A DNA stretch of 64,000 bases. It comes from Escherichia coli (GTDB taxonomy: Bacteria > Pseudomonadota > Gammaproteobacteria > Enterobacterales > Enterobacteriaceae). The notes under the pieces are model-generated. The model was not told where the DNA came from. It saw nothing but the letters and a program-made list of their open reading frames with translations, and did no database searches. Where the stretch lies: NCBI RefSeq assembly GCF_044324875.1, contig NZ_CP172185.1; one strand, written 5' to 3'. The position numbers and the translations under genes were made by a program. This document shows positions 1 to 64,000 of the stretch, piece by piece. Every line of letters starts with the position of its first letter. Positions within the stretch are counted from its first letter, which is position 1.

Positions 1-108
1 TATCCTGGCGAAGCCGCGTCAGTAACATATGCTGAATAGTGTTAGGCGTTAATTTTAGCCTGTTAATCAATACTATTAAGATTTATTAATCGCTTTAAGG
101 AGAAGATG

Positions 109-336
109 ATGAAAAAGACTGCCGCAATTATTTCTGCCTGTATGCTGACTTTTGCCCTGAGCGCCTGTTCCGGTTCGAACTATGTGATGCACACCAATGA
201 CGGACGTACCATCGTCTCTGACGGCAAACCACAGACTGATAACGATACCGGTATGATTTCGTATAAAGACGCTAATGGCAACAAACAGCAGATCAACCGT
301 ACTGACGTGAAAGAGATGGTCGAACTGGATCAGTAA
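109..336 (+). CDS. ygdI: small lipoprotein YgdI (DUF903 family)
   Basis: 75-76 aa ORF with lipoprotein-type signal (LSAC lipobox); AGGAG at 98-102; ATG at 106 is an alternative start; lies next to gcvB as in K-12. Confidence 0.8.
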
Positions 337-352
337 TTCGCGATCGCAAGGT

Positions 353-558
353 AAAAAAAAGCACCGCAATTAGGCGGTGCTACATTAATCACTATGGACA
401 GACAGGGTAAATGTACAGGAAGTGAAAAAAGGTAGCTTTGCTACCATGGTCTGAATCGCAGACCAATTGCAAACACAACAACACAACATCACAACCGTAA
501 GCCAAAAGTTCACCAGAACACGCATTCCGATAAAACTTTTCGTTCCGGCTCAGGAAGT
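353..558 (-). ncRNA. gcvB: GcvB small regulatory RNA
   Basis: Reverse complement of 353-558 reads ACTTCCTGAGCCGGAACGAAAAGTTTTATCGGAATGCGTGTTCTGGTG...GCACCGCCTAATTGCGGTGCTTTTTTTT, which I recognise as GcvB including the GU-rich region and terminal hairpin plus U-run; divergent from gcvA. Confidence 0.9.
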
Positions 559-686
559 GCCGCCACTATAGGTATTTGCTGGTAGAAGCTCAACGGACAA
601 TTTATAATGGCTCAGATTAAAAAAACTAATAGGTTACACAGTGTGATCTAATTGTTAAATTCATTTAACATCAAAGTTTAAAAGCC
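559..686. promoter_or_regulatory. divergent gcvA/gcvB promoter region
   Basis: AT-rich 128-bp spacer between the gcvB 5' end (558) and the gcvA start (687); role inferred from position. Confidence 0.5.
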
Positions 687-1604
687 ATGTCTAAACGATT
701 ACCACCGCTAAATGCCTTACGAGTTTTTGATGCCGCAGCACGCCATTTAAGTTTCACTCGCGCAGCAGAAGAGCTTTTTGTGACCCAGGCCGCAGTAAGT
801 CATCAAATCAAGTCTCTTGAGGATTTTTTGGGGCTAAAACTGTTCCGCCGCCGTAATCGTTCACTCCTGCTGACCGAGGAAGGGCAAAGCTATTTCCTCG
901 ATATCAAAGAGATATTTTCGCAATTAACCGAAGCGACGCGTAAACTCCAGGCCCGTAGCGCCAAGGGGGCGTTGACGGTCAGTTTACTCCCCAGTTTCGC
1001 CATTCATTGGTTGGTTCCGCGACTTTCCAGCTTTAATTCAGCTTATCCGGGAATTGACGTTCGAATCCAGGCGGTTGATCGTCAGGAAGATAAGCTGGCG
1101 GATGATGTTGATGTGGCGATATTTTATGGTCGGGGCAACTGGCCGGGGCTACGGGTGGAAAAACTTTACGCCGAATATTTATTGCCGGTGTGTTCGCCGC
1201 TACTGCTGACTGGCGAAAAACCCTTGAAGACCCCGGAAGATCTGGCTAAACATACGTTATTACATGATGCGTCACGCCGTGACTGGCAGACATATACTCG
1301 CCAATTGGGGTTAAATCATATCAACGTTCAGCAAGGGCCAATTTTTAGCCATAGCGCCATGGTGCTGCAAGCGGCTATTCACGGGCAGGGAGTGGCGCTG
1401 GCAAATAACGTGATGGCGCAATCTGAAATCGAGGCCGGACGTCTTGTTTGCCCGTTTAATGATGTTTTGGTCAGTAAAAATGCTTTTTATCTGGTTTGTC
1501 ATGACAGTCAGGCAGAACTGGGTAAAATAGCCGCCTTTCGCCAATGGATCCTGGCGAAAGCCGCTGCTGAACAAGAAAAATTCCGCTTTCGTTATGAACA
1601 ATAA
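687..1604 (+). CDS. gcvA: LysR-family glycine cleavage system transcriptional activator GcvA
   Basis: 305-aa ORF; N-terminal HTH MSKRLPPLNALRVFDAAARHLSFTRAAEELFVTQAAVSHQIKSLE matches GcvA. Confidence 0.95.
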   Translation: MSKRLPPLNALRVFDAAARHLSFTRAAEELFVTQAAVSHQIKSLEDFLGLKLFRRRNRSLLLTEEGQSYFLDIKEIFSQLTEATRKLQARSAKGALTVSLLPSFAIHWLVPRLSSFNSAYPGIDVRIQAVDRQEDKLADDVDVAIFYGRGNWPGLRVEKLYAEYLLPVCSPLLLTGEKPLKTPEDLAKHTLLHDASRRDWQTYTRQLGLNHINVQQGPIFSHSAMVLQAAIHGQGVALANNVMAQSEIEAGRLVCPFNDVLVSKNAFYLVCHDSQAELGKIAAFRQWILAKAAAEQEKFRFRYEQ

Positions 1605-1622
1605 TTTACGTAGGGTACGACC

Positions 1623-2018
1623 ATGACCAGCCGTTTTATGCTGATTTTCGCCGCCATTAGCGGCTTCATTTTTGTGGCTCTGGGCGCTTTTGGCGCGCAT
1701 GTGTTAAGTAAAACCATGGGGGCCGTTGAGATGGGCTGGATCCAGACCGGTCTCGAATACCAGGCGTTCCACACGCTGGCGATCTTAGGTCTGGCGGTGG
1801 CAATGCAGCGTCGCATCAGTATCTGGTTTTACTGGAGTAGCGTTTTCCTCGCGTTAGGCACGGTGCTGTTCAGCGGCAGCCTTTATTGCCTGGCACTGTC
1901 CCATCTGCGTTTGTGGGCGTTTGTCACTCCGGTTGGCGGCGTGAGCTTCCTTGCGGGCTGGGCGTTAATGTTAGTTGGTGCTATCCGTTTAAAACGCAAG
2001 GGCGTAAGTCATGAATAA
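1623..2018 (+). CDS. ygdD: DUF423 inner-membrane protein YgdD
   Basis: 131-aa hydrophobic ORF; overlaps the rlmM start by 8 bp; synteny. Confidence 0.85.
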
Positions 2019-3111
2019 GGTTGTATTGCTGTGCCGTCCGGGCTTTGAAAAAGAGTGCGCCGCAGAAATTACCGATAAAGCCGGCCAGCGGGAAATTTTC
2101 GGTTTTGCCCGCGTGAAAGAGAATGCGGGTTATGTGATTTATGAATGTTATCAACCTGATGATGGCGATAAGTTAATCCGTGAGCTGCCGTTCAGTTCAT
2201 TAATTTTTGCCCGCCAGTGGTTTGTAGTGGGGGAACTCCTGCAGCATTTGCCGCCAGAAGATCGTATTACTCCCATTGTCGGCATGTTACAGGGCGTAGT
2301 AGAGAAGGGCGGTGAACTGCGTGTTGAAGTTGCCGATACCAACGAAAGCAAAGAGTTGCTGAAATTCTGCCGTAAATTCACCGTGCCGCTACGCGCTGCC
2401 TTGCGCGATGCGGGTGTGCTGGCGAACTATGAAACGCCGAAGCGTCCGGTTGTGCATGTATTCTTTATTGCACCAGGCTGCTGCTATACCGGTTACTCAT
2501 ACAGCAACAATAATTCGCCGTTCTATATGGGCATTCCGCGCCTGAAATTTCCGGCAGATGCGCCGAGTCGTTCCACGCTCAAACTGGAAGAGGCATTTCA
2601 TGTGTTTATTCCTGCGGATGAGTGGGATGAACGCCTGGCGAACGGGATGTGGGCGGTGGATTTAGGCGCTTGCCCAGGCGGCTGGACCTACCAACTGGTG
2701 AAGCGCAACATGTGGGTTTATTCCGTCGACAACGGCCCGATGGCGCAAAGTCTGATGGATACCGGACAGGTGACGTGGCTGCGGGAAGACGGTTTCAAAT
2801 TCCGTCCGACACGCAGCAATATCTCCTGGATGGTATGCGATATGGTTGAAAAACCGGCGAAAGTTGCGGCATTGATGGCGCAGTGGCTGGTTAATGGCTG
2901 GTGCCGTGAAACCATTTTCAACCTCAAACTGCCGATGAAAAAACGCTACGAAGAAGTGTCACACAATCTGGCGTATATTCAGGCACAGCTTGATGAACAT
3001 GGCATAAATGCTCAGATCCAGGCGCGGCAGTTGTATCACGATCGCGAAGAAGTGACGGTGCACGTCCGCCGTATCTGGGCTGCGGTGGGTGGTCGTCGCG
3101 ACGAGCGATAA
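2011..3111 (+). CDS. rlmM: 23S rRNA 2'-O-ribose C2498 methyltransferase RlmM
   Basis: 366-aa ORF beginning [16 protein letters not shown]; length and synteny match RlmM (YgdE). Confidence 0.9.
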
Positions 3112-3154
3112 CAGGCAAGGCCGGGGCGTCGTCTCCGGCCTGCTACCCTTTCCG

Positions 3155-3886
3155 TCAGGCTGTTACCAAAGAAGTTGCAACCTGGCGCTCATCAGAAATA
3201 ATGTGCGTTACCTCATCCAGATGCCCGATGCGGGCTTCCCCTGAACGATTAAATTTACTTTTATCAATCAATAACAACGATTGCGCGGCGCGTTTTAATA
3301 GCATTGATTTGTAATCAGCGTTGATGGCATTGGAGTCCCACAGTGCGCCGCTGCTATCGATCCCTTCACAAGAAAAAATAAACAGATCGATTTCCAGCGA
3401 TTTAAGTTGAGAAATCAGCGAGGGATTGACGTAACAGCCATATTTGCGCTCAAGTGTGCCGCCGGAACTGATCAGTTGAATGCGTTCGCGTTTACCGAGT
3501 TCATGGCAAATCGGATGGCTATTGGTGAAGACCTGGATGTTGATGTCAGGCAACTGGCGTGCCAGATACCAGCAGGTTGAACTTGCGTCTAAGGCTATTA
3601 CCATCCCTTCTTCAATCCACGCGAGCGCCTCGCGCGCGATATCTGCTTTATGCGCATAATGGCTTTTCAGCCGGATGTGAAAGGGATCGCCACTGTCTTG
3701 ATTTTGACGGTGGATATATTTAGCGCGCCCATGATTGCGCAGAATTTTACCCTGCGTCTGTAATTCATTGAGATCGCGACGAATGGTTTCTTTACTGACC
3801 TTTAGCTGTTCAGAGAGAGCTTCCGTGGTCAGGCTGGTATGGTTCAGCAGCAGGTCGACTATCGCTTGCTGGCGTGCCGCTTTCAT
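3155..3886 (-). CDS. fucR: DeoR-family L-fucose operon activator FucR
   Basis: ORF runs to 3895 (MKNMKAARQQ...); K-12 FucR begins MKAARQQAIVDLLLNHTSL, so start at 3886 is preferred; DeoR HTH plus sugar-binding domain. Confidence 0.9.
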   Translation of the reverse strand: MKAARQQAIVDLLLNHTSLTTEALSEQLKVSKETIRRDLNELQTQGKILRNHGRAKYIHRQNQDSGDPFHIRLKSHYAHKADIAREALAWIEEGMVIALDASSTCWYLARQLPDINIQVFTNSHPICHELGKRERIQLISSGGTLERKYGCYVNPSLISQLKSLEIDLFIFSCEGIDSSGALWDSNAINADYKSMLLKRAAQSLLLIDKSKFNRSGEARIGHLDEVTHIISDERQVATSLVTA

Positions 3887-3943
3887 ATTTTTCACCCCAT
3901 CATTCGATAACCGCCCGCGTCATGCGGGCGTACCGGTATGAGA

Positions 3944-4366
3944 TTACGGTGTTACCCCTTTTTTTAAAAGAATATTCCCGTACTTCGCTCGTTCGCCTGT
4001 GATAACGATCGCAAAGGCTTTTTGTGCCCGTTCATAAAACGCAAAACGATTGATGCGGATGATGTCAGGACACGGGGCTTGTAGTGAAAGCGCATTACGG
4101 TAACGTCGTTCTACTTCAGGATCGAGAGTGTCACCTTCTACCGCCGCCATCATCACCAGCGGCGGTGCATAACTGTCCAGTTCAAATAACGGGATAATCG
4201 CCTGGAGCAAGTCGCTCACCAACAGGCCATCAGCGCGGATCACCTGCGGTCCCATCGAATGGGCGGGAAAGTGAGCATCGGAAAAAATAATTTCATCTCC
4301 ATGCCCCATCTCTGCCAGCACTTTCAATAGTTCGGGAGAAATTAACGGCGAAATTGTTTTCAGCAT
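3944..4366 (-). CDS. fucU: L-fucose mutarotase FucU
   Basis: 140-aa ORF in the fucPIKUR operon; RbsD/FucU family. Confidence 0.9.
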
Positions 4367-4367
4367 T

Positions 4368-5786
4368 TCACACTTCCTCTATAAATTCAGGTTCAGTTTG
4401 CGGGTAGAAATAACGGTACTGATAATGAATCTGCGCGCGGGCTTCTTCCGGGCTGTTAAATTCCCCTACGCCATACCAACCGAACAGCGCAGCTCCTGCG
4501 ACGGTCGTTTCTGCGTCGTCGAGAACTTTTACCGGAATATCAAGCATATTGGCTTTAATCTGATTCCACAAAGTGTTGCGACTTCCTCCGCCGACTAACA
4601 ATAATTCAGAGGCTTTAAAGTGCCCGATTTTTTCCAGCATCTGTAGATTGCGCTGTAATTGCTCAGTTAACCCTTCCAGCGCCGCGCGATAGAAATGCCC
4701 CCGCGTGGTATTAAGCGTCACTCCTTGCCAGCCAGCGTTCTGACACGACAATAAATCACACTGCATTTTCACACCATCCGCGCCAGGTGCGATCAGACGA
4801 GCCTCTTCAATCAACATTTGCCAGGGAGTTTCAGCCGTCCAGAACAGTTTTCTCACCCATTCCAGCACGCCGGATGCCAGCCATTGCATACCTGGGTTAT
4901 ACAACCCTGCCTGACTATCCAGTTCGCAGGTGGAACCGGCATACTGACTTAACAGCGAAGTATCAACCTGGGCGCTACGGACCATTAAAATTTCCCATGT
5001 ACCGGAAGAGAGCACGGGTTCATTTTGTTCAGCACCAGCGCCAAAAAGGGCGAACTGGGTATCGTGACCTGCGGAAATCACCGGTATGCCAACGGGTAAG
5101 CCGAGCATTGCTGCGGCGCTGTTCTGTAACGTACCAATCTGTTCACCCGCTTCCACCAGACGAGGGAAGAGGCGGCGTGGAATACCGGTGGCGTGTAAAA
5201 TTTGCGGACTGAAATCGCGTTGCTGGATATCCAGCATCTGGCTGGTTCCGGCCATCGTGATATCAGTAGTGAATTCGCCGGTTAAACGGTGGTTAATCAG
5301 CGACGAAATAAAGAGCCAGGCGTGCGCGCGTTCCAGCAGTTGTGGATGATTTTCTTTCAACCACACCAACTTATATAACGTATTGAAACTAAAGGCTCCG
5401 ACGCCAGAAATAGCCTGCAACTGCTGTGCGGAGATCAACCGTTCAATATTGTCCATTACCGCTGCTGTTCGCGGACATTTCCAGCTAATGATCGGATAGA
5501 GCAGATTGCCTTGCTTATCTACCAGAGCGCCATCCACACCAAAGGTGGTGACGGCGATACCGCGGATGTGGCATTCAGTCAGTTCACTATTGATTTGCCG
5601 ACAGCAATCAGCAAAGCGTTGCAAAATGGCGTCTAAAGACCACTGGTGCCAGGTGGTGTTTTCCATCGCGATATCGCTGGCATTAGGCGTTGAGGCGCGG
5701 GCAACAATTTTTCCCTGCCGATTAACCGCGATGGCCCTGACATTGGTCGCGCCACAGTCGAGTACCAGGATAACTTCTTGTTTCAT
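4368..5786 (-). CDS. fucK: L-fuculokinase FucK
   Basis: FGGY kinase; ORF runs to 5816 but [21 protein letters not shown] at 5786 with an upstream AGGAG is the likely start. Confidence 0.9.
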
Positions 5787-5804
5787 AATCGCTCCTGCAA
5801 TATA

Positions 5805-5872
5805 GCCGGATAACATTGCTTATCCGGCTAACCACTCTTGCTTGTTCAGGCCCGGTAGCCGGAGCGACCGGG
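5805..5872. repeat. REP-like palindromic elements in the fucI-fucK spacer
   Basis: GCCGGATAACATTGCTTATCCGGC at 5805-5828 and CCCGGTAGCCGGAGCGACCGGG at 5851-5872. Confidence 0.6.
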
Positions 5873-5894
5873 CATCACATCAGGGAGTAATGTA

Positions 5895-7670
5895 TTAACG
5901 CTTGTACAACGGGCCGTAGTTCTGGCAAGCGCGGTAATCCTGGCCTTCAATATCCATGCCGTGCGCGGCCCAGGCAGAAGGACGATACACTTTGGTCTCT
6001 TCAACGTTGTGCATACATACCGGGATACGCAGCATGGAGGCAAGAGTGATAAAGTCTGCGCCAACGTGGCCGATGGTTAGAACCCCGTGGTTAGCGCCCC
6101 AGTTCGCCATTACCGAGTACACATCCGTAAACGGCCCTTTACCGGTGAGGCGCGGTGCAAACCAGGTGGTTGGCCAGGTTGAGTTGGTGCGTTTGTTGAG
6201 GATGTCATGCACATCCTTCGGCAATTCCACGCTCCAGCCTTCCGCGATTTGCAGTACCGGTCCCAGGCCTTTGATGATGTTGACACGAGTCATGGTGAAC
6301 GGGACGCCGCCTTCGGTAAGGAAGCGGGAAGAGTAACCGCCGCCACGGAAGTATTCGTGGATCGCCGGGCACCATTCGGTAGCGGCGAGGCAAGCGTCAG
6401 CCTCTTGCTGAGAGATTTCCCAGTGTGGCTTCATCGTCGGGTTACCTTCGCTGTCGCGTTGTTTACAGGAACCGTCCAGCGCAGCAGAACCGGAGTTGAT
6501 CAAATGGATGATGCCGTGTTCTGCCAGTCCATCGAGTTTATGCCCCGTTACACGTTCAATTGCTTCTGGTGACCAGTAGGTACGCACATCGGCAAATACC
6601 TGAGCGGTGCCGGTGAGCTGGTGACCCATTAGCATTGCCACGCCGTTAAGACTGTCGTTTTCGGTCGCCACGACAAAGGGTTCGCGCACGCCATTCCAGT
6701 CAAATGAACTGTTAAGGATCGCTTCGGCGGTGTCGCCATTGGGATATTGATCGGTCCAGTGGCGTTGTCCCTGGAAGCCCGCAGCGATGGCGTTGTAGCC
6801 AAGTGATTCTTCTACGCGACCAATATCGGCCAGTTTGCTGTTGCCTTGCATCATGTCGCGGATACACATCGCCATCAGTAAACTTTCGCGCAGAACTGCG
6901 CGGCTTTGCTCGGCATTGCGTTGATACTGTTTGTTATTTTCATCTTCGCCATAGCGGAAGTTTTTATCAGCCCAGGCCAGCGCCATTTCCAGTTCGGCTT
7001 CGTCGTAAATCTTCTGATCGATACGGCGACGAAGTTCGGTCATATCCACCGCCTGGACTTTCATTCCCAGCCAGGATTCAAAGAAGTTGTGATCAACAAT
7101 AGAACCGGCGATACCCATCGAAACGCCACCCAGCGACAGATAGCTTTTACCTTTCATGCTGGCGACGGCCAAACCGGCGCGGGCAAAGCGCAGCAGTTTT
7201 TCTTCAACATCAGCAGGAATCGATGTGTCATCGGCATCCTGAACGTCATGACCGTAAATGGAGAATGCCGGGATGCCTTTCTGGCTGTGAGCTGCCAAAG
7301 CCGCAGCCAGGTAAACAGCGCCGGGGCGTTCAGTGCCGTTAAAGCCCCAAATGGCTTTCGGGCGGGTTGGATCCATGTCGATAGTTTCACTGCCATAGCA
7401 CCAGCAAGGCGTTACCGTAATGGTGAGGCCTACATTCTGACTGCTGAATTTTTCTTCGCAAGCAGCGGCTTCAGCCATACCCGCGATACAGGTATCGGAA
7501 ATGACACACTCGACGGCAGCTCCGCAGGCATGGCGCAGTTTCTCGGTCAGCAGTGCGGCCGTAGCTTTCGCCATATTCATTGTTTGTTCTTCAAGCGACT
7601 CACGAACACCCATGCGACGACCGTCAATAACCGGGCGGATACCAATTTTCGGTAAGCTGATTTTTTTCAT
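5895..7670 (-). CDS. fucI: L-fucose isomerase FucI
   Basis: 591-aa ORF beginning [19 protein letters not shown]. Confidence 0.95.
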
Positions 7671-7702
7671 TACAGATTCCTCACTTTATTCGGAAAATAT
7701 GT

Positions 7703-9019
7703 TCAGTTAGTTGCCGTTTGAGAACGGAAACGGGCAAAGATAAAGATGACCGCGAAGCAGAGTGCGGGGATCAGTTCAGCAGTGGGGATGTTGCCCGCCG
7801 CGTCACTGACAAAACCCATGACCGGAGTGACAATACCGCCGCCAATAATGGTCATAACGATGAAGGACGAACCGTATTTGGTGTCCTGGCCGAGATTCTT
7901 AATGCCCAGCGAGAAGATTGTTGGGTACTGAATCGACATAAAGGCACTGCATAATGTCAGGGCTATTAAGCCCACATGACCGCCAGCGAAGGCTGAGATC
8001 AGGCACAGTGCCATAGCGATTAATGCGTAGGCTGCCAGGACTTTGTGTGGTGCGAAGCGACTGATGAGCCAGGTACCGGTGAAACGACCAATAAAGAAGC
8101 ACACCATGGTTCCGGTTAAATAGTTAGCGGCAAAGCCTGCGGTCATACCTGGAATTTCTTCTACAGCGTAGCGAATCAAATAGCTCCAGCAGGCCGTTTG
8201 CGCGCCGACATAGCAGAATTGCGCTAATACCGCCCAGCGCCAGTGACGAATACGCGCCAGACGAGAAAGCGATGCGGAGAACGATCCTTGTTTGGCGTCA
8301 CTGTGATTATCACTCTGCAATGCCGGGAATTTCGTCAGCATGATCAGCAGGGCGACCAGTAACACGATAGCCACGATGATCATATAAGGTGTCTGTACCG
8401 ATAATACCAGGCTGTGTTTATACGCACTCAATTGCTCTGGAGACATTTTATCGAGAACGTCTTGCGATTGATGTGGCACGTTAGACAAAATAAGACTTTG
8501 CCCAAAGACAACCGCGATAATTGCGCCAAACGAGTTAAATGTTTGCGCAAGATTTAAGCGGAAGTGACCACTGCTTTCCGGCCCTAATACCGTAACAAAA
8601 GGGTTTGCGGCAGTTTCCAGACAACCTAATCCGGCTGCAATAATAAATAGGCCAACTAAAAATAAGGTGTAGTTCATTATTTCTGCAGCGGGCCAGAATA
8701 ATGCAGCGCCCAAGGCATATAAAAATAATCCGGTAATAATCCCTGCTTTATAACTGAGTTTTTTCATCAATATCCCAGCAGGGATTGGGATAATGAAATA
8801 ACCAAAGTAAAAGGCCGATTGGATCAGGCCAGCCTGGAAATTTGTCAGCGTAAAAGCCTGCTGGAATTGAGGTAATAAAATGTCGTTAAGGTTATTGGCT
8901 ACCGCCCAAAGAAAAAACAGTGAGCACAGCAGCGCGAATGGAATAATGTAACTTCTGCTTTGCCCTGCATCTTTATCTACCGCACGGTAACTCTGCGTTT
9001 GTATTGATGTGTTTCCCAT
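7703..9019 (-). CDS. fucP: L-fucose:H+ symporter FucP (MFS)
   Basis: 438-aa polytopic membrane ORF; synteny. Confidence 0.95.
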   Translation of the reverse strand: MGNTSIQTQSYRAVDKDAGQSRSYIIPFALLCSLFFLWAVANNLNDILLPQFQQAFTLTNFQAGLIQSAFYFGYFIIPIPAGILMKKLSYKAGIITGLFLYALGAALFWPAAEIMNYTLFLVGLFIIAAGLGCLETAANPFVTVLGPESSGHFRLNLAQTFNSFGAIIAVVFGQSLILSNVPHQSQDVLDKMSPEQLSAYKHSLVLSVQTPYMIIVAIVLLVALLIMLTKFPALQSDNHSDAKQGSFSASLSRLARIRHWRWAVLAQFCYVGAQTACWSYLIRYAVEEIPGMTAGFAANYLTGTMVCFFIGRFTGTWLISRFAPHKVLAAYALIAMALCLISAFAGGHVGLIALTLCSAFMSIQYPTIFSLGIKNLGQDTKYGSSFIVMTIIGGGIVTPVMGFVSDAAGNIPTAELIPALCFAVIFIFARFRSQTATN

Positions 9020-9565
9020 AGCATCCTCTTAGGTTCAGAAGCTTAAGCACGTAATCGGTTATGTTTTCAAAAGTGCAAAACCAGCGAGTTCGGGCTTCAT
9101 ATCAGTGAATATTTGCCTGTCAGAAATGAACTCATGGATTCATTTTCAAATAAAAAACGCTCTGTAATATGACGGCGGTCACACTTATTAGCTGGGAGGT
9201 GACTTTATGTGACTACCATCACTTTAATAATCGAAATTTCATGCCCGTTTCAGAAAATAAATCATAAAAAACACAAACCCGATGACCGTATTAATTGTTT
9301 GTGCCGAAAACGGGCATTTCTGGCGAGGGGGAATGGAAAAATGACCGTTTTGATAAATATTTTTAAGAGCGGTCATTTTTAATAGGGTTATAAAAAGAGA
9401 ACTTGCAGTTATTTACTGTGATTAGTTGAACCAGGTCACAAAATATAAGCTTGTGAATTTCTTTCTGGTTAATCAGGAAGAAGATGGTGGGTAATTAAAC
9501 GGCTAATTCAATAGTGTGAAAGGAACAACATTATTGCCCTGTTTTGAATCAGAGAGAGGTAGCTA
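9020..9565. promoter_or_regulatory. divergent fucPIK / fucAO control region
   Basis: 546-bp AT-rich spacer between divergent operons; repeated TGACCG/CGGTCA motifs (9170-9183, 9282-9289, inverted pair 9341-9347 and 9370-9376) and inverted repeat ATGCCCGTTT (9241-9250) / AAACGGGCAT (9309-9318). Confidence 0.6.
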
Positions 9566-10213
9566 ATGGAACGAAATAAACTTGCTCGTCAGATTATTGA
9601 CACTTGCCTGGAAATGACCCGCCTGGGACTGAACCAGGGGACAGCGGGTAACGTCAGTGTACGTTATCAGGATGGGATGCTGATTACGCCTACAGGTATT
9701 CCATATGAAAAACTGACGGAGTCGCATATTGTCTTTATTGATGGCAACGGTAAACATGAGGAAGGAAAACTCCCCTCAAGCGAATGGCGTTTCCATATGG
9801 CGGCCTATCAAAGCAGACCGGATGCCAACGCGGTTGTTCACAATCATGCCGTTCATTGCACAGCAGTTTCCATTCTTAACCGACCGATCCCCGCTATTCA
9901 CTACATGATTGCGGCGGCTGGCGGTAATTCTATTCCTTGCGCGCGTTATGCGACCTTTGGAACACGCGAACTTTCTGAACATGTTGCGCTGGCTCTCAAA
10001 AATCGTAAGGCAACTTTGTTACAACATCATGGGCTTATCGCTTGTGAGGTGAATCTGGAAAAAGCGTTATGGCTGGCGCATGAAGTTGAAGTGCTGGCGC
10101 AACTTTACCTGACGACCCTGGCGATTACGGACCCGGTGCCAGTGCTGAGCGATGAAGAGATTGCCGTAGTGCTGGAGAAATTCAAAACCTACGGGTTACG
10201 GATTGAAGAGTAA
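9566..10213 (+). CDS. fucA: L-fuculose-1-phosphate aldolase FucA
   Basis: 215-aa class II aldolase ORF beginning MERNKLARQIIDTCLEMTRLGLNQGTAGNVS. Confidence 0.95.
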   Translation: MERNKLARQIIDTCLEMTRLGLNQGTAGNVSVRYQDGMLITPTGIPYEKLTESHIVFIDGNGKHEEGKLPSSEWRFHMAAYQSRPDANAVVHNHAVHCTAVSILNRPIPAIHYMIAAAGGNSIPCARYATFGTRELSEHVALALKNRKATLLQHHGLIACEVNLEKALWLAHEVEVLAQLYLTTLAITDPVPVLSDEEIAVVLEKFKTYGLRIEE

Positions 10214-10237
10214 TTTCGTAAAGCAACAAGGAGAAGG

Positions 10238-11389
10238 ATGATGGCTAACAGAATGATTCTGAACGAAACGGCATGGTTTGGTCGGGGTGCTGTTGGGGCT
10301 TTAACCGATGAGGTGAAACGCCGTGGTTATCAGAAGGCGCTGATCGTCACCGATAAAACGCTGGTGCAATGCGGCGTGGTGGCGAAAGTGACCGATAAGA
10401 TGGATGCTGCAGGGCTGGCATGGGCGATTTACGACGGCGTAGTGCCCAACCCAACAATTACTGTCGTCAAAGAAGGGCTCGGTGTATTCCAGAATAGCGG
10501 TGCGGATTACCTGATCGCTATTGGTGGTGGTTCTCCACAGGATACTTGTAAAGCGATTGGCATTATCAGCAACAACCCGGAGTTTGCCGATGTGCGTAGC
10601 CTGGAAGGACTTTCCCCGACCAATAAACCCAGTGTACCGATTCTGGCAATCCCCACCACAGCAGGCACTGCGGCAGAAGTGACCATTAACTACGTGATCA
10701 CTGACGAAGAAAAACGGCGCAAGTTTGTTTGCGTTGATCCGCATGATATCCCGCAGGTGGCGTTTATTGACGCTGACATGATGGATGGTATGCCTCCAGC
10801 GCTGAAAGCTGCGACGGGTGTCGATGCGCTCACTCATGCTATTGAGGGGTATATTACCCGTGGCGCGTGGGCGCTAACCGATGCACTGCACATTAAAGCG
10901 ATTGAAATCATTGCTGGGGCGCTGCGAGGATCGGTTGCTGGTGATAAGGATGCCGGAGAAGAAATGGCGCTCGGGCAGTATGTTGCGGGTATGGGCTTCT
11001 CGAATGTTGGGTTAGGGTTGGTGCATGGTATGGCGCATCCACTGGGCGCGTTTTATAACACTCCACACGGTGTTGCGAACGCCATCCTGTTACCGCATGT
11101 CATGCGCTATAACGCTGACTTTACCGGTGAGAAGTACCGCGATATCGCGCGCGTTATGGGCGTGAAAGTGGAAGGTATGAGCCTGGAAGAGGCGCGTAAT
11201 GCCGCTGTTGAAGCGGTGTTTGCTCTCAACCGTGATGTCGGTATTCCGCCACATTTGCGTGACGTTGGTGTACGCAAGGAAGACATTCCGGCACTGGCGC
11301 AGGCGGCGCTTGATGACGTTTGTACCGGTGGCAACCCGCGCGAAGCAACGCTTGAGGATATTGTAGAGCTTTACCATACCGCCTGGTAA
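10238..11389 (+). CDS. fucO: L-1,2-propanediol oxidoreductase (lactaldehyde reductase) FucO
   Basis: Iron-containing alcohol dehydrogenase family; MMANRMILNETAWFGRGAVGAL (second ATG at 10241 may be the true start). Confidence 0.95.
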   Translation: MMANRMILNETAWFGRGAVGALTDEVKRRGYQKALIVTDKTLVQCGVVAKVTDKMDAAGLAWAIYDGVVPNPTITVVKEGLGVFQNSGADYLIAIGGGSPQDTCKAIGIISNNPEFADVRSLEGLSPTNKPSVPILAIPTTAGTAAEVTINYVITDEEKRRKFVCVDPHDIPQVAFIDADMMDGMPPALKAATGVDALTHAIEGYITRGAWALTDALHIKAIEIIAGALRGSVAGDKDAGEEMALGQYVAGMGFSNVGLGLVHGMAHPLGAFYNTPHGVANAILLPHVMRYNADFTGEKYRDIARVMGVKVEGMSLEEARNAAVEAVFALNRDVGIPPHLRDVGVRKEDIPALAQAALDDVCTGGNPREATLEDIVELYHTAW

Positions 11390-11407
11390 ATGCGCTGATG
11401 TGATAAT

Positions 11408-11440
11408 GCCGGATGCGACGCTAGCTGCGTCTTATCCGGC
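11408..11440. repeat. REP element between convergent fucO and xni
   Basis: GCCGGATGCGACGCTAGCTGCGTCTTATCCGGC imperfect palindrome. Confidence 0.7.
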
Positions 11441-11493
11441 GTATAAGTTCATTAAATTCAATGTGTTGATAATCGTTTGCATCCGGCACGCCG

Positions 11494-13727
<2,234 letters not shown>

Positions 13728-13784
13728 AGGAAATACATCGCGTTAAAACGGAGGAAGCGCCGCCCGAAAGCGGCGCGAAAGGAC

Positions 13785-15074
13785 TTAGCTGAACAGAGAG
13801 TAGAAGATTGCGGAGATTGCAATCAGACCCATCACGACAACGAATACGTTGCTGATGTGACCGCTGTACTTACGCATTGCCGGTACTTTCTGAATTGCGT
13901 ACATCGGCATCAGGAACAGGATCATCGCGATGATTGGGCCGCCCAGGGTTTCAATCATACCCAGGATGCTCGGGTTCAGGGTGGCAACAATCCAGGTCGT
14001 TACCAGCATGAACAGCGCAGTAATACGGTTCAGCTTGTTGATTTCGATAGACTTACCTTTACCACGCAGAGATTTAATCACCATACCGTTGAAGCCTTCA
14101 CGTGCGCCCAGGTAGTGGCCGAGGAAGGATTTGGTGATAGCGATAATCGCGATAATCGGTGCCATCCACGCGATAACCGGTGCGTTAAAGTGGTTAGCCA
14201 GGTAAGACAGAATCGAGATGTTCTGCTCTTTAGCCGCAGCCAGGTCTGCCGGAGTCAGGCTCAGTACGCAGCTGAATACGAAGAACATTACGGTCAGCAC
14301 CATCATGATGTGTGCGAATGCCAGGATCTTCGAGCATTTCTGTTCTGCCATATCGCCGTACTCTTCACGCTTCGCAACAGCGAAAGAAGAGATGATCGGA
14401 GAGTGGTTGAACGAGAACACCATTACCGGAATTGCCAGCCACAGGGTCATCCACAGACCGTTTCCGGTTGCCGATGCAGTGTCCAGAGACAGCGTTTCCA
14501 GTGCTGCGCCGTTCCACTGCGGGATCAGGTACAGAGCCAGCAGCATCAGTACGCCAACAAACGGGAATACCAGAATACTCATCGCTTTAACGATCATCTG
14601 CTCACCGAAGCGAACGATGGTCATCATACCCACGATCAGGATCAGCGACAGAATCGCACGCGGCGGTGGTGTCATACCCAGCTGGTGAGACATGAAGCTT
14701 TCAACTGTATTGGTGATTGCCACGCTATAAACCAGCAGGATCGGGTAGATAGCGAAGAAGTAGAGCAGGGTAATCAGTTTACCTGCGCCAATACCAAAGT
14801 GTTCTTCTACAACCTCGGTGATGTCTTCGCCCGGGTTTTTACCAGACAGTACGAAGCGAGTCAGACCGCGGTGAGCAAAAAATGTCATCGGGAACGCAAG
14901 GATAGCCATGATGATCAGCGGGATCATACCGCCAACACCGGCGTTGATTGGCAGGAACAGCACGCCCGCGCCGATTGCCGTGCCGTAAAGGCCCAGCATC
15001 CACATGGTGTCTGTCTTGCGCCAGGCACTACGAGAGTCTTTCGACGCAATCGTGCTGGTTTGAGTCGTTTCCAT
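13785..15074 (-). CDS. sdaC: serine:H+ symporter SdaC
   Basis: 429-aa polytopic HAAAP-family transporter ORF; synteny with sdaB. Confidence 0.95.
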
Positions 15075-15629
15075 CTATTTCTCCTGGAGGAATGCAAATA
15101 ATTCAGCTTTTAGCCAGTTCAGCCCGGGAAGGTGCCTGACCGTAAAAATGAAATCTGTCTATCGGCGATGGCTTAATCATTTACCGCCGTAATAATTTGA
15201 GGGCGGAAAGATACACACAAGTTATGTATCTATCAGTGATCTTGATCCCAAATACAATAATCTACTTGGAAGATAGATTATCCCAACGCTTTACTCTGTA
15301 AATCAAAAGTAAAAGAGAATTTAAGGGCAATATTTGCCCATTAAACGACATCTGACTTCTTCCGGGGCGCGCAATATATGTAGGTTGAACTGAAAAAATC
15401 AATACTTTTAGTTAATCATGGCGATAATTTCTTTTTCATAGCGATAAAATGTGGTTTATGAAAATAGGTAAACGTTTGCGTTACAACATAAATTGTATGA
15501 CATATTAACTGTAATGATATTTATCGCGTGAGGGTGGTAAGAAACATTCATATAACAAATGAAATAAATTGATGGGTATGTGACCAAAAACGAGAAAACC
15601 CGGCAACAAACGTCACCGGGGGAGGGAGA

Positions 15630-16994
15630 TTACGTGCAGATTTCGTAGCAAGGGATGTAGGCTGAGCCTGGCAACTTCATACGATGCTGGGCAACAAAAC
15701 CCTGTAGCAGGTCATCCATACGACGCATAATCTCTTTATCGCCGTTGATTTTATAAGGACCAAACTCTTCAATGGCGCGAATACCGACTTCTTTTACGTT
15801 ACCCGCCACAATACCGGAGAACGCACGGCGCAGGTCGGCAGCCAGCACTTCAACGGGTTGATCCGGGTAAAGCTTCAGATTAGCCATATTCTCGTGAGAC
15901 GGCTCAAACGGCATTTGCAAATCTGGCGCAATGCGCATTGACCAGTTAAAGCTGTAGGCATCGCCTGTGTCGCGGCGATTTTCTTTCACCAGCGGCATCG
16001 ATTTTTTCATCTGACGAGCGACTTCAGCGGCGTCATCAATGATGATGCGGTAATGGCGGCGCGCGTTTTCACCCAACGTATGCACGACAAACTCGTCCAG
16101 TACGCGGAAGTAGTCGGCGCTCTCTTTCGGGCCGGTGAGGATCAATGGTAAAACCTGATCTTTGTTGGCCGGGTTCATTAAAATTCCCAGCAAATACAGC
16201 AACTCTTCTGCCGTACCCACACCGCCAGGGAAGATAATGATACCGTGAGCGATACGGACAAACGCTTCCAGACGTTTTTCGATATCTGGCATGATGATCA
16301 ATTCGTTGACCAGCGGGTTAGGCGGTTCAGCGGCGATAATCGACGGCTCTGTCATACCAATAAAACGACTGTCTTTGTAACGCTGCTGTGCGTGTCCGAC
16401 CGCAGCGCCTTTCATCGGCGCTTCCATCGCTCCCGGACCACAGCCGGTGCAGATATTCAGCTCACGCAGGCCCAGCTGATTCCCGACGCGACGGGCATAC
16501 AAATACTCGTTTTCGTTAATTGAGTGCCCGCCCCAGCAGACCACCATATTTGGCGCTTCACCGACATGCAGTGCGCGAGCGTTACGCAAGATGGAAAAGA
16601 CCAGGTTAGTGATGTGGACGGAGTTGTCGAGATTCAGGTTGGGAAAACGAACGGTGTTATGGATTTGCCCGTAAACGAAGAGAATGTCACGCAGAACCGC
16701 GAACAAGTTGGCCTGCAAAGCGCGAATAATTCGCCCATCGACAAAAGCCTCTTCCGGGGGATTAATCAGTTCCAGCTTTACGCCGCGTTCACGGCGCAGG
16801 ACGTTAATATCGAAATTTTCAAAACGAGACAGCAATTCTTTGCTGTTATCGGTCAAACTACCGGAGTTCAGTACGGCAAGTGAACAGTTGCGAAACAGTT
16901 GATAGAGGTCGCTGCTGGCGGTGCGTTTAAGCATATCCACTTCCAGCTGCGACAACATATCCATGGAGCCAAGCGGGCTAATATGTGTAATCAA
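15630..16994 (-). CDS. ppnN: nucleotide 5'-monophosphate nucleosidase PpnN (YgdH, LOG family)
   Basis: 454-aa ORF with a LOG/lysine-decarboxylase-like domain; synteny. Confidence 0.9.
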
Positions 16995-17105
16995 GAAAAA
17001 CTCCTTATGGGACGAATATCGTCATTCCCTTTGATTACAATAGCCCTGCCTGATGACCTTTCACAACCTTCTGCGTGAATCCAGCACGCAAAATTGAGAA
17101 AAAAT

Positions 17106-17954
17106 TTATTGCCGAACCAGTCTTGTGGTCGATGGGACAAAATCGCTATTACTGCGCCACGGGTTAATGTCCAGACCGCCACGACGGGTATAACGTGCGT
17201 AAACGCTCAATTTCTCTGGCTGGCAGAAGCGTAACAGGTCATTAAAGATGCGTTCCACGCACTGTTCGTGGAACTCGTTGTGATGACGGAAAGAAACCAG
17301 GTAACGCAGCAGTTTTTCTCTGTCAATTTGGCGTCCACGATACTGAATTTGGATCGATCCCCAATCTGGTTGATGGGTGATCAGGCAATTTGATTTCAGC
17401 AGGTGGCTGACGAGCGTCTCTTCTACTACTTTTTCGCCACTGGTGGCATTCTCCAGATAGTCAGTAGTGAATTCATAGTTATCGATAGTGATATCCTGGT
17501 CATCAATGCAAGTGCCATTGAAATGACCTATCGGTTGGCCTTCCAGTTCATCAAGACGATATAACGCCACGCTAACCTTACCCTGAGCGCAAGTGCTTAA
17601 GTCGCGCTCCAGCGTCTGGCGCACCTCATCCCAGTTATTAAAACGCGTCTGGTTAAAACTGTTGAGATAGAGCTTAAAACTCTTCGACTCAATCAGATTT
17701 GCGCTGGTGTAATCAAGTTCAACATGACCGACGGCGACCTGCGGCAAACCTTTCGCATTCAGCCAGGAAAGTTCATATAGCGTCCAGATATCCGTACCGT
17801 GAAAAGGCAGGTTATCCGCTTTCAGACCCAGCGGATCGCGATTCAGACTACGCGGAACGCCTTGCAGTAGGCTGGCGTCATAGGTATCCCGGTAATCGGT
17901 TGATTTTCCAAGAGTCAGGCCCGCAAGTGCCTGATGGTTTGCATAAGAAGACAT
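17106..17954 (-). CDS. queF: NADPH-dependent 7-cyano-7-deazaguanine reductase QueF
   Basis: 282-aa ORF; two-domain QueF type. Confidence 0.9.
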
Positions 17955-18021
17955 GTTTCACCGTCATAAACCAGATAAACTAAACGACAAGTGTATCTGG
18001 TTTAAGTGAAGAGAGAAATTA

Positions 18022-18567
18022 GTGGACGATTTGACCGCACAAGCCCTGAAAGATTTTACTGCACGCTACTGCGATGCGTGGCATGAAGAGCATAAAAGCT
18101 GGCCGTTGAGTGAGGAACTGTACGGCGTTCCTTCACCGTGCATTATTTCAACCACCGAAGACGCCGTATACTGGCAACCCCAGCCGTTTACCGGGGAACA
18201 AAATGTAAACGCGGTTGAACGCGCTTTTGATATTGTGATACAACCCACAATTCATACCTTTTATACGACTCAGTTTGCCGGGGATATGCACGCGCAGTTT
18301 AGCGATATTAAACTGACATTGCTGCAAACCTGGAGTGAAGACGACTTCCGTCGGGTGCAGGAAAATCTGATTGGTCATCTGGTGACTCAGAAAAGGCTAA
18401 AATTGCCGCCCACGCTATTTATCGCGACGCTGGAAGAAGAGTTAGAGGTGATCTCGGTGTGTAATCTCTCCGGTGAAGTGTGTAAAGAGACGCTGGGAAC
18501 ACGTAAACGGGCGCATTTAGCCTCAAATCTTGCGGAATTCCTTAATCAACTTAAGCCTCTTCTGTAA
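18022..18567 (+). CDS. syd: SecY-interacting protein Syd
   Basis: 181-aa ORF; synteny upstream of csrB. Confidence 0.9.
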
Positions 18568-18586
18568 TCCAAATACCCCATCTGGT

Positions 18587-18604
18587 TGTGAGAGATCTCT
18601 TACA
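18587..18604. promoter_or_regulatory. UvrY (BarA-UvrY) binding inverted repeat upstream of csrB
   Basis: TGTGAGAGATCTCTTACA, a 16/18 palindrome about 175-190 bp upstream of the csrB 5' end. Confidence 0.75.
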
Positions 18605-18777
18605 GACTCTGTAGGAGATCGCCAGGAAATAAGCGAATACTTAAAAAGATAAGAATCGTTATTTTCATTTAAAATCAATATATTGCTTGTTAATCCTTAA
18701 CTTTCATATTAAATTTTCCTTAAGGCATTGTCTGTAAGCGCCTTGTAAGACTTCGCGAAAAAGACGATTCTATCTTC

Positions 18778-19143
18778 GTCGACAGGGAGTCAGACAACGA
18801 AGTGAACATCAGGATGATGACACTTCTGAAGGACACACCAGGATGGTGTTTCAGGGAAAGGCTTCTGGATGAAGCGAAGAGGATGACGCAGGACGCGTTA
18901 AAGGACACCTCCAGGATGGAGAATGAGAACCGGTCAGGATGATTCGGTGGGTCAGGAAGGCCAGGGACACTTCAGGATGAAGTATCACATCGGGGTGGTG
19001 TGAGCAGGAAGCAATAGTTCAGGATGAACGATTGGCCGCAAGGCCAGAGGAAAAGTTGTCAAGGATGAGCAGGGAGCAACAAAAGTAGCTGGAATGCTGC
19101 GAAACGAACCGGGAGCACTGTGAATACAGTGCTCCCTTTTTTT
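18778..19143 (+). ncRNA. csrB: CsrB, CsrA-sequestering sRNA
   Basis: Begins GTCGACAGGGAGTCAGACAACGAAG; about 20 CAGGA(U)G / GGA motifs across 366 nt; ends with GC hairpin GGGAGCACTGT-GAAT-ACAGTGCTCCC plus T-run (19110-19143); between syd and yqcC as in K-12. Confidence 0.9.
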
Positions 19144-19188
19144 ATTCCTGCTATTCTTCGCGGCAGTTTTTCTTATTGAGGTTGCTTT

Positions 19189-19518
19189 ATGACCACTCAT
19201 GACCGCGTTCGTCTCCAGTTGCAGGCGCTTGAAGCGTTACTGCGTGAACATCAGCACTGGCGAAACGATGAACCCCAGCCGCATCAATTTAATAGTACCC
19301 AACCGTTCTTTATGGACACCATGGAACCACTGGAGTGGTTGCAGTGGGTGCTGATCCCGCGAATGCACGATTTGTTAGAAAACAACCAGCCGTTACCGGG
19401 CGCTTTTGCCGTTGCTCCCTATTATGAAATGGCGCTGGCGACGGACCACCCGCAACGCGCGCTTATTCTGGCTGAGCTGGAAAAACTGGATGCTCTTTTT
19501 GCGGATGATGCGAGCTAA
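19189..19518 (+). CDS. yqcC: DUF446 protein YqcC
   Basis: 109-aa ORF; stop overlaps truC start (TAATG). Confidence 0.85.
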   Translation: MTTHDRVRLQLQALEALLREHQHWRNDEPQPHQFNSTQPFFMDTMEPLEWLQWVLIPRMHDLLENNQPLPGAFAVAPYYEMALATDHPQRALILAELEKLDALFADDAS

Positions 19519-20300
19519 TGCTGGAAATACTCTATCAGGATGAATGGCTGGTTGCGGTAAATAAACCCTCCGGCTGGCTGGTTCACCGCAGCTGGCTGGA
19601 TCGCGACGAGAAAGTAGTGGTCATGCAAACCGTGCGTGACCAGATAGGCCAGCATGTGTTTACTGCTCATCGTCTGGACCGACCAACTTCTGGTGTGTTG
19701 TTGATGGGATTATCCAGCGAGGCCGGACGGCTGCTGGCACAACAGTTTGAACAGCACCAAATCCAGAAACGTTACCATGCGATTGTGCGCGGCTGGTTGA
19801 TGGAAGAAGCAGTTCTGGATTATCCACTGGTGGAAGAACTGGACAAAATCGCTGATAAATTTGCCCGCGAAGATAAAGGCCCACAGCCAGCAGTGACGCA
19901 TTATCGCGGTCTGGCGACCGTAGAAATGCCGGTAGCGACCGGACGTTACCCGACCACGCGCTACGGCCTGGTGGAACTGGAGCCGAAAACCGGACGCAAG
20001 CACCAGCTCCGTCGCCATCTTGCCCATTTGCGCCACCCGATTATTGGCGACAGCAAACATGGTGATTTACGCCAGAATCGCAGCGGTGCTGAGCATTTTG
20101 GCCTTCAGCGGTTAATGTTGCATGCCAGTCAGTTGTCATTGACGCATCCTTTTACTGGCGAGCCGCTGACTATTCACGCGGGCCTGGACGACACCTGGAT
20201 GCAGGCGTTATCACAATTTGGCTGGCGCGGTCTGCTTCCTGAAAATGAAAGGGTTGAGTTCAGTGCGCCATCGGGTCAGGATGGAGAGATAAGTTCCTAA
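19518..20300 (+). CDS. truC: tRNA pseudouridine(65) synthase TruC
   Basis: 260-aa RluA-family ORF with [12 protein letters not shown] catalytic motif. Confidence 0.9.
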
Positions 20301-20317
20301 TCCAGGGAGAAAACGGT

Positions 20318-20767
20318 ATGGCGGAAATTGGTATTTTTGTCGGCACCATGTACGGAAATTCGCTGTTAGTGGCGGAAGAAGCAGAAGCAATTCTGACCGC
20401 ACAGGGCCACAAAGCAACGGTATTTGAAGATCCTGAATTAAGCGACTGGCTGCCCTATCAGGATAAGTATGTTCTGGTGGTTACGTCCACGACCGGGCAG
20501 GGCGACCTTCCTGATAGCATTGTGCCGCTCTTTCAGGGAATCAAAGATACCCTGGGCTTCCAGCCGAATCTGCGTTATGGCGTGATTGCGCTCGGCGACA
20601 GTAGTTATGTGAATTTCTGCAATGGCGGCAAACAGTTCGATGCCTTGTTGCAGGAACAGAGCGCTCAGCGAGTGGGAGAAATGCTGTTGATTGACGCCAG
20701 TGAGAACCCGGAACCGGAAACGGAATCAAATCCGTGGGTCGAACATTGGGGCACGCTGTTGTCCTGA
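20318..20767 (+). CDS. yqcA: flavodoxin-like protein YqcA
   Basis: 149-aa ORF with flavodoxin fold motifs (VGTMYGNS ... [10 protein letters not shown]). Confidence 0.85.
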
Positions 20768-21201
20768 TACGTTCAGCGAGCGGTAAATGCCGTTTTAGCG
20801 GTGCTGAATCGAATCTTTTCAGGCAAATGCCAGTAAAAACTGCTTCATAGCGCGGATTTTTACTGGCGTTTGCCTGGAGTCAAGCGATCCATTTCATACT
20901 CTTCTTTATTTCTTCGTTTTAACCCTTCCTTTCTTGTTCTTGTTTTCATTTCCGTGAAGTGGATTCCACCGTCCAGGGCTAATGCCAAAATCGGGCCTCA
21001 TTGAACGCATTAATGTTGTGTTGTTGCACGGTGAGCCACTATGGCGCGCTTTTTATACTGCTATTGCCAGATATAAACACGCGCCGTATTCGGCGAACGA
21101 CCTATAAAAACGGCAAAAAACACCCTACGTCACCTCTGATTTCCTGGCGATGTCGCAGTCCAGAGTGAGCGTGGCTAACGCGAATTTTCAGGAGTGCAAC
21201 A

Positions 21202-22554
21202 ATGAGTTCTTTAAGTCAGGCTGCGAGCAGTGTGGAAAAACGCACAAATGCTCGTTACTGGATAGTGGTGATGTTGTTTATCGTCACATCCTTCAACTAC
21301 GGCGACCGCGCTACGCTTTCTATTGCCGGTTCGGAAATGGCCAAAGATATCGGCCTTGATCCCGTGGGAATGGGCTATGTGTTCTCTGCTTTCTCATGGG
21401 CTTATGTTATCGGACAGATCCCTGGTGGTTGGTTGCTGGATCGTTTTGGTTCAAAACGCGTCTACTTCTGGTCGATCTTTATCTGGTCGATGTTTACCTT
21501 GCTGCAAGGCTTCGTCGATATTTTTAGTGGATTCGGCATTATCGTTGCCCTGTTTACGCTGCGCTTCCTGGTCGGGCTTGCTGAAGCGCCATCTTTCCCC
21601 GGCAACAGTCGCATTGTTGCGGCCTGGTTTCCGGCGCAGGAAAGGGGAACGGCGGTGTCGATTTTTAACTCCGCTCAATACTTCGCAACGGTGATCTTCG
21701 CGCCGATTATGGGCTGGCTGACGCATGAAGTGGGCTGGTCACACGTCTTCTTCTTTATGGGCGGTCTGGGCATTGTCATCAGCTTTATCTGGTTGAAAGT
21801 CATCCACGAGCCAAATCAACATCCGGGTGTAAATCAGAAAGAGCTGGAGTACATCGCCGCGGGTGGCGCGCTGATCAATATGGATCAGCAAAATACCAAA
21901 GTTAAAGTGCCGTTCAGCGTGAAGTGGGGGCAGATCAAACAGCTGCTCGGGTCACGGATGATGATCGGCGTTTATATCGGTCAGTACTGTATCAACGCCC
22001 TGACTTACTTTTTCATTACCTGGTTTCCGGTTTATCTGGTGCAGGCGCGTGGGATGTCGATCCTGAAAGCGGGCTTTGTGGCTTCCGTTCCGGCGGTTTG
22101 CGGTTTTATCGGCGGTGTGCTGGGTGGGATTATTTCCGACTGGCTGATGCGCCGCACGGGATCGCTGAACATTGCGCGTAAAACACCGATCGTAATGGGC
22201 ATGTTGCTGTCGATGGTGATGGTGTTCTGCAACTACGTCAACGTTGAGTGGATGATCATCGGTTTTATGGCGCTGGCCTTCTTCGGTAAGGGCATCGGGG
22301 CGCTGGGTTGGGCAGTAATGGCAGATACCGCGCCAAAAGAGATCAGCGGTCTTTCCGGTGGCCTGTTCAACATGTTCGGTAACATTTCTGGCATCGTCAC
22401 GCCAATCGCAATTGGTTATATCGTTGGCACGACTGGCTCGTTTAATGGGGCGCTGATTTATGTTGGTGTTCATGCCTTAATCGCGGTGCTGAGCTACCTG
22501 GTGCTGGTGGGCGATATCAAGCGTATCGAGCTGAAACCTGTCGCGGGGCAATAA
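21202..22554 (+). CDS. gudP: glucarate/galactarate MFS transporter GudP
   Basis: 450-aa MFS ORF at the head of gudPXD. Confidence 0.9.
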
Positions 22555-22555
22555 G

Positions 22556-23896
22556 ATGACGACACAATCCAGTCCTGTTATTACTGATATGAAAGTCATT
22601 CCGGTCGCCGGGCACGATAGCATGTTGCTTAATATTGGTGGGGCGCATAACGCATATTTCACTCGCAATATTGTGGTACTCACCGATAACGCCGGGCATA
22701 CCGGCATTGGTGAAGCGCCAGGCGGAGAGGTGATTTATCAGACACTGGTCGATGCTATTCCGATGGTGTTGGGCCAGGAAGTTGCGCGCCTGAATAAAGT
22801 GGTTCAGCAGGTGCATAAAGGTAATCAGGCAGCCGATTTTGATACCTTCGGCAAAGGTGCCTGGACTTTTGAATTGCGCGTTAATGCCGTGGCGGCGCTG
22901 GAAGCCGCCTTGCTTGACCTGCTAGGTAAGGCGCTGAATGTTCCGGTCTGCGAACTGTTGGGGCCAGGCAAGCAACGCGAGGCTATTACCGTCCTCGGTT
23001 ATCTGTTTTATATCGGTGATCGGACCAAAACCGATCTTCCTTATCTGGAAAATACGCCGGGCAACCATGAGTGGTATCAATTGCGGCATCAGAAAGCGAT
23101 GAACAGCGAAGCCGTTGTGCGTCTGGCGGAAGCCTCACAGGATCGCTACGGCTTTAAAGATTTCAAACTTAAGGGCGGCGTGTTACCTGGCGAGCAAGAA
23201 ATCGACACTGTTCGTGCATTGAAGAAACGCTTCCCGGATGCGCGGATTACCGTTGATCCCAACGGTGCATGGCTGCTTGATGAAGCTATTTCTCTGTGCA
23301 AAGGGCTGAATGATGTTCTTACCTATGCTGAAGATCCATGCGGAGCAGAACAGGGGTTCTCCGGACGTGAAGTGATGGCGGAGTTTCGACGGGCGACCGG
23401 CTTGCCCGTCGCGACTAACATGATCGCCACCAACTGGCGCGAAATGGGCCATGCGGTGATGCTCAATGCGGTAGATATTCCACTTGCCGATCCGCATTTC
23501 TGGACGCTTTCCGGTGCAGTCCGCGTAGCGCAGCTTTGCGACGACTGGGGGCTGACCTGGGGCTGCCATTCCAATAATCACTTCGATATCTCTCTGGCGA
23601 TGTTTACCCATGTGGGTGCGGCGGCACCGGGTAATCCTACCGCTATCGATACCCACTGGATTTGGCAGGAGGGCGATTGTCGCCTGACCAAAAATCCGCT
23701 GGAGATTAAAAACGGAAAAATTGCCGTTCCTGATGCGCCCGGTCTGGGCGTGGAACTGGACTGGGAGCAGGTACATAAGGCGCATGAGGCCTATAAACGT
23801 CTGCCTGGCGGTGCGCGTAACGACGCGGGCCCGATGCAGTACCTGATCCCCGGCTGGACCTTTGACCGTAAACGTCCCGTTTTCGGCCGTCATTGA
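22556..23896 (+). CDS. gudX: glucarate dehydratase-related protein GudX (enolase superfamily)
   Basis: 446-aa paralog of the downstream gudD. Confidence 0.9.
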
Positions 23897-23916
23897 TTTT
23901 GAAAAAGGACATAAAT

Positions 23917-25257
23917 ATGAGTTCTCAATTTACGACGCCTGTTGTTACTGAAATGCAGGTCATCCCGGTGGCGGGCCATGACAGTATGCTGATGAATCTG
24001 AGTGGTGCACACGCACCGTTCTTCACGCGTAATATTGTGATTATCAAAGATAATTCTGGTCACACCGGGGTAGGGGAAATTCCCGGCGGCGAGAAAATCC
24101 GTAAAACGCTGGAAGATGCGATTCCGCTAGTGGTGGGTAAAACGCTGGGTGAATACAAAAACGTTCTGACGCTGGTGCGTAATACATTTGCCGATCGTGA
24201 TGCCGGCGGGCGCGGTTTGCAGACATTTGATTTGCGGACCACTATTCATGTGGTTACCGGGATAGAAGCGGCAATGCTGGATCTGCTGGGGCAACATCTG
24301 GGGGTTAACGTGGCATCGCTGCTGGGCGATGGTCAACAGCGTAGCGAAGTCGAAATGCTCGGTTATCTGTTCTTCGTCGGTAATCGCAAAGCCACACCGC
24401 TGCCGTATCAAAGCCAGCCGGATGATAAATGTGACTGGTATCGCCTGCGTCACGAAGAAGCGATGACGCCGGATGCGGTGGTGCGCCTGGCGGAAGCGGC
24501 ATATGAAAAATATGGCTTCAACGATTTCAAACTGAAGGGCGGTGTACTGGCCGGGGAAGAAGAAGCAGAATCTATTGTGGCACTGGCGCAACGCTTCCCA
24601 CAGGCGCGTATTACCCTCGATCCTAACGGTGCCTGGTCGCTGAACGAAGCGATTAAAATTGGTAAATACCTGAAAGGTTCGCTGGCTTATGCAGAAGATC
24701 CGTGTGGTGCGGAGCAAGGTTTCTCCGGGCGTGAAGTGATGGCAGAGTTCCGTCGCGCGACTGGCCTGCCGACCGCAACCAATATGATCGCCACCGACTG
24801 GCGGCAGATGGGCCATACGCTCTCGTTACAATCCGTTGATATCCCGCTGGCGGATCCGCATTTCTGGACGATGCAAGGTTCGGTACGTGTGGCGCAAATG
24901 TGCCATGAATTTGGCCTGACCTGGGGTTCGCACTCTAACAACCACTTCGATATTTCCCTGGCGATGTTTACCCATGTAGCCGCTGCTGCACCGGGTAAAA
25001 TTACTGCTATTGATACGCACTGGATCTGGCAGGAAGGCAATCAGCGTCTGACCAAAGAACCGTTTGAGATCAAAGGCGGGCTGGTACAGGTGCCGCAAAA
25101 ACCAGGATTGGGCGTAGAAATCGATATGGATCAGGTGATGAAAGCCCACGAGCTGTATCAGAAACATGGGCTTGGTGCGCGAGACGATGCGATGGGAATG
25201 CAGTATCTGATTCCTGGCTGGACGTTTGATAACAAGCGCCCGTGCATGGTGCGTTAA
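23917..25257 (+). CDS. gudD: D-glucarate dehydratase GudD
   Basis: ORF from 23893, but [24 protein letters not shown] at 23917 with an AAAAAGGA RBS is the likely start. Confidence 0.9.
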
Positions 25258-25331
25258 GACAGAAAACCAAAACCGGCTTCATAAGAAGTCGGTTTGAGAT
25301 TACTGACGAAGTGGTTTACGGGGCCGGTTTT

Positions 25332-25433
25332 CCCCCTCGCCCTTTCAGGGAGAGGGGCGGGGTGAGGGTAATCATTCGCACTTGCGTTGGCCTGTTCCCC
25401 TCACCCTAACCCTCTCCCCGGAGGGGCGAGGGG
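25332..25433. repeat. GC-rich composite palindromic repeat between gudD and barA
   Basis: Two ~37-bp units in inverted orientation (25332-25368 and 25397-25433), each internally palindromic (CCCCTCGCCC...GGGTGAGGG type). Confidence 0.6.
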
Positions 25434-25497
25434 ACTGTCTGTGCTGCTCCCAGCATTGGCATTGGACGGAACCTATTTTGACTCGACAAGACGTCCA

Positions 25498-28254
25498 TTA
25501 CCCGAGAATTTTGCTGGCTTCGCGCGCGACATTATCCATCTCGTCCAACAGTTCCAGCAGCTCCGGCTCCAAATCTTCTTCTTTAGTACCGCTACGTAGC
25601 TGTTGTTCGATCAGCTGGCAGAGATTCTTCATACGCGGCACACCGCTATAGCCGCAACTGCCATGCAGTTTATGAATCAAATCAACCAGGCCTTCCGGGT
25701 TTTCTCCAACCAGCTGTTCCTCAACTTTGTTGCGAACTTCAGGCAGGAAATCGAGTAACATTTGCAGCATATCGCGCGCTAAATCGGTTTTTCCTGCTGC
25801 CTGGCGTAGTGCCAGTTGCCAGTCGAGGGTCGCATTCGGGTTCACCACAATTTCGTTGACTTCGGGCGTCACGACGCGAGACGAAATACCGCTGCCAGGC
25901 TTGTAGCGCAACAACAAATTATGCAATCGCTCTTCTTCAATCGGTTTCGCCAGATAATCGCTCATCCCTGCGCCAAGCAGCTTCTCTTTTTGCCCGGCCA
26001 TTGCATGCGCCGTTACCGCGATAACTGGCGTTTGTTGCTGATGGGGGAGCTGGTGGATGAGTTCGCAGGCCCGAATGCCGTCCATGTCCGGCATTTGAAT
26101 ATCCATTAAGATCAAATCGAACGGCATCTGTTTCGCCCGTTCAACCGCCTGATGCCCGCTATCGCAAAGTTCCACATGTTGCACCATATCTTCCAGCAAT
26201 GCGCCGATAAGTTTCAGGTTAGCGGGGTTGTCATCAACCGCCATGACTGTCATTGCCAGCTTACTTTCATCGGTTACAGGCAAAAGCGTGTTTTGTTTGT
26301 GATGACAAAATTCCGTCAGGGCAGGTAACAGGCGCGTAGGTGTTAATGGTTTCAGCAGACACGCGCCGATACCATCTTGCTTAAGTTTTTCAGCATTGAC
26401 TTGTGCATGGCAAGGAAGTGCCAGCATCAGGAAATCGGTCATCGATACCGCTTTCGCTAATCGCTCATGTTGCATTGTTAGCGGCTCGCGGAAGGTCACC
26501 GCAATGCCTAATAACATCATGTCGTAATGCGCGGGAGGCAGCGCGGAGAACGTTGGGCTATAAACCACTTCCAGCGGCGTTTCACTTAAAATATCCAGCG
26601 TGCATTGCGCTGCTGCGGAGTTTGGTTCGACATAGGCCAGGCGCTTGCCGGCGAGGCACTGGGTGGATGGCCCTTCGATAATAATGTTCGGGTTCAGATC
26701 GAGATTAATGTGGAACCAGAAAGTTGAACCGCGATTCGGCTGGCTATGGAACGAAATATCGCCGCCCATTTCATTAACCAGTTTTTGTGTAATCACCAGC
26801 CCCAGCCCGGTGCCACCATGACGGCGGGAAATACTGGCATCAGCCTGTCGGAAGGCCTGGAATAAGCGCGATTGATCGCGTTCAGGAATACCAATGCCGG
26901 TATCCCGAATCTGCACTTCAATCTGCACTTTAGTATTACTCAGCGCACGTTTTTCTACCAGAATATCAATGTTGCCATTCTCGGTGAATTTAATTGCATT
27001 CCCTACCAGGTTAGTGATGATTTGCTGTAATCGCAGTGGGTCGCCAATTACGTTATCGGGCACGTCGCTCTTAATATTGAGCGTCAGTTCCAGCCCTTTA
27101 TCGTGAGAAGAATGTGCCAGCAGGGTAACGACTTCATCCAGCGTGCTGCGTAGTGGGAATGGAATACTTTCCAGAATCAGCTTACCTGCTTCCAGTTTCG
27201 AGAAGTCGAGAACATCATTAATAATTGCCAGCAAATTATTTGCCGAACGTTCAATCGTATTCAGGTGATCGCGCTGCGTTGGTGTTAATTCTGTTTTCAG
27301 CGTCAGGCGGGTAAAGCCAATAACACCATTCAGTGGTGTACGCAGCTCGTGTGACATATTTGCCAAAAACTCGGATTTAATACGCGCCGCTTCCTGGGCG
27401 CGCTTTTTCGCCAGATCCAACTCAACGTTCTGAATTTCCATCTGCTCCAGCGTTTCACGCAGATCGGACGTCGCCTGGTCGATATTGTGCTGCATCTCTT
27501 CGTGATAAGCAGCCAGCGACATTGCCATCGAGTTGATACCGTTTTTCAGCATATCCAGCTCGCCGAGCATAAATCCTTCCACCCGGCTGTCGAGTTGCCC
27601 GCGACGGATGCGGTCGACGGTATTCACCATGTTGCGAATCGGACCGGTTACATCGCGCATTAAGCGCCAGCCAAAAATAAGCGCAATACCGATACAAAAC
27701 AGCATCATCACGCTGGAAATAAAGATCTCTTTATATTGCTGCAAGCGAACCGATTTAAGATCCAGCTCCAGCGCAATATATCCCAGCATATTTTGACTAT
27801 TTTTGGCATCGCTACTGGGCGATTCGTCGGGGGAGTAACTCTCAGAAATAATCGGCGTGCGGAGGATCATAATATCGCCGTCACGAGTGACAGTGAGCTG
27901 GCGAGGAAACGGCACGTTGCTGCCGAGCTGCATTGATGAAGGATCAAGATGAAAATTGGAGGTGACAAAGAGTCGGTTATTTTCATCATAAACCGAAATC
28001 GCGCGAACAATATCGGAATGGCGACGATGCAGTACGCTTATTAACTGACCGATAGATTCGCGATTTTGCAGGCTCATGCCATATTCAGTAGAAACTGCAA
28101 GCGGCTCAATAATGCTGGCTCCGGCATCTTCCAGTTGACGCTGCAAGTCGTTATAGCGATGCACAACGAAAAAGATACTCAGCAATAAACCAATAAGGAC
28201 GGTCGGTGCCAGGATCAGAATCATCATGCGTGCGCGCAGGCTGTAGTTGGTCAT
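25498..28254 (-). CDS. barA: hybrid sensor histidine kinase BarA
   Basis: 918-aa ORF with HAMP, HisKA/HATPase, receiver and HPt domains. Confidence 0.95.
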
Positions 28255-28310
28255 GGAGTTCCGTTATGGGACAATTAAGGTCACACTGTTAAATTGAGAA
28301 AGTCTCGCCA

Positions 28311-29612
28311 ATGGCGCAATTCTACTCTGCAAAACGACGCACGACGACGCGTCAGATCATAACTGTTTCAGTCAACGACCTCGACTCTTTTGGTCAGGGC
28401 GTGGCGCGACATAACGGCAAAGCGTTATTTATTCCTGGATTACTGCCACAGGAAAACGCGGAAGTTACTGTTACTGAAGATAAAAAACAGTATGCCCGCG
28501 CTAAAGTCGTGCGCCGGTTAAGCGATAGCCCGGAACGCGAAACGCCACGCTGCCCTCATTTTGGCGTATGCGGTGGCTGTCAGCAACAACACGCCAGCGT
28601 GGATTTACAGCAGCGAAGCAAAAGTGCGGCACTCGCCCGATTAATGAAACACGAAGTCTCTGAAGTGATCGCCGATGTTCCCTGGGGCTATCGCCGTCGC
28701 GCGCGTTTAAGTTTGAACTACTTACCGAAAACACAGCAACTTCAGATGGGGTTTCGCAAAGCGGGCTCCAGTGACATTGTCGACGTTAAACAATGCCCCA
28801 TTTTAGTGCCCCAACTTGAAGCATTGCTGCCCAAAGTCAGGGCATGCCTGGACAGCTTACAAGCTATGCGCCATCTTGGTCATGTTGAACTGGTACAGGC
28901 AACCAGCGGCACGCTGATGATTTTGCGCCATACCGCACCGCTAAGTTCGGCTGATCGCGAAAAACTGGAACGCTTTTCGCATTCTGAAGGCCTGGATCTG
29001 TATCTCGCCCCCGATAGTGAGATACTCGAAACCGTCGCTGGTGAGATGCCCTGGTATGACTCAAACAGGTTGCGCTTAACTTTTAGCCCGCGCGATTTTA
29101 TTCAGGTCAATGCGGGTGTGAACCAAAAAATGGTAGCGCGTGCGTTGGAATGGCTGGATGTGCAACCTGAAGATCGCGTACTGGATTTGTTCTGCGGTAT
29201 GGGCAACTTTACACTGCCATTAGCGACACAAGCTGCCAGTGTGGTGGGTGTAGAAGGTGTTCCGGCGCTGGTGGAAAAAGGCCAGCAGAATGCGCGTCTT
29301 AATGGCTTACACAATGTGACGTTTTATCACGAAAATCTTGAAGAAGATGTCACAAAGCAGCCGTGGGCGAAAAACGGCTTCGATAAAGTGTTGCTGGACC
29401 CGGCGCGAGCAGGTGCCGCAGGTGTTATGCAGCAAATTATAAAACTGGAACCTATTCGTATAGTTTATGTATCCTGTAACCCTGCAACGCTGGCTCGGGA
29501 TAGCGAAGCGTTATTAAAAGCAGGATATACCATTGCGCGACTGGCGATGCTGGATATGTTCCCACACACGGGACATCTGGAATCGATGGTACTTTTCTCG
29601 CGCGTTAAATAG
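28311..29612 (+). CDS. rlmD: 23S rRNA (uracil1939-C5)-methyltransferase RlmD (RumA)
   Basis: 433-aa ORF with TRAM domain, Fe-S cysteines and SAM-MTase domain. Confidence 0.9.
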
Positions 29613-29659
29613 TTGCGATTTGCCGATTTCGGCAGGTCTGGTCCCTAAAGGAGAGGACG

Positions 29660-31894
29660 ATGGTTGCGGTAAGAAGTGCACATATCAATAAGGCTGGTGA
29701 ATTTGATCCGGAAAAATGGATCGCAAGTCTGGGTATTACCAGCCAGAAGTCGTGTGAGTGCTTAGCCGAAACCTGGGCGTATTGTCTGCAACAGACGCAG
29801 GGGCATCCGGATGCCAGTCTGTTATTGTGGCGTGGTGTTGAGATGGTGGAGATCCTCTCGACATTAAGTATGGACATTGACACGCTGCGGGCGGCGCTGC
29901 TGTTCCCTCTGGCGGATGCCAACGTAGTCAGCGAAGATGTGCTGCGTGAGAGCGTCGGTAAGTCGGTCGTTAACCTTATTCACGGCGTGCGTGATATGGC
30001 GGCGATCCGCCAGCTGAAAGCGACGCATACCGATTCTGTTTCCTCCGAACAGGTCGATAACGTTCGCCGGATGTTATTGGCGATGGTCGATGATTTTCGC
30101 TGCGTGGTCATCAAACTGGCAGAGCGTATTGCTCATCTGCGCGAAGTAAAAGACGCGCCGGAAGATGAACGCGTACTGGCGGCAAAAGAGTGCACCAATA
30201 TCTACGCGCCGTTGGCGAACCGTCTTGGGATTGGACAACTGAAATGGGAGCTGGAAGATTACTGCTTCCGTTATCTCCACCCGACCGAATACAAACGCAT
30301 CGCAAAACTGCTGCATGAACGCCGTCTCGACCGCGAACACTATATCGAAGAGTTTGTCGGCCATCTGCGCGCTGAGATGAAAGCTGAAGGCGTTAAAGCT
30401 GAAGTGTATGGTCGTCCGAAACACATCTACAGCATCTGGCGCAAAATGCAGAAAAAGAACCTCGCCTTCGATGAGCTGTTTGATGTGCGTGCGGTACGTA
30501 TTGTCGCCGAGCGTTTACAGGATTGTTATGCCGCACTGGGGATAGTGCACACTCACTATCGCCACCTGCCGGATGAGTTTGACGATTACGTCGCTAACCC
30601 GAAACCAAACGGTTATCAGTCTATTCATACCGTGGTTCTGGGACCAGGTGGCAAAACCGTTGAGATCCAAATCCGCACTAAACAGATGCATGAAGATGCA
30701 GAGTTGGGTGTTGCTGCGCACTGGAAATATAAAGAGGGCGCGGCAGCTGGCGGCGCACGTTCGGGACATGAAGACCGGATTGCCTGGCTGCGTAAACTGA
30801 TTGCGTGGCAGGAAGAGATGGCTGATTCCGGCGAAATGCTCGACGAAGTACGCAGCCAGGTATTTGACGACCGGGTGTATGTCTTTACGCCGAAAGGTGA
30901 TGTCATTGATTTGCCTGCGGGATCAACACCGCTGGACTTCGCTTACCACATCCACAGTGATGTCGGACACCGCTGCATCGGGGCAAAAATTGGCGGGCGC
31001 ATTGTGCCGTTCACCTACCAGCTGCAGATGGGCGACCAGATTGAAATTATCACCCAGAAACAGCCGAACCCCAGCCGTGACTGGTTAAACCCAAACCTCG
31101 GTTACGTCACAACCAGCCGTGGGCGTTCGAAAATTCACGCCTGGTTCCGTAAACAGGACCGTGACAAAAACGTTCTGGCTGGGCGGCAAATCCTTGACGA
31201 CGAGCTGGAACATCTGGGGATCAGCCTGAAAGAAGCAGAAAAACATCTGCTGCCGCGTTACAACTTCAATGATGTCGACGAGTTGCTGGCGGCGATTGGT
31301 GGCGGGGATATCCGTCTCAATCAGATGGTGAACTTCCTGCAATCGCAATTTAATAAGCCGAGTGCCGAAGAGCAGGACGCCGCCGCGCTGAAGCAACTTC
31401 AGCAAAAAAGCTACACGCCGCAAAACCGCAGTAAAGATAACGGTCGTGTGGTGGTTGAAGGTGTCGGTAACCTGATGCACCACATCGCGCGCTGCTGCCA
31501 GCCGATTCCTGGAGATGAGATTGTCGGCTTCATTACCCAGGGACGCGGTATTTCAGTACACCGCGCCGATTGCGAACAACTGGCGGAACTGCGCTCCCAT
31601 GCGCCAGAACGCATTGTTGACGCGGTATGGGGTGAGAGCTACTCCGCCGGATATTCGCTGGTGGTCCGCGTGGTGGCTAATGATCGTAGTGGGTTGTTAC
31701 GTGATATCACGACCATTCTTGCCAACGAGAAGGTGAACGTACTTGGCGTTGCCAGCCGTAGCGACACCAAACAGCAACTGGCGACCATCGACATGACCAT
31801 TGAGATTTACAACCTGCAAGTGCTGGGGCGCGTGCTGGGTAAACTCAACCAGGTGCCGGATGTTATCGACGCGCGTCGGTTGCACGGGAGTTAG
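29660..31894 (+). CDS. relA: GTP pyrophosphokinase RelA, (p)ppGpp synthetase I
   Basis: 744-aa ORF ending DVIDARRLHGS. Confidence 0.95.
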   Translation: MVAVRSAHINKAGEFDPEKWIASLGITSQKSCECLAETWAYCLQQTQGHPDASLLLWRGVEMVEILSTLSMDIDTLRAALLFPLADANVVSEDVLRESVGKSVVNLIHGVRDMAAIRQLKATHTDSVSSEQVDNVRRMLLAMVDDFRCVVIKLAERIAHLREVKDAPEDERVLAAKECTNIYAPLANRLGIGQLKWELEDYCFRYLHPTEYKRIAKLLHERRLDREHYIEEFVGHLRAEMKAEGVKAEVYGRPKHIYSIWRKMQKKNLAFDELFDVRAVRIVAERLQDCYAALGIVHTHYRHLPDEFDDYVANPKPNGYQSIHTVVLGPGGKTVEIQIRTKQMHEDAELGVAAHWKYKEGAAAGGARSGHEDRIAWLRKLIAWQEEMADSGEMLDEVRSQVFDDRVYVFTPKGDVIDLPAGSTPLDFAYHIHSDVGHRCIGAKIGGRIVPFTYQLQMGDQIEIITQKQPNPSRDWLNPNLGYVTTSRGRSKIHAWFRKQDRDKNVLAGRQILDDELEHLGISLKEAEKHLLPRYNFNDVDELLAAIGGGDIRLNQMVNFLQSQFNKPSAEEQDAAALKQLQQKSYTPQNRSKDNGRVVVEGVGNLMHHIARCCQPIPGDEIVGFITQGRGISVHRADCEQLAELRSHAPERIVDAVWGESYSAGYSLVVRVVANDRSGLLRDITTILANEKVNVLGVASRSDTKQQLATIDMTIEIYNLQVLGRVLGKLNQVPDVIDARRLHGS

Positions 31895-31989
31895 TCTTAC
31901 ATAGCTGGATATGGCGTCAGCCGTATCCAGCGATATCTTTTACTCGAAGGTATTACACCTGACAGACCCGCAATTTTCAGGACAATTCA

Positions 31990-32781
31990 ATGAATCAAAT
32001 CGACCGTTTGCTCACTATTATGCAGCGCCTGCGCGACCCGGAAAACGGCTGCCCGTGGGATAAAGAGCAGACATTTGCCACCATTGCGCCTTACACCCTT
32101 GAAGAAACCTACGAAGTGCTGGACGCCATCGCCCGTGAAGATTTTGACGATCTTCGCGGTGAACTGGGCGATCTGCTATTCCAGGTGGTGTTTTACGCGC
32201 AAATGGCTCAGGAAGAAGGGCGCTTTGACTTTAATGATATTTGCGCTGCTATTAGCGATAAATTAGAGCGTCGCCATCCGCATGTTTTTGCTGACAGTTC
32301 TGCCGAAAACAGTAGTGAAGTGCTTACCCGTTGGGAGCAAATCAAAACCGAAGAGCGCGCGCAGAAAGCGCAGCATTCAGCGCTGGACGATATTCCTCGT
32401 AGTTTACCGGCTTTAATGCGTGCGCAAAAAATCCAGAAACGTTGCGCCAACGTTGGTTTCGACTGGACGACGCTTGGTCCGGTAGTCGATAAAGTCTACG
32501 AAGAGATCGACGAGGTGATGTACGAGGCGCGGCAGGCTGTTATCGACCAGGCTAAACTGGAGGAGGAAATGGGTGACCTGCTGTTTGCCACGGTCAACAT
32601 GGCACGCCATTTAGGGACAAAAGCAGAGATTGCACTACAAAAAGCCAATGAAAAATTCGAGCGCCGTTTTCGCGAAGTGGAGCGTATTGTTGCCGCGCGT
32701 GGACTGGAAATGACAGGTGTTGACCTCGAAACAATGGAAGAAGTCTGGCAACAGGTAAAACGGCAGGAAATTGATCTCTAA
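31990..32781 (+). CDS. mazG: nucleoside triphosphate pyrophosphohydrolase MazG
   Basis: 263-aa ORF beginning MNQIDRLLTIMQRLRDPENGCPWDKEQTF. Confidence 0.95.
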   Translation: MNQIDRLLTIMQRLRDPENGCPWDKEQTFATIAPYTLEETYEVLDAIAREDFDDLRGELGDLLFQVVFYAQMAQEEGRFDFNDICAAISDKLERRHPHVFADSSAENSSEVLTRWEQIKTEERAQKAQHSALDDIPRSLPALMRAQKIQKRCANVGFDWTTLGPVVDKVYEEIDEVMYEARQAVIDQAKLEEEMGDLLFATVNMARHLGTKAEIALQKANEKFERRFREVERIVAARGLEMTGVDLETMEEVWQQVKRQEIDL

Positions 32782-32993
32782 GGGAATTACGTGGTCAAGC
32801 GCGATTTGTGTCATTTTTTAAATGACAAGCGCTTGATTTGCGTCAAAAACATTTACCCCAAAGGGGCTATTTTCTCACTCCTGATTTCAATAGTGCGCTG
32901 GCGAAGAGGAGGGATAATGAAAGTTTGTGGCACAGGTCATGTTCGGGTATACTGCTTTCCCGTCCTGGTTATTCCATCGTCTTTTCAACCTAA

Positions 32994-34646
<1,653 letters not shown>

Positions 34647-34718
34647 GTAAAAAAGTTAGAACGGCAACGCGTACCCTGGGTACGCGTTGTTTGTCTGGAG
34701 TTTCAGTTTAACTAGTGA

Positions 34719-36032
<1,314 letters not shown>

Positions 36033-36050
36033 GTCTGACTTTATCTGATT

Positions 36051-36082
36051 AAAAAATGCCAGCCTTCGGGCTGGCATTTTTT
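36051..36082. terminator. bidirectional intrinsic terminator between convergent eno and the TPM operon
   Basis: AAAAAATGCCAGCC-TTCG-GGCTGGCATTTTTT hairpin flanked by A-run and T-run. Confidence 0.8.
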
Positions 36083-36091
36083 ATGGTTGAG

Positions 36092-36985
36092 TTACCAGCG
36101 ACCGGACGCGCCGCCACCGCCAGAAGAACCGCCCCCGCCGCTAAATCCGCCGCCACTTGAGCCGCCACCGGAAGAGGATGAAGAAGAACCTTTTCTTGAA
36201 GCTCTTTCTTTACTGAGTTTTTTGTATTTGGCGCGTAGCTTTTTATTAACGATAAGCCAAAAAATAACCAGTGGTACGATAGCAAAAGGCGTGAGCATAC
36301 CGCAGGCAACGATTAAATTCGTCCATGGTCCTGGCTCGGCAACATAGAGGAATACCATCCCATAAATTCCGCCAGTCAGTGCTATCCAGGGTAAATTCGA
36401 CGGATCGGTAAAAACAATAAAATATGAAAGTACCGCCAGCAATATAATTACAGCAAGCGATAATGGAATAGGGGGATTGATACTGTAATAATCCCCCCTG
36501 TCTTCCGGTAATTCACCATTCAACAGAAGCGCTCCGATATTTTCGCTTGCCAGTGTTAACCCACCCATCAAGTCATCACTTTTGAAGGCTGGGATTAATA
36601 TATTACGGATAATCTTCGCTGCTTGCAGATCGGTAACCACCCCTTCCAGCCCGTAGCCCACTTCTATACGGACAGCATGATCTTCCCAGGCAACCAGCAG
36701 TAAAATACCATCGTTTCGCTGCTTATCTCCCAGTTTCCAGCTATCAAAAACGCGTGTTGCATATTGTTCAATGGTATCGTCTCCGGTGGATGGCACTATT
36801 AATACGGCGACCTGGGCCCGTGTTTTTTGTGTGATATCCTGCAGCTGTTGTGTCAGTGATTGTTGTTCAGACGTGCTTAACGTACCAGTAATATCGGTCA
36901 CCTGTTGGCGCAGCTCCGGCACAGCAATTTGCTGGGCAAGCCCAGGAAGGCACCATAAAGTAAGTAGAAAAAAGATTAAGCGCAT
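36092..36985 (-). CDS. ygcG: TPM-domain membrane protein (YgcG-like), paralog C
   Basis: 297-aa ORF: signal peptide, TPM/DUF477-like domain, hydrophobic segments, Gly/Ser-rich tail ending GRW; symbol assigned by position next to eno only. Confidence 0.7.
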   Translation of the reverse strand: MRLIFFLLTLWCLPGLAQQIAVPELRQQVTDITGTLSTSEQQSLTQQLQDITQKTRAQVAVLIVPSTGDDTIEQYATRVFDSWKLGDKQRNDGILLLVAWEDHAVRIEVGYGLEGVVTDLQAAKIIRNILIPAFKSDDLMGGLTLASENIGALLLNGELPEDRGDYYSINPPIPLSLAVIILLAVLSYFIVFTDPSNLPWIALTGGIYGMVFLYVAEPGPWTNLIVACGMLTPFAIVPLVIFWLIVNKKLRAKYKKLSKERASRKGSSSSSSGGGSSGGGFSGGGGSSGGGGASGRW

Positions 36986-36990
36986 AATGA

Positions 36991-38139
36991 TTACCAGCGT
37001 CCGGATGAACCGCCGCCTCCTGAAGAACCACCACCACCGCGGAAAGAATTTCTCGACGAAGAGCGAGAATGAGCATTACGATTCCCCGTTTTCCTGTTGC
37101 TTTTTTCTCCTGACCCCAGTTTAAGATTGCCAGTAAATTTGGCCACAATGATCAGCAGAACTATGCCAGCAATGGTTATTGGGCCGATAAAATGATCAAT
37201 TAGCCCAATAATTGTTGAGATGAATGCAATATCTTTATTACTGGCGAACACCAGGCACCATCCCACAATAATTATCAGCATCACGACAAACAATGAATTT
37301 CGTCCTGATTCACGAACCTGCGGAGTCTTCTTTTGTTTTTTCACTTTAGTGTTTTTATTTTTGGGGGCCAGCATCATAGGAAATGCGCGGCACATATTAA
37401 AAACTACCGCGAGACGCTGCCAGCAGGTTGTTGCTAACAATAAACTAAAACAAACGACCGATACCCGCCGAATGATGACATCGTCCTGAAAGGAGAAAAA
37501 CCAGACCATAGGGGTAATCATCGATATCATCCATATGCCACGCCCTGGGCGGCTGGCAAATCGCCAGAGGACAACGATGGCAACGATCATCAGCAGTGTC
37601 CAGGCAAGACAAGGCAGCGAACGTTGCGGATTAGCAAACAGATGATTGGCTAAAGCATCCAAAGGGCTAAGGTTCGCTTTGATATGGGTAAACTGTGCGA
37701 TGCTTTCAATTCCGCCCGTTAATCCAGCAAAGAGATTGTTTTTTTCGAATTCTGGCTGCATATGGTAACGAACAATTTGCGCAGCTTGTTCCGGCGGCAA
37801 CATCTGTTCCAGTCCATGTCCAATCTTCATTGACGCCAGCCCTTCCGGCCATACGACGAGAATTAAGATACCTTCGCCATATCGCTTCTCTCCAACGGGT
37901 TTCCAGTGATATACCCCGTATCTCTGCGAGGCTGCAAGTTTAATGTTTTTGCCCCCTGTGGTCGGCGTGACCAACACGGCCACCTGGAAGTGGTTTTGCT
38001 GCACGAGAGTCTGTAATTGTTGAGTTAAAGCAGTTTGTTCTTCTGTCGTTAATGTCCCGGTTAAGTCAGTTACTGAAGGCAATTGTTCAGCGAATACCTG
38101 AAAACCGCATAGCATCAGAAGTAAGAGAAAAATACGCAT
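36991..38139 (-). CDS. TPM-domain membrane protein, divergent paralog B
   Basis: 382-aa ORF: signal peptide, TPM-like N-domain, several hydrophobic segments, Lys-rich linker, Gly/Ser tail ending GRW; 5 bp upstream of paralog C. Confidence 0.7.
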   Translation of the reverse strand: MRIFLLLLMLCGFQVFAEQLPSVTDLTGTLTTEEQTALTQQLQTLVQQNHFQVAVLVTPTTGGKNIKLAASQRYGVYHWKPVGEKRYGEGILILVVWPEGLASMKIGHGLEQMLPPEQAAQIVRYHMQPEFEKNNLFAGLTGGIESIAQFTHIKANLSPLDALANHLFANPQRSLPCLAWTLLMIVAIVVLWRFASRPGRGIWMISMITPMVWFFSFQDDVIIRRVSVVCFSLLLATTCWQRLAVVFNMCRAFPMMLAPKNKNTKVKKQKKTPQVRESGRNSLFVVMLIIIVGWCLVFASNKDIAFISTIIGLIDHFIGPITIAGIVLLIIVAKFTGNLKLGSGEKSNRKTGNRNAHSRSSSRNSFRGGGGSSGGGGSSGRW

Positions 38140-38153
38140 ATCAATTCCTTTTG

Positions 38154-39047
38154 TTACCAGCGCCCGGAAGCGCCACCGCCACCAGATGAACCGCCACCAC
38201 CGCTGAAATTGTCATTGTTGAATGAAGAGGATGACGATGATGAATAGTGGGAGGAAGAATTGCTTCTTGTATGGCGTGATGGCTGGTTGGCATCACGCAT
38301 CGAATCCCGAACCTTTTTGCCGAAGGGGGTAAAAGCGATGGCGACAGCCAGGAACGGTGTGGCGAAGCAGAGTAATGTTGCGAGTACTCCCCAGCTTCCG
38401 CTGAAGCCTGCTATAGGTAAAACAAAGGCCAGTACAATAGCTGCGAAGCAAATTACTCCCAGCGTTTTGATATATCCTCTGGCAGAAATAAACGTCAGTA
38501 CTATCGCCCAGACTAACAAAGCCCACCAACCGCTAAAAGGCAAAGGGTGATCGGTCGGTGTTATCGTTGCTAAATTATTCCCCGTCAGACGACTTTCAAT
38601 ATCGCTGATTCCCTTTTGCAAACCACCAGCCAGGTCCCCTTTTTTAAATGCCGGAATAATACTGTTGCGAATAATTTTCCCGGACTGTGCATCCGTAATA
38701 ATACCTTCCAGTCCGTAACCGATTTCAATACGCACGGTATGATCCTGCCAGGCGACTAACAGTAGAACGCCATCATCGTGGTCTTTATCACCCGGTTTCC
38801 AGCTATCGAATACCCGCGTTGCGTACTGCTCGATGGTTTCATCGCCTGTTGTTTCAACCACTAACACGACCAACTGTGCGTTGTTTTTTTGCGTCAGGGC
38901 TTTAATCTGGTTGGTCAGGGTGTTTACTTCACTGTTTGTCAATGTGCCGGTTAAGTCATTCACATACCTGGGTGATTCAGGTACTGGAATTTGTGTGGCA
39001 AACACAGATGAACAGAAGAAAGCCATAAGGAAGATAAAATTTCGCAT
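38154..39047 (-). CDS. TPM-domain membrane protein, paralog A
   Basis: Close paralog of 36092-36985; ORF runs to 39077, but the start at 39047 (MRNFIFLMAFFCSSVFA signal peptide, GGAAG RBS) avoids overlapping lemA. Confidence 0.7.
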   Translation of the reverse strand: MRNFIFLMAFFCSSVFATQIPVPESPRYVNDLTGTLTNSEVNTLTNQIKALTQKNNAQLVVLVVETTGDETIEQYATRVFDSWKPGDKDHDDGVLLLVAWQDHTVRIEIGYGLEGIITDAQSGKIIRNSIIPAFKKGDLAGGLQKGISDIESRLTGNNLATITPTDHPLPFSGWWALLVWAIVLTFISARGYIKTLGVICFAAIVLAFVLPIAGFSGSWGVLATLLCFATPFLAVAIAFTPFGKKVRDSMRDANQPSRHTRSNSSSHYSSSSSSSFNNDNFSGGGGSSGGGGASGRW

Positions 39048-39060
39048 ATAACTTCCCCGC

Positions 39061-39663
39061 TTAATGCGCATTAGCATTCTGGCTAAAATCTATTATTGGT
39101 GCTTTACTCACAGCTGCGACGTCATCCGGCAAATAATTTTTCTTCGGTGTGTAATCCATGACCTTTGCGGTTAATACAGCGGGGAATTTGCGGATAGTGA
39201 CATTATATTGTTCAATGGCTTTAATATATCTTCCTCGCGCAACGGCAATTCTATTTTCACTTCCTTCGAGCTGTACCATTAAATTTTGATAGAGTTCCTG
39301 AGCTTTTAAATCAGGGTAACGTTCACTAATTATCGTTAACTGACCGAGAGTGCGAGACACCTGCGCCTGGGCTTGTTGCCAGGCTTGTAATTTTTGCGCA
39401 TCTCCCGGAGCTTGCTGAAGATCGCTACTGGCGCGATTAGCCTGGCTACGTGCCAATGTTACGGCTTCCAGTACCTCTTGTTCATGGCTGGAATAACCTT
39501 TAATACTGGCGACAAGATTAGGAATAAGATCGGCGCGACGTTGATATTGATTCAATACCTCAGACCAGGAGGCGTTAACCTGCTCATCATAGGTTTGAAT
39601 ATCGTTATATCCACAGCCTGATAAATTGGCAATAAATATAATTACGATGAATATCCTGAGCAT
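39061..39663 (-). CDS. lemA: LemA-family lipoprotein
   Basis: 200-aa ORF with lipoprotein signal (LSGC lipobox) and LemA-like helical body; first gene of a four-gene minus-strand operon. Confidence 0.75.
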   Translation of the reverse strand: MLRIFIVIIFIANLSGCGYNDIQTYDEQVNASWSEVLNQYQRRADLIPNLVASIKGYSSHEQEVLEAVTLARSQANRASSDLQQAPGDAQKLQAWQQAQAQVSRTLGQLTIISERYPDLKAQELYQNLMVQLEGSENRIAVARGRYIKAIEQYNVTIRKFPAVLTAKVMDYTPKKNYLPDDVAAVSKAPIIDFSQNANAH

Positions 39664-39835
39664 GTCTATGTCCCTTTTAATTAATTCCTTAAAACATAAT
39701 ACGCCGCTTCATTTTATTCTTTATGATCTCATCCACTTTTTGCCTTAAACCTGCCTGTAACAGAATGTTAATAAGACATGATTGTTGTGGCAGGATCTGC
39801 AATAATTAACAATTATCCACTTCACAGAGAATGCT

Positions 39836-40507
39836 ATGCAGTACCCGATTAACGAGATGTTCCAGACCCTGCAAGGTGAGGGTTACTTTACCGGCGTCCC
39901 CGCCATTTTTATTCGTTTACAGGGATGCCCGGTTGGCTGTGCCTGGTGCGACACCAAACACACCTGGGAAAAGCTTGAGGATCGGGAAGTCTCCCTTTTC
40001 AGCATTCTGGCGAAGACCAAAGAGAGTGATAAGTGGGGGGCGGCGAGCAGTGAAGACTTGCTGGCTGTCATTGGTCGCCAGGGATACACCGCGCGGCATG
40101 TGGTGATTACGGGTGGTGAGCCTTGCATTCATGATTTGCTGCCACTGACTGACCTGCTCGAAAAGAACGGTTTTAGCTGCCAGATCGAAACCAGTGGTAC
40201 TCATGAGGTACGCTGCACACCGAATACCTGGGTTACCGTATCGCCAAAGCTGAACATGCGCGGCGGCTATGAAGTGTTGTCACAGGCACTGGAGCGAGCC
40301 AACGAAATCAAGCATCCAGTGGGACGCGTACGTGATATTGAAGCACTGGATGAACTACTGGCAACACTGACCGATGATAAACCGCGAGTCATTGCACTGC
40401 AGCCGATTAGCCAAAAGGATGATGCTACTCGTTTATGTATCGATACGTGCATTGCGCGCAACTGGCGTTTGTCGATGCAAACGCATAAATATTTAAATAT
40501 TGCCTGA
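39836..40507 (+). CDS. queE: 7-carboxy-7-deazaguanine synthase QueE (radical SAM)
   Basis: 223-aa ORF; MQYPINEMFQTLQGEGYFTGVPAIFIRLQGCPVGCAWCDTKHTW with CxxxCxxC-type radical-SAM cluster motif. Confidence 0.9.
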   Translation: MQYPINEMFQTLQGEGYFTGVPAIFIRLQGCPVGCAWCDTKHTWEKLEDREVSLFSILAKTKESDKWGAASSEDLLAVIGRQGYTARHVVITGGEPCIHDLLPLTDLLEKNGFSCQIETSGTHEVRCTPNTWVTVSPKLNMRGGYEVLSQALERANEIKHPVGRVRDIEALDELLATLTDDKPRVIALQPISQKDDATRLCIDTCIARNWRLSMQTHKYLNIA

Positions 40508-40559
40508 TTAAACATTTATAAGCGTTATAAATGGGTGGAACCTGTAAAGACTTCTACTC

Positions 40560-40845
40560 ATTTATATTCTTTGTCGCCTCTGAAAAACCTCCATTTTGCC
40601 CATCCTGAACTAATCATTATCATTCTCTACAAATTTTATGGCGTTAATTTTTCGTTGGAGTGAAAATTATTGCGGTGAAATTTGGTAGATTTTAGTTTGA
40701 ATAGAGTTATTTCAAATATTTATCTTTTTAATCAATGGATTAAATGCTCTTTAACATAATGGATGTGTTGTTTGTGTGATACTGTAAAGTTGGTAGATTG
40801 TGACTGGCTTAAAAAATCATTAATTAATAATAGGTTATGTTTAGA
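40560..40845 (+). promoter_or_regulatory. CRISPR leader (AT-rich)
   Basis: About 285 bp of AT-rich sequence ending ...TAGGTTATGTTTAGA immediately before the first repeat. Confidence 0.7.
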
Positions 40846-41118
40846 GAGTTCCCCGCGCCAGCGGGGATAAACCGCTTCATCTGTCGGGCTAACTGGACAA
40901 AGAAACGAGTTCCCCGCGCCAGCGGGGATAAACCGTCGGTTTGACATCAAAGAAGCCATCAATCAGGGAGTTCCCCGCGCCAGCGGGGATAAACCGGTCT
41001 GGCCATAGGAACAAAGAAATTTGTCTTTGAGTTCCCCACGTCAGCGGGGATAAACCGGACACAGAGCGCCGCTATAGCGCCTATGCCAAGAGTTCCCCGC
41101 GCCAGCGGGGATAAACCA
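40846..41118 (+). CRISPR. type I-E CRISPR array (CRISPR2.1 position), 5 repeats and 4 spacers
   Basis: 29-bp repeats GAGTTCCCCGCGCCAGCGGGGATAAACCG at 40846, 40907, 40968, 41029 (variant CCCCACGTCAG) and 41090 (terminal, ends A); 32-bp spacers at 40875-40906, 40936-40967, 40997-41028, 41058-41089. Confidence 0.95.
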
Positions 41119-41571
41119 CCATATAACCCGTTATCTCTTTCTCAAGTTTTTATATTAGCAGTACTTGTAATAAGCAACATATCCACGTAACACCTCATGT
41201 TCAAAATAGTTCTCCATGCCAGAGAAGTTCACAATTATCGATACAAAAAATTAAATTTAATCAAAGTGTTATTTGTATGATTCTTAAATCGTTAAGAAAT
41301 TTTAATATATTATTTTTTTAATATTAATTAATGCCTGTTAATTTTTTCTTTAGAATAACAGTGTATTTTTTAAGCTTATTATTCATTGATTAAGTAATAA
41401 ATCTGGAAATTTGTCTTTGTTTTGAGGCTAATGAGTGATTTTACATAATCGCCTCTATACGCTGTTGATGAATAGTTCTTATGAATAAAGATATCCAGTT
41501 CATACTTTAAGTGAAAATTGATAAAGTGCGATTCGTATTGTCTTTTATTCTAAAGACATCGAGTGTAGTTA

Positions 41572-41709
41572 ATATTCCTTGTAAAAACAGGGATAAACCG
41601 AACTAGTTAAAGTTTTTATTATGTTCCCTGCATCAGCGGGGATAAACCGGACTTGTTATCATTTTTTAAGTTGTCGAACTTATGTTCCCCGCGTCAGCGG
41701 GGATAACCA
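41572..41709 (+). CRISPR. degenerate CRISPR remnant (CRISPR2.2-3-like)
   Basis: Three decayed repeat-like units ending GGGGATAAACCG (41572-41600, 41621-41649, 41682-41709, the last with a 1-bp deletion); intervening segments of 20 and 32 bp; AT-rich leader-like region upstream. Confidence 0.6.
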
Positions 41710-41755
41710 TTCAGGTATGTTCAGGCCGGGCAGTTTCCCGCCCGGTCTTCCTCAC

Positions 41756-43234
41756 TTACGCATTCGACCAGCTCTGGATCGAATCTTCATTCCCCAGCTC
41801 ACCATGCATCACTTCATACGATTTTTTCAGGATCACATCAGTGTGTTTGGTTAGGTCTTTGAAAATGCCTTTATTCATCGCGTTGTAGCGTTTGGCGTTG
41901 CTCTCAACAGGCATAAAGATATCTTTCACGCGAACCATTTTGTCGACAGCCGTTGCGTAATCCGGGTATAGCCCCAGACCTACCGCCGTATTAATCGCTG
42001 CCCCCAGGCTTGCACAACCATTAATGGCGTTACGGCGTGCCGGAAGGTTGAACACGTCGGCAAAAATCTGCATAAACAGATCGCTGTTCGAACCGCCGCC
42101 AGTAATGATCACATGCTTTGCAAAGTGATTCATTTCATTACACATATTGTCGTAATTGTTCTTCAGCGTCAGCGCCACGCTTTCCAGTATCGAACGATAT
42201 ATCCATGCGTAATCCATGCTGGAATCAAAGCCAATCATAATCCCGCGTTTGTACGGTTCCCACGGATTGGTCAGCCAGTCCAGCACCGTCATCAGACCAT
42301 TACAGCCTGGCGGCACACAAGAAGCTTTTTTGTTGAGTAAATCTTCCGGTGAAAGATCCTGCGCCCTGGCATCCTGAATTAACGACTCGCCTAGCATGTC
42401 GCGCAGCCAGCTCACCGTCCACATGCCTTTGCGAATACCGTAACCTTCATACAGCAAGGTTTGCGGAATAGAAGACATAATCGGCCAGTACGCTACCGGA
42501 TCTTTCGGCAGTACTTTGCCGTTCATCATCAACGCGATGTAAGTGCCAAGAGAAATTACCGCAGTTTCATCATCCAGTAACCCGGCTCCCAGTGCTTCTA
42601 CCGGTTTATCACTGGTGGTACAAACAACCGGCAGCCCAGCCGGGAAATGTGTCGCCAGCGCGGCTTGAGGAGTGATATGCCCAAGAACAGTGCCCGGCAT
42701 TTGCACATCAAACAGCATATGACGGGGGATATTAAACTTCTCCATGACTGCGGCATCTTCACTCCATGCCCAGGTCTTATAATCCACCGGCCACTGACCA
42801 AAATAGTTGGCGATATTGTCTTTAAACTCGCCGGTTAAGCGATGCGTCAGATAACCCGAAAAAGAGGTGACATATGCCACGTCAGGATTCGTATGTTCGT
42901 AAGGGCGTGTAACGCGTGCATCCTGCCAGCTAATCAACGGCGCAGCTGGCGTGCCATCGGCTTTCAATAACGCACGGCAGCAACGGATGGATCCCAGACC
43001 AATACCGACAATATCTTCTTTATTTCCGGCAAACTGACTCATCAAATCGTGACCGGCAAAGCATAATGATGCCCATAAATCGTCGTCAGGATGTTCTGCG
43101 GTATCGGCATCTGGCGTGTGCATCGGCTGCAATAAGCCTTTGCCTTCGCAAACCACATTACCTTCCAGATCGTACATCACCACTTTTGTGCTCTGACTTC
43201 CACCATCAATCCCTATGATGTATTTTTTCGACAT
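41756..43234 (-). CDS. ygcE: FGGY-family carbohydrate kinase YgcE
   Basis: 492-aa ORF beginning MSKKYIIGIDGGSQSTKVVMYD. Confidence 0.85.
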   Translation of the reverse strand: MSKKYIIGIDGGSQSTKVVMYDLEGNVVCEGKGLLQPMHTPDADTAEHPDDDLWASLCFAGHDLMSQFAGNKEDIVGIGLGSIRCCRALLKADGTPAAPLISWQDARVTRPYEHTNPDVAYVTSFSGYLTHRLTGEFKDNIANYFGQWPVDYKTWAWSEDAAVMEKFNIPRHMLFDVQMPGTVLGHITPQAALATHFPAGLPVVCTTSDKPVEALGAGLLDDETAVISLGTYIALMMNGKVLPKDPVAYWPIMSSIPQTLLYEGYGIRKGMWTVSWLRDMLGESLIQDARAQDLSPEDLLNKKASCVPPGCNGLMTVLDWLTNPWEPYKRGIMIGFDSSMDYAWIYRSILESVALTLKNNYDNMCNEMNHFAKHVIITGGGSNSDLFMQIFADVFNLPARRNAINGCASLGAAINTAVGLGLYPDYATAVDKMVRVKDIFMPVESNAKRYNAMNKGIFKDLTKHTDVILKKSYEVMHGELGNEDSIQSWSNA

Positions 43235-43260
43235 GATTTTTCTCCTGTAATTTTCTGGAC

Positions 43261-44538
43261 TTACTTGCTGCTAGCCATAGCAGGGGCGCTATCAGCAGTA
43301 CGAATTTTTTGGAACAGCAAAAAGGTAAAGACGATCACCATGGCAAGCGCCGCCATGCCCATCAGCCACATATTGCGGTAGGCTTCTGCAGCGGGCAGGG
43401 TGTCTTGCCAGTAGCCGATAATCGGGTAAACGAAGACATCCGGCAGGAATCCAATCACCGAACAAATACCTACCGTGGTGCCCATAATGTAAGACGGTGT
43501 TCTCGCTTCGCCAGGGCAGGCCCAGTACAGCCCGCGTGAGGCGTAACAGGTGAATCCCAGCAGTAAAATCAGGCCAATCCCCATCGCGACCGATTGCGGG
43601 TTAGAGTTCGTGACGAGCAGGGCAGTTAACGCCAGCAAGCCGAGTACGGAAAGGATTTGGATCACGCGGGTAGGGGATTTCACTTTGCTGTAGGTGGTGA
43701 TAATGCCACCAAGTGGGCCGCACAGTGCGCGGAAGATTTTGTTGATCACAATCCCCATGTAGCTCGCCGCCACCAGCGACATGCCGTACATTTCGGTCAG
43801 ATAGTTGGTGGAGTAACTCAGAATGGCGTAGATGGTGAAGACACCAAAAATCACCATGCTGCAATACCAGGTGGTGCTGATGCGCAAAACAGCCAGGATG
43901 TCGCTAAGCTGGAATGACTGTTTTTCTTCGTTATTGGTATTGCACAGGTTGTTGTTATCGCTAACAAAAAACCAACACAAAATGCCCAGCAGAATGTAAA
44001 CCACACTATAGATAATAATGACCGTTTTCAGGCTGGCGCTGTCATCCGGTGCAAAGCGAGAAAAGACCCACATGGTAAACACCGCCAGCGACATTACACC
44101 GACGCCGCGCAGCCCTTCCATCCAGCCCATAATTTTCCCTTGCTCGCTATGATCGCCCAGCAACGAGGCGGCTTTAATCGACACCGACCACAGCATTAAA
44201 ATAGTGGTTATCGCAAAGGCGACCTGAATACAGAGCATTACCCACAGCGGTGGATATGTTGCCATTAACAGACCCAGTAATCCGGTAATGATCATCGCGG
44301 AAGTAATCATTTTGCGGTGTGAAAATTTATCGGCAATAACGCCGCTGGGGGCATAAAGAATAATAGCCGCAATACCAAAGGTACTCATTATTAAACCTAT
44401 CTCGGTATTGCTGAATCCCATAAATTTCGCCATGGGAATTTGATAAATATAACGTAAATAAGCCAGGTCGAAACTAACGCCGCCGCTAAAACTAATTATC
44501 GCGAGGGTTATCCAACGGCGATATGAGTTGTGTTGCAT
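43261..44538 (-). CDS. yqcE: MFS transporter YqcE
   Basis: 425-aa polytopic MFS ORF; synteny. Confidence 0.8.
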   Translation of the reverse strand: MQHNSYRRWITLAIISFSGGVSFDLAYLRYIYQIPMAKFMGFSNTEIGLIMSTFGIAAIILYAPSGVIADKFSHRKMITSAMIITGLLGLLMATYPPLWVMLCIQVAFAITTILMLWSVSIKAASLLGDHSEQGKIMGWMEGLRGVGVMSLAVFTMWVFSRFAPDDSASLKTVIIIYSVVYILLGILCWFFVSDNNNLCNTNNEEKQSFQLSDILAVLRISTTWYCSMVIFGVFTIYAILSYSTNYLTEMYGMSLVAASYMGIVINKIFRALCGPLGGIITTYSKVKSPTRVIQILSVLGLLALTALLVTNSNPQSVAMGIGLILLLGFTCYASRGLYWACPGEARTPSYIMGTTVGICSVIGFLPDVFVYPIIGYWQDTLPAAEAYRNMWLMGMAALAMVIVFTFLLFQKIRTADSAPAMASSK

Positions 44539-44856
44539 ATCGTATTCCCATTTGTAATAGACAAAAAAAAGAGAAAAGTAAGCCGCCCTTTCAGGTGGAT
44601 TACTTTTCTCAGGTCTCTAGTAATTGCAATAAGAAATAACATGGAAAGCAGTGGTGTTGTGTGAGAGTAATCACGCTTCTGCTTTTTAAAATTATTTGAC
44701 AATTCGAATATCACACTGTGATTACGATCACATTAGCGATTATGCCCTTATGATAAAAATTATCTCCAGTTACCAGAGATAATGAGAAAGGTAACTTCCC
44801 TCTCGCGGGGGAAGTTACCTTTCTTTTTTTTTGCCTTACGGAAATTGGAGCTAACT

Positions 44857-45642
44857 ATGTCAATCGAATCTCTCAATGCGTTCTCAATGGATTTTTTCTC
44901 CCTGAAAGGCAAAACCGCAATTGTTACCGGCGGGAATAGCGGTTTAGGCCAGGCATTTGCCATGGCGCTGGCCAAAGCAGGCGCAAATATCTTTATTCCA
45001 AGCTTCGTTAAAGATAACGGCGAAACAAAGGAAATGATTGAAAAACAGGGTGTTGAGGTGGACTTCATGCAGGTGGATATCACCGCAGAAGGCGCGCCGC
45101 AGAAGATAATCGCCGCCTGTTGCGAACGTTTCGGTACCGTCGATATTCTGATTAACAATGCCGGTATTTGTAAGCTGAATAAGGTGCTGGACTTCGGTCG
45201 TGCCGACTGGGACCCGATGATTGATGTGAACCTGACCGCCGCATTCGAGTTAAGCTATGAAGCTGCAAAAATTATGATCCCGCAGAAAAGCGGTAAAATC
45301 ATTAATATCTGTTCATTATTCTCTTACTTAGGTGGACAATGGTCACCTGCATATTCTGCCACTAAACATGCTCTTGCCGGATTCACCAAAGCTTATTGTG
45401 ATGAACTAGGTCAATATAATATTCAGGTAAATGGTATTGCCCCTGGCTATTATGCAACAGATATTACGCTGGCGACACGCAGTAATCCAGAAACTAATCA
45501 GCGCGTTCTTGATCATATTCCGGCAAACCGTTGGGGCGATACTCAGGATTTAATGGGCGCAGCCGTATTCCTCGCAAGTCCGGCTTCAAATTATGTTAAC
45601 GGGCATTTATTAGTGGTCGATGGCGGTTATTTAGTGCGCTAA
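44857..45642 (+). CDS. ygcW: short-chain dehydrogenase/reductase YgcW (KduD-like)
   Basis: ORF from 44782, but MSIESLNAF at 44857 with a GGAG RBS is preferred; TGGNSGLG Rossmann motif and YxxxK. Confidence 0.85.
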   Translation: MSIESLNAFSMDFFSLKGKTAIVTGGNSGLGQAFAMALAKAGANIFIPSFVKDNGETKEMIEKQGVEVDFMQVDITAEGAPQKIIAACCERFGTVDILINNAGICKLNKVLDFGRADWDPMIDVNLTAAFELSYEAAKIMIPQKSGKIINICSLFSYLGGQWSPAYSATKHALAGFTKAYCDELGQYNIQVNGIAPGYYATDITLATRSNPETNQRVLDHIPANRWGDTQDLMGAAVFLASPASNYVNGHLLVVDGGYLVR

Positions 45643-45711
45643 TCCATAACGGTGGTTTCTGTTTTCTCTTATTAATGATTATTCCATTTTTATTATCAGG
45701 AAGGAATTACT

Positions 45712-47166
45712 ATGTCTTTATCTCGCGCAGCGATTGTCGACCAGCTAAAGAAAATTGTTGGTGCAGATCGCGTAATTACCGATGAAACAGTATTAAAGAA
45801 GAACAGTATTGACCGTTTTCGCAAATTTCCGGATATTCATGGCATTTATACTTTGCCGATTCCGGCAGCGGTCGTAAAACTCGGTTCCACAGAACAAGTA
45901 TCCCGTGTGCTGAATTTTATGAATGCGCACAAAATTAACGGTGTGCCGCGTACCGGTGCTTCCGCTACCGAAGGTGGGCTGGAAACCGTTGTGGAAAACT
46001 CGGTGGTGCTCGACGGCTCTGCCATGAATCAAATCATTAATATTGATATTGAGAATATGCAGGCCACGGCGCAATGCGGAGTTCCGCTGGAAGTGCTGGA
46101 AAACGCGTTGCGTGAAAAAGGTTACACCACGGGGCATTCTCCGCAGTCAAAGCCGCTGGCGCAGATGGGCGGCCTGGTAGCAACCCGCAGTATCGGGCAG
46201 TTCTCCACACTCTACGGCGCAATCGAAGATATGGTCGTTGGTCTGGAAGCAGTATTGGCTGATGGCACCGTAACACGCATTAAAAACGTACCACGCCGCG
46301 CGGCAGGCCCGGACATTCGTCACATCATCATCGGCAACGAAGGTGCATTGTGCTATATCACTGAAGTAACAGTGAAAATCTTTAAGTTCACCCCGGAAAA
46401 CAACCTCTTCTACGGCTATATCCTGGAAGACATGAAAACCGGCTTCAACATCCTACGTGAAATCATGGTGGAAGGGTATCGTCCGTCGATCGCTCGTTTG
46501 TATGACGCTGAAGATGGCACCCAACACTTCACCCATTTTGCCGACGGAAAATGCGTGCTGATCTTTATGGCTGAAGGTAACCCTCGCATTGCGAAGGCGA
46601 CGGGCGAAGGGATTGCTGAAATCGTGGCACGTTACCCGCAATGCCAGCGAGTGGACAGCAAGCTGATCGAAACCTGGTTTAACAACCTGAACTGGGGACC
46701 GGATAAAGTAGCTGCCGAACGTGTGCAGATCCTCAAAACCGGCAACATGGGCTTTACCACCGAAGTGTCCGGCTGCTGGAGCTGCATTCACGAAATCTAC
46801 GAAAGCGTTATTAACCGTATTCGTACCGAGTTCCCGCACGCCGACGACATCACCATGCTGGGCGGTCACTCCTCTCATAGCTATCAGAACGGCACCAACA
46901 TGTACTTCGTCTACGACTACAACGTCGTTGACTGTAAGCCGGAAGAGGAAATCGACAAGTACCACAATCCGCTCAACAAAATCATCTGCGAAGAAACCAT
47001 TCGCCTCGGTGGTTCGATGGTGCACCACCACGGTATCGGTAAACATCGCGTTCACTGGAGCAAACTGGAACACGGCAGCGCGTGGGCGTTGCTGGAAGGG
47101 CTGAAAAAGCAGTTCGATCCTAACGGCATTATGAATACGGGTACTATCTATCCGATTGAAAAATAA
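45712..47166 (+). CDS. ygcU: FAD-linked oxidoreductase YgcU (GlcD / alkyl-DHAP synthase-like)
   Basis: 484-aa ORF with FAD-binding PCMH domain. Confidence 0.85.
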   Translation: MSLSRAAIVDQLKKIVGADRVITDETVLKKNSIDRFRKFPDIHGIYTLPIPAAVVKLGSTEQVSRVLNFMNAHKINGVPRTGASATEGGLETVVENSVVLDGSAMNQIINIDIENMQATAQCGVPLEVLENALREKGYTTGHSPQSKPLAQMGGLVATRSIGQFSTLYGAIEDMVVGLEAVLADGTVTRIKNVPRRAAGPDIRHIIIGNEGALCYITEVTVKIFKFTPENNLFYGYILEDMKTGFNILREIMVEGYRPSIARLYDAEDGTQHFTHFADGKCVLIFMAEGNPRIAKATGEGIAEIVARYPQCQRVDSKLIETWFNNLNWGPDKVAAERVQILKTGNMGFTTEVSGCWSCIHEIYESVINRIRTEFPHADDITMLGGHSSHSYQNGTNMYFVYDYNVVDCKPEEEIDKYHNPLNKIICEETIRLGGSMVHHHGIGKHRVHWSKLEHGSAWALLEGLKKQFDPNGIMNTGTIYPIEK

Positions 47167-47259
47167 TGTGTCAGGCAGCGTTCCGCGATGACGGAGCGTT
47201 GCCTTTTCGGCTTCTCAGGCGAGAAGCCGTTCTTATTACCGGACAATGAAGGGGTAAAG

Positions 47260-48597
47260 ATGAACACTTCACCGGTGCGAATGGATGATTTACCGCTTAA
47301 CCGTTTTCACTGTCGAATTGCTGCGCTCACTTTCGGCGCACACCTGACCGACGGTTATGTTCTAGGCGTCATTGGTTACGCCATTATTCAGCTTACGCCC
47401 GCCATGCAACTGACGCCGTTTATGGCGGGTATGATCGGCGGCTCGGCGCTCCTTGGTTTGTTTCTTGGCAGCCTGGTTCTTGGGTGGATCTCCGACCATA
47501 TTGGTCGGCAAAAAATCTTCACCTTCAGCTTTTTGCTGATTACGCTCGCTTCGTTCTTGCAATTTTTTGCCACCACGCCAGAGCATCTTATTGGATTGCG
47601 CATTTTGATCGGCATTGGTCTGGGAGGCGATTACTCAGTCGGTCACACCTTGCTGGCTGAATTTTCCCCGCGCCGCCATCGCGGTATTTTGCTGGGCGCA
47701 TTCAGTGTGGTGTGGACCGTAGGCTATGTGCTGGCAAGTATTGCCGGACATCACTTTATTACCGAAAGCCCGGAGGCCTGGCGCTGGCTGCTGGCATCAG
47801 CGGCGTTACCAGCCTTGCTGATTACGCTGCTACGTTGGGGCACGCCGGAATCGCCACGCTGGCTACTGCGCCAGGGGCGTTTTGCTGAAGCTCACGCTAT
47901 CGTGCATCGCTACTTTGGTCCCCATGTTTTACTGGGCGATGAAGTGGCAACGGCGACCCATAAACACATCAAAACATTGTTCTCTTCGCGCTACTGGCGG
48001 CGCACAGCGTTTAACAGCGTCTTCTTTGTCTGCCTCGTAATCCCATGGTTTGTGATTTATACCTGGCTGCCAACTATCGCCCAAACTATTGGTCTGGAAG
48101 ATGCGCTGACAGCCAGCCTGATGCTTAATGCGTTGTTAATTGTGGGCGCGCTGCTGGGATTAGTTCTGACGCACCTGCTGGCACATCGCAAATTTTTGCT
48201 GGGAAGTTTTTTGCTGCTGGCGGCAACGCTGGTCGTGATGGCCTGTTTGCCTTCCGGCAGTTCATTAACGCTGCTGCTTTTTGTTCTCTTCAGCACCACC
48301 ATTTCGGCAGTCAGTAATCTGGTGGGCATTTTGCCTGCGGAAAGTTTTCCTACTGACATTCGCTCGCTGGGCGTCGGTTTTGCCACCGCCATGAGTCGGT
48401 TGGGCGCGGCAGTAAGTACGGGCCTGCTGCCGTGGGTGCTGGCGCAGTGGGGAATGCAAGTCACCTTATTGCTCCTGGCGGCAGTGTTGTTGGTTGGTTT
48501 TGTCGTGACCTGGCTATGGGCACCAGAAACCAAAGCACTCCCGCTGGTGGCGGCGGGAAATGTAGGAGGTGCGAATGAACATTCTGTTAGCGTTTAA
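47260..48597 (+). CDS. ygcS: MFS sugar transporter YgcS
   Basis: ORF from 47188; start at MNTSPVRMDDLPLNRF (47260) preferred; 12-TM MFS. Confidence 0.8.
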   Translation: MNTSPVRMDDLPLNRFHCRIAALTFGAHLTDGYVLGVIGYAIIQLTPAMQLTPFMAGMIGGSALLGLFLGSLVLGWISDHIGRQKIFTFSFLLITLASFLQFFATTPEHLIGLRILIGIGLGGDYSVGHTLLAEFSPRRHRGILLGAFSVVWTVGYVLASIAGHHFITESPEAWRWLLASAALPALLITLLRWGTPESPRWLLRQGRFAEAHAIVHRYFGPHVLLGDEVATATHKHIKTLFSSRYWRRTAFNSVFFVCLVIPWFVIYTWLPTIAQTIGLEDALTASLMLNALLIVGALLGLVLTHLLAHRKFLLGSFLLLAATLVVMACLPSGSSLTLLLFVLFSTTISAVSNLVGILPAESFPTDIRSLGVGFATAMSRLGAAVSTGLLPWVLAQWGMQVTLLLLAAVLLVGFVVTWLWAPETKALPLVAAGNVGGANEHSVSV

Positions 48598-49354
48598 AGC
48601 CGAACCGGATGTCGGAATGCTGGCGGAAAAAGAGTGGCAGGCGGCGGCTCAGGGTAATAGCGGACCGGATGTTTCGCTTCTGCGAAGTTTACTCGGTGCT
48701 GATGAACAGGCTGCCGCCGCGCTGCTGTTGGCGCAGAGAAAAAACGGTACGTCGATGTCTTTAACCGCGTTGAGCATGGGGGATGAACGGGCGTTGCACT
48801 GGCTGCGCTATCTCATGGCTCTTGGGTTTGAGGAAGCTGTATTGCTGGAGACGGTGGCAGATCTGCGCTTTGCGCCGGAATTTGTCGCTCGCCATATTGC
48901 CGAATGGCAGCGTCAGAATCCGCTGGATCTGATAATTACCGGCTGCCAAAGCAGCGAAGGGCAGAATGGGCAAACGCCATTTTTGCTGGCGGAAATGCTG
49001 GGCTGGCCCTGCTTCACCCAGGTGGAGCGTTTTACTCTCGACGCGCCGTTTATCACCCTTGAACAGCGTACTGAAAACGGGCTGCGCTGTTGCCGGGTTC
49101 GCTTGCCTGCGGTGATTGCCGTGCGTCAGTGCGGTGAAGTGGCCTTGCCAGTACCGGGAATGCGTCAGCGAATGGCGGCGGGGAAAGCAGCAATTATCCG
49201 TAAAACTGTTGCTGCCGAATTGCCAGCGATGCTGTGTCTGCAACTGGCAAGAGCAGAGCAACAACGCGGAGCGACGCTGATTGATGGGCAAACGGTAGCA
49301 GAAAAAGCGCAAAAGCTATGGCAGGACTATTTACGCCAAAGGATGCAGCCATGA
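48575..49354 (+). CDS. ygcR: electron-transfer flavoprotein beta-subunit-like YgcR (FixA-like)
   Basis: ETF-beta-like ORF; overlaps the ygcS 3' end by 23 bp. Confidence 0.8.
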   Translation: MNILLAFKAEPDVGMLAEKEWQAAAQGNSGPDVSLLRSLLGADEQAAAALLLAQRKNGTSMSLTALSMGDERALHWLRYLMALGFEEAVLLETVADLRFAPEFVARHIAEWQRQNPLDLIITGCQSSEGQNGQTPFLLAEMLGWPCFTQVERFTLDAPFITLEQRTENGLRCCRVRLPAVIAVRQCGEVALPVPGMRQRMAAGKAAIIRKTVAAELPAMLCLQLARAEQQRGATLIDGQTVAEKAQKLWQDYLRQRMQP

Positions 49355-50211
49355 ATATCGCAATTGTGACAATAAATCAGGAGAATGCCGCAATAGCGAG
49401 CTGGCAGGCGGCGCAGGATTTCAGCGGTTGTACCCTGGCGCACTGGAAGATTGAACCTCAGCCCGCTGTGGCGGAACAGGTGCTGGATGCGCTGGTGGAA
49501 CAGTGGCAGCGAACGCCTGCGGACGTTGTTCTCTTTCCGCCGGGAACGTTTGGCGATGAACTGTCGACCCGGCTGGCCTGGCGTTTACATGGTGCAAGCA
49601 TCTGCCAGGTGACTTCGTTAGATATTCCAACCGTAAGCGTGCGCAAATCCCACTGGGGAAATGCGCTAACGGCGACGCTGCAAACAGAAAAACGCCCGCT
49701 ATGCCTTTCCCTGGCGCGTCAGGCGGGAGCAGCGAAAAACGCCACGTTGCCCTCTGGTATGCAGCAACTGAACATTGTCCCAGGTGCGCTTCCCGACTGG
49801 CTGGTTAGCATAGAGAATCTGAAAAATGTTAGCCGCGACCCATTAGCTGAAGCCAGACGGGTGCTGGTGGTGGGGCAGGGCGGAGAGGCAGATAACCAGG
49901 AAATCGCTATGCTGGCAGAAAAGCTGGGAGCCGAAGTGGGCTACAGTCGGGCACGAGTGATGAACGGTGGCGTTGATGCCGAAAAAGTGATTGGTATTTC
50001 TGGACATCTGCTGGCACCTGAGGTGTGTATTGTTGTTGGCGCTTCCGGCGCAGCAGCGTTAATGGCGGGCGTACGCAATAGCAAGTTTGTGGTGGCGATT
50101 AATCATGACGCCAGCGCGGCGGTATTTTCACAGGCAGATGTTGGCGTGGTTGATGACTGGAAAGCGGTGCTGGAGGCTCTGGTGACAAACATTCACGCAG
50201 ATTGCCAATAA
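49351..50211 (+). CDS. ygcQ: electron-transfer flavoprotein alpha-subunit-like YgcQ (FixB-like)
   Basis: 286-aa ORF starting MNIAIVTINQ; ATGA start/stop overlap with ygcR. Confidence 0.8.
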   Translation: MNIAIVTINQENAAIASWQAAQDFSGCTLAHWKIEPQPAVAEQVLDALVEQWQRTPADVVLFPPGTFGDELSTRLAWRLHGASICQVTSLDIPTVSVRKSHWGNALTATLQTEKRPLCLSLARQAGAAKNATLPSGMQQLNIVPGALPDWLVSIENLKNVSRDPLAEARRVLVVGQGGEADNQEIAMLAEKLGAEVGYSRARVMNGGVDAEKVIGISGHLLAPEVCIVVGASGAAALMAGVRNSKFVVAINHDASAAVFSQADVGVVDDWKAVLEALVTNIHADCQ

Positions 50212-50325
50212 CGTGCTGCCGGATGATCCTGCCTACGGTTCTGGGCTGGGGACTTGTAAGCCTGATAAGACGCGTCAAGCGTCGTATCAGGCGCTGAATG
50301 TCGGATGTGGCGTGCAGCCTACAAA
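50212..50325. repeat. BIME-like cluster of REP elements between convergent ygcQ and ygcP
   Basis: Canonical REP GCCTGATAAGACGCGTCAAGCGTCGTATCAGGC at 50260-50292, flanked by partial GCCGGATG...CCTAC units. Confidence 0.75.
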
Positions 50326-50357
50326 TCACACAAATTCAACTCGTTACGAGTATCCCG

Positions 50358-50933
50358 TCAAAGCAATTTTTTCGCTAACGTCCAGACCCCGGTATTCGTG
50401 GTGGAAAGCGCCACAACACCCGCGTTAATCGCATTACGCGCATCTTCTTCATCGCACACCAGCCCGCCGGCAATCAGCGGTTGGCGGATTTTCTCCGTCA
50501 CCCAGCCTAGCACTTTAGGCATACAGCCTGGCAGGATCTCAATACAATCCGGATTCGATTGCGCAACTTGCTTATCAATGTTGTGAAACGAAATCGAATC
50601 AACAATAAACAGGCGATGAATACAGAAAAAACCTTCCGCTCTTGCCGCTTTTAGCATCGATGCTTTCGTGCTGATAATGCCGTCCGCCTCGGTCACCAGT
50701 TTCAGAAACTGAATCACCACTTCTTTGTTCGATGCGCCTTCCAGCAAATCAACATGAATAAAGGCATATTTTCCGGCGTTTTTAATCTTTTTAACGATAT
50801 TACTGATGGTGCAGATATTGCCGTACAACACGGAAATAAACTGGCATTCAGAGTCGATTGCCAGTTGCAGGCTGGCATTATCTTTAACGGCAGCAATCAC
50901 CGGATTCTGGCGGAGCAGGTGTAAGAGGGGCAT
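50358..50933 (-). CDS. ygcP: GlpP-like glycerol-3-phosphate-responsive antiterminator family protein YgcP
   Basis: 191-aa ORF; synteny. Confidence 0.75.
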   Translation of the reverse strand: MPLLHLLRQNPVIAAVKDNASLQLAIDSECQFISVLYGNICTISNIVKKIKNAGKYAFIHVDLLEGASNKEVVIQFLKLVTEADGIISTKASMLKAARAEGFFCIHRLFIVDSISFHNIDKQVAQSNPDCIEILPGCMPKVLGWVTEKIRQPLIAGGLVCDEEDARNAINAGVVALSTTNTGVWTLAKKLL

Positions 50934-50949
50934 AAATTATCCTTATTAT

Positions 50950-51210
50950 TTATCCAAAGCGGTAGGTGATGCCGAATCCGGAAGGCGGATAGTGCCACTG
51001 TTGTAGCGTTTTTTCATCGCACAGCAAACGGCAGGTGCCGCACTCCAGACAATTACGATAATCAACGTGCAAATCACCCTCCGGTGTGAGCGAAAAAAGA
51101 CCAGCCGGACAAGCGTTAATCAACTGTTGTGCCGTCTGGCGCTCAACGGAGTCTGCCGGAACAATATGTGGCGCATCAGCAGCGCGCCAGAGATTACGGG
51201 CTACAGACAT
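50950..51210 (-). CDS. ygcO: ferredoxin-like protein YgcO (FixX-like)
   Basis: 86-aa form starting MSVARNLW with Cys cluster CLECGTCRLLC; ORF extends to 51246. Confidence 0.8.
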   Translation of the reverse strand: MSVARNLWRAADAPHIVPADSVERQTAQQLINACPAGLFSLTPEGDLHVDYRNCLECGTCRLLCDEKTLQQWHYPPSGFGITYRFG

Positions 51211-52472
51211 CGAATACTCCTGACAACATCGCCCGCCAGATGCCACAGGCCATGACGACGTAAATGACGCCAGAATAACTGGCGCAGCGGTGGAACAGGT
51301 TTATCACCCTGATCCCATAAATCACGGGAAATATCCTGCATTAACGCAGGCCACGCCCGATACCAGCCAGGGCGTTGCAAAAGCGCCGGAACATGCTGAT
51401 AACGCTGTAAAACATCCCACAGCAGGCTGCGCTCTACGTTGTGATGATAAAGCGGAAACAGATTTTGCGGCTCGCGGTGCTGGCAGGCGCTTATTAGCGT
51501 TTGTGCCGCCGCCTGCGCGCCAGTTAGCGCCATATCCATGCCGCGCACGGAAATTCCGGTATTGACGCAACTGCGCAACGCATCGCCCACCAGCAGTCAG
51601 CCGTTACCGGCGTATTGCATCGGCATACTGTGTAAGCCACCTTCTGGCACCAGATGCGCACCATACTCCAGTGATTCCGTGTTTTTGATAAGCGGGCGCA
51701 CTGCCGGATGCGTTTTAAAGCGAGCCAGCAGCTCGCTTGCCGGAACACGACTTTGCGTAAGGGAAGAGAGCGGGCAAACAATCCCTAACGAGAGCGTTTG
51801 TTGATTAGTATAAAGAAATGCGCCGCCGGGTAAGTCATCACAGATCCCGCCGCTGAACAGCAACGCTGCGCCTTCGTTATTCTCCAGATGAAAACGTTCT
51901 TCAATAGCGGATGTTTCCAGCGACAGCACTTCTTTGATCCCCAACGCCATCGCTTCGCCAGCAGGACGAGTCACTAACCCGTGACGTTCAGCCAGGACGC
52001 TGTTGGCACCTTCTGCCAGCACCACATAACGGGCGCGGAGAATATCGTCACCACAAATGACACCACACACCCTGCCGTTTTCTTCATACAGCGCATCCAC
52101 CGTCGCACCGGGGATGCATTCGACACCTTCTTTTTCGGCTTCGGCAACCAGCCACGGATCGAACCGTGCACGTAATACACTCCAGGATTCACCGCCGGGC
52201 TGTAAGCTGGAAAACGTCGTTGCGCCATCCGGCGTTAGCAGAGAAAGGCTTTCGTGAGTGATGCGTCGTTCAAGAGGCGCGGTCAGATGAAATTGCGGGA
52301 GGAGTTCCGCGAGCGCATGGGTGTATAAACGCCCGCCGGAAAGATTTTTGCTGCCGGGGATTTCAGCGCGTTCCAGTAACAGAACGGACAAACCTGCCCG
52401 CGCGCAGCGTAAAGCACAAGCGGTACCTGCTATACCCGCACCAATAATAATAATGTCGCAGTTGTCTTCCAT
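51201..52472 (-). pseudogene. ygcN: FixC-like FAD-dependent oxidoreductase YgcN interrupted by an in-frame TGA
   Basis: N-part MEDNCDIIIIGAGIAGTACAL... ends at TGA (51597-51599); the same frame continues LLVGDALRS... to 51201; combined length 423 codons. Confidence 0.7.
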
Positions 52473-52549
52473 GTCATGCCCCAGATATCCAGAACACAAC
52501 ACCCTAACATGGCGTTACTTAAGGGAAATTGACCGCCGACACACTCTTA

Positions 52550-52915
52550 TCATTCGCCGCGATAGATACAGCCTGCAGTACAGGTTTCTTTTACCATCAC
52601 CGCACTTAACAGCGGCACAACGGGTTTAACCTGATCCCAAATCCATTTTGCTAAAACTTCGCTGGTTGGGTTTTCCAGACCTGGAATATCATTGAGATAA
52701 TGGTGATCGAGGCGCTCATAAGTTGGCTTAAACGCCGCTTTCAGTTCAGCGAAATCGATAATCCAGCCCGTATGCGGATCGACCTCCCCGGTAATTTCCA
52801 GTCGCACCATAAAGGAATGCCCGTGCAGGCGACCACATTTATGCCCTTCCGGGACGTGTGGTAAGCGGTGAGCGGCTTCGAAGGTGAAATCTTTAAATAA
52901 CGTGGTGGACATCAT
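52550..52915 (-). CDS. queD: 6-carboxy-5,6,7,8-tetrahydropterin synthase QueD
   Basis: 121-aa form [35 protein letters not shown]; ORF extends upstream to 52999. Confidence 0.9.
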
Positions 52916-53230
52916 AATTTCTCTACAGGACGATAAAACCGCCGTAGAGTACCGGAAAGGCTGTTTTTTCGCATTATCTAAAACGACTTTGTTGCGCAAA
53001 ATCGCTGATTTATCTTATTGATGGGCAATATTCATTTGTTTTTCATTGGGTTGGTTAATCTATTTTGTTGTTAAAGACTATTGCTAAAACAGGTTAGTCG
53101 ATTTGGTTATTAGTTATCGCTATCCCGTCTTTAATCCACACCGTTCACCCCGTTAACCTTACCTTCTCTTCTGTTTTATGGGCGCTGACAGGGCGCAGAA
53201 ACAGCTTTGCTTACTGGAACATAACGACGC

Positions 53231-55030
53231 ATGACGACACAGGTCCCACCTTCCGCGTTGCTTCCGTTGAACCCGGAGCAACTGGCACGCCTTCAGGCGG
53301 CCACGACCGATTTAACTCCCACCCAGCTTGCCTGGGTTTCTGGCTATTTCTGGGGCGTGCTCAACCAGCAGCCAGCTGCGCTTGCAGCGACGCCAGCGCC
53401 CGCCGCAGAAATGCCGGATATAACTATTATCTCCGCTTCGCAAACCGGCAATGCGCGCCGGGTTGCTGAAGCATTACGCGATGATTTATTGGCGGCAAAA
53501 CTGAACGTTAAGCTGGTGAACGCGGGCGACTATAAATTCAAACAAATCGCCAGCGAAAAACTGCTTATCGTGGTGACGTCAACGCAAGGGGAAGGGGAAC
53601 CGCCGGAAGAAGCCGTCGCGCTGCATAAGTTCCTGTTCTCCAAAAAAGCGCCAAAGCTGGAAAACACTGCATTTGCCGTGTTTAGCCTCGGCGATAGCTC
53701 TTATGAATTTTTCTGCCAGTCCGGGAAAGATTTTGACAGCAAGCTGGCGGAACTGGGCGGTGAACGCCTGCTCGACCGTGTCGATGCCGACGTTGAATAC
53801 CAGGCTGCTGCCATCGAGTGGCGCGCCCGCGTGGTTGATATTCTGAAGTCCCGTGCGCCTGTCGCGGCACCTTCGCAATCCGTCGCTACTGGCGCGGTAA
53901 ATGAAATCCACACCAGCCCGTACAGCAAAGACGCGCCGCTGGTGGCGAGCCTCTCTGTTAACCAGAAAATTACCGGGCGTAACTCTGAAAAAGACGTTCG
54001 CCATATCGAAATTGACTTAGGTGACTCGGGCCTGCGTTACCAGCCGGGTGACGCGCTGGGCGTCTGGTATCAGAACGATCCGGCACTGGTGAAAGAACTT
54101 GTCGAACTGCTGTGGCTGAAAGGCGATGAAACTGTCACCGTTGACGGCAAAACGCTGACCCTGAGCGAAGCGCTCCAGTGGCACTTTGAACTCACCGTCA
54201 ACACCGCGAATATTGTTGAGAACTACGCCACGCTTACCCGCAGCGAAACGCTGCTGCCGCTGGTGGGCGATAAAGCGAAGTTACAGCATTACGCCGCGAC
54301 CACGCCGATTGTTGACATGGTGCGTTTCTCTCCGGCGCAACTGGATGCCGAAGCGCTGATTAACCTGTTGCGCCCGCTGACCCCGCGCCTGTATTCCATC
54401 GCCTCCTCGCAGGCGGAAGTCGAGAACGAAGTGCACGTTACCGTTGGTGTGGTGCGTTACGACGTGGAAGGCCGCGCCCGTGCCGGTGGTGCCTCCAGCT
54501 TCCTCGCGGATCGTGTGGAAGAAGAGGGTGAAGTCCGCGTCTTTATCGAACATAACGACAACTTCCGCCTGCCCGCTAACCCGGAAACCCCGGTGATCAT
54601 GATTGGCCCTGGCACCGGCATCGCGCCGTTCCGTGCCTTTATGCAGCAGCGTGCTGCCGACGAAGCGCCGGGTAAAAACTGGCTATTCTTTGGCAACCCA
54701 CACTTTACGGAAGATTTCCTCTACCAGGTGGAGTGGCAGCGCTACGTGAAAGAAGGCGTATTGAGCCGCATCGATCTTGCCTGGTCGCGCGACCAAAAAG
54801 AAAAAGTTTATGTACAAGACAAACTGCGCGAACAGGGCGCGGAGCTGTGGCGCTGGATCAATGACGGTGCCCACATTTATGTCTGCGGCGACGCTAATCG
54901 CATGGCGAAAGACGTTGAGCAGGCACTTCTGGAAGTGATTGCCGAATTTGGTGGCATGGACACCGAAGCGGCGGATGAATTTTTAAGTGAGCTGCGCGTA
55001 GAGCGCCGTTATCAGCGAGATGTCTACTAA
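53231..55030 (+). CDS. cysJ: sulfite reductase (NADPH) flavoprotein alpha subunit CysJ
   Basis: 599-aa ORF with flavodoxin and FNR-like domains. Confidence 0.95.
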
Positions 55031-56742
55031 TGAGCGAAAAACATCCAGGGCCTTTAGTGGTCGAAGGAAAACTGACAGACGCCGAGCGCATGAAGCTTGA
55101 AAGCAACTACCTGCGCGGCACCATTGCGGAAGATTTAAACGACGGTCTGACCGGTGGTTTTAAGGGCGACAACTTCCTGCTGATCCGCTTCCACGGCATG
55201 TATCAGCAGGATGACCGCGACATCCGCGCTGAACGTGCTGAACAGAAGCTGGAGCCGCGTCATGCGATGCTGCTGCGCTGTCGTCTGCCGGGTGGGGTGA
55301 TTACCACCAAACAGTGGCAGGCGATCGATAAATTTGCCGGTGAAAACACCATTTATGGCAGCATTCGCCTGACCAACCGCCAGACGTTCCAGTTCCATGG
55401 CATTCTGAAAAAGAACGTCAAACCGGTGCACCAGATGCTGCACTCAGTCGGTCTTGATGCGCTGGCGACCGCCAACGACATGAACCGTAACGTACTCTGT
55501 ACCTCGAACCCTTACGAGTCGCAGCTGCACGCGGAATCCTATGAATGGGCGAAGAAAATATCTGAACATCTGCTGCCGCGTACCCGCGCGTATGCGGAGA
55601 TCTGGCTCGATCAGGAAAAAGTCGCCACCACCGATGAAGAACCGATCCTCGGTCAGACTTATTTGCCGCGTAAATTCAAAACCACGGTAGTGATCCCGCC
55701 GCAGAACGATATCGATCTGCACGCCAACGACATGAACTTCGTGGCGATCGCCGAAAACGGCAAGCTGGTGGGCTTTAACCTGCTGGTGGGCGGTGGGCTT
55801 TCCATCGAGCACGGCAACAAGAAAACCTACGCCCGCACGGCGAGTGAGTTTGGTTATCTGCCGCTGGAGCATACGCTGGCGGTGGCAGAAGCCGTCGTGA
55901 CGACTCAGCGCGACTGGGGTAACCGTACCGATCGTAAAAATGCCAAAACCAAATACACGCTGGAGCGCGTGGGGGTTGAGACGTTTAAAGCGGAAGTGGA
56001 GCGTCGCGCGGGGATCAAATTTGAACCGATCCGTCCGTATGAGTTTACCGGACGCGGCGATCGTATTGGTTGGGTTAAGGGCATTGATGATAACTGGCAC
56101 CTGACGCTGTTTATCGAAAATGGTCGCATCCTTGATTATCCGGGGCGTCCGCTGAAAACTGGCCTGCTGGAGATCGCGAAGATCCACAAAGGTGATTTCC
56201 GCATTACGGCGAACCAGAATCTGATCATCGCCGGTGTGCCGGAAAGCGAGAAAGCGAAGATCGAGAAGATCGCCAAAGAGAGCGGGTTAATGAATGCCGT
56301 CACGCCGCAGCGTGAAAACTCAATGGCCTGCGTGTCATTCCCGACTTGCCCGCTGGCGATGGCCGAAGCCGAGCGTTTCCTGCCGTCTTTTATCGACAAC
56401 ATCGATAATTTAATGGCGAAACATGGTGTCAGCGATGAGCATATCGTGATGCGTGTAACAGGCTGCCCGAACGGTTGTGGTCGCGCGATGCTGGCGGAAG
56501 TGGGCCTGGTGGGTAAAGCGCCGGGTCGCTACAACCTGCATCTTGGCGGCAACCGCATTGGGACACGTATCCCACGGATGTATAAAGAAAACATCACCGA
56601 GCCGGAAATCCTGGCGTCGCTTGATGAACTGATAGGGCGCTGGGCGAAAGAGCGCGAAGCGGGTGAAGGCTTCGGCGACTTTACGGTGCGTGCGGGCATC
56701 ATTCGCCCGGTGCTCGATCCGGCGCGCGATTTGTGGGATTAA
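55030..56742 (+). CDS. cysI: sulfite reductase hemoprotein beta subunit CysI
   Basis: 570-aa ORF; TAATG overlap with cysJ. Confidence 0.95.
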
Positions 56743-56762
56743 CCATCAGCCCGGTCTTGTAG

Positions 56763-56794
56763 GCCTGATAAGACGCGTGAGCGTCGCATCAGGC
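56763..56794. repeat. REP element between cysI and cysH
   Basis: GCCTGATAAGACGCGTGAGCGTCGCATCAGGC palindrome. Confidence 0.8.
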
Positions 56795-56815
56795 AAGGCA
56801 AACAGTGAGGAATCT

Positions 56816-57550
56816 ATGTCCAAACTCGATCTAAACGCCCTGAACGAACTGCCGAAGGTAGATCGCATTCTGGCGCTGGCAGAAACTAACGCCGAACTGG
56901 AAAAACTGGATGCTGAAGGCCGCGTTGCCTGGGCGCTGGATAATCTGCCCGGTGAATATGTACTTTCTTCCAGTTTCGGCATTCAGGCGGCGGTGAGCCT
57001 GCATCTGGTGAATCAGATTCACCCGGATATCCCGGTGATCCTGACCGATACGGGTTATCTGTTCCCGGAAACCTACCGCTTTATTGACGAGTTAACGGAC
57101 AAACTCAAGCTCAACCTGAAAGTGTACCGCGCTACCGAAAGCGCCGCCTGGCAGGAAGCGCGCTACGGCAAACTGTGGGAGCAGGGTGTTGAAGGCATTG
57201 AAAAGTACAATGACATCAACAAAGTCGAACCGATGAACCGGGCGCTGAAAGAACTGAATGCGCAAACGTGGTTTGCTGGCCTGCGCCGCGAACAATCCGG
57301 CAGTCGCGCCAATTTACCGGTGCTGGCAATTCAGCGTGGCGTATTTAAAGTGCTGCCGATTATCGACTGGGATAACCGAACGATATATCAGTATCTGCAA
57401 AAACATGGCCTGAAATATCATCCATTATGGGACGAAGGATATTTATCCGTCGGTGATACCCATACAACCCGTAAATGGGAACCCGGCATGGCGGAAGAAG
57501 AAACGCGTTTCTTTGGCTTAAAAAGGGAATGTGGGCTGCACGAAGGGTAA
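56816..57550 (+). CDS. cysH: phosphoadenosine phosphosulfate (PAPS) reductase CysH
   Basis: 244-aa form [23 protein letters not shown] with GAGGA RBS; ORF-track start at 56663 runs through the REP and is rejected. Confidence 0.95.
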
Positions 57551-57815
57551 AATATCGTACCGCTTAATAAACGTCTCTGTCTGAAAAGATGGGGGCGTTT
57601 TTATTTTGCGAGCAGCATTCCTGATTTTAAACGTGAACGCCGCTGGAAGAATTATCAAGTATAGAATGGCGTTGGGTGCTTGAGGCTGTCTGGCGTTAAG
57701 CATTCGCGAGGTTCCAGATGGACAAAAGCCCCAGGCGATATTTCTATCAACCTGAGGCCAGCGTTCGAACCTAAGCAATTCGAATGTTAGTCTCTTCTTT
57801 GCAGGGAGGCAAGAC

Positions 57816-57968
57816 ATGCTGACAAAATATGCCCTTGTGGCAATCATCGTACTGTGTTGTACAGTACTGGGATTCACGCTGATGGTAGGCGACTCGTTGT
57901 GTGAGTTGAGTATCAGAGAACGTGGTATGGAGTTTAAGGCAGTTCTCGCTTACGAATCGAAGAAGTAG
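57816..57968 (+). CDS. Hok/Gef-family type I toxin (50 aa), possibly the hokX/sokX locus
   Basis: [50 protein letters not shown]: one TM helix, conserved LCE...AYES Hok signature, GGGAGG RBS 6 bp upstream, GC hairpin 57974-57995 after the stop; missing from the ORF track because it is under 60 aa. Confidence 0.7.
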
Positions 57969-58319
57969 CCACCACGCGGGGGTAAAACCCCGCGTATTGA
58001 ATTGTGATGGTTTGGTCTCCTGCACCCTTTTTTAATTTATATTGTTTATGTGAATATTATGCCTATGTTTATTATTCATATATATTACGGATGAAAATTA
58101 TTTGATTATTCATAATGTGCAAAATGGCATCTGAATCGATCGCAGTTTGGCATTCGAATCGATCATGATTTGGCATCCATCTCCGATCACAGTTTGGCAT
58201 CACAATCGATCACGATTTGGCATGCTTCCGATCATTGATTGGCATCCTGCCAGTCACTCCGGGAATTAACTCTTTTCACCACAGTCTCCATTGCCGTGTT
58301 TAAACCAGTGGAGACGTCA

Positions 58320-59885
58320 ATGTCCAGAAAGAGAAAATCCAGGAGCACTATGGAAACCTGTTTTAAGATCCTTCAGCTCAAGTTCGACAAGAAGCTGACT
58401 AACCGTTGTATCGGACTGACGTTACACATCAGCGCCTCAACCGTTTTTGAGGTTCTTGCCCGCTTCAAAGCCTCTTCTCTGTCATGGCCATTACCTGCTG
58501 ATATATCCCATGACACGCTGGAGAAACTCATTTTTCCGCCCAAAGACACCTTTGCATCAGAGCTTGTAATGCCTGACATGTTGTACTTCGATACGGAAAT
58601 GAGAAAACCAGGTGTGACGCGGCAACTGTTGTGGATGGAATACAAGGCACAGGCGGGTAACAAAGCGATGGGATACTCGCACTTCTGCCGTTGCTACCGG
58701 GAGTGGAAAAAAACGCGACGTCTCTCCATGCGCCAGGAGCATCGTGCCGGCGAAAAGCTTTTTATCGACTTCTGTGGTCCTACGGTTCCTGTTATTAATC
58801 CGGACACCGGTGAGATACGCCGCGTGGCAATCTTCGTGGCCGTAATGGGGGCGTCCAACTATACCTACGTTGAAGCGTGCGAAGGTCAGGACATGATGTC
58901 ATGGTTAAATGCCCACAGCCGTTGCCTGACCTTCCTGGGCGGCGTACCGAAGCTGCTCATCCCCGATAACCTCAGAAGCGCAGTGAAAAAGGCCGATCGA
59001 TATGAGCCTGTCATCAACGACAGTTATCAGGCACTGGCTGAGCACTATGGCACGGTTATCATCCCGGCCCGACCACGCAAACCTAAAGATAAACCAAAAG
59101 CAGAAAACGGCGTCCTCATCGTTGAACGATGGCTTCTTGCCCGCATCCGTAATGAAACCTTCCACACGCTCAGGGCGCTGAATGCGCGCCTTAGGGAGTT
59201 ACTGACAGACATGAATAACCGGCCAATGAAGGGGTACGGCAATCAAACCCGTGCAGAACGCTTCCGCATACTGGATGCGCCAGCACTCTCTCCGCTGCCT
59301 CTGGCACCTTATGAATACACGGAATACAAAGCTGTGAAGGTTGGCCCTGACTACCACGTTGAATATGCCCGTCACTGGTACTCCGTTCCACACGAACTGG
59401 TCGGTCAGCGTCTGTCACTGAAGGCGGGGCAGTCGGTGGTACAGCTCTGGCACAAGGGGCAGTGTGTGGCGCAACATCCGCGCAGCACACATGAATATAA
59501 ACACACAACCAATCCGCTTCACATGCCAGAGCGCCACCGGCAGCACGGGACATGGACACCGGAACGCCTGATCGAGCAGGGAAAACGTACGGGCCCGTCC
59601 ACAGGCCGGGTGGTTGAATCCATGCTGAAGGCAAAACCCCATCCGGAACTGGCTTATCGTGCAGTTCTGGGGCTGCTGGCACTTCAGAAAAAATACGGCC
59701 CGGAACGGCTGGAAAAGGCCTGTTACGTTGCCCTGCACTATAACGCCCCTGACAGACGCTTTATCGACAATCTGCTGCGTCACCATCGGGAGAACCTGGA
59801 GCTTCCATTATCCCGCCAGGGCGAACAACATCCGGCATATGCTTCAGAGCATGAAAACCTGCGTGGTCCGGGCTACTACCACTGA
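58320..59885 (+). CDS. istA: IS21-family transposase IstA
   Basis: N-terminal HTH and DDE integrase core; start at MSRKRKSRS (58320) with GGAG RBS preferred over the ORF-track start 58239. Confidence 0.8.
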   Translation: MSRKRKSRSTMETCFKILQLKFDKKLTNRCIGLTLHISASTVFEVLARFKASSLSWPLPADISHDTLEKLIFPPKDTFASELVMPDMLYFDTEMRKPGVTRQLLWMEYKAQAGNKAMGYSHFCRCYREWKKTRRLSMRQEHRAGEKLFIDFCGPTVPVINPDTGEIRRVAIFVAVMGASNYTYVEACEGQDMMSWLNAHSRCLTFLGGVPKLLIPDNLRSAVKKADRYEPVINDSYQALAEHYGTVIIPARPRKPKDKPKAENGVLIVERWLLARIRNETFHTLRALNARLRELLTDMNNRPMKGYGNQTRAERFRILDAPALSPLPLAPYEYTEYKAVKVGPDYHVEYARHWYSVPHELVGQRLSLKAGQSVVQLWHKGQCVAQHPRSTHEYKHTTNPLHMPERHRQHGTWTPERLIEQGKRTGPSTGRVVESMLKAKPHPELAYRAVLGLLALQKKYGPERLEKACYVALHYNAPDRRFIDNLLRHHRENLELPLSRQGEQHPAYASEHENLRGPGYYH

Positions 59886-59901
59886 CAGAAGGAACAACAG
59901 T

Positions 59902-60657
59902 ATGAGTGATAACCTGTTAAACAAACTGACCCAACTGAAACTCCCGGCGATGGCCGGGAGCCTGATACGGCAGCGGGAAACGCCTCAGACCTACGACGAA
60001 CTGTCGTTCGAGGAAAGGCTGACGCTGCTGGTTGATGACGAGCTTCTGAGCAGGGAAAACAGCCGTGTGGCACGGTTGAGAAAAAATGCCGGCCTGAAAT
60101 ACCAGGCAACACCGGAAGGGCTGCGCTATCCGGCCTCAAGAGGTCTGCGGGCTGAACAGATGAGAGAACTGCTGAACGGCCACTACATAACCCACAGGAA
60201 AAACCTGCTGATAACCGGTCCGACAGGATGTGGCAAGAGCTGGATAGCCAATGCGCTGGGCGAACAGGCATGTCGACAGAAACACAGCGTCCGGTACTGT
60301 AGAACCGGGCGATTACTGGAACAACTGGCTCAGGGACGTGTTGATGGCAGCTGGCTGAAATATCTGAAACAGTTGCAAAAAATACAGGTTCTAATCCTGG
60401 ACGATCTGGGGCTGGAACAGTTAAGTAACGCCCAGTGTAATGACCTTCTGGAGCTCATAGAGGATCGTTACGGACAAAGCAGCACGATAGTGGTAAGCCA
60501 GTTCCCGGTAGATAAATGGCATGGTCTGATGGAGAACCCAACAACAGCAGATGCCATCCTGGACAGACTGGTACATAACTCACACCGAGTGGTCCTTCAG
60601 GGAGAGTCACTGAGGAAAAATCCCCCGGTAGTGGAAAGCAGCGAAAAAACGCGTTAA
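59902..60657 (+). CDS. istB: IS21-family ATP-binding helper IstB
   Basis: 251-aa form MSDNLLNKL... with Walker A GPTGCGKSW and Walker B LILDDLG; ORF-track start 59659 overlaps istA. Confidence 0.85.
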   Translation: MSDNLLNKLTQLKLPAMAGSLIRQRETPQTYDELSFEERLTLLVDDELLSRENSRVARLRKNAGLKYQATPEGLRYPASRGLRAEQMRELLNGHYITHRKNLLITGPTGCGKSWIANALGEQACRQKHSVRYCRTGRLLEQLAQGRVDGSWLKYLKQLQKIQVLILDDLGLEQLSNAQCNDLLELIEDRYGQSSTIVVSQFPVDKWHGLMENPTTADAILDRLVHNSHRVVLQGESLRKNPPVVESSEKTR

Positions 60658-60808
60658 AAAGCGGTAGAAAAAGTTAAGTTCCCGGTTGATCGAATGGATG
60701 CGAATCGCTGATCGGACTTCGATGCCAATCCGTGATCGAATAGAGCGGAATACGCACATAATGTAAATATTTTATTGAACGATATATATCACAGATAATT
60801 TTTAATAT

Positions 60809-63508
60809 ATGCGTAAATATCCTTTAAGTTTACTGAAGGATAAAAATATTGTGACTTTTTTTGATTTCTGGGGAAAAACCCGACGCGGCGAGAAAGACGG
60901 GGGCGACGACTATCACCTTCTTTGCTGGCATTCGCTGGATGTAGCCGCGATGGGCTATTTAATGGTTAAAAGCAATTGCTTCGGGCTGACTGACTATTTT
61001 CGTCAACTAGGTTTCGCTGATACGGAGCAGGCAGCACAATTTTTCGCCTGGCTATTGTGCTGGCACGATACTGGAAAATTTGCCCGCTCTTTTCAGCAAC
61101 TTTACCTGCACCCACAACTCAAGGTTCCGGAAGGCGCAAGAAAGAATTACGAAAAGATCTCTCATTCAACGCTGGGCTACTGGCTGTGGCATCATTATTT
61201 AAGTGAATACGAAGAATTGCTTCCTTCATCTTCACTCTCTCCGCGCAAACTTAAACGGGTGATGGAGATGTGGATGCCCATAACTACCGGGCATCATGGT
61301 CGCCCGCCTGACCGTATTGATGAACTGGATAATTTTCTGCCTGAAGACAAAGCTGCCGCGCGAGATTTTCTTCTTGAAATCAAACCACTGTTTCCGCTCA
61401 TAGAGATCCCCGCATTCTGGGATGATGATGAGGGCATTGAACTTATAAAACACCTTTCCTGGTATATCTCTGCAACCGTCGTGCTCGCAGACTGGACGGG
61501 TTCGTCAACGCGATTTTTTCCACGCGTCGCACACCCAATGGATATTAAAGGTTACTGGCAGAAAACTTTAGTTCAGGCTCAAAACGCCTTAACCGTCTTT
61601 CCTCTAAAAGCAAAAGTCGCGCCTTTCACCGGAATTAATACGCTGTTTCCTTTTATTGAGAATCCGACACCGTTACAGCAAAAGGTGCTGGATCTGGATA
61701 TCAGCCAGCCAGGGCCACAGTTATTTATTCTGGAAGATGTGACTGGCGCAGGTAAAACGGAAGCGGCGCTTATCCTGGCGCACAGGTTGATGGCTGCGGG
61801 TAAAGCGCAGGGTTTGTTTTTTGGCCTGCCAACAATGGCAACGGCCAATGCCATGTACGATCGACTGGTCAAAACCTGGCTTGCTTTCTATTCGCCAGAG
61901 TCCCGCCCCAGCCTGGTGCTGGCACACAGTGCCCGAACATTAATGGACCGCTTTAATGAATCACTCTGGTCCGGTGATTTAGTCGGGTCAGAAGAACCGG
62001 ATGAACAAACGTTCAGTCAGGGATGTGCGGCCTGGTTTGCCGACAGTAACAAGAAGGCGCTACTGGCTGAAATTGGCGTCGGCACGCTGGATCAGGCGAT
62101 GATGGCTGTGATGCCGTTCAAACATAATAATCTGCGGCTTCTGGGACTGAGTAACAAAATCCTGCTGGCTGATGAGATCCATGCCTGTGACGCTTACATG
62201 TCATGCATTCTTGAAGGGCTGATCGAGCGGCAGGCGCGTGGCGGAAACAGCGTCATTTTGCTTTCTGCCACGTTATCTCAACAGCAGTGCGACAAACTCG
62301 TTGCTGCCTTTGCGCGTGGTACAGAGGGCCAGCAAGAAGCTCCGTTCCTGGAAAAGGATGATTACCCCTGGCTGACGCACGTTACGAAATCCGATGTGCA
62401 TTCACACCGGGTAGCGACGCGCAAAGACGTTGAGCGTAGCGTGAGCGTGGGTTGGCTTCATAGCGAACAAGAATGTATTGCGCGTATCGAATCGGCAGTA
62501 AGTCAGGGGAAATGCATCGCCTGGATCCGGAATTCTGTCGATGACGCTATTAAGGTTTATCGTCAGTTGCTTGCCCGCGGCGTCATTCCTGCTTCCAGCC
62601 TTTCTCTGTTTCATAGCCGCTTTGCTTTTAGCGATCGCCAGCGAATTGAAACGGAAACGCTGGCACGCTTCGGTAAAGAAGATAGCTCACAGCGTGCCGG
62701 AAAAGTCCTCATTTGTACTCAGGTCTTAGAGTCGAGCGTTGATTGCGATATGGACGAAATGATTTCCGACCTGGCCCCTGTTGATTTGCTGATCCAGCGA
62801 GCGGGGCGATTACAGCGGCATATCCGCGATATTAATGGTCAGTTAAAGCGTGACGGAAAAGACGAGCGTTCCCCTCCTGAATTGCTGATTCTGGCCCCCG
62901 TCTGGGACGACGCTCCAGGTGACGAATGGTTCGGCAGTGCCATGCGTAACAGTGCATATGTCTATCCCGATCATGGACGAATCTGGCTGACGCAGCGTGT
63001 ACTGCGTGAGCAAGGCGCTATTCAAATGCCACACGCAGCCCGCCTTCTTATTGAATCAGTCTACGGTGAGGACGTGGTAATGCCGGAAGGATTTGCCCGC
63101 AGCGAGCAGGAGCAAGTGGGCAAATATTACTGCGATCGCGCAATGGCTAAAAAGTTTGTGCTGAACTTCAGGCCTGGCTATGCCGCCAATATCAACGATT
63201 ACCTTCCGGAAAAGCTGTCGACACGTCTGGCGGAGGAGTCTGTTTCCCTGTGGCTGGCTACCTGTATTGCCAGTGTGGTGAAGCCTTATGCCAACGGTGC
63301 TCACGCATGGGAAATGAGCGTTGTCAGAGTGCGTCGAAGCTGGTGGAAAAAACATCGGGATGAGTTTTCTTTACTGGAAGGGGAAGCGTTCAGGCAGTGG
63401 TGCATTGAACAGCGGAAAGATCCGGAGATGGCAAACGTGATTTTAGTTACCGATGACGAAAGTTGCGGGTATTCGGCTATGGAAGGATTGACTGGCAAGG
63501 TTGGTTGA
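60809..63508 (+). CDS. cas3: CRISPR-associated helicase/nuclease Cas3 (type I-E, non-K-12 sequence variant)
   Basis: 899-aa ORF: N-terminal HD domain (HSLDVAAMGYL, CWHDTGK), DEAD/DEAH helicase (Walker A GAGKTEA, LADEIHA); clearly diverged from the K-12 Cas3 sequence I recall. Confidence 0.85.
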   Translation: MRKYPLSLLKDKNIVTFFDFWGKTRRGEKDGGDDYHLLCWHSLDVAAMGYLMVKSNCFGLTDYFRQLGFADTEQAAQFFAWLLCWHDTGKFARSFQQLYLHPQLKVPEGARKNYEKISHSTLGYWLWHHYLSEYEELLPSSSLSPRKLKRVMEMWMPITTGHHGRPPDRIDELDNFLPEDKAAARDFLLEIKPLFPLIEIPAFWDDDEGIELIKHLSWYISATVVLADWTGSSTRFFPRVAHPMDIKGYWQKTLVQAQNALTVFPLKAKVAPFTGINTLFPFIENPTPLQQKVLDLDISQPGPQLFILEDVTGAGKTEAALILAHRLMAAGKAQGLFFGLPTMATANAMYDRLVKTWLAFYSPESRPSLVLAHSARTLMDRFNESLWSGDLVGSEEPDEQTFSQGCAAWFADSNKKALLAEIGVGTLDQAMMAVMPFKHNNLRLLGLSNKILLADEIHACDAYMSCILEGLIERQARGGNSVILLSATLSQQQCDKLVAAFARGTEGQQEAPFLEKDDYPWLTHVTKSDVHSHRVATRKDVERSVSVGWLHSEQECIARIESAVSQGKCIAWIRNSVDDAIKVYRQLLARGVIPASSLSLFHSRFAFSDRQRIETETLARFGKEDSSQRAGKVLICTQVLESSVDCDMDEMISDLAPVDLLIQRAGRLQRHIRDINGQLKRDGKDERSPPELLILAPVWDDAPGDEWFGSAMRNSAYVYPDHGRIWLTQRVLREQGAIQMPHAARLLIESVYGEDVVMPEGFARSEQEQVGKYYCDRAMAKKFVLNFRPGYAANINDYLPEKLSTRLAEESVSLWLATCIASVVKPYANGAHAWEMSVVRVRRSWWKKHRDEFSLLEGEAFRQWCIEQRKDPEMANVILVTDDESCGYSAMEGLTGKVG

Positions 63509-63605
63509 GATGCCTGCGACAGGGCTCTCTGAATAGTTGATACACCGAAAAGGATGGAATGATGGACAACCGACCTGGGATGGTCTTTTTTACGAGAGGA
63601 TGCGT

Positions 63606-64000
63606 ATGAACTCGTTTTCACTTCTGACAACCCCGTGGTTGCCCGTTCGTTATAAAGACGGAACGACAGGCAAACTGGCGCCTGTCGATCTGGCGGATGA
63701 AAATGTTGTCGATATTGCTGCGCCACGGGCAGATCTCCAGGGAGCGGCATGGCAGTTTTTGCTGGGGCTACTACAAACCAGCTTTGCGCCAAAAGATCAT
63801 CGTCGTTGGGATGATATCTGGGAAGACGGACTGGAATCTGAAAAGCTACGGGAAGCATTGCTGTCCTTAGAACACGCTTTCCAGTTTGGGCCAGATTCCC
63901 CTTCATTTATGCAGGATTTCGAGGCGCTCACAGGAGATAAAGTTCAGGTCGCTTCGCTACTGCCTGAGATTCCCGGCGCTCAAACAACGAAGTTTAATAA
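63606..64000 (+). CDS. casA: Cse1/CasA (Cascade large subunit), N-terminal fragment truncated by the window edge
   Basis: ATG at 63606 after a GAGAGGA RBS; open frame to the window end (MNSFSLLTTPWLPVRYKDG...); W-x-PVR N-terminal motif resembles Cse1; directly downstream of cas3. Confidence 0.65.
   Translation, partial: MNSFSLLTTPWLPVRYKDGTTGKLAPVDLADENVVDIAAPRADLQGAAWQFLLGLLQTSFAPKDHRRWDDIWEDGLESEKLREALLSLEHAFQFGPDSPSFMQDFEALTGDKVQVASLLPEIPGAQTTKFN

Follow-up and report, generated by a model that had tools for sequence, protein, structure and literature searches.

The minus strand at positions 353..558 of a 64-kb stretch of Escherichia coli DNA carries gcvB, the gene of a known small RNA

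Introduction

In this work we have analysed a stretch of Escherichia coli DNA of 64,000 nucleotides, referred to below as the window, and we conclude with a probability of about 98% that the minus strand at 353..558 is occupied by gcvB, which encodes the trans-acting, Hfq-dependent small RNA (sRNA) GcvB of E. coli. The gene is already known and well studied, and its letters in the window are those of K-12. The identity of the gene, its structure and conservation, and its synteny were all observed directly, and so was the complementarity between its R1 region and the leaders of dppA and gltI. What is known of GcvB is left unchanged by this result, which matters here for correct annotation only. 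An annotation track based on open reading frames (ORFs) would mark this stretch with a spurious ORF of 97 amino acids, and PGAP has omitted gcvB from at least one close E. coli strain: the RefSeq PGAP annotation of strain 7/2 (NZ_CP023820.1) has no gcvB feature, though the sequence there is 100% identical, and this omission is an annotation gap and no sign that the gene is absent.

Identification of gcvB

Using cmscan with bases 1-5000 against all Rfam families, we obtained a match to RF00022 (GcvB) on the minus strand at 353..558, which scores 199 bits (gathering score 42), has an E-value of 8.8e-48, well outside the range of chance, and covers model positions 1-204 out of 204, and a scan of the whole window at gathering thresholds returned the same GcvB match. 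The gcvB gene of K-12 MG1655 (b4443; NC_000913.3 2942696..2942901), which the record of that genome places as an ncRNA between gcvA and ygdI, agrees with the window at 206 of 206 nucleotides and has the same ends. The first-pass annotation, made from the letters alone, had claimed a full-length GcvB on this strand and had named the Rfam model and an alignment to K-12 gcvB as the ways of checking it; the claim held on both counts, the model being matched over its full length at exactly the coordinates proposed and the alignment being 100% identical along all 206 nt and at both ends.

In the coordinates of the RNA, position p lies at window position 559 - p, with +1 at 558 and the last U at 353. 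The assignment of +1 is independently confirmed by the literature, since G156, G160 and C162 of the window GcvB coincide with the named positions of published point mutants in the R3 region (PMC9299463). The locus is almost universal in the species: in a megablast search with window positions 1-700 as the query it was found in 5425 of 5426 complete E. coli genomes, in 5385 of them at an identity of at least 99%. This ygdI-gcvB-gcvA query was without a match in just one of the 5,426 genomes, and one of its matches lay on a plasmid.

Could the 3' third of this stretch, 353..424, belong to the Hrs13 family (RF02631) as an sRNA in its own right, and not to GcvB? The cmscan output did contain an Hrs13 match on the minus strand at exactly these positions, with 28.1 bits and an E-value of 5e-4. 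However, this score is well under the gathering score of 52, the match rests mostly on the terminator hairpin and the U-tail, and the same bases are fully covered by the much stronger full-length GcvB match of 199 bits. We consider a separate Hrs13 identity very improbable and have set it aside as a weaker description of the 3' end of GcvB.

Structure of the RNA

The stem-loops and linkers of GcvB were defined by projecting the consensus structure of RF00022 onto the window sequence, in which 46 of the 47 model pairs are standard pairs. The MFE fold of the RNA has -62.1 kcal/mol, compared with -47.1 +/- 4.1 for 200 dinucleotide shuffles (z = -3.63), and all five stem-loops, SL1 to SL5, were recovered in it. 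From the 5' end, SL1 (500..550, RNA nt 9-59), which has the Rfam structure, covariation and the MFE fold behind it, is followed by R1, a single-stranded G/U-rich seed of 34 nt that is unpaired in the Rfam structure (466..499, nt 60-93), and then by SL2 (447..465, nt 94-112), for which the same three lines of evidence hold as for SL1. SL3, with a tail of six U residues, forms the internal terminator t1 (425..445, nt 114-134, the hairpin being nt 114-128); it was found by covariation and by the terminator scan, which on the minus strand reported a terminator-like site with GGTAGCAAAGCTACC at 445..431 followed by TTTTTT. The conserved single-stranded region R2, UUUUUUCACUUCCUGU (415..430, nt 129-144), is unpaired in the Rfam structure and nearly invariant. 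SL4, placed from the Rfam structure (382..414, nt 145-177), carries R3 in its loop, with the core of R3 at about nt 150-165 (394..409). The RNA ends with SL5 and eight U residues, the Rho-independent terminator t2 (353..381, nt 178-206, the hairpin being nt 178-199), for which the minus-strand scan reported a stem of 8 bp with six G-C pairs at 381..360, then TTTTTTTT and a T8 tail. The window gcvB thus has the U-tailed Rho-independent terminator, a 3' module typical of Hfq-binding sRNAs, together with the internal t1. All of these elements lie on the minus strand.

The two terminators are known to yield RNAs of about 130 and 206 nt, and t1 has been described as functional (PMC1557403), with some 90% termination at this site in E. 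coli according to Urbanowski et al. 2000 as cited there. Later work treats GcvB simply as an RNA of ~200 nt, in which R1 is the main seed and R2 is also named as a seed (PMC9299463).

Conservation across Enterobacterales

An exact-pattern scan with the R1 core, using one genome per species, gave 120 loci, and nhmmer confirmed a GcvB homologue in 106 of them, all in Enterobacterales. The remaining 14 pattern matches were chance occurrences in unrelated taxa and were left out. The window copy and 91 distinct full-length homologues were brought together in an alignment of 92 sequences. In this alignment the R1 core GTTGTGATGTTGTGTTTGC and the loop of SL4 are invariant, as is nearly the whole of nt 134-170, which comprises R2 and the SL4 loop with R3; the stem of t2 is likewise invariant in the 91 homologues.

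When the Rfam structure was counted directly on the 91 homologues, 86.7% of the cells were paired, as against 35-49% when the partners were slid by one to three columns. Changes on both sides occurred at 16 pairs, a number equalled by only one of 500 shuffles, and they are concentrated in SL1-SL3: nine of the 13 pairs of the SL1 apical helix, four of eight in SL2 and three of six in SL3. Covariation therefore supports SL1, SL2 and SL3; for SL4 and the terminator the columns are either invariant or uninformative. The exact pairing of SL4 is not established by these data, since its stem shows no covariation and is paired at 78% across species, and RNAalifold puts a different pairing inside the invariant block of nt 134-170. 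RNAalifold on the MAFFT alignment returned only SL1, the terminator and this alternative pairing; SL2 and SL3 escaped it, as their helices are misaligned across clades by MAFFT, and the direct count of the Rfam structure outperformed it.

We also observed that the length of the R1 seed varies in whole units of 8 nt of G/U sequence. The Enterobacteriaceae proper (E. coli, Citrobacter, Enterobacter, Klebsiella and others) have one unit more than Yersinia, Serratia, Proteus and Photorhabdus, and Tenebrionibacter intestinalis (L122:2225-2425) has yet another extra 8-nt unit. As the length changes by whole units, the seed seems to have grown by tandem duplication.

Neighbouring genes and the control region

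On one side of gcvB lies gcvA, which encodes a LysR-family regulator of 305 aa on the plus strand at 687..1604 (Pfam HTH_1 and LysR_substrate; RefSeq annotation). The two genes are divergent and have one common control region, with 129 nt between +1 of gcvB and the ATG of gcvA. The divergent arrangement, which had been described as intact, is indeed so in the window and is conserved across Enterobacterales: a divergent gcvA homologue was found upstream of gcvB in 95 of the 96 loci with a match, at a median distance of 129 nt, and the one exceptional locus has a partial gcvA alignment in the same orientation. Among the related loci with at least 1.2 kb of upstream sequence there was no case in which gcvA was absent.

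The control region contains a sigma-70-like promoter for gcvB on the minus strand at 565..593, identified by a consensus scan, with the -35 hexamer TTGAGC (593..588), a spacer of 17 nt and the -10 hexamer TATAGT (570..565). The +1 at 558 is 7 nt downstream of the -10 hexamer, and from this position relative to the annotated 5' end we infer that it is the promoter in actual use. Comparison of 95 Enterobacterales loci showed both hexamers to be at least 95% conserved and the control region at 549..631, which includes them, to be conserved at 80-95%; in the same comparison 632..686 was poorly conserved. Beside the gcvB promoter is a conserved block at 594..631 (column identity of at least 80-95% across the 95 loci) with TATAAT (603..608, plus strand) and AAAAAACTAATAGG. 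Judging from its position, and from the work of the Stauffer laboratory, this block is probably the GcvA operator together with the gcvA promoter, both putative.

On the other side of gcvB is ygdI, a convergent gene on the plus strand at 109..336 for a DUF903 lipoprotein of 75 aa, which is supported by the Pfam match to DUF903 (E 7e-24), the RefSeq annotation and the excess of substitutions at third codon positions. The GcvB terminator had been said to abut the ygdI stop, which is fair wording: with the end of ygdI at 336 and the last U of GcvB at 353, the stop codon and the end of the RNA are 16 nt apart. Adjacency to ygdI was observed in 72 of the 106 loci and is missing in 32 loci that have room for the gene, mainly in Morganellaceae, Photorhabdus/Xenorhabdus and Edwardsiella; unlike the linkage to gcvA, it is therefore clade-specific.

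Where does the transcription of ygdI end? The answer is not obvious from the sequence, since the scan reported no plus-strand terminator after ygdI and there is no T-run on the plus strand after the t2 hairpin (TACATTAATC). Between the ygdI stop and gcvB (337..385) the t2 hairpin is the sole hairpin, with a run of eight A residues on its ygdI side. It is conceivable that this hairpin (360..381) acts as a bidirectional terminator that also ends ygdI, given the A8 run that flanks it and its distance of only 16 nt from the ygdI stop. Convergent transcription of ygdI could then modulate the formation of the GcvB 3' end or the abundance of the RNA. We regard this possibility as improbable.

Open reading frames overlapping gcvB

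The ORF list contains two minus-strand frames that touch the gene, and the rival reading of this region is that one or other of them encodes a protein. The first, of 97 aa, runs through 76..369 from a TTG start within the terminator loop of gcvB. The title of the first-pass annotation had called gcvB antisense to this ORF, which was mistaken, as both are on the minus strand and have only the 17 nt of 353..369 in common; it is ygdI to which the ORF is antisense. The second frame, of 46 aa, lies within gcvB at 385..525, and its AUG is in the variable apex of SL1. Both frames are mechanically present, but neither had a match in the Pfam search, whereas ygdI on the opposite strand was recognised there as DUF903.

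The alignment of 34 ungapped ygdI orthologues bears on the longer frame. Their differences from the window number 270, 94 and 996 at the first, second and third codon positions of ygdI, and position 1 of the 97-aa frame is position 3 of ygdI. Since this most variable position (996) coincides with its first codon position, where substitutions are concentrated as a result, the 97-aa frame is without protein-level constraint. The equivalent frame is free of stop codons in 19 of the 34 orthologues, but it is interrupted by a stop in the other 15, including that of E. albertii. The earlier statement that this ORF is not a gene is thus borne out by the lack of a Pfam match, by the stops in orthologues and by substitutions that track the ygdI frame.

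For the shorter frame it may be said that it is open at 44-46 codons in 33 of the 92 homologues. However, its ATG is without a spaced Shine-Dalgarno sequence and is retained in only 54 of the 92, the open frame that follows it varies between 9 and 46 codons, and the frame is shifted by the 8-nt indel in R1. Moreover, E. coli GcvB has been reported not to be translated (PMC1557403). Together, the substitution pattern, the stops in orthologues, the lack of a family match and the frame-breaking indels lead us to reject both ORFs as genes, and there is hardly any chance that the region encodes a protein. GcvB would be a dual-function RNA if the 46-aa frame were translated in E. coli and the species closest to it, but we consider this even less likely than the bidirectional action of t2. 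The reading of 353..558 as the sRNA gene gcvB is retained, and no feature of the sequence speaks against it.

Target pairing and regulation

The pairing of GcvB with its targets was examined by a duplex test on the seed regions only, as full-length RNAduplex runs of GcvB against leaders gave meaningless end-to-end duplexes. R1 alone paired with the K-12 dppA leader at -44..-10 (core ACAACAAACAUCACAAUUGG) at -29.9 kcal/mol, and seven of 500 shuffles were as good; with the K-12 gltI leader at -77..-41 (core AACAACACAAACACUCACAAC) the energy was -38.7 kcal/mol, which none of 500 shuffles equalled. The core of SroC, GGACAGAC, is complementary to GUCUGUCC of GcvB over 8 nt (nt 157-164), but in this crude duplex test the energy of the R3-SroC duplex was no better than that of shuffled controls, of which 151 of 500 were as good, so the SroC step described below rests on the literature.

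According to that literature, gcvB is activated by GcvA with glycine and repressed by GcvA and GcvR without it, and GcvB together with Hfq represses a large regulon, made up of metabolic enzymes and of transporters for amino acids and peptides. It acts mostly via R1, and R2 and R3 serve for some targets, namely cycA, phoP and lrp. SroC, which is processed from the 3' UTR of gltI, pairs with SL1 and R3 and triggers the decay of GcvB by RNase E (all PMC9299463, PMC1557403).

As these papers concern the identical K-12 gene, we would expect the expression, Hfq dependence, glycine regulation and target effects of the window GcvB to be the same (PMC9299463, PMC1557403). The RNA would start at 558 from a sigma-70 promoter placed back to back with that of gcvA; GcvA would activate its transcription when glycine is plentiful, and GcvA with GcvR would repress it otherwise. 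The transcript would end either at t1 (about 130 nt) or at t2 (206 nt). It would then base-pair with the CA-rich 5' leaders of transporter and biosynthetic mRNAs such as dppA, oppA, gltI and cycA, mainly through the single-stranded R1 and also through R2 and R3, and would thereby block translation and lower the stability of the mRNA. The sponge RNA SroC would be expected to counteract GcvB by pairing with SL1 and R3.

Other features of the window

Strain 7/2 was considered as a proxy for annotation of the whole window but was dropped. It is 100% identical over window positions 1-700, but it is a different strain, with 96-99% identity elsewhere and four structural differences. One of these is a segment of about 2.6 kb at 58118..60757, between hok/sok and cas3, which is absent from strain 7/2. 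Two ORFs of 548 and 332 aa overlap there on one strand, the latter with a Walker A motif (GPTGCGKS), and a degenerate 23/47-bp tandem repeat (58125..58246) lies at the left edge; the segment looks like an IS21-family istA/istB element, for which we consider it a candidate. At the fuc locus, ~1.9 kb of the window (7683..9587), which probably correspond to fucP as found in K-12, take the place of a 6.8-kb cassette in strain 7/2 that encodes an ABC transporter, an FGGY kinase and a LacI regulator. A further difference in length is seen close to the queE-ygcE orphan CRISPR region, with 3.5 kb in the window (36173..39694) against 0.9 kb in strain 7/2, and the IS1397 copy that strain 7/2 carries near ygcP is absent from the window.

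The window holds other RNA genes as well. The plus strand carries a full-length CsrB sRNA at 18787..19146, in its usual place beside syd; its score with RF00018 is 383 bits (gathering score 71). Also on the plus strand, between cysH and cas3, is a chromosomal hok/sok locus of the type I toxin-antitoxin class (57674..57968), with the sok antitoxin RNA at 57674..57831 (RF01794, 112 bits) and a Hok/Gef-like ORF of 50 aa at 57816..57968. A Twister-sister ribozyme match on the plus strand at 3108..3201 scored below threshold (24.2 bits where the gathering score is 34; E 0.06 for the 5 kb scanned); it starts at the stop codon of rlmM, has several non-standard pairs and is most likely due to chance.

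Comparison with known GcvB

How does the window copy compare with the GcvB genes already described? In K-12, gcvB (b4443) has the same neighbours, with ygdI convergent and gcvA divergent, and its promoter hexamers and two terminators are those of the window. A comparison of 2.25 kb gave 22 differences between the window and K-12, none of them in gcvB; two, at 639 and 682, are intergenic and fall in the poorly conserved stretch that separates the conserved control block from the ATG of gcvA. The GcvB RNAs of Salmonella, Yersinia pestis, Serratia, Proteus and Photorhabdus have the same layout of five stem-loops as the window copy and share with it the invariant R1 core, R2, the SL4 loop, the terminator and the divergent gcvA. 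They differ from it in that Yersinia, Serratia, Proteus, Photorhabdus and similar genera are without one 8-nt G/U unit of R1 that is found in E. coli and its close relatives, and in other Enterobacterales the SL1 apex, SL2 and SL3 have diverged from the window via compensatory changes. In many of these other genomes, ygdI is not the gene downstream of gcvB.

What the first reader, a model, noticed from the sequence alone, without database searches (positions are those of the whole stretch)
9020..9565. Repeated TGACCG/CGGTCA motifs and inverted repeats in the fucPIK-fucAO divergent region
Several copies of a TGACCG half-site in both orientations, plus a 10-bp inverted repeat pair at 9241-9250 and 9309-9318, are candidate operator sites for FucR or another regulator in a 546-bp control region. 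Exact sites cannot be assigned from sequence alone.
Basis: inference. Interest (0 to 1): 0.25.

Follow-up and report, generated by a model that had tools for sequence, protein, structure and literature searches.

The report
FucR operator boxes, fucose control region
The repeated TGACCG words between the two divergent E. coli fucose operons are real, strongly conserved binding boxes for the fucose activator FucR (one copy belongs to a CRP site instead); the motif is already published and partly validated, so the finding is correct but ordinary.

Summary
The 546-bp fucP/fucA intergenic region of this E. coli window has 4 exact TGACCG/CGGTCA hexamers against 0.12 expected, and 6 if TGCCCG/CGGGCA is allowed.

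Five of the six copies are boxes of consensus AAACGG(T/G)CAT:
- B1: 9241-9253
- B2: 9282-9294
- B3: 9304-9318
- B4: 9341-9355
- B5: 9363-9377

They match the published FucR motif (Baumgart 2021, as quoted by Zhang et al. 2024). B3 and B5 are the operators OFucR2 and OFucR3, which were validated by mutagenesis in K-12. The sixth copy (9176-9181) is the TCACA half of CRP site OCrp0.

Across 46 orthologous regions, from Escherichia to Yersinia and Photorhabdus, the boxes keep their position, orientation and spacing. CGGTCA is the most enriched word in an unbiased k-mer search of those regions.

The perfect 10-bp repeat is simply B1 plus B3. It depends on a strain polymorphism (K-12 has T at 9314) and shows no covariation between species.

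New detail from this work is limited to three things: a five-box, two-module layout rigidly spaced from the CRP sites, a conserved non-canonical element at 9266-9276, and box B4, which the 2024 paper does not name. Verdict: already known, low interest.

The parts
9241..9253 (-). FucR box B1 (ATGCCCGTTTCAG; on the - strand CTGAAACGGGCAT). Its core centre lies 29 bp from the centre of CRP site OCrp1.
   Evidence: A position weight matrix trained on other genera scores it 15.1. It is conserved with the same orientation, and the 29-bp distance from OCrp1 holds from Escherichia to Yersinia in every genome that has a recognisable B1. It is a conservation island in the 27-genome alignment. It has not been tested experimentally in the papers I could read.
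9266..9276 (.). Conserved non-canonical element B1' (AAAAAACACAA; in other genera tAAAA[CGA]CCACAg). It lies 28 bp after B1, where a partner box would be expected.
   Evidence: It is present at the same offset in 35 of 35 genomes that have module I, and it is a conservation island. It lacks the invariant CGG, so it is not a canonical FucR box. Its function is unknown.
9282..9294 (-). FucR box B2 (ATGACCGTATTAA; on the - strand TTAATACGGTCAT).
   Evidence: Matrix score 13.4. It lies 41-42 bp from B1 and 28 bp from B3 in genomes from Escherichia to Yersinia. It lies outside the minimal PfucAO fragment V5 (-270 to -1, i.e. 9296-9565), which keeps full fucAO activity.
9304..9318 (+). FucR box B3, which is the published OFucR2 (window CCGAAAACGGGCATT; K-12 CCGAAAACGGTCATT).
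   Evidence: PMC11011485 reports that mutating it lowers fucose-induced PfucAO by about 30%. Matrix score 19.8. The G/T difference at 9314 is shown. T and G interchange freely at this core position between species.
9341..9355 (-). FucR box B4 (ATGACCGTTTTGATA; on the - strand TATCAAAACGGTCAT). It is the best match to the consensus and forms an inverted pair with B5 (25-nt palindrome, 84% complementary).
   Evidence: Matrix score 23.1, the highest in the 64-kb window. The palindrome is I1. The 28-29 bp distance to B5 is conserved. PMC11011485 does not name it among its sites.
9363..9377 (+). FucR box B5, which is the published OFucR3 (TTAAGAGCGGTCATT). It is the key activating site for PfucAO.
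   Evidence: PMC11011485 reports that mutating it lowers fucose induction more than 50-fold. Matrix score 17.3. Its centre lies 59-60 bp from the OCrp2 centre in every genome where both were found, from Escherichia to Yersinia, although the sequence between them is not conserved. The core is CGGACA in several genera.
9165..9186 (.). CRP site OCrp0 (TAATATGACGGCGGTCACACTT, centre 9175.5). It contains the sixth 'CGGTCA' copy (9176-9181).
   Evidence: One mismatch to TGTGA-N6-TCACA, and conserved in all genera. This copy is always CGGTCAC followed by A. The IS5 target at -374..-371 lies between OCrp0 and OCrp1 according to PMC11894529, which fits these coordinates.
9205..9226 (.). CRP site OCrp1 (TTATGTGACTACCATCACTTTA, centre 9215.5).
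   Evidence: One mismatch to the CRP consensus, and 39-40 bp from OCrp0 in nearly all genera. It is a conservation island.
9422..9443 (.). CRP site OCrp2 (TTAGTTGAACCAGGTCACAAAA, centre 9432.5, i.e. -70.5 from the fucA transcription start). It is essential for PfucAO.
   Evidence: The sequence is given in PMC11011485. Located and conserved.
9512..9533 (.). CRP site OCrp3 (TAGTGTGAAAGGAACAACATTA), in the fucA 5' UTR.
   Evidence: The sequence is given in PMC11011485. Located.
9493..9503 (+). PfucAO -10 element (AATTAA, 9493-9498) and transcription start C (9503, which is -63 from the fucA ATG).
   Evidence: 5'RACE result in PMC11011485, mapped to the window.
9127..9158 (-). Conserved core of the fucPIKUR promoter. 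The inferred -10 is GAAAAT (9147-9142) and the inferred start is near 9134, which would put OCrp0 at -41.5 and OCrp1 at -81.5.
   Evidence: It is a conservation island. The start position is my inference from the CRP geometry. PMC11894529 says only that the fucP start is a 'T' near OCrp0. The simple consensus scan finds no sigma-70 match, which is expected for activator-dependent promoters.
9075..9085 (-). Reported SrsR (YgfI) site gCtGgTTTTGC, in the fucP leader. It is unrelated to the TGACCG boxes.
   Evidence: Table in PMC9181523. Located.
3155..3886 (-). fucR, the cognate regulator (243 aa, DeoR family).
   Evidence: Annotated as 'L-fucose operon activator'. Pfam finds HTH_DeoR (E 6.6e-23) and DeoRC (E 1.6e-45).
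7703..9019 (-). fucP, the first gene of fucPIKUR.
9566..10213 (+). fucA, the first gene of fucAO.

Best explanation
The TGACCG/CGGTCA words are the cores of five roughly 12-bp operator boxes, AAACGG(T/G)CAT, for FucR. FucR is the DeoR-family activator of the L-fucose regulon and responds to fuculose-1-phosphate. The boxes lie in the middle of the divergent fucPIKUR/fucAO control region, flanked on each side by the CRP sites of the two promoters.

They form two modules:
- Module I: OCrp0, OCrp1, then B1 29 bp on, the B1' element 28 bp after B1, B2 41 bp after B1, and B3 28 bp after B2. It is rigidly spaced on the fucP side.
- Module II: B4, B5 28 bp on, then OCrp2 59-60 bp on, and PfucAO. It is rigidly spaced on the fucA side.

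Only the B3-B4 linker varies in length.

The proposed mechanism is this. When fucose is metabolised, FucR loaded with inducer occupies the boxes, probably as an oligomer contacting inverted pairs TGMCCG-N22-CGGKCA. This helps CRP-cAMP bind its neighbouring sites, and CRP recruits RNA polymerase at both weak promoters.

What is shown and what is inferred:
- Shown in the literature, for K-12: dependence on FucR and CRP, loss of induction when B5 or B3 is mutated, and the FucR motif.
- Shown here: enrichment, conservation, orientation and spacing of all five boxes, and the fact that one copy belongs to CRP.
- Inferred: FucR occupancy of B1, B2 and B4; the pairing; the oligomeric state; the two-module reading; and the fucP transcription start.
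For: - Enrichment: 4 exact copies against 0.12 expected, and 6 against 0.23 with the variant; 0 of 5000 shuffles reach either count.
- Match to the published FucR consensus, and identity of B3 and B5 with OFucR2 and OFucR3, whose mutation cuts fucose induction by about 30% and more than 50-fold respectively (PMC11011485).
- An unbiased k-mer search over 20 genera puts CGGTCA first (61 occurrences against 2.9 expected, z 34), followed by ACGGTC, AAACGG and CGGGCA.
- Box positions, orientations and spacings are conserved from Escherichia to Yersinia. An alignment of 27 genomes shows the boxes and CRP sites as conservation islands separated by unconserved spacers.
- A matrix trained without the window finds five hits scoring 13.4-23.1 within 9237-9380, and no comparable cluster elsewhere in the 64 kb.
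- Specificity control: 4.24 boxes per 600 bp upstream of fucA in 46 loci linked to fucP, 0.38 in 34 unlinked loci with a fucA homologue, and 0.02 in coding DNA.
- The cognate regulator fucR is encoded in the same cluster and is a DeoR-family protein.
- PMC11894529 speaks of four known FucR sites, two of them putative ones serving PfucPIKR.
Against: - No footprint or gel-shift result for FucR on this DNA was available to me. Podolny 1999 and Baumgart 2021 are not held, so direct binding to B1, B2 and B4 is not documented here.
- The minimal fucAO fragment V5 (9296-9565) keeps full activity without B1 and B2, so those two boxes are not needed for fucAO. Their role at fucPIKUR is inferred.
- A biosensor study fitted a Hill coefficient of 1, which does not suggest cooperative multi-site binding, although it measured the response to fucose dose rather than DNA binding.
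- A 28-bp distance between cores is not a whole number of helical turns, so the pairing geometry is uncertain.
- B1' lacks the invariant CGG, so the idea of a third pair is weak.
Confidence: 0.9

Rival explanations
1. The hexamers recur by chance or because of base composition in an AT-rich spacer, and have no function.
For: Short words recur in any 546-bp stretch. The repeat finder lists 21 inverted and 9 direct repeat families in the region, most of them plainly chance.
Against: None of 5000 local shuffles reaches the observed count. The boxes are conserved in place and orientation across about 20 genera, while the spacers between them are not. Published mutagenesis of two of them abolishes or reduces induction.
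Confidence: 0.01
2. The motifs are CRP half-sites (GGTCACA resembles TCACA), so the repeats reflect multiple CRP sites rather than FucR.
For: The copy at 9176-9181 lies inside TATGA-N6-TCACA, which is OCrp0. The 'aggtcac' at 9434-9440 lies inside OCrp2. In other genera the CGGTCAC hits near -145 are also OCrp2.
Against: The other five boxes are followed by T rather than C, so they read CGGKCAT and not TCACA. They have no TGTGA partner 6 bp away, and none is within 2 mismatches of the CRP consensus. They match the FucR consensus instead.
Confidence: 0.03
3. The perfect 10-bp inverted repeat (9241-9250 and 9308-9317) works as a unit: a long-range palindromic operator, or a cruciform or hairpin in DNA or RNA.
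For: The repeat is perfect in this strain (I13). Folded as single-stranded DNA, 9236-9322 gives -11.2 kcal/mol, z = -2.0, and 6 of 200 shuffles fold as well.
Against: K-12 has a mismatch in the repeat (T at the position of 9314) yet has a functional regulon. Across 35 genomes the variable core letter is the same in both arms in only 20, so there is no covariation. The fold is only marginally better than shuffles. There is no Rfam match. The spacing that is conserved is the 28-bp pairing of B2 with B3 and of B4 with B5.
Confidence: 0.03
4. The boxes are bound by a regulator other than FucR, for example SrsR or another DeoR-type protein, and the published FucR motif is a misassignment.
For: The FucR motif comes from a high-throughput in vitro assay that I could not read directly. 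The mutagenesis in PMC11011485 shows loss of fucose induction, not binding as such.
Against: Induction requires fucR. The boxes accompany the fucP-fucA arrangement and are absent upstream of most unlinked fucA homologues. The reported SrsR site is a different word in a different place (9075-9085), and SrsR is not needed for fucAO.
Confidence: 0.04

Closest known systems
E. coli K-12 FucR operators OFucR2 and OFucR3 and the FucR DNA motif (Baumgart et al. 2021, as used by Zhang et al. 2024, PMC11011485; called OR0-OR3 in Zhang et al. 2025, PMC11894529)
   Same: It is the same locus, the same 546-bp region and the same motif. B5 is identical to OFucR3, and B3 is OFucR2 with one tolerated T-to-G change in the core. 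The CRP sites OCrp0 to OCrp3 and the fucA transcription start map exactly onto the window.
   Different: This strain's allele differs from K-12 at 14 of 546 positions. The 2024 paper names only two FucR sites, and the 2025 paper names four without giving positions in the text. Here five canonical boxes plus one conserved non-canonical element are resolved, with their orientation, 28-bp pairing and fixed distances to the CRP sites.
Multi-operator control regions of other DeoR-family regulators (GlpR, DeoR, AgaR, UlaR). This comparison rests on my own knowledge of those systems and was not tested here.
   Same: The regulator is a DeoR-type protein with an HTH domain and a sugar-phosphate sensor domain. 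It has several repeated boxes spread over more than 100 bp of a divergent control region, which suggests oligomeric binding.
   Different: Those regulators are repressors released by their sugar phosphate. FucR is an activator that needs its sugar phosphate (PMC11011485). DNA looping or oligomerisation by FucR is not shown.
CRP-dependent co-activation by a sugar-specific activator bound upstream of CRP (for example MelR, AraC, RhaS or MalT with CRP). This comparison rests on my own knowledge and is about how it works, not membership.
   Same: The promoters are weak and lack a consensus match. The specific activator's boxes lie upstream of a CRP site at a fixed distance, 29 bp on the fucP side and 59-60 bp on the fucA side. 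The published model is that FucR helps CRP to bind.
   Different: The activator family is different (DeoR rather than AraC or MalT), and a single central array is shared by two divergent promoters.

Membership tests
FucR operator box | The sequence matches the published FucR consensus [GA][CT][CG][AC][AG][ATC][AT]CGG[TG]CA[TA][TCG], with CGG and CA invariant. | tested here: met
   B1 to B5 all carry CGG(T/G)CA preceded by an A-rich run and followed by T. A matrix built independently from other genera scores them 13.4-23.1. The consensus is quoted. The copy at 9176-9181 does not fit, because it reads CGGTCAC inside a CRP site.
FucR operator box | It lies in the control region of genes of the fuc regulon, with fucR encoded nearby. 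| tested here: met
   The boxes lie between fucP and fucA, and fucR is in the same cluster. FucR is a DeoR-family protein.
FucR operator box | It is conserved in orthologous control regions.
   46 orthologous regions were compared. Four to five boxes are conserved in position and orientation in most of them, they appear as conservation islands, and CGGTCA is the top word found de novo.
FucR operator box | Mutating the box reduces FucR-dependent induction by fucose. | not testable with these tools
   The literature covers only K-12: mutating B5 (OFucR3) lowers induction more than 50-fold and mutating B3 (OFucR2) by about 30%. B1, B2 and B4 have not been tested in the papers available to me.
FucR operator box | Purified FucR binds it directly (gel shift, footprint or DAP-seq peak). 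| not testable with these tools
   Zhang 2024 cites the Baumgart 2021 in vitro assay for OFucR2. Neither that paper nor Podolny 1999 is held.
CRP site (for the copy at 9176-9181) | TGTGA-N6-TCACA with few mismatches, conserved, at a class I or class II distance from a promoter. | tested here: met
   TATGAcggcggTCACA has one mismatch and is present in all genera, 39-40 bp from a second CRP site in nearly all of them. It fits the published placement of OCrp0 relative to the IS5 target. The -41.5 position depends on my inferred fucP start.
Palindromic operator or structured element formed by the 10-bp inverted repeat | Complementarity between the two arms is maintained in relatives. | tested here: not met
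   K-12 breaks the repeat. The variable letter agrees between the arms in 20 of 35 genomes, so there is no covariation. The fold z-score is only -2.0.

The most novel reading that the evidence does not exclude
The FucR sites are not two or four independent operators. They form a conserved five-box array with a sixth, non-canonical AAANCCACA element, built from inverted pairs TGMCCG-N22-CGGKCA and split into two rigid modules. Each module is locked at a fixed distance to the CRP site of one promoter: 29 bp to OCrp1 on the fucP side and 59-60 bp to OCrp2 on the fucA side.

On this reading FucR would be an architectural co-activator that positions CRP at both divergent promoters. B4 would be the obligatory partner of the critical OFucR3. 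OFucR2 would belong structurally to the fucP-side module, even though it has been assigned to fucAO.
Probability: 0.4. Interest if true: 0.3.

Novelty: already known. Interest (0 to 1): 0.15.

Why it matters
The result confirms that a reading of raw sequence can pick out true operator boxes, and that a simple comparison of orthologous regions is enough to assign them. The biology itself is textbook: FucR and CRP control of the fucose regulon. The motif and two of the sites were published between 2021 and 2025.

The modest added value is an explicit map, conserved across genera, of all five boxes and their fixed distances to the CRP sites. That map gives precise targets for finishing the dissection of the still uncharacterised fucPIKUR side (B1, B2, B4, B1', and the 29-bp and 59-60-bp spacers). 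It also helps in designing fucose biosensor promoters.

Tried and rejected
- Chance. Rejected by local shuffles and by conservation.
- All copies being equivalent. Rejected: the copy at 9176-9181 is part of CRP site OCrp0.
- The 10-bp inverted repeat as a functional palindrome or hairpin. Rejected: it is a strain polymorphism, shows no covariation and folds only weakly.
- A structured RNA in the region. There are no Rfam matches at E <= 1 in 8800-9800.
- Consensus sigma-70 promoters or terminators in the region. None were found, which fits activator-dependent promoters but does not help place the fucP start.
- Primary sources for FucR binding and the fucPIK promoter. Podolny 1999 (PMC94201) and Baumgart 2021 are not held, so the positions of the 'putative OR0 and OR1' sites of PMC11894529 could not be matched to B1, B2 or B4.
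- Further literature searches for DAP-seq or RegPrecise data on FucR. They added nothing.
- B1' as a CRP site, an IHF site or a promoter element. Checked by eye only, and no convincing match; it remains unexplained.
- Other FucR targets in the window. The isolated matrix hits at 44014, 45591 and 45805 lie inside long ORFs and are not clustered, so I treat them as chance.

Full report
**What the window is.** The 546-bp stretch 9020-9565 is the divergent control region between fucP (7703-9019, minus strand) and fucA (9566-10213, plus strand) of Escherichia coli. fucI, fucK, fucU and fucR follow fucP, and fucO follows fucA. The region is 100% identical to several sequenced strains and is present in 5024 of 5426 complete E. 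coli genomes. It differs from K-12 MG1655 at 14 of 546 positions.

**Checking the observation.** The exact hexamer TGACCG occurs four times in the region, twice in each orientation: 9176-9181(-), 9283-9288(+), 9342-9347(+) and 9370-9375(-). In 5000 dinucleotide-preserving shuffles of the region the mean count is 0.12 and none reaches 4. With the one-letter variant TG[AC]CCG there are six copies against 0.23 expected. The perfect 10-bp inverted repeat exists: ATGCCCGTTT at 9241-9250 and AAACGGGCAT at 9308-9317 (I13).

**What the copies are.** Zhang et al. 2024 (PMC11011485) dissected this exact 546-bp region in K-12. They quote the FucR motif from the Baumgart 2021 in vitro binding assay, ..A A A A CGG T/G CA T T, with CGG and CA invariant. 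They mutated two sites:
- OFucR2, CCGAAAACGGTCATT: fucose induction of PfucAO fell by about 30%.
- OFucR3, TTAAGAGCGGTCATT: induction fell more than 50-fold.

In the window OFucR3 is 9363-9377, unchanged. OFucR2 is 9304-9318 with CGGGCA instead of CGGTCA, which is the G/T difference at 9314. Their CRP sites OCrp2 (9422-9443) and OCrp3 (9512-9533), the -10 element (9493-9498) and the 5'RACE start site (C at -63, which is 9503) all map exactly. A later paper from the same group (PMC11894529) speaks of four known FucR sites, with OR0 and OR1 called 'putative' for PfucPIKR, but the text gives no positions.

**Independent test by comparison.** A scan of one genome per species with FucA returned 80 loci. 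Of these, 46 have fucP divergently upstream, with intergenic regions of 419-665 bp. The results were as follows:
- In 20 representative genera an unbiased k-mer count ranks CGGTCA/TGACCG first (61 occurrences against 2.9 expected), followed by ACGGTC, AAACGG and CGGGCA.
- The boxes keep their place and orientation. In the window they sit at -324(-), -283(-), -255(+), -224(-) and -196(+) relative to the fucA ATG, and the same pattern appears in Escherichia, Klebsiella, Raoultella, Citrobacter, Salmonella, Kluyvera and Enterobacter. The first four, and in most cases a fifth with core CGGACA, extend to Hafnia, Buttiauxella and Yersinia.
- T and G interchange freely at core position 4 between species, so the window's G at 9314 is within normal variation. 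Both alleles are common in E. coli: 1806 genomes match the 38-mer carrying G exactly, and 1221 match with one mismatch, among them K-12-derived laboratory strains.
- A 27-genome alignment shows the five boxes, the CRP sites and the two core promoters as conservation islands. The spacers 9186-9199, 9319-9338 and 9380-9420 are not conserved.
- A weight matrix trained without the window finds five hits scoring 13.4-23.1 within 9237-9380 and no comparable cluster elsewhere in the 64 kb.
- As a control, loci linked to fucP carry 4.24 boxes per 600 bp upstream of fucA, unlinked loci with a fucA homologue carry 0.38, and coding DNA carries 0.02.

**The sixth copy is CRP.** The copy at 9176-9181 always reads CGGTCAC followed by A. 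It sits in TATGA-N6-TCACA, one mismatch from the CRP consensus, 40 bp from a second CRP site, TGTGActaccaTCACT (centre 9215.5). These are OCrp0 and OCrp1. The IS5 target that PMC11894529 places between them, at -374..-371, falls at 9192-9195, between my two sites.

**The 10-bp inverted repeat.** Its arms are boxes B1 and B3. It is perfect only because this strain has G at 9314; K-12 has T. Across 35 genomes the variable letter agrees between the two arms in 20, so there is no covariation. Folded as single-stranded DNA the segment is only marginally more stable than shuffles (z = -2.0), and there is no Rfam match. It is therefore a coincidence of two copies of one box, not a unit.

**Architecture (my inference from spacing).** Centre-to-centre distances are:

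| Interval | Distance |
|---|---|
| OCrp0 to OCrp1 | 39-40 bp |
| OCrp1 to B1 | 29 bp in every genome with a recognisable B1, from Escherichia to Yersinia |
| B1 to B2 | 41-42 bp |
| B2 to B3 | 28 bp |
| B3 to B4 | 27-31 bp in most genera, 38-53 bp in Yersinia |
| B4 to B5 | 28-29 bp |
| B5 to OCrp2 | 59-60 bp in every genome where both were found, although the intervening sequence is unconserved |

The recurring unit is the inverted pair TGMCCG-N22-CGGKCA, seen as B2/B3 and B4/B5. B4/B5 is also a 25-nt palindrome that is 84% complementary (I1). Exactly 28 bp after B1, where a partner box would lie, there is a conserved but non-canonical element. It reads AAAAAACACAA in E. coli and tAAAA[CGA]CCACAg elsewhere, and it is present in 35 of 35 genomes with this module. 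It lacks CGG, and its role is unexplained.

This suggests two rigid modules joined by one flexible linker. The fucP-side module contains OCrp0, OCrp1, B1, B1', B2 and B3. The fucA-side module contains B4, B5, OCrp2 and PfucAO. This fits the published finding that the fragment from -270 (9296-9565, which lacks B1 and B2) gives full fucAO activity, and that OFucR3 is critical while OFucR2 is minor. B4 is the best consensus match in the window, yet the 2024 paper does not name it.

**Mechanism.** FucR in this window is a 243-aa DeoR-family protein with HTH_DeoR and DeoRC domains. The published model is that FucR bound to fuculose-1-phosphate helps CRP occupy its upstream site, and CRP then recruits RNA polymerase. 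The absence of any consensus sigma-70 match and the fixed distances between FucR boxes and CRP sites on both sides fit that model and extend it to the fucP side. Still inferred are FucR occupancy of B1, B2 and B4, the oligomeric state, and the fucP start near 9134, which would put OCrp0 at -41.5 and OCrp1 at -81.5.

**Verdict.** The thing itself is already known: a published motif with two sites validated and two more mentioned. The extra detail obtained here (a five-box conserved layout, 28-bp pairing, fixed distances to CRP, the B1' element, and one copy reassigned to CRP) is incremental. Interest is low.

Noticed in passing
window 9192-9195: In K-12, IS5 always inserts at the target CTAG (-374..-371 from fucA) to activate fucAO and allow growth on propanediol. 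In this strain that site reads CTGG, with G instead of A at 9194. If the exact target matters, this strain may be unable to take that adaptive route at the same site.
   Followed up: partly
window 9266-9276: There is a conserved non-canonical element (AAAAAACACAA; tAAAA[CGA]CCACAg in other genera) exactly 28 bp after FucR box B1. It is present in 35 of 35 genomes with that module but lacks the invariant CGG of FucR boxes. What binds it is unknown.
   Followed up: partly
window 9380-9420: The 59-60 bp distance between the FucR box B5 and the CRP site OCrp2 is the same in every genome where both were found, from Escherichia to Yersinia, although the sequence between them is poorly conserved. This implies a constraint on spacing or helical phase rather than on sequence.
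   Followed up: partly
window 9278-9335: Nine of the 14 differences from K-12 in the 546-bp region cluster here, mostly in the spacers around boxes B2 and B3. Only one (9314) touches a box core. Only 483 of 5024 E. coli genomes are at least 99% identical to this allele of the region, so the spacer is unusually polymorphic.
   Followed up: partly
window 9451-9456 and 9470-9475: PMC11011485 gives the -35 element of PfucAO as TTGtgA at -96..-91. In both K-12 and this window those coordinates read TAATCA. [quoted passage not shown]
   Followed up: partly
window 44014-44033, 45591-45610, 45805-45824: These are three isolated matches to the FucR box matrix, scoring 16.9-17.3. All lie inside long ORFs, and two are 214 bp apart. 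They are probably chance, but I did not examine them further.
   Followed up: no
L042, L050, L054 (Edwardsiella), upstream of position 2501: These fucA loci have a divergent permease only about 40% identical to FucP. They still carry 2-4 FucR-type boxes upstream of fucA, which suggests the same regulator working with a different transporter.
   Followed up: no
summary (E. coli genome collection): About 400 of 5426 complete E. coli genomes have no match to this control region. One copy of the region lies on a plasmid.
   Followed up: no
window 9075-9085: The reported SrsR (YgfI) site gCtGgTTTTGC lies in the fucP leader, downstream of the inferred fucP start. That is an odd place for an activator, and Zhang 2024 found SrsR irrelevant to fucAO.
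   Followed up: no

Follow-up and report, generated by a model that had tools for sequence, protein, structure and literature searches.

The window analyzed here, a stretch of 64,000 nucleotides (64 kb) of Escherichia coli DNA (contig NZ_CP172185.1), carries the small RNA gene csrB between syd and yqcC, and, several kilobases downstream, the gene encoding the sensor kinase BarA. The features that we consider are the following (coordinates are those of the window; negative positions are counted from the csrB 5' end, +1, at 18778):

18022-18567, plus strand: syd, upstream flanking gene (NF003439, 286 bits; the RefSeq annotation at the syntenic locus agrees)
18587-18604, no strand assigned: UvrY-P site, the 18-bp near-palindrome TGTGAGAGATCTCTTACA, centred at -183/-182
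18610-18618, plus strand: partial extra half-site TGTAGGAGA, 5 bp downstream of the inverted repeat, read from the sequence
18673-18685, plus strand: IHF consensus site AATCAATATATTG (WATCAANNNNTTR), -105 to -93, a pattern match
18720-18908, minus strand: spurious antisense ORF of 62 aa (ORF finder), extending 58 nt upstream of +1
18743-18748, plus strand: putative -35 hexamer TTGTAA (4 of 6 consensus positions), placed relative to the K-12 5' end
18766-18771, plus strand: putative -10 hexamer GATTCT (3 of 6), after a 17-bp spacer
18778-19146, plus strand: csrB sRNA, 369 nt with 22 GGA motifs (RF00018), collinear with K-12 b4408 with two substitutions
18802-18942, plus strand: spurious sense ORF of 46 aa with a GTG start (ORF finder), inside csrB
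18985-19200, minus strand: spurious antisense ORF of 71 aa (ORF finder), running 54 nt past the csrB 3' end and overlapping the start of yqcC
19073-19093, plus strand: GGA sites 20 (19073) and 21 (19091), numbered according to PMC5027483
19104-19108, plus strand: residues A327 and A331 of the RNase E "necessary cleavage site", in an unstructured segment ahead of the terminator
19111-19143, plus strand: intrinsic terminator, an 11-bp stem GGGAGCACTGT/ACAGTGCTCCC with a 4-nt loop and a T7 run
19189-19518, plus strand: yqcC, downstream flanking gene (RefSeq and K-12 annotation of the syntenic locus)
25498-28254, minus strand: barA, 918 aa (NF008318 BarA equivalog, 1623.9 bits, residues 1-917)

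A scan of the whole window against Rfam returned a match to the CsrB/RsmB family RF00018 at 18787-19146 on the plus strand, with a score of 382.9 bits (E = 2.2e-111) against a gathering score of 71, spanning model positions 1-356 of 356. Alignment with K-12 placed the curated 369-nt csrB (b4408; NC_000913.3, 2924156-2924524, between syd and yqcC) at 18778-19146. The initial annotation had called this region a csrB gene of 366 nt with a far-upstream UvrY site; the covariance-model search confirmed the identity and the RNA gene is indeed present, but its length is 369 nt. The shorter figure corresponds to 18778-19143, ending at the last T of the T7 run, and the 3-nt difference lies within a U-tail whose end is not sharply defined. 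The yqcC gene had no NCBIfam match and was identified from the way the syntenic locus is annotated in RefSeq and in K-12. The syd-csrB-yqcC position and the near-identity to b4408 mark the RNA gene as the csrB orthologue, as opposed to csrC. Furthermore, the gene displays the traits of the CsrB/RsmB family: a match to the model, displayed GGA motifs, a rho-independent terminator and no conserved reading frame. We have hardly any doubt that this is the chromosomal csrB of E. coli, complete and, as judged from its sequence, apparently functional. It represents biology that is already known, with no novel feature.

To place the locus among its relatives, we relied on a single DNA-pattern scan of species-representative genomes, using a motif with 19 specified bases taken from the 3' part of csrB. 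The scan returned 120 loci, about 110 of them from Enterobacterales. The ten non-enterobacterial matches (Algoriphagus, Anaerolineae, Obscuribacterales, Acidobacteria, Paenibacillus, Bathyarchaeota and others) all lacked the T-run that marks the terminator and were excluded as chance matches or contaminants.

Upstream of csrB, TGTGAGAGATCTCTTACA was the sole match in the window when up to three mismatches were allowed (0.01 expected), and it differs from its own reverse complement at only 2 of 18 positions. In both sequence and position (-183/-182) it agrees with the UvrY-P site that Zere et al. (2015, PMC4682653) mapped at E. coli csrB using ChIP-exo and DNase I footprinting. The near-palindromic UvrY site initially noted is therefore the published one, and it is identical in K-12. 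Among the 98 orthologous csrB copies with enough flanking sequence, all carry an upstream box with no more than four mismatches, 56 of them an exact one, as determined without any filter for the box; in random 270-nt windows, the best match never had fewer than six mismatches. Conservation of the box in our alignment of 82 sequences is circular, because a box-like motif was required for inclusion in it.

The extra half-site TGTAGGAGA is conserved across these 82 aligned sequences, and according to Zere et al. (PMC4682653) its conservation in E. coli and Salmonella is partial. The IHF consensus sits between the box and the promoter, and its TCAA and TT elements are conserved across species; the nearby differences between the window and K-12 fall only on the NNNN positions or just outside the consensus. 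The text of Zere et al. (PMC4682653) reports a putative IHF site between two cross-linking sites, as well as IHF dependence of csrB expression, and the consensus in the window probably corresponds to that putative site.

Two relatives showed unusual arrangements in this region. Enterobacillus tribolii DSM 103736 carries three tandem csrB copies on the minus strand of one locus (L076, 7700-9299), as follows:

L076 7700-8078, minus strand: E. tribolii csrB copy, RF00018
L076 8311-8690, minus strand: E. tribolii csrB copy, RF00018
L076 8922-9299, minus strand: E. tribolii csrB copy, RF00018

These copies scored 232-239 bits. A separate inverted repeat of the UvrY type accompanies each of them, about 490 nt upstream of the anchor motif. 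In Erwinia piriflorinigrans CFBP 5888 (L107), the UvrY-type box lies at -552 from the 3' anchor motif, about 80-140 nt further than in other Erwiniaceae, in which it is found at about -385 to -470. The Rfam match at this locus nevertheless covers only 342 nt, which suggests that the promoter region or the 5' part of the RNA contains an insertion; the alignment-projected values of 450 nt and 33 GGA are therefore unreliable.

A scan of 18400-19400 for the sigma-70 consensus found no site at a threshold of 9 of 12 positions. The hexamers that we assigned to the csrB promoter by position and conservation agree with the consensus at 7 of 12 positions, and the text of Zere et al. (PMC4682653) gives no explicit hexamers. 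Within the promoter stretch, conservation of 95% or better among the 82 sequences is confined to the TTGT of the -35 hexamer, the A at -11 (18767) and the T at -7 (18771), as would be expected if the promoter is real but weak and dependent on an activator. The consensus scan thus appears to miss the core promoter because it is too weak, as expected for a promoter of this type. When compared with K-12, the -35/-10 region and +1, together with the whole interval from -60 to +1, proved identical. We also observed an inverted repeat, GACGA-TTCTATCT-TCGTC, at 18763-18780, covering the csrB -10 region to +3; it was scored as a minus-strand terminator-like site and is poorly conserved except at the -10 positions.

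The RNA itself is strongly enriched in the motif bound by CsrA. Its 369 nt contain 22 GGA, compared with a mean of 5.1 (sd 2.6) for windows of the same size over the 64 kb, where no plus-strand window outside the csrB region had more than 15 and no minus-strand window more than 12; AGGA occurs 14 times, compared with a mean of 1.0. In the 17-helix structure described below, 14 of the GGA motifs lie in hairpin loops, five in unpaired linkers and three in stems, including site 22 in the terminator. The GGA-richness initially claimed is confirmed. The count and order agree with the 22 GGA sites of the csrB literature (Vakulskas et al. 2016, PMC5027483), and our numbering reproduces the counts given there of seven sites (16-22) in the +226 fragment and five in the +263 fragment. 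In that study, CsrA at GGA sites 20 and 21 was found to shield the RNase E cleavage site, and A327 and A331 were implicated in the cleavage (PMC5027483). In the window, +327 and +331 correspond to 19104 and 19108, both positions read A, and the segment containing them, AAACGAACCGGG, is nearly invariant across species.

The csrB RNA has a predicted minimum free energy of -119.9 kcal/mol, which corresponds to z = -4.3 when compared with 100 dinucleotide shuffles. A terminator scan found the plus-strand intrinsic terminator that had been proposed, with 11 pairs (seven of them G-C) at 19111-19136 followed by TTTTTTT. This hairpin agrees with the Rfam consensus hairpin and shows compensatory changes in three pairs.

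For the window together with 46 diverse orthologues, the RNAalifold consensus consists of short hairpins with GGA in their loops, and 32 of its 73 pairs show compensatory double changes. We then counted a named structure of 17 helices, which includes an added 5' hairpin and the CUUC-AGGAU-GAAG hairpin, in the 47 enterobacterial sequences. Standard pairs occupy 96.1% of the cells in this structure, compared with 34-52% in slid controls; 37 pairs are changed on both sides (10-16 in the controls); and the covariation score is 0.232 (0.03-0.06 in the controls). None of 500 shuffles reached the observed values. Helix 15 overlaps the search pattern, and its invariance is therefore built in and uninformative.

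It might be argued that 18720-18908, 18985-19200 or 18802-18942 is translated into a small protein, singly or in combination, instead of or besides an RNA being made here. The ORFs do exist (62, 71 and 46 aa), and two of them have been deposited by gene callers as "hypothetical protein" entries: the 71-aa ORF (18988-19200) under accessions such as KEJ09146.1, within a cluster of 636 members, and the 46-aa sense ORF (18802-18939) as ECP_2774 / ABG70763.1. An exact look-up of the remaining one (18723-18908) in the protein collection did not find it. However, a search of the two flagged antisense ORFs and the sense ORF against NCBIfam gave no match for any of the three, and they fare poorly across the 81 orthologous loci. 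The ORF at 18720-18908 is intact in three loci, all Escherichia, and has in-frame stops in E. albertii, Citrobacter and Salmonella; that at 18985-19200 is intact in none, with stops already within the genus Escherichia. The sense ORF is intact solely in four Escherichia loci and carries frameshifts in both Citrobacter and Salmonella; at 93-99% identity, an ORF would be expected to stay intact within Escherichia. A further antisense ORF behaves alike, so that all four overlapping ORFs are broken outside Escherichia, and Citrobacter and Salmonella break them despite 80-90% DNA identity. Moreover, conservation tracks the RNA hairpins, with their compensatory changes, rather than codons. Given these stops and frameshifts in orthologues, we rejected the coding hypothesis for all four ORFs and consider a protein product here exceedingly improbable. 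The initial annotation had likewise dismissed 18720-18908 and 18985-19200 as artefacts inside the RNA, which is correct as to their being artefacts but only partly so as to their location, since both lie on the minus strand and each overruns the RNA.

The accompanying warning that the RNA must not be mis-annotated as coding is well founded. In addition to the deposited "hypothetical protein" entries, we found that none of the 30 genomes sampled, re-sequenced MG1655 derivatives among them, has a RefSeq/PGAP feature at csrB, and that the RefSeq record of the closest strain, M7424, has no csrB feature either. Among the records compared, only the curated NC_000913.3 annotates the csrB ncRNA. The significance of the locus is solely one of annotation quality. 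In enteric bacteria, csrB is central to the regulation of carbon metabolism, biofilm formation, motility and virulence, and ORFs overlapping it have been deposited by gene callers as "hypothetical proteins" by the hundreds. Recognizing the gene avoids such false protein calls and leaves the BarA-UvrY-CsrB circuit of this strain in view, without adding new biology.

The window and K-12 share the 369-nt length of csrB, its flanks, the UvrY box, the half-site, the IHF consensus, the promoter region, the 22 GGA sites, the RNase E residues and the terminator. The first of the two substitutions within the RNA, at 18829 (A in the window, C in K-12), changes GGA site 3 from CAGGA to AAGGA, which is the Rfam consensus; the second, at 19117 (A in the window, G in K-12), replaces a G.U pair of the terminator with an A-U pair. 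Outside the RNA, five substitutions lie in the A/T-rich spacer that separates the box from the promoter, and one lies downstream of the terminator. At one spacer position, 18712 (-66), the window has T, while K-12 and the closest strain have G, and this T was absent from the 5,353 matching complete E. coli genomes. The stretch is poorly conserved, and the T is either a SNP private to this sequence or a sequencing error; in the former case, it is probably neutral.

In Salmonella enterica, the SirA box of csrB is the same 18-bp sequence at the same distance. The Salmonella locus (L059) has the same flanking genes and 22 GGA and scores 367 bits on Rfam; its RNA is about 86% identical, measures 363 nt by alignment, and has the E. 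coli ORFs broken. The paralogue csrC lies at a different locus and has fewer sites than csrB. Like csrB, csrC and the RNAs RsmB, RsmZ and RsmY are activated by GacA/UvrY, contain many GGA hairpins and sequester CsrA/RsmA on the same principle (PMC7652899); the csrC box, TGTGAGACATTGCCGATA, is less symmetric than that of csrB, and csrC has no apparent IHF site (PMC4682653). Since paralogues exist in this family, and related models are grouped in the Rfam clan CL00106, a match to RF00018 might in principle reflect a different or decayed member, either csrC or an inactive copy, rather than a functional csrB; we see next to no chance of this, as the RNA shares 99.5% identity with K-12 csrB and lies in the syd-csrB-yqcC context, the box is TGTGAGAGATCTCTTACA and not the csrC version, the 22 GGA sites, the terminator and the conserved promoter positions are all intact, and the gene sequence is the same as in many complete genomes.

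Using megablast, we detected the chromosomal csrB locus (18500-19250) in 5,425 of 5,426 complete E. coli genomes, and the csrB RNA of the window is 100% identical to that of many of them. A few records deviate: csrB is absent from a single genome and less than 80% covered in two others, and one csrB match lies on a record labelled as a plasmid. In NZ_CM170101.1, for example, the match begins at csrB nt 92 and the record contains a second place, suggesting an insertion.

The order and orientation of syd-csrB-yqcC are kept in all 106 loci that have enough downstream flank, which come from Enterobacteriaceae, Erwiniaceae and Hafniaceae. The start of yqcC usually lies 40-135 nt past the csrB terminator, with insertions of 0.35-1.5 kb in a few loci. 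The tight, co-oriented arrangement syd-csrB-yqcC(-truC-yqcA) might reflect functional coupling, in which read-through of the terminator or shared control would link the expression of yqcC, truC and yqcA to BarA-UvrY signalling. We consider such coupling unlikely. Between the csrB terminator and the yqcC ATG (19189), the window contains an extended -10-like motif, TGCTATTCT, at 19149-19157, and the pattern TGnTATnCT occurs within 90 nt past the csrB terminator in 84 of 96 enterobacterial loci, compared with about 5% of random 90-nt windows. This conserved motif probably marks a promoter of yqcC's own, which argues that the linkage of csrB and yqcC may be simple synteny. A literature search on csrB-yqcC coupling yielded only tables of flanking genes.

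The sensor kinase gene said to lie in the same window is there, as an intact 918-aa gene well above the NF008318 cut-off of 890. It is convergent with csrB, and the 6,352 bp (6.35 kb) between the csrB 3' end and barA hold yqcC, truC, yqcA and gudPXD, in the same order as in K-12 and strain M7424. Neither uvrY nor csrA lies within the 64-kb window; on the basis of the K-12 map, both are presumably located elsewhere on the chromosome.

The covariance match, the count of GGA hairpins and the comparison of promoter and box with K-12 all support interpreting the locus as csrB, and it is the K-12 literature that suggests how it would act with respect to binding, activation, sequestration and decay. 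In K-12, UvrY-P, helped by IHF, activates csrB transcription (PMC4682653), and the many high-affinity GGA sites of csrB sequester CsrA dimers away from mRNAs (PMC7652899). Binding and sequestration of CsrA are known for the K-12 RNA, which is 99.5% identical to that of the window (PMC7652899, PMC5027483), as is a block by CsrA at sites 20/21 that CsrD relieves with EIIA-Glc (PMC7652899, PMC5027483).

If the locus of the window behaves in the same way, BarA would phosphorylate UvrY, and UvrY-P would bind the 18-bp inverted repeat centred at -183/-182; IHF would bend the intervening A/T-rich DNA, allowing the distant activator to act on a weak sigma-70 promoter. Transcription would start at G18778 and stop at the terminator (19111-19143), yielding the 369-nt untranslated RNA, whose 22 GGA, mostly in short hairpin loops or single-stranded linkers, would bind several CsrA dimers, and csrB would thereby titrate CsrA off its mRNA targets. 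Decay would begin with RNase E cleavage at A327/A331, just ahead of the terminator; CsrA on GGA sites 20 and 21 would block this cleavage, and CsrD plus unphosphorylated EIIA-Glc would overcome the block.

In addition to CsrB, only two Rfam families, GcvB and sok, scored above threshold in the window. The GcvB sRNA lies at 353-558 on the minus strand (RF00022, 199 bits) and is full length. The sok antitoxin RNA, at 57674-57831 on the plus strand (RF01794, 111.7 bits), is followed by an IS21-family element with an istA-like gene (58239-59885) and an istB-like gene (59659-60657), and then by cas3 (60809-63508), which at 420.7 bits did not reach the Cas3 equivalog cut-off of 569 bits. In K-12, sokX presumably adjoins cas3 directly; given that arrangement, the IS21-family element between sok and cas3 looks like an insertion.

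Follow-up and report, generated by a model that had tools for sequence, protein, structure and literature searches.

Rho-dependent transcripts of Escherichia coli possess precise steady-state 3' ends that are located directly after stable stem-loops (Dar & Sorek 2018, PMC6061677). These stem-loops lack U-rich tails, the sequence downstream of them is enriched in C over G, and evidence has been provided that they protect the RNA against PNPase and RNase II (PMC6061677). The hairpin in the intergenic region between yqcA and gudP of E. coli that is analyzed here shares with them a stable stem-loop just before a precise end, the missing U-rich tail, the excess of C over G downstream, a Rho-sensitive region further downstream and its association with a weakly expressed gene. 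It is unlike them in that its helix of 26 bp and −39 kcal/mol far exceeds the typical terminator-sized stem in length and stability, in that it appears to have kept A5 and U5 tracts from a terminator-like ancestor, and in that Rho dependence and trimming are features which we infer for this locus.

The canonical bidirectional intrinsic terminator is the second system that bears comparison. The yqcA element resembles it as a 3' UTR hairpin with an A-tract and a U-tract around its apical stem and with an RNA end about 7 nt from the stem base, and U-runs follow the stem of the orthologues in Citrobacter, Salmonella, Superficieibacter and Raoultella just as in a canonical terminator. In E. coli, in contrast, both U-runs are part of the paired helix, GUCAAGCG forms the tail, the RNA end falls outside a U-tract, and the apical stem comprises just 4 bp with an 8-nt loop. 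With the REP/BIME elements that act as 3' stabilizers (e.g. malE-malF) the element would have in common that an intergenic hairpin blocks 3'-5' exonucleases and thereby sets a stable end of the upstream mRNA, but it is single-copy and devoid of the REP consensus. As in lambda sib/tI, read-through past a terminator-like core extends the helix into a long duplex; unlike the situation there, the yqcA 3' ends lie outside the helix.

The hairpin in the yqcA-gudP intergenic region

The DNA analyzed is a stretch of 64,000 nucleotides from E. coli, referred to as the window. In this window yqcC-truC-yqcA (yqcA at 20318-20767, plus strand) is followed by an intergenic region of 434 bp and then by gudP (21202-22554, plus strand), gudX and gudD; the CsrB RNA is found upstream of the yqcA region at 18787-19146 (Rfam scan of 18000-22000). 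The yqcA-gudP intergenic region differs from that of K-12 MG1655 at 4 of 434 nucleotides and the hairpin sequence is identical. Published K-12 coordinates were converted by window = 20822 + (2922480 − K-12 coordinate), the genes residing on the K-12 minus strand. The RefSeq record of K-12 contains no annotated feature between yqcA and gudP, and a full-text literature search for yqcA together with gudP or with terminator returned nothing relevant. An open reading frame at 20734-20850 (38 aa, GTG start) was considered fortuitous. The features of the locus that are required for the description of the hairpin and of the RNA end are as follows:

20318-20767, plus strand: coding sequence of yqcA (flavodoxin), with the hairpin in the 3' UTR of its mRNA (open reading frame list; E. 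coli RefSeq annotation)
20818-20839, plus strand: 5' arm of the outer helix, 22 nt, composed of the arm reported originally (20822-20839) and an outward extension (20818-20821) (RNA folds)
20840-20856, plus strand: apex with a 4-bp inner stem (20840-20843/20852-20855), an 8-nt loop (20844-20851) and the bulged A20856 (folds)
20857-20878, plus strand: 3' arm of the outer helix, 22 nt, containing U5 (20857-20861) and UUUGCC (20870-20874 plus flanks) (folds, alignment)
20882-20885, plus strand: published steady-state 3' termini of yqcA RNA (K-12 2922420, 2922418 and 2922417; PMC10687069, Supplementary Data 2, 3 and 4)

The original prediction described an inverted repeat with arms at 20822-20839 (GGCAAATGCCAGTAAAAA) and 20857-20874 (TTTTTACTGGCGTTTGCC), a spacer of 17 nt and complementarity at 17 of 18 positions. 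Coordinates and sequence proved correct, and 17 of the 18 positions are indeed Watson-Crick pairs; the eighteenth, T20828/G20868, forms a U·G wobble in plus strand RNA and an A·C mismatch in minus strand RNA. The 18-bp arms are therefore real, but the size given for the repeat understates its full extent, as the folded helix comprises 22 + 4 bp. RNA folding extends the reported arms outward by four further pairs, ending with U20818-A20878, and adds the inner pairs C20840-G20855, U20841·G20854, G20842-C20853 and C20843-G20852. The outer helix of 22 bp contains two U·G wobbles and no mismatch and is stacked on the inner 4 bp, and the small apical stem is flanked by the tracts A5 (20835-20839) and U5 (20857-20861).

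The 53-mer consisting of the two reported arms and their spacer has a minimum free energy of −32.6 kcal/mol (z = −8.5) that was equalled by none of 200 shuffled sequences, and the 61 nt from 20818 to 20878 fold at −39.1 kcal/mol. RNA of the minus strand folds more weakly (−26.0 kcal/mol, z = −5.9). Of all short-range inverted repeats in the 64-kb window the hairpin is the longest; just 6 repeats there have arms of at least 16 nt, and according to our own arithmetic repeats of such quality are expected by chance at about 1e-3 per 64 kb. The window holds other notable inverted repeats, namely a perfect one of 16 bp with an 8-nt loop at 44785-44824 (AGAAAGGTAACTTCCC/GGGAAGTTACCTTTCT), one of 17 bp located 200 bp upstream of it at 44571-44610, and a 22-bp palindrome with zero spacer at 9337-9380. 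A search of the E. coli hairpin against Rfam 15 with E values up to 10 yielded nothing credible; an overlapping hit to RF01864 (E = 4.7, 25.5 bits as compared to a gathering score of 90) was dismissed as noise. Five other genera likewise gave nothing beyond CsrB and noise, the Salmonella, Citrobacter, Superficieibacter and Raoultella loci yielding no Rfam match at E values up to 0.1 except for the upstream CsrB.

Mapping of RNA ends had been suggested as a check on the element, and published 3' ends of yqcA RNA are in fact found 4-7 nt beyond the stem, i.e. past the last paired base A20878, when their coordinates are converted via the identical K-12 sequence. RNAtag-seq of MG1655 in LB (Barsheshet data) places a peak at 2922415-2922427 with the dominant position 2922417 on the K-12 minus strand, Term-seq of BW25113 (data of Dar & Sorek 2018) a peak at 2922418-2922428 with the dominant position 2922420 that is significant in two of three replicates, and the RNAtag-seq data obtained in LB by Bar et al. 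(2023) themselves a peak at 2922416-2922425 with the dominant position 2922418 and a signal of 0.86 (PMC10687069). The combined limits, K-12 2922415-2922428, correspond to 20874-20887 in the window. The terminus is classified as 'distant primary' of yqcA with a 3' UTR of 118 nt, which means that no terminus lies nearer to the stop codon, and the longest U-run around it was counted as 3 (PMC10687069). The curated Term-seq list of Adams et al. (2021) contains no 3' end at the hairpin (PMC7815308), presumably owing to low expression. We are confident that the hairpin constitutes the 3'-terminal structure of the yqcA mRNA, whatever the mechanism that makes the end. As an element of transcript ends the inverted repeat is ordinary; it belongs to a well-described class and has so far gone without annotation.

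Conservation and descent of the hairpin

A sensitive blastn search with 20800-20900 as the query found the element in 5425 of 5426 complete E. coli genomes at one place per genome (median 1), and the hairpin region is at least 99% identical in 5379 of these 5425. A dispersed repeat of the REP/BIME, ERIC or MITE type was ruled out by this single-copy occurrence. The comparative set comprised 80 yqcA loci (L numbers), one per species of Enterobacteriaceae, most of which exhibit yqcA-gudP synteny. Conservation across the family, another check that had been put forward, was observed in the form of orthologous hairpins in Escherichia, part of Citrobacter, Salmonella, Superficieibacter and Raoultella. 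Hairpin-bearing species have long intergenic regions of about 420-515 bp, and a hairpin formed in all eight orthologues that were folded, each less stable than that of E. coli, with energies between −16.5 and −26.9 kcal/mol and z scores between −2.5 and −6.5. The flanking boxes can also be aligned in Silvania, Phytobacter and Kosakonia, where the stem is weak or different. In many species of Enterobacter and of the Citrobacter freundii group the module is absent and the intergenic regions are short (290-350 bp) with REP-like elements. REP-like GCCGGGTAAGGCG...GCCACCCGGC (CCCGGC) hairpins in L025-L036, L010, L012, L017 and L018 represent different 3'-end structures in the same slot. In Escherichia albertii (L016), L011, L015, L019 and others gudP was not found in the fetched sequence 3' of yqcA and the downstream sequence is unrelated; in E. 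albertii a different hairpin, GCCCTCTGATAATCAGAGGGC, follows yqcA.

RNAalifold did not return a single consensus pair on a MAFFT alignment of 20 sequences from multiple genera because the apical parts are not alignable across genera, and per-sequence folds and counts of the E. coli pairs were therefore used instead. On the 20-sequence alignment 75% of the cells are paired at the E. coli pairs as opposed to 30-51% after a shift of the partners by 1-3 columns. A single pair covaries clearly (A36-U68 in seven sequences, C-G in six and U-A in three), and the seven outermost pairs are specific to Escherichia. The evidence from cross-genus covariation is thus modest. Read on the plus strand, the pairs comprise 64 G·U combinations as against 26 A·C combinations, which would be G·U in the minus strand; within Escherichia alone the figures are 20 and 2. 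This asymmetry indicates that the molecule which folds is plus strand RNA. In a comparison of six Escherichia species 7 of 44 arm columns are variable (2 of 22 in the 5' arm, 5 of 22 in the 3' arm) as compared to 12 of 17 in the apex and 27 of 50 in the upstream UTR, and the changes in the arms are mostly C-to-U with retention of G·U pairing. As judged from the sequences, variation is distributed as in a helix that is under selection and whose loop is free. In other genera the apex is replaced by different short stems.

Most genera other than Escherichia possess a canonical terminator, CCCTCCCC (CCCTCCC)...GGGAGGG, directly 3' of the yqcA stop codon (e.g. L022:3448-3500, L007 and L023), and in Salmonella a T-run follows GGGAGGG. 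The distal hairpin of the sister genera lies about 100 nt beyond this proximal terminator, with (G/A)UUUUCA after its stem; the combination of apical stem and U5-6 resembles a regular intrinsic terminator in Citrobacter and Raoultella. The proximal terminator is absent from Escherichia, E. coli showing just a weak CGG-UAAAUG-CCG-UUUU at 20781-20796. In Escherichia, UUUGCC replaces the UUUUCA of the sister genera and pairs with GGCAAA, and four more pairs are added, resulting in the longer helix. On the basis of these comparisons the E. coli hairpin is most probably the orthologue of the terminator-like hairpin of the sister genera and derived from an ancestral intrinsic terminator, the A5/U5 tracts around the apical stem being readable as the remnant of a terminator-like core. 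The distal hairpin would have been strengthened in compensation for the loss of the proximal terminator.

Conserved boxes surround the hairpin. On its 5' side the box CTGAATCG(A/T)(G)TTAGC (20804-20815) is conserved; it is loosely similar to the downstream box (nTnAAnCGA), and the two boxes, about 76 bp apart, could be a direct repeat with the hairpin between its copies. On the 3' side a box composed of GTCAAGCGA(T/C)C and then TTTCA(T/C)ACTC (20880-20902) is almost invariant in all genera possessing it. It is also present in species without the hairpin (L037, L041, L068, L075) and missing where the intergenic region is short. The 3' end mapped for yqcA lies within this GTCAAGCGA box, which on the minus strand reads TTGAC(T) and is −35-like. 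TTTCATTTCCGTGAA is another invariant box of the region. A minus-strand promoter or sRNA (TTGACT-16-AAAAAT, 20883 to 20856) was considered as well; its −10 is poor and located inside a helix arm, no U-run follows the hairpin on that strand, and it is probably fortuitous. In the 5' arm GGCAAATGCC (20822-20831) forms a GGCA-N2-TGCC palindrome that is retained in most genera even where the hairpin differs, and a second copy, GGCGTTTGCC (20865-20874), occurs in Escherichia only.

Formation of the yqcA 3' end

The original prediction had stated that the hairpin, having no adjacent U-run, is not a classical intrinsic terminator, and this holds: a consensus terminator scan makes no call. A stable stem-loop, as demanded of a canonical terminator, is present (−32.6 to −39.1 kcal/mol). 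A U-rich tract of about 7-8 nt directly 3' of the stem is absent, and the 3' end does not fall within a U-tract, the published ends at 20882-20885 being located in GUCAAGC. Among the 8 nt after the full stem (GUCAAGCG) there is one U, and among the 8 nt after the CUGGC core (GUUUGCCU) there are four. The locus presents what Dar & Sorek (2018) described for Rho-dependent transcripts, namely a precise steady-state end just past a stable stem-loop, seen in three data sets, no U-rich tail and more C than G downstream. Two features further downstream are relevant in this context:

20886-20965, plus strand: G-poor, pyrimidine-rich tract, candidate rut region (9 G and 16 YC dimers in 80 nt)
21184, plus strand: peak of a bicyclomycin-sensitive, i.e. 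Rho, termination region (K-12 2922118, minus strand; PMC7815308, Supplementary file 2; resolution of hundreds of nt)

Compared with the whole window, the tract at 20886-20965 is at the 0.8th percentile for its G count and at the 97.6th for its YC count. The C/G ratio of 20880-20957 amounts to 2.86, and the orthologous tracts in Citrobacter and Salmonella also contain more C than G; the C content of the downstream tract is just about 23-26%, and the tract is richer in U than in C. The Rho region is located about 300 nt downstream of the hairpin on the same strand. There, 3'-end reads upstream and downstream numbered 114 and 23 in untreated cells and 112 and 90 with bicyclomycin, with a Rho score of 3.98 and p = 9e-8 (PMC7815308), so that the downstream/upstream ratio, taken over 800-nt windows, rose from 0.20 to 0.80. 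The peak at 21184 falls into the gudP leader, 18 nt before the gudP ATG.

Point by point, the features of the locus match the description of Rho-dependent ends by Dar & Sorek (2018), and from this match we infer that the yqcA end is Rho-dependent as well. We consider it probable that Rho terminates yqcA transcription downstream and that exonucleases trim the RNA back to the protective stem-loop. A polymerase leaving yqcA would transcribe the 61-nt hairpin (22 + 4 bp, about −39 kcal/mol) and in most cases would probably not be released there, because a U-tract is absent. It would continue into the G-poor, YC-rich stretch in which Rho can load, and the published bicyclomycin data together with the base composition suggest that Rho would terminate transcription a few hundred nucleotides further on at most, ahead of the gudP start or close to it. 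The ragged 3' ends would then be trimmed by 3'-5' exonucleases (PNPase, RNase II) until these stall at the hairpin, and the stall would leave the sharp, stable end that has been mapped 4-7 nt past the stem. The hairpin would thus set and protect the yqcA 3' end and, together with Rho, exclude yqcA read-through from the separately regulated gudPXD operon. Several counterpoints have to be considered. Apart from the missing entry in the curated Term-seq list and the C content of just about 23-26% in the downstream tract, the Rho region of Adams et al. could reflect the action of Rho on the leader transcript from the gudP promoter instead of on yqcA read-through, and an end 7 nt from the stem base is also expected from direct hairpin-driven release.

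The latter leads to the main rival explanation, according to which the hairpin itself is the terminator, either as a degenerate, non-canonical intrinsic terminator or as a hairpin-stabilized pause with release at about 20885, in both cases without Rho. The dominant end C20885 lies 7 nt beyond A20878, which is the usual distance between stem and end in intrinsic release, the exceptional stability of the hairpin favors a terminator, and the orthologues with a stem plus (G/A)UUUUCA and an inner stem plus U5-6 look like intrinsic terminators. Elemental pauses follow the consensus G−10 Y−1 G+1, and by sequence reading G20876, C20885 and G20886 agree with it. However, the RNA:DNA hybrid formed by the 7-nt tail GUCAAGC would be strong, unlike the weak rU:dA hybrid that is required for intrinsic release, part of the U-run of the relatives has been lost in E. 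coli, and the hairpin is not detected by the consensus terminator scan. Furthermore, the increase of the downstream/upstream ratio to 0.80 with bicyclomycin argues against an efficient Rho-independent stop. In view of these points we regard termination by the hairpin itself as possible but doubtful.

Regulatory readings of the element

It is also conceivable, though quite unlikely, that the ancestral intrinsic terminator was remodelled in Escherichia, by the change from UUUUCA to UUUGCC and the loss of the proximal terminator, into a near-perfect duplex of 26 bp that acts as a regulated element beyond a passive exonuclease barrier, for instance as a target of RNase III or ProQ or as a hairpin-stabilized pause. 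Such an element, together with the invariant GTCAAGCGA box, would set the leak of yqcA transcription through the CdaR-controlled gudPXD promoter.

Another reading would regard the 22 + 4 bp duplex as a target of RNase III, or of a dsRNA-binding protein of the ProQ type, that controls yqcA mRNA decay in a similar way as lambda sib. RNase III prefers a duplex of about two helical turns, and a 22-bp helix with two U·G pairs and no mismatch that is stacked on 4 bp has about this length; the confinement of the helix lengthening to Escherichia might mean a newly gained function. Yet the abundant yqcA 3' ends are located outside and not inside the helix, and nothing connects yqcA with control of the RNase III type, which renders this possibility very unlikely. 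Trimming back to a protective stem-loop after termination by Rho remains our preferred explanation.

The original prediction had offered two readings that relate the repeat to gudP, and their assessment requires the region upstream of this gene. Between 20945 and 21201 the following blocks are strongly conserved across genera:

20945-20960: conserved block TTTCATTTCCGTGAAG with an internal palindrome
about 20975: conserved block GGGCTAATGCCA
21012-21036: conserved block AATGTTGTGTTGTTGCACGGTGAG
21050-21059: conserved block TTTTTATACT, −10-like

After TTTTTATACT comes a leader of about 135 nt that is highly conserved and might act as an attenuator; the blocks themselves are candidates for CdaR and promoter elements. 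The conserved, −10-like TATACT of gudP is located about 180 nt downstream of the mapped 3' ends as judged by comparison across genera.

A binding site for the gud regulator, the first of these readings, found no support. That the palindrome serves CdaR or another regulator as a DNA operator, at a long distance from the gudP promoter, might seem to be suggested by its position in the gudP upstream region, by the two very conserved boxes CTGAATCG and GTCAAGCGA at its flanks and by the small GGCA-N2-TGCC palindrome at 20822-20831 that is kept in most genera. However, the arm has no counterpart in the garP-garD region: when the 18-nt arm was compared with the 374 bp of this region in K-12, the best match was 12 of 18 positions, which is chance level, and there were no shared words of at least 9 nt. 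The arms covary between genera with pairing kept instead of retaining their sequence, and the wobbles, which are tolerated on one strand, favor RNA over a DNA operator. Known operators do not resemble arms of 18-22 bp around a 17-nt spacer, the palindrome is situated about 190-250 bp upstream of the putative gudP −10, and the whole module is missing from many species of Enterobacter and Citrobacter in which the yqcA-gudP arrangement is intact. An operator function is thus barely plausible.

The second reading, an RNA structural element in the gudP leader, was right as to the RNA element and wrong as to the leader, since the hairpin belongs to the yqcA 3' UTR. The hairpin does share the strand with gudP and lies upstream of it, but that it is a structural part of a long gudP leader starting at a promoter upstream of it is the least probable explanation of all. 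A search for plus-strand promoter-like sites between yqcA and the hairpin, where 55 nt separate the stop codon from the arm at 20822, gave none, RNA 3' ends and not 5' ends map at the hairpin, and the promoter-like conserved blocks of gudP are located downstream at 21012-21059, with TTGCACGGTGAG ... TATACT at 21025-21059.

The findings are of little importance outside the yqcA-gudP locus. For annotators they entail the caution that hairpins in 3' UTRs without a U-run are usually transcript-end structures and not operators. The yqcA transcription unit gains a defined 3' boundary, the published ends having so far been present only in supplementary tables, and the arrangement proposed here would account for the insulation of the constitutive yqcC-truC-yqcA from the glucarate-inducible gudPXD operon. 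Finally, the locus may serve as an example of terminator turnover, in which a proximal canonical terminator was lost while the distal hairpin was lengthened and at the same time lost its U-run, and as such it bears on the interconversion of intrinsic and Rho-dependent transcript ends.

Follow-up and report, generated by a model that had tools for sequence, protein, structure and literature searches.

The GC-rich palindrome at positions 25332-25433 of the 64,000-nt stretch of Escherichia coli DNA analysed here (the window) is, judged by its match to a published consensus, a paired copy of the BoxC repeat, with a type-B-like unit and a type A unit inverted around a conserved spacer. The pair belongs to a longer composite that is itself the unit of repetition, and at the gudD-barA locus it is carried by a small minority of E. 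coli genomes. K-12-like strains have a segment with two REP sequences in its place. We consider it rather probable that the element is a MITE-like, non-autonomous, selfish and structure-forming repeat, present as an optional and unstable cassette in the 3' zone of barA and with no locus-specific function.

The repeat has been described under three names: BoxC (Bergler/Bachellier, 1990s), PIT (Hoyne & Maher, 2000; Hoyne & Maher, 2002) and TMECO (Holder et al., 2015; PMC4666352). Earlier publications already cover this kind of element, its pairing, predicted structures and instability, and the family has been catalogued for about 30 years. Re-identification of a long-known repeat matters little in itself, and direct tests have not revealed a function for BoxC. 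What the population view brings out is that the ~200 bp at the 3' side of barA occur as discrete cassettes (BIME-1, the BoxC pair, or the hairpin left by its collapse).

The consensus of the family is 5'-CCCTCNCCC-N3-6-GGGNGAGGG-N3-GGGNGAGGG-3', which comprises a hairpin and a third G-rich block (PMC4666352). Exact matches were identified at 25334-25368 on the plus strand and at 25398-25432 on the minus strand. There are no others in the 64-kb window, and the pattern had no match in 100 dinucleotide-preserving shuffles of the window. The left unit reads CCCTCGCCC-TTTCA-GGGAGAGGG-GCG-GGGTGAGGG, and its G-rich half is a G4-type motif. The right unit, CCCTCGCCC-CTCCG-GGGAGAGGG-TTA-GGGTGAGGG, is identical in sequence to K-12 TMECO no. 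23, a type A copy with one mismatch according to Table 1 of PMC4666352. In the published scheme the second loop is TTA in type A units and CCG in type B units (PMC4666352). The left unit has GCG, not CCG, in this loop and is thus a variant of type B; the same variant is also present in Escherichia sp. E1V33. The K-12 genome has 23 copies, with inverted pairs at five sites, and the pairs always combine type A with type B (PMC4666352). The window pair obeys this rule, with TTA on the right and the B-like GCG on the left. The gudD-barA site is not among the 23 K-12 copies because K-12 has BIME-1 there.

The palindrome lies between the gudD stop at 25257 and the barA stop at 25498, and there are no RefSeq features annotated under the matched region. 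In a blastn search of 5426 complete E. coli genomes with the 126-bp region, matches were found in 5418, and the median number of BoxC places per genome was 17 (range 1-29). Strains of phylogroup B2 (such as ST131, LF82 and ATCC 25922) have 1-5 places, compared with 13-29 elsewhere. This genome-wide count, which the preliminary description had proposed, shows that the unit is multicopy. Uniqueness in the genome and lack of conservation in related strains had been named together there as grounds against a repeat family, and the two came apart: the unit is far from unique, but this particular copy is indeed absent from most related strains.

The suggestion that the palindrome belongs to a dispersed intergenic family distinct from REP was borne out by the exact BoxC/PIT/TMECO matches. 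A scan of 25258-25497 for the REP consensus (GCCGGATGCGGCG.../GCCTGATGCG...) found no match, and the units lack the GTAG/CTAC signature. REP identity was rejected on these grounds. Consensus scans did locate REPs elsewhere in the window, at 11405-11487, 50255-50295 and 56758-56795. With published BoxC/PIT/TMECO elements the window copy shares exact consensus in both units, an intergenic position, about 15-25 copies per genome, the inverted pairing of an A with a B-like unit, a strain-variable locus, and collapse of the pair to a single hairpin.

A repeat search recovered inverted arms of 39 nt each at 25333-25371 and 25395-25433, which are 82% complementary and have 23 nt between them. Each arm contains its own short hairpin (25333-25343/25347-25357 and 25396-25406/25424-25434). 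The sequence and the recovered arms confirm that there are two inverted GC-rich units, each capable of forming a hairpin by itself. A large cruciform or stable RNA structure had also been proposed, and folding calculations bear this out as a prediction. As a single strand, 25325-25440 is predicted to form one long, nearly perfect hairpin. The predicted energies are -78.8 kcal/mol for the plus-strand RNA (z = -7.7), -70.7 kcal/mol for the minus-strand RNA (z = -6.65) and -35 kcal/mol for the DNA (z = -5.25), and none of the dinucleotide-preserving shuffles was as stable as the native sequence in any of the three folds. By motif computation, each unit is a canonical G4 motif as well.

Genomes that do not have the pair at gudD-barA still match the 126-bp query in one piece: their best alignment runs through the spacer and takes in 88-98% of the query. 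One-piece composites were identified at ygfF-gcvP, bacA-cca, entC-fepB, gldA-yijF, alx-sstT and hrpB-mrcB, and at a locus of Escherichia sp. E1V33. We aligned nine copies from eight loci, the window copy among them. The conserved core is 120 bp long (25326-25445 in the window, with edges GTTTTC... and ...GGGGACTGTCTG.GC) and has the order GTTTTC, unit B, spacer, unit A, GGGGACTGTC.GAGC. Seven of the eight loci have cores that are 81-92% identical in pairwise comparison; at hrpB-mrcB the spacer is shorter and the core is 71-75% identical to the others. Unit A is almost invariant across loci and unit B is variable. In the nine composites the second loop of the left unit is NCG or CTG and that of the right unit is always TTA. 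We infer from this conserved asymmetry that the copies descend from one composite and were not built separately from single units.

The spacer (25369-25397 in the window, TAATCATTCGCACTTGCGTTGGCCTGTTC) is likewise conserved from locus to locus; eight of the nine copies have TTCGC and CTGTT unchanged. The window spacer, GCACTTGCGT, is the most diverged of the copies.

Conservation continues into outer arms on both sides of the core. The left outer arm of the window copy, GAGATTACTGACGAAGTGG..., was placed at 25296-25325. It is shorter than at other loci; its motif match covers 25296-25313, and likeness to the ygfF-gcvP copy reaches 25293. The right outer arm (25434-25480) is conserved at its start, ACTGTCTGTGC, and diverged further out. 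The ygfF-gcvP and gldA-yijF copies have 191 bp in common at 85% identity, and the window and ygfF-gcvP copies have 162 bp in common at 81% identity. The outer arms are inverted repeats of one another, and the E1V33 copy is predicted to form an end-to-end DNA hairpin of ~205 nt. In the window copy one arm is shortened and the other diverged. Three single type A copies of K-12 share a conserved 5' flank, which is related to the right arm of the composite.

An exact pattern combining the spacer with type A was searched for in 100,044 species representatives of bacteria and archaea, and was found only in E. coli E69 and Escherichia sp. E1V33. The composite appears restricted to Escherichia at this exact-pattern stringency, which diverged copies escape.

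The allele-specific segment of the gudD-barA locus was found in 194 of the 5426 complete genomes (~3.6%), once per genome. A megablast search with 25000-25800 of the window (801 bp) gave at least 80% query cover in only 189 genomes. Other matches to the locus, sampled down the whole ranking, cover 75-77% in two pieces and have nearly the same total length. An alignment of seven strains locates the difference: 25279-25480, a segment of ~202 bp, is swapped in its entirety in K-12, ST131, O152:H23 and others. The swapped block starts within the terminator hairpin at the gudD stop and ends 17 bp before the barA stop. In its place, K-12-like strains and the other non-carriers surveyed have a degenerate REP of type Y and a REP of type Z, joined by an AT-rich linker, which is the arrangement termed BIME-1 (PMC3333891). 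The BIME-1 allele spans several lineages (K-12, O157, ST131, HS), and from this distribution it is probably the older state in E. coli, preceding the BoxC cassette at gudD-barA.

The full pair is present in ~180 of the 194 carriers. In 14-16 of them (e.g., strain JNEC-KY178) 70 bp are lost, with a computed breakpoint at 25344-25413 and CCCT microhomology at both ends, and a single hairpin, CCCCCTCGCCCTCTCCCCGGAGGGGCGAGGGG, is left. This collapsed allele fits the "palindrome effect" of paired copies described by Holder et al. (PMC4666352). The locus is hypervariable by several measures: there are 194 carriers among 5426 genomes, collapse in 14-16 of these, and a different cassette in most other genomes. 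The idea of a recombination hotspot is thus supported to the extent that the locus behaves as unstable, with the 70-bp deletion in some carriers and the ~200-bp segment swapped in ~96% of genomes. The long, G-rich quasi-palindrome may promote slippage or hairpin-mediated deletion as well as recombinational replacement of the DNA, and these processes would produce the collapsed and swapped alleles that are observed. As ~96% of genomes do not have the BoxC cassette here, it has no indispensable locus-specific function.

Instability is also central to an account in which the repeat is an adaptive DNA-structure device: an intrastrand purine-motif triplex, H-DNA, G-quadruplex or cruciform would stall replication and be kept for the local variability that it causes (Holder et al., 2015). 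Both units have the three-block architecture of a triplex in addition to being canonical G4 motifs. Published CD and NMR experiments found a stable triplex in single-stranded oligonucleotides, and TMECO loci were more variable than controls (PMC4666352). The oligonucleotides represented the type A and type B consensus, one-mismatch versions included, and not the gudD-barA sequences (PMC4666352). However, the duplex form gave no triplex signal, and an in vivo DMS footprint was negative, with non-B DNA not detected at a BoxC site (PMC4666352). The 70-bp collapse and the complete cassette swap at gudD-barA agree with such a device, but variability is equally expected of any long palindrome or mobile repeat. 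Triplex function leaves the conservation of the spacer and outer arms unexplained, and selection for mutability would be hard to sustain where 96% of strains do not have the element. We regard this account as unlikely.

Alternation of BoxC with REP or BIME sequences was also identified elsewhere. At gldA-yijF, the BoxC composite is present in 640 genomes and the others have a Y-REP, linker and Z-REP; both alleles have the same left boundary, GGGAGTTTGA, and the same right boundary, TCTGAAACTC. The composite occurs at bacA-cca in BL21 and strain C; in K-12-like strains that site has a BIME of three REPs, and in others one REP is left as a remnant. On the downstream side of gcvP, a Y-REP with an AT-rich linker stands beside the same terminator in strains that lack the ygfF side. 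At three of the loci (gudD-barA, gldA-yijF and bacA-cca) the composite alternates with another element and not with an empty site. The sole clean pair of filled and empty sites is at entC-fepB, where 2755 genomes are filled and most others are ~183-186 bp shorter; about half of the genomes are empty. A possible duplication of TTA at entC-fepB is the only candidate for a target-site duplication. Several copies are flanked by locus-specific inverted repeats. A simple target-site duplication was rejected as their explanation because these flanks are inverted, not direct.

At gudD-barA the outer arms are common to the two alleles. The flanks of the BIME-1 segment in K-12 resemble the BoxC outer arms of other loci, and an alignment of the right flank, ACTTTGTCACCAATCTGAAACCAGC, with ACCTTGTCATCAGTCTGAAGCCAGC from the E1V33 element scores 18, compared with 6.3 +/- 1.3 for shuffles; 0 of 2000 shuffles reached 18 (p<0.0005). 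The same comparison for the BIME allele of gldA-yijF gave a weaker result (p about 0.01). From these alignments, the core at gudD-barA seems to have been exchanged within a frame of outer arms common to both alleles. BoxC and BIME-1 are alternative cassettes here, each filling the ~200 bp between the barA stop and the terminator hairpin on the gudD side.

The likeness of the composite to BIME-1/RIP (Y-L-Z1, with an IHF-binding linker) is one of layout. Both have two different inverted palindromes, a linker of ~25-35 bp and a length of about 100 bp, and both occupy 3' intergenic positions by terminators. In the alternative alleles BIME-1 takes exactly the same position at gudD-barA, gldA-yijF and bacA-cca, with the same outer arms at gudD-barA. 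Unlike BIME-1, BoxC has neither GTAG/CTAC nor the REP consensus, its units show no sequence similarity to those of BIME-1, and no associated transposase is known. The BoxC spacer is GC-rich and has no IHF-like AT-rich motif.

The spacer could nonetheless be read as the recognition site of a nucleoid or topology protein, as IHF, gyrase and Pol I act at BIMEs. It is conserved (TTCGC...CTGTT in eight of nine copies, with a small palindrome, GCACCAGTGC, inside) although the long hairpin can do without it, and the composite is interchangeable with BIME-1, whose linker has an IHF site. We consider such a role very improbable. There is no known binding protein, common descent explains the conservation of the spacer equally well, and the greatest divergence of any spacer is that of the window copy itself.

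A more general proposal is that the BoxC and BIME-1 pairs are interchangeable cores of one terminator-proximal cassette system. The outer arms (TTTSAGATT.CTGACAAA... / ...TTTGTCA.CA.TCTSAAA) would be common to both, the sites by terminator hairpins would be the same, and the swapping of cores would depend on gene conversion guided by the arms or on a single-strand recombinase that serves both (e.g., TnpA_REP). We put this forward tentatively, as a possibility that we would not call likely. If it is true, the near absence of BoxC in phylogroup B2 would reflect loss of the swapping machinery. If the cassettes are equivalent protectors of RNA 3' ends, or are exchanged by a common mechanism, two repeat families thought to be unrelated would be linked, and the gudD-barA cassettes would be a natural allelic series for testing the action of BoxC. 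In the BoxC and REP literature surveyed, conservation of the spacer and outer arms and alternation of BoxC with REP/BIME by terminators are undescribed, though older literature may cover them. RepRanger (2025) makes no mention of BoxC. We view the alternation, the arms and the spacer as modest leads.

The common sites could instead point to a currently active MITE, moved in trans by an unidentified IS enzyme or by the REP-associated Y1 transposase TnpA_REP. A common enzyme would explain why BoxC and BIMEs occur at the same sites, with alternation at four loci. The element is conserved as a whole at eight or more loci, its asymmetric A/B layout points to a single master copy, and it has a long inverted-repeat architecture and both filled and empty sites at entC-fepB. 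B2 strains, with their 1-5 BoxC places as against 13-29, are reported to be without tnpA_REP (PMC3333891). However, B2 is only one clade, and phylogeny confounds the correlation. The BoxC units do not have the REP GTAG/CTAC signature, the termini differ among copies, and target-site duplications are inconsistent. In published BLAST searches the repeat was not associated with mobile elements (Holder et al., PMC4666352), and the 8-19% divergence between copies speaks against recent bursts. Current activity therefore seems unlikely to us.

The reading that we prefer is a MITE-like selfish repeat. With a 120-bp core that extends up to ~190 bp, below 300 bp, and with arms that are inverted repeats, the composite has the size and structure of a MITE. 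The pair forms the ~120-bp core of this dispersed palindrome, whose length is about 190 bp in some copies. Like ERIC/IRU, Correia/NEMIS and RUP, it is 120-190 bp long, forms a long inverted-repeat hairpin, is intergenic and multicopy, is polymorphic for presence and absence, and would be co-transcribed with its neighbours. Unlike these MITEs, it has no known cognate IS, no terminal consensus at its extreme ends and no consistent target-site duplication. That no transposase, conserved terminal sequence or consistent target-site duplication was identified counts against a selfish repeat. The divergence of 8-19% between the copies at different loci means that recent mobility is not shown, and loss and recombination alone could explain the polymorphism. 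Among the nine composites, compensatory base changes were found at 0 of 32 pairs, which gives no support to selection on the hairpin. The stems are nearly invariant, and the covariation test is thus uninformative on structural selection.

The convergent arrangement of the flanking genes was correctly described from the start. The gudD gene, for glucarate dehydratase, occupies 23917-25257 on the plus strand (from the list of open reading frames and the RefSeq annotation of matching genomes), and barA occupies 25498-28254 on the minus strand, with its stop codon at 25498-25500 (from the same list and annotation). An inverted repeat at 25273-25292, at the gudD stop, has the form of a terminator hairpin, CCGGCTTC-ATAA-GAAGTCGG; on the left it is bordered by an A-run and on the right by TTT. 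The composite lies between this hairpin and the barA stop codon.

A terminator scan of K-12 in the barA direction identified two sites, a weak one just after barA and a strong one beside the gudD stop, which has a 10-pair hairpin and a T-rich tail, TGGTTTTCTG. Since the main K-12 terminator adjoins gudD, the cassette falls between it and the barA stop, in the barA 3' zone, and is probably within the 3' untranslated region of barA. The window hairpin at 25273-25292 has several substitutions relative to other alleles, which leave a G-U pair in the gudD-sense RNA and an A-C mismatch in the barA-sense RNA. By comparison of the alleles, it appears to be an allele-specific variant of the K-12 bidirectional terminator. 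The scan of 25150-25650 in the window allele called no sites, and the 25273-25292 hairpin was uncalled as well.

Termination by the palindrome itself, another of the roles first suggested for it, did not survive this analysis. The resemblance to an intrinsic terminator lies in the GC-rich hairpin downstream of convergent genes. However, the BoxC stem is ~40 bp long rather than 5-12 bp, and no T/U run follows the hairpin on either strand (the tails are ACTGTCTG on the plus strand and AAAACCGG on the minus strand). Holder et al. [quoted passage not shown] Given the lack of a U-tract, the negative scan and the negative published assays, we reject the intrinsic terminator.

A dedicated cis-acting RNA element for barA and/or gudD, whether terminator, attenuator or processing site, is a wider form of this idea, and we judge it quite improbable. 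The position would suit: the genes on either side converge, and the element directly follows the barA stop and precedes the terminator hairpin. The predicted RNA structure is extremely stable on both strands, and three single type A units of K-12 are also in short convergent gaps, of 100-150 bp (tauD-hemB, zntA-tusA and yjdP-phnP). The evidence against termination applies here too (no U-run, the negative scan, no promoter or terminator activity in the earlier experiments), and 96% of strains have no such element at the locus. There is also no matching Rfam family and no covariation.

Stabilisation of transcript ends, which was among the first suggestions, is plausible by analogy with the REP/BIME element found at this position in other strains, and would be one of the likely structural effects of the repeat. 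RNA of the barA 3' untranslated region, or gudD read-through RNA, would form a near-perfect hairpin of ~100 nt on crossing the element. REP/BIME hairpins block 3'-to-5' exonucleases. The BoxC hairpin could act in the same way as an exonuclease barrier and protect the mRNA upstream of it.

A search of Rfam at permissive E-values returned only sub-threshold miRNA precursors, the best being MIR1846 (37.1 bits, with a threshold of 77.5). Identity with an miRNA precursor was rejected, as these are sub-threshold eukaryotic matches of a kind generic for long GC-rich hairpins. Three small open reading frames on the plus strand (25242-25409, 25382-25651 and 25387-25599) were set aside as artefacts of the GC-rich repeat, and RefSeq has no annotation there. 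Such small-ORF or miRNA-like predictions are likely to arise spuriously from the BoxC hairpin, which probably also gives rise to artefacts in assembly and PCR.

The number of BoxC places per genome is strongly lineage-dependent. Our search of E. coli genomes returned 1-5 places in ST131, LF82, ATCC 25922 and similar strains, and 13-29 in K-12, BL21, O157, O111 and others. The gene for the REP-associated transposase, tnpA_REP, is reported to be missing from B2 strains (Ton-Hoang et al., PMC3333891). A link between low BoxC copy number and the missing tnpA_REP is possible, as an association that is confounded by phylogeny. Plasmid-class records hold 38 of the 83,535 BoxC match places. Two small records came up repeatedly, NZ_CP074792.1 (154 kb; 1627-1664) and NZ_CP135245.1 (373 kb; 155723-155768); each carries one unit-length match of 38-46 bp, which may be a true plasmid copy or a chromosomal fragment.

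In K-12, single type-A units occur in very short intergenic gaps between convergent genes (tauD-hemB, zntA-tusA and yjdP-phnP). Their common 5' flank, GAGCGCGATCGGTC or similar, is related to the right arm of the composite. The yjdP-phnP region also contains decayed remnants of additional BoxC units, so that some of the "single" copies are composites that have eroded. Inside the cryptic prophage CP4-6 (between yagA and yagE), one type-B copy adjoins a partial inverted unit.

The terminator hairpin adjoining the gudD stop codon is present as different alleles in the window (25273-25292) and at the K-12 gudD-barA locus (L001, 10008-10033). The stem of the window allele is CCGGCTTC/GAAGTCGG. A G-U pair completes this stem in the gudD-sense RNA, but in the barA-sense RNA it is interrupted by an A-C mismatch. 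The K-12 hairpin, in contrast, has a perfect stem of 10 pairs and was terminator-like by scan. Because of this difference in the stem (A-C mismatch versus perfect pairing), barA termination may differ between the alleles.

Several BoxC or BIME cassettes are directly bordered by inverted repeats, specific to each locus, which duplicate the stem of the neighbouring terminator. These were seen at the K-12-like gldA-yijF locus (L014:355-500), at the composite locus of Escherichia sp. E1V33 (L013:2640-2835) and at K-12 gudD-barA (L001:9840-10045); examples are GGGAGTTTGAGA[...]TCTGAAACTCCC, GCCGGCTTCAGA[...]TCTGAAGCCAGC and GCCGGTTTGAGA[...]TCTGAAACCAGC. Direct target-site duplication was rejected, as the repeats are inverted. 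They resemble the product of outward palindrome extension by template switching, or of insertion into the centre of a pre-existing palindrome.

Each BoxC unit has four tracts of G3+ in its G-rich half, which thereby forms a canonical G-quadruplex motif (window 25347-25368 on the + strand and 25398-25420 on the - strand). The type A unit includes GGGTTAGGG, the vertebrate telomere repeat. Published NMR data, obtained on a DNA oligonucleotide only, favour a triplex over the G-quadruplex (PMC4666352).

On the + strand, the repeat is traversed by mechanically called open reading frames, 55-89 codons long (window 25242-25409, 25382-25651 and 25387-25599). They probably arise artefactually from the GC-rich palindrome, but gene finders could annotate them as hypothetical proteins.

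Canonical REPs elsewhere in the window, distinct from the element at 25.3 kb, had been noted in the preliminary description and were confirmed. They comprise a BIME-1-like pair at 11405-11487, past a gene end at ~11388, in which the AT-rich linker TTCATTAAATTCAATG joins a REP to a partial REP, and single canonical REPs at 50255-50295 and 56758-56795.

Follow-up and report, generated by a model that had tools for sequence, protein, structure and literature searches.

The window, by which we mean the whole 64-kb stretch of Escherichia coli DNA analyzed here, contains in succession the genes rlmD (28311–29612), relA (29660–31894, + strand), mazG (31990–32781, + strand), and pyrG (33009–34646). 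Assignment of rlmD and pyrG rests on the list of open reading frames and on full-length matches to NCBIfam equivalogs. The relA product, a 744-aa GTP diphosphokinase, matches the NCBIfam equivalog NF008124 over its full length with 1676.8 bits, and the 263-aa product of mazG, a nucleoside triphosphate pyrophosphohydrolase, scores 416.6 bits against TIGR00444 and 369.3 bits against NF007113. As read from the ORF list and the sequence, relA closes with a TAG stop codon at 31892–31894 and the mazG ATG lies at 31990, leaving a spacer of exactly 95 bp (31895–31989, + strand) that represents the unoccupied, mazEF-less allele of the locus. A preliminary description of this DNA had claimed that only 95 bp separate the two genes and that neither mazE nor mazF lies between them. 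The first claim was confirmed by the ORF list and the NCBIfam gene calls and the second by tblastn, in which K-12 MazE and K-12 MazF, each searched against the whole 64-kb window, gave no match at E ≤ 1e-3. The spacer is too short for a MazE ORF (82 aa in K-12, PF04014), and by the same search an ORF for the MazF/PemK endoribonuclease (111 aa in K-12, PF02452) is missing from the window. In K-12 (strain ER2796), the same flanking genes enclose the chpA locus, an interval of 731 bp rather than 95 bp that contains the mazE promoter, mazE, and mazF; the order relA-mazE-mazF-mazG, which the preliminary description had given for K-12, is the annotated one.

The most conspicuous feature of the spacer is a hairpin at 31904–31931 (+ strand), GCTGGATATGGC-GTCA-GCCGTATCCAGC, detected by a consensus scan, by folding, and by alignment to outgroup sequences. 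Its 28 nucleotides form a stem of 12 pairs (seven G-C, one G.T) closed by a 4-nt loop, and it is followed by GATATCTTTT and a T-run at 31936–31941. The palindrome reported in the preliminary description is therefore real, although it lies one base to the right of the position claimed (about 31903–31930). The 105-nt hairpin region folds with a predicted energy of −37 kcal/mol (z = −5.5), and none of 200 shuffled sequences folded as well. The exact palindrome is single-copy in the 64-kb window, where no chance matches are expected. In the consensus scan, the hairpin and its T-run are terminator-like in silico, but the number of such sites in the region (one observed, 0.8 ± 1.1 expected from shuffling) is not above chance. 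A second, small hairpin, GATATCTTT-TACTC-GAAGGTATT, is predicted at 31932–31954 (+ strand) from the minimum free energy structure and the alignment to outgroups.

The remainder of the spacer (31956–31989, + strand) is a mazG leader common to both alleles of the locus and identical to K-12 at 34 of 34 positions. It includes a Shine-Dalgarno-like AGGA at 31979–31982, 7 nt ahead of the mazG ATG, within the sequence TTCAGGA, a ribosome-binding region for mazG that is conserved in outgroup spacers. Two candidate features were rejected. The sole promoter-like site in the scanned region, a σ70-like CTGACA-16-GACAAT at 31959–31986 matching 9 of 12 consensus positions, is not a credible mazG promoter because it ends 3 bp before the ATG. 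A 50-aa ORF at 31911–32063 begins within the hairpin and runs into mazG in a different reading frame; nothing in NCBIfam matches it, and it is considered spurious. An Rfam scan of 31600–32300 at E ≤ 1 returned no match, so no RNA family is recognized in the spacer.

The preliminary description had left open whether mazEF was lost or ancestrally absent, and had proposed an alignment to K-12 and a search for deletion scars. In the alignment, homology to K-12 breaks off after the relA stop codon and is found again over the 34 bp that precede the mazG ATG. A blastn-short comparison of the spacer with the K-12 interval gave a significant match confined to the mazG leader, and weak similarity may restart earlier, at an AGGT at 31948. 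The segment 31895–31955 (+ strand) is thus specific to this allele and is replaced in K-12-type strains by a mazEF cassette of ~697 bp; depending on where similarity is taken to restart, ~53–61 bp of the spacer, the hairpin included, have no counterpart in the K-12 interval. The search for scars was negative: the mazE promoter/operator palindrome is absent after the relA stop codon, the spacer shows no likeness to the first 697 bp of the K-12 interval, and no mazF remnants were found in it. These comparisons bear on the simplest account of the locus, in which a K-12-like relA-mazEF-mazG ancestor lost mazEF by deletion. That account draws on the presence of the cassette in K-12 and in 81% of complete genomes, but the ~53–61 bp of filler argue against it, since a deletion cannot create sequence that K-12 does not have. 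The two states of the locus are best read as alternative alleles, one bearing REP-like filler and the other the ~697-bp cassette.

To place the filler, relA-mazG spacers were taken from a MazG scan of GTDB species representatives, in which 80 loci were listed (E. fergusonii, E. marmotae, E. ruysiae, and E. whittamii are not by name among them). No mazE or mazF lies between relA and mazG at any of the 79 non-E. coli Enterobacterales species loci among those listed, and the gaps are mostly 43–175 bp. The spacers of Citrobacter, Klebsiella, and Salmonella are composed of REP/BIME elements, and the window hairpin aligns by position to the first REP of the Citrobacter and Klebsiella spacers. The bases flanking it are common to the window and these spacers (TAAT..GTAGGCCGGATAAGGCG..GCCGCCATCCGGCGAT(A/T)TC), and the aligned arms read ATA-GCTGGATATGGCG-TCAGCCGTATCCAGCGATATC in the window and GTAGGCCGGATAAGGCG-AAGCCGCCATCCGGCGATTTC in Citrobacter and Klebsiella. 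In a consensus fold of six versions, eight of ten pairs form in every sequence (seven of them invariant), and two pairs are kept through changes on both sides. Tentatively, the second predicted hairpin at 31932–31954 overlaps the region that aligns to the second REP of these spacers, which is inverted.

The hairpin resembles REP/BIME elements in that it is an imperfect palindrome lying outside genes, at a gene's 3' end and between two coding sequences, and in its positional orthology to the canonical REPs of Citrobacter and Klebsiella (GTAGGCCGGATAAGGCG...GCCGCCATCCGGC). It differs from them in having GCTGGATATGGCG, in reading ATAG rather than GTAG, and in forming a perfect 12-bp stem in place of the bulged REP stem. 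The outgroups share GTAG with a divergent Escherichia (NZ_JAATUR010000008.1, "E. coli" SCPM-O-B-8794), whose hairpin has the more REP-like form GTAGCCGGATACGGTG..CCGTATCCGGTG. This genome and a second divergent Escherichia labelled E. coli (CP089930.1, strain E69) also carry the 95-bp spacer; their identities to the window are 91.8% for relA and 90.9% for mazG in the former and 95.7% and 94.2% in the latter, values from which we infer that both are probably cryptic-clade Escherichia and not E. coli proper. Each arm of the window hairpin has three mismatches in 13 positions to the REP half-site GCCGGATGCGGCG, and at up to three mismatches the hairpin variant occurs once in the 64-kb window and so is not multi-copy there. 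A fuzzy search for the half-site at the same tolerance was very noisy, with dozens of matches within genes, and for this reason the REP call rests on the positional alignment to outgroup REPs. On that alignment, the hairpin can be described as a decayed REP element, although the assignment is imperfect. More canonical REP-like pairs (GCCGGATGCGACG ... CGTCTTATCCGGC and similar) occur in intergenic positions at 11408–11444, 50256–50292, and 56759–56794, showing that ordinary REPs are also present in this strain besides the decayed one after relA.

Because the spacer sequence is missing in K-12 and orthologous to outgroup REPs, an empty site of ancestral type is favored. We consider it highly probable that the spacer is the unoccupied allele of a known mazEF presence/absence polymorphism and retains pre-insertion enterobacterial sequence. 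Under this reading, the spacer would be made up of a decayed REP/BIME, represented by the hairpin and T-run, and, downstream of it, the conserved mazG leader with its ribosome-binding site. The ~697-bp cassette of K-12-type strains, comprising the mazE promoter, mazE, mazF, and a short tail, would have replaced the REP segment of ~53–61 bp, its bounds being the relA stop codon exactly and the last ~34–42 bp ahead of mazG.

Real loss of mazEF does occur in the genus, and E. albertii shows what it leaves behind. In the type strain NBRC 107761 (L006:2740–3000), the relA-mazG gap is 261 bp and contains no mazEF, yet in comparison with the K-12 cassette it keeps 27 of 30 positions of the mazE promoter palindrome, 15 of 15 of the mazF 3' coding end, and 64 of 71 of the post-mazF tail. 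REP/BIME elements fill its middle. By this likeness the gap in the type strain holds a degenerate mazEF cassette, whose junctions are those seen in E. coli. The window spacer carries no E. albertii-type scar. Thus, although the E. albertii case lends deletion a precedent, the window lacks the promoter-palindrome and mazF remnants that a loss of that kind left there, and its filler is orthologous to outgroup REPs. On the K-12 and outgroup comparisons, simple deletion is effectively refuted as the origin of the spacer, and we regard it as very improbable.

The frequency of the empty site was determined in 5,426 complete E. coli genomes with a 76-bp spacer probe (31885–31960), counting matches at 96–100% coverage and at least 97% identity. 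The empty-site spacer is present in 1,000 genomes (18.4%); 304 of these match the probe at 100% identity, the variant found in the window, and 696 with one or two differences, and O25:H4 strains are included. The K-12 cassette at ≥80% coverage was found in 4,416 of the 5,426 (81%), in every case on the chromosome and in none on a plasmid, bringing the empty and full-cassette counts together to 5,416. The cassette gave no match in 963 genomes and a partial match in 47, consistent with 1,000 empty sites, and in an evenly spaced ranking of matches the boundary between one-piece and two-piece matches fell at rank ~975–1,113, in agreement with that number. The same 95-bp gap is annotated by RefSeq in E. 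coli 042, 88-3493, and CUVET20-PYO1. The recurrence of the junction in 1,000 independent complete genomes and its annotation in these three strains render the idea that the locus was collapsed by an assembly or sequencing artefact, in favor of which nothing was counted, negligible. The exact K-12 MazF protein was found, in the 282 contigs read, at rlmD-relA-mazE-mazF-mazG-pyrG-eno in all ten distinct contexts listed; since every listed context is the relA-mazG locus, K-12-type mazEF has not been seen relocated.

No complete genome is identical to the window. Its nearest relatives, at 99.2% over 20 kb, are an O17 strain, E. coli 042 (a phylogroup D strain), THO-008, and KK19-02, the last two being among the genomes with a 100% match to the spacer probe. 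All of the closest complete genomes that were cross-checked, 042, THO-008, and KK19-02 included, are empty-site strains.

The absence of mazEF is a common strain difference and already known: many strains, UTI89 among them, lack mazEF according to Fraikin, Goormaghtigh & Van Melderen (2020, PMC7167474), who cite Pandey & Gerdes (2005) and Fiedoruk et al. (2015) for the mazEF-less arrangement. The UTI89-type arrangement is the same locus in the same state as in the window, with relA leading straight to mazG, and differs in nothing essential; the ST131-type spacer of CUVET20 differs from that of the window by three substitutions in 95 bp. A parallel is offered by the ccdO157 site between folA and apaH, at which, according to Mine et al. 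(2009) as relayed in PMC7167474, strains without the TA system have REP sequences. From that account, in both cases two core genes flank a chromosomal type II TA cassette in some strains but not in others, and REPs lie at the unoccupied site; ccdO157 belongs to another TA family and another locus. In the open-access literature we found nothing specific on a REP at relA-mazG or on mazEF in E. albertii. With PMC7167474 as the yardstick, the REP orthology, the E. albertii scar, the frequencies, and the tract boundary described below are small additions to a known finding.

Although the sequence of the empty allele appears ancestral, its history in this lineage may be less direct. A comparison of the window with E. 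coli 042 revealed ~1 difference per 100 bp from 25.5 kb to position 31900, within the spacer, and then only three differences over the following 5.5 kb, which cover mazG, pyrG, and eno and extend further, with the density rising again from 37435. The drop at 31900 places the end of a recombination tract within the spacer, where strand exchange would be expected to halt if it met heterologous sequence. In addition, the empty strain CUVET20-PYO1 and the mazEF-positive uropathogenic strain 536 are 99.5–99.7% identical in the flanks, which means that one allele has at some point given way to the other on an almost unchanged background. Both observations accord with an allelic replacement, in which a mazEF-positive ancestor regained the empty allele from an empty-site donor through the relA and mazG flanks, making the absence secondary. 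No switch is needed to account for the clade of the window, since its closest complete genomes, where cross-checked, are all empty-site, and a boundary at a heterologous site is expected anyway if the exchange partner differed there; moreover, the direction of exchange is unreadable from a single comparison. We therefore regard replacement as unlikely, though well ahead of simple deletion, and retain the pre-insertion reading of the spacer. The word "ancestral" here describes the sequence of the allele and not necessarily the history of the lineage, because the E. albertii scars show that the cassette is itself old; the empty allele may have reached this lineage by recombination instead of unbroken descent.

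Several observations bear on the age of the polymorphism. Between K-12 and strain 536, the cassette is 98.1% identical and its flanks 97.5–98.1%, so cassette and core genes appear to have diverged together, as they would not after a recent transfer. Identity to K-12 is ~90% in the E. albertii remnants, and relA and mazG of E. albertii are 90–92% identical to those of the window. E. coli and E. albertii share the cassette junctions, in that the cassette starts right after the relA stop codon and its post-mazF tail runs through to mazG, which suggests that the cassette entered a BIME once, either before the two species split or with transfer across that split. The empty allele occurs in the putative cryptic-clade Escherichia and, to judge by named strains, in E. 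coli of phylogroup D and B2 types. We suggest, tentatively and at less than even confidence, that the mazEF cassette and the REP-bearing empty site are two old alleles that have long coexisted across Escherichia. Homologous recombination appears to shuffle the two alleles, with tracts ending at the heterology.

Other genera carry different genes at this site. In Superficieibacter sp. 1612_C1 (L020:2065–3000), the relA-mazG gap encodes a ParD-family antitoxin (TIGR02606, 1.6e-24), adjoined in the toxin position by a 98-aa ORF that has no NCBIfam match and is ParE-like by eye only. S. electus (L018) has a 950-bp gap with a 112-aa hydrophobic-rich ORF of no family match. The 1,785-bp gap of Buttiauxella agrestis ATCC 33320 (L042:1212–2997) encodes the type VI secretion tube protein Hcp/TssD (TIGR03344, 3.4e-56); behind it lie two ORFs with no family match, one of 261 aa and a hydrophobic one of 109 aa, which are possibly an effector/immunity pair. 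With its parDE in Superficieibacter and its Hcp island in Buttiauxella, the relA-mazG site looks like a general insertion hotspot for small cassettes with selfish or competition functions. TA insertion loci have been described as plastic, and parDE has been reported in the relA-mazG region of Salmonella spp. (PMC7167474).

Elsewhere in the window, an IS21-family element lies between cysH and cas3 (58125–60657). It comprises an istA-like transposase (58239–59885; NF033546, 1.1e-84) and an IstB helper ATPase (59659–60657; NF038214, 2.2e-76), and is headed by 23-bp tandem repeats (58125–58246). Directly downstream is a type I-E cas3 of 899 aa (60809–63508; PADLOC Cas3e, 2.2e-287). Its NCBIfam equivalog score of 420.7 bits is below the cut-off of 569, marking it as a divergent Cas3 variant; the window stops short of the rest of the cas operon and of the CRISPR array. 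The locus used for comparison in E. coli 042 ends inside cysH, at about window position 56998, and two stretches before that point gave no megablast alignment to 042: 25278–25481 (gudD-barA intergenic, by 042 coordinates) and 40874–40965 (downstream of queE, by 042 coordinates).

REP elements in general are established as leaky terminators and/or as barriers to 3' exonucleases. The state of the locus would bear on the expression of mazG. K-12 mazG is described in the literature as co-transcribed from the mazEF promoter, which does not exist in the window. Fraikin et al. (2020, PMC7167474) describe relA and mazG in mazEF-less strains as forming an undisturbed bicistronic operon. In the absence of the mazEF promoter, mazG would be transcribed with relA as a bicistronic unit, and in empty-site strains it would be expressed only with relA or from an unmapped promoter. 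The preliminary description had proposed the palindrome as the relA terminator. The resemblance stands, as a pattern match, but the published view of an undisturbed operon implies that termination after relA would be at most partial. The REP-derived hairpin and T-run might act as a 3'-end stabilizer or 3' exonuclease barrier, as a leaky intrinsic terminator, or as both, and a leaky hairpin would set the ratio of relA to mazG. These terminator-like or stabilizing roles of 31904–31941 are suggested by the pattern scan and the folding energy.

The preliminary description had cautioned that the state of the locus affects how stress-response results from K-12 transfer to this strain, and for mazEF-dependent results this holds: they do not carry over here, nor to the ~18% of genomes that are likewise empty. 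The results concerned are stress-induced mRNA cleavage, the disputed programmed-cell-death and persistence phenotypes, and the control of mazG by the mazEF promoter. This affects roughly one in five E. coli, a point of which TA researchers are already aware. The evolutionary value of the locus is modest and lies in the pre-insertion sequence, the displaced REP/BIME segment, the loss in E. albertii, and the cassettes that other genera carry at the site. If the two alleles are indeed old and have long coexisted, nature would at this locus have been running a long-term experiment on whether selection favors a chromosomal TA system, opposes it, or is indifferent to it.

Follow-up and report, generated by a model that had tools for sequence, protein, structure and literature searches.

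An FNR site centred near -41.5 is the class II arrangement of FNR-activated promoters. The two genes considered here, pyrG (CTP synthase) and eno (enolase), are both essential and heavily studied; to our knowledge, no transcriptional regulator has been established for pyrG of Escherichia coli, and text searches of the literature found no paper that discusses the spacer between mazG and pyrG.

An FNR box in this spacer has nonetheless been listed, and both FNR, an oxygen-sensing regulator, and IHF occupy the site in vivo (Myers et al., 2013). Table S6 of that study gives TTGACGCAAATCAA, the reverse complement of TTGATTTGCGTCAA, near pyrG at U00096.2 2907851, under an FNR ChIP-seq peak, and records IHF ChIP-chip enrichment that overlaps it. 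The peak was called by three ChIP-seq algorithms and by ChIP-chip (Table S5), while Table S9 describes pyrG as having an FNR peak, no FNR-dependent change of expression in anaerobic glucose minimal medium and no other known regulator; the site belongs to the category of peaks without known output (Myers et al., 2013). The conservation of the box and its promoter-like geometry, which are described below, are a modest addition to that published site.

The starts of pyrG transcription have been mapped close to the gene. A start at -47, with GGTATACT as its -10 element, was obtained by 5'RACE (Mendoza-Vargas, 2009), and the pyrG 5'UTR clone of Adams et al. (2021), based on dRNA-seq, begins at CCCGTC (-50), which is position 32959 of the window, as the whole 64,000-nucleotide stretch of E. 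coli DNA analysed here is called. These data come from aerobic cultures and show the proximal promoter only. A Rho-dependent 3' end 36 nt inside pyrG was annotated as 'uORF' (Adams et al., 2021).

The gene order in the window is relA-mazG-pyrG-eno, without mazEF. Positions are those of the open reading frame list and of the RefSeq annotation of an identical strain:

29660-31894: relA
31990-32781: mazG
32779-32781, plus strand: TAA stop codon of mazG, with the hairpin beginning 14 nt later
33009-34646: pyrG
34734-36032: eno

The mazG-pyrG spacer measures 227 nt and is 99% identical to that of K-12 (a window position w corresponds to NC_000913.3 position 2942675 - w). Within the species the region is uniform, the 451 bases around the hairpin being 95-100% identical in 5425 of 5426 complete E. 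coli genomes. Unlike in K-12, the mazEF toxin-antitoxin genes are missing at the relA-mazG junction (31895-31989); this contiguous junction was found in 1006 of 5425 complete E. coli genomes, and in the others the query was split into two places.

An earlier note on this DNA had described an 8-bp stem with flanking direct repeats just after mazG, and had offered a mazG terminator or a part of pyrG leader control as its possible function. Its anatomy was borne out when the sequence was read: the stem is formed by TGTCATTT (32809-32816) and AAATGACA (32820-32827) around a TTT loop (32817-19), and the flanks carry CAAGCGCGATTTG (32796-32808) and CAAGCGCTTGATTTG (32826-32840). A repeat search gave 100% complementarity for the 8-nt arms of this upper stem, and it also found an outer inverted repeat absent from the note, a perfect 8 bp between TCAAGCGC (32795-802) and GCGCTTGA (32829-36). 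The features of the region are as follows:

32795-32836, plus strand: composite inverted repeat (hairpin) of 42 nt, made of the outer arms and the nested upper stem, -16.2 kcal/mol
32796-32813, plus strand: direct-repeat copy 1, CAAGCGC--GATTTGTGTCA, apparently a degenerate copy of the FNR-box region, 1.5 bits with the FNR matrix
32826-32845, plus strand: direct-repeat copy 2, CAAGCGCTTGATTTGCGTCA, which includes the 10-bp palindrome CAAGCGCTTG and most of the FNR box
32855-32867, no strand assigned: small variable GC hairpin ACCCCAAAGGGGC, -5.6 kcal/mol, terminator-like on the minus strand only

The upper stem by itself reaches only -5.3 kcal/mol, compared with the -16.2 kcal/mol of the composite hairpin. 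In its 79-nt context the region folds at -23.1 kcal/mol (z = -2.75), a value equalled by 1 of 200 shuffles, and the 51-nt core has a z of -3.84 against shuffled controls. The two flanks align as a gapped direct repeat (copies 1 and 2 above) with a score reached by 0 of 5000 shuffles, part of this repeat being due to the 10-bp palindrome that sits within the right-hand copy. The hairpin is a real inverted repeat, beyond what chance would give. Each of 5425 E. coli genomes has it at a single place, and it is therefore not a dispersed palindromic repeat of the REP or ERIC kind, a candidate that was rejected; Rfam covariance models gave no match with E <= 10 between 31800 and 33200. As to the small GC hairpin, on the minus strand GCCCCTTTGGGGT followed by AAATGTTTTT was called terminator-like. 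Its stem differs from genus to genus, with what looks like some compensation (CCCC/GGGG, CGCC/GCGG-like, CCCG/CGGG); 63% of cells are paired, and the register shifts.

The right-hand part of the hairpin runs into a group of protein-binding and promoter-like elements:

32833-32846, no strand assigned: FNR box TTGATTTGCGTCAA, equal to TTGACGCAAATCAA at K-12 U00096.2 2907851-64, from the matrix, its conservation and the ChIP peak listing
32826-32838, minus strand: IHF core AATCAAGCGCTTG, a perfect match to the consensus WATCAANNNNTTR, with a T5 tract 6 nt upstream on the minus strand
32845-32854, plus strand: AAAAACATTT, nearly invariant in the alignments, between the FNR box and a variable spacer
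32868-32873, plus strand: nearly invariant -10-like hexamer TATTTT, 21 nt downstream of the FNR box, a distance free of indels in 54 sequences
32878-32882, plus strand: predicted start of a distal FNR-dependent pyrG transcript, placed from geometry only, with the FNR centre at -40.5 or -41.5

The box departs from the FNR consensus TTGAT-N4-ATCAA at one of 10 positions. With a matrix trained on the other 62 sites that Myers et al. (2013) list as ChIP-bound, the pyrG site being left out, it scores 16.4 bits, against a training median of 15.3 and 11.2 for the next best site in the 64-kb window. An equally strong site was present in 16 of 200 shuffled 64-kb windows, and the motif alone is thus only suggestive. 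The ChIP signal has to be read with similar care: its summit falls at window position 32886, 46 bp off the box and near a well-expressed promoter, and such regions can enrich spuriously; FNR peaks within eno (window 35181-35194 and the K-12 eno region) were removed as expression artefacts (Myers et al., 2013). The same study reports an anaerobically increased sigma-70 peak within pyrG (U00096.2 2906894), which bears on the trust to be placed in the pyrG peak. The IHF core consensus has 8 matches in the window for 2.8 expected; this one overlaps the FNR box and combines the WATCAANNNNTTR core with an A/T tract and published IHF enrichment, the features by which an IHF site is recognised. The columns in which genera differ coincide exactly with its four Ns, and AAAAACATTT may possibly be the A/T element of the same IHF site.

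The conservation of these elements was followed in mazG loci taken from 80 Enterobacterales species, from which the mazG-pyrG spacers were extracted and alignments of 44 and of 54 Enterobacteriaceae spacers were built. In neither alignment is conservation centred on the hairpin. The 54 spacers share a nearly invariant block, AACAAG-N4-TTGATTT-NN-GTCAAAAACATTT (32824-32854), which is followed by about 11 variable bases and then by the conserved GCTATTTTC (32866-74); the 11 nt before TATTTT vary freely. The FNR box is kept at 16.4-20.5 bits in 54 of 54 spacers, with variation limited to the central N positions. The second conserved region of the spacer is the proximal pyrG promoter with the 5'UTR. 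The left arm of the hairpin is moderately conserved, and most genera have TGTGATTT paired with AAATAACA or AAATGACA in the upper stem, which leaves a mismatch: 45 of 51 distinct orthologues do not form pair 31-43, and only E. coli and E. albertii have a perfect stem. The conservation for which the earlier note had called is accordingly there on the right-hand side, in all 54 spacers, and missing from the hairpin as such, whose upper stem is perfect only in Escherichia and whose arms show no covariation.

Several other observations were made in the orthologous spacers. In many genera (loci L030, L049, L060 and others) TTT(G/A)CGATCAA in the left flank recurs on the right, in direct orientation, as the TTT(G/A)CGTCAA of the FNR box; the repeat joins alignment columns 7-17 and 56-65, and the choice between G and A agrees in Enterobacter and Mangrovibacter, not in Klebsiella. 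An ERIC-like insertion of about 125 nt is present in locus L015 (3395-3535) and also in L018, L025, L026 and L040, and shorter insertions are present in L028 and L020. The ERIC-like sequence contains GTGACTGGGGTGAG...GCGGCTTGAAG and has about 77% identity to several intergenic places per E. coli genome. In the several genera that carry them, the ERIC-like insertions lie invariably downstream of an intact FNR box/-10 module.

The same module can be traced outside the Enterobacteriaceae. In Erwinia and Pantoea (Erwiniaceae), whose spacer is otherwise unalignable, a GTGAyNNNNrTCAA box (11-15 bits) is equally far from the pyrG ATG, and TAGGCT, TAAGGT, TAATCT or TACTCT follows it by exactly 22 nt. 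Only T-12, A-11 and T-7 are conserved in this hexamer, and the sigma-70 -10 element is conserved in the same manner (T, A, final T). Pectobacterium, Serratia and their relatives lack the module. No -35 hexamer is present at 16-18 nt from TATTTT in the sequence, which fits an activator-dependent promoter. Judging from this arrangement of motifs, an FNR-dependent distal pyrG promoter is most likely the function of the conserved block; its activity and start site are what we infer from the box, the spacing and the hexamer. It counts against such a promoter that the predicted start falls on pyrimidines (CTCC).

Other candidates for the region were examined by eye and rejected. A minus-strand FNR promoter would read CACAAA or ACACAA at its -10 positions, and for sigma-32, sigma-E and sigma-54 motifs, as for PurR, RutR, CRP and TyrR operators, the spacing or half-sites were unfit or the matching bases unconserved.

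Downstream of these elements lies the promoter to which the published starts belong:

32925-32962, plus strand: proximal pyrG promoter, with TTGTGG at 32925-30, a 17-nt spacer, TATACT at 32948-53 and mapped starts at 32959 and 32962

The last base of the hairpin, 32836, is at least 120 nt upstream of the mapped start (32959-32962). Being upstream of the mapped starts and of the start predicted near 32880, the hairpin is therefore outside any pyrG leader, and an attenuator was rejected, as the hairpin does not lie between a transcription start and the start codon. Of the earlier suggestion of pyrG control, what stands is that the stretch is part of the upstream control region of the gene, with its FNR box and IHF core; what falls is the role in an RNA leader.

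Even in Pectobacterium, Serratia and Brenneria, with a spacer that is otherwise unalignable, hardly any change is seen in the pyrG 5'UTR (32959-33008) or in the proximal promoter (32925-32953). The pyrG transcript begins in a C-run (CCCGTC), which hints at leader-level control of CTP synthase. A 31-codon upstream open reading frame (32917-33012) has a strong Shine-Dalgarno sequence, GAGGAGG (32906-12), and a stop codon that overlaps the pyrG ATG as ATGA; it starts upstream of the mapped pyrG start and therefore requires an upstream transcript. The frame is maintained from Escherichia through Klebsiella and Enterobacter, is shifted in Buttiauxella and Cedecea, and has AGG for ATG in Siccibacter. 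With these frameshifts, the loss of the ATG in Siccibacter and the non-synonymously variable codons in the promoter spacer, a conserved peptide was rejected.

Taken together, these observations lead us to regard it as somewhat better than an even chance that the hairpin is not an RNA element and is instead a by-product of a duplicated, palindromic protein-binding region, whose core is an FNR/IHF site with a class II distal promoter. The stretch, duplicated and internally palindromic, would lie at the distal edge of the DNA that controls pyrG, with its functional core in the right-hand part, namely the FNR box (32833-46), the overlapping IHF core (32826-38, minus strand) and TATTTT (32868-73). 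Without oxygen, FNR bound at about -41 would recruit RNA polymerase to a class II promoter with its start near 32880, and the distal transcript would run on across the constitutive proximal promoter and into pyrG-eno; IHF would either bend the DNA or compete at the FNR site. Relative to that start, the left arm spans -86 to -79, the upper stem -72 to -54 and the right arm, which overlaps the box, -52 to -45. What lies at about -86 to -54, namely the left arm with the AT-rich upper stem, would then represent a degenerate tandem copy of the box and A/T-rich upstream DNA, and the perfect upper stem would be a trait of the Escherichia lineage only. As a decayed copy of the box the left half lacks the TT of TTGAT and scores 1.5 bits, and no second FNR site was found there, the best score in any orthologue being 2.6 bits or less. 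The hairpin itself would be a geometric consequence of the duplication, because the duplicated unit contains a palindrome.

A more elaborate version of this mechanism, which we put forward as speculative and doubtful, would have an anaerobic distal pyrG-eno promoter, shared by Enterobacteriaceae and Erwiniaceae, produce a 128-nt leader with the strongly initiated upstream frame; oxygen would set the levels of CTP synthase and enolase through translational coupling and the Rho-dependent stop 36 nt into pyrG, and the inverted repeat would limit read-through.

Alternatively, the hairpin could act on the relA-mazG transcript, either as an intrinsic terminator that is weak or partial or by stabilising the 3' end; it would then insulate pyrG from transcription arriving from upstream, and would share its 3' arm with the FNR/IHF site by coincidence, a reading that we judge unlikely. 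Its position 14 nt past the mazG stop and its stability (-16.2 kcal/mol, z = -3.8) speak for this, as does the folding of the orthologues (median z of -2.4, 53% with z < -2), in five genera of which (Klebsiella, Enterobacter, Cedecea, Mangrovibacter and Pseudescherichia) the long-range outer stem is kept despite a diverged loop. A Rho-independent terminator was defined as a G+C-rich stem-loop directly followed by a U-tract with at least 5 U in 8 nt; the tail here is UUUGCGUC, and in TTTGCGTC 4 of 8 nt are T, only 3 of them contiguous, and the terminator scan of the plus strand of the window did not call the composite hairpin, although its tail score (-3.65, against -7.15 for an all-T tail) is marginal and not hopeless. 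In Enterobacter a local 5-bp hairpin, TTGCG/CGCAA, with a T-rich run was called terminator-like, but it shows no better covariation than shuffles. Nor did the composite, small GC and local left-arm hairpins give any convincing excess of covariation over controls, or either stem a single compensatory substitution across the 54 spacers: in that alignment sequence identity alone accounts for the 88% pairing of the outer stem, the rare double changes are G-U oddities, and the right-arm substitutions GCGATTGA, GCTCTTGA, GCGGTTGA and GCGTTTGA are uncompensated on the left. The long-range stem is lost in Salmonella, most Citrobacter, Kluyvera and Siccibacter, and the Salmonella spacer contains no terminator-like site. 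The transcript ends that the earlier note proposed to map are also against it, since the Term-seq lists of Adams et al. (2021) have no 3' end at the hairpin or anywhere between K-12 2909630 and 2910995 (pyrG +36 to mazF); these lists are thresholded, 'mazG' is absent from all four supplementary files, and a 3' end of this weakly expressed gene could miss the threshold. The mazG terminator of that note, with its three contiguous Us, negative scan, missing published 3' end and lack of compensatory changes, does not hold up, and the hairpin most likely functions as no RNA element, which we infer from these tests. What keeps a weak terminator or an RNA-stabilising role alive is that a (G/A)TCAAGCGC left arm is retained in distant genera despite the divergence of the loop, which the FNR-promoter model does not account for. 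A change of the left arm only, TCAAGCGC to AGTTCGCG, would spare the FNR and IHF sites.

It is also conceivable, and in our view rather improbable, that FNR and IHF bind to an architectural or silent site with no distal promoter, and that the hairpin and repeats are neutral remnants of an old duplication, either tandem or inverted. The direct repeat does resemble a decayed duplication, the published start data show no distal start, and the site was placed among the peaks without known output, with no FNR-dependent change in pyrG expression (Myers et al., 2013). This independence of total pyrG expression from FNR could arise because the strong constitutive promoter masks a minor distal one, and the strict conservation of the box, its fixed spacing to an invariant TATTTT and the TAnnnT kept independently in Erwiniaceae together make neutral or purely architectural DNA unlikely. 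Finally, the palindrome TGTCA-N9-TGACA (32809-27) might be the operator of a dimeric regulator in Escherichia, judging from the perfect 8+8 dyad of E. coli and E. albertii; nearly all other genera have an imperfect version (TGTGATTT / AAATAACA), no known motif matched the dyad by eye, and this last proposal is very hard to credit.

Two families of Enterobacterales share the box, its spacing and a -10-like element, and with this conservation the FNR peak at pyrG, so far a site in supplementary tables without known output, becomes a concrete and cheaply testable hypothesis of an anaerobic distal promoter. More generally, an eye-catching hairpin at the end of a gene can be a by-product of palindromic protein-binding DNA and not a terminator. 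Current understanding is not overturned, and the finding is largely ordinary.

Compared with known systems, the mazG hairpin resembles Rho-independent terminators in being a stable stem-loop just past a stop codon, and differs from them in its short U-tract, its 6x1 internal loop and its lack of a mapped 3' end and of covariation. With the pyrimidine leader attenuators (pyrBI and pyrE of E. coli, and the reiterative-transcription attenuator of B. subtilis pyrG) it has in common a position upstream of a pyrimidine biosynthesis gene; unlike them, it lies upstream of every mapped or predicted pyrG start and not in the leader. The IHF site is like others, such as those flanking FNR/NarL-dependent promoters, in its perfect WATCAANNNNTTR core, in varying only at the Ns, in its T-tract 6 nt upstream and in its ChIP-chip enrichment. 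Unlike those flanking sites, the pyrG core shares TTGAT with the FNR half-site, and FNR and IHF would therefore compete and not bind side by side; in Erwiniaceae the IHF core is not kept, whereas the FNR-like box is. The class II FNR promoters (narG, nirB, dmsA and yfiD site I at -40.5) differ from the pyrG site in that its start and FNR dependence are predicted, in that the IHF core overlaps one half-site and in that a strong constitutive promoter of the same gene follows about 80 nt downstream. With these same promoters it shares a TTGAT-N4-ATCAA-type box centred 28.5 bp before the -10 hexamer, the lack of a -35 hexamer, A/T-rich DNA upstream of the box and anaerobic occupancy by FNR in vivo.
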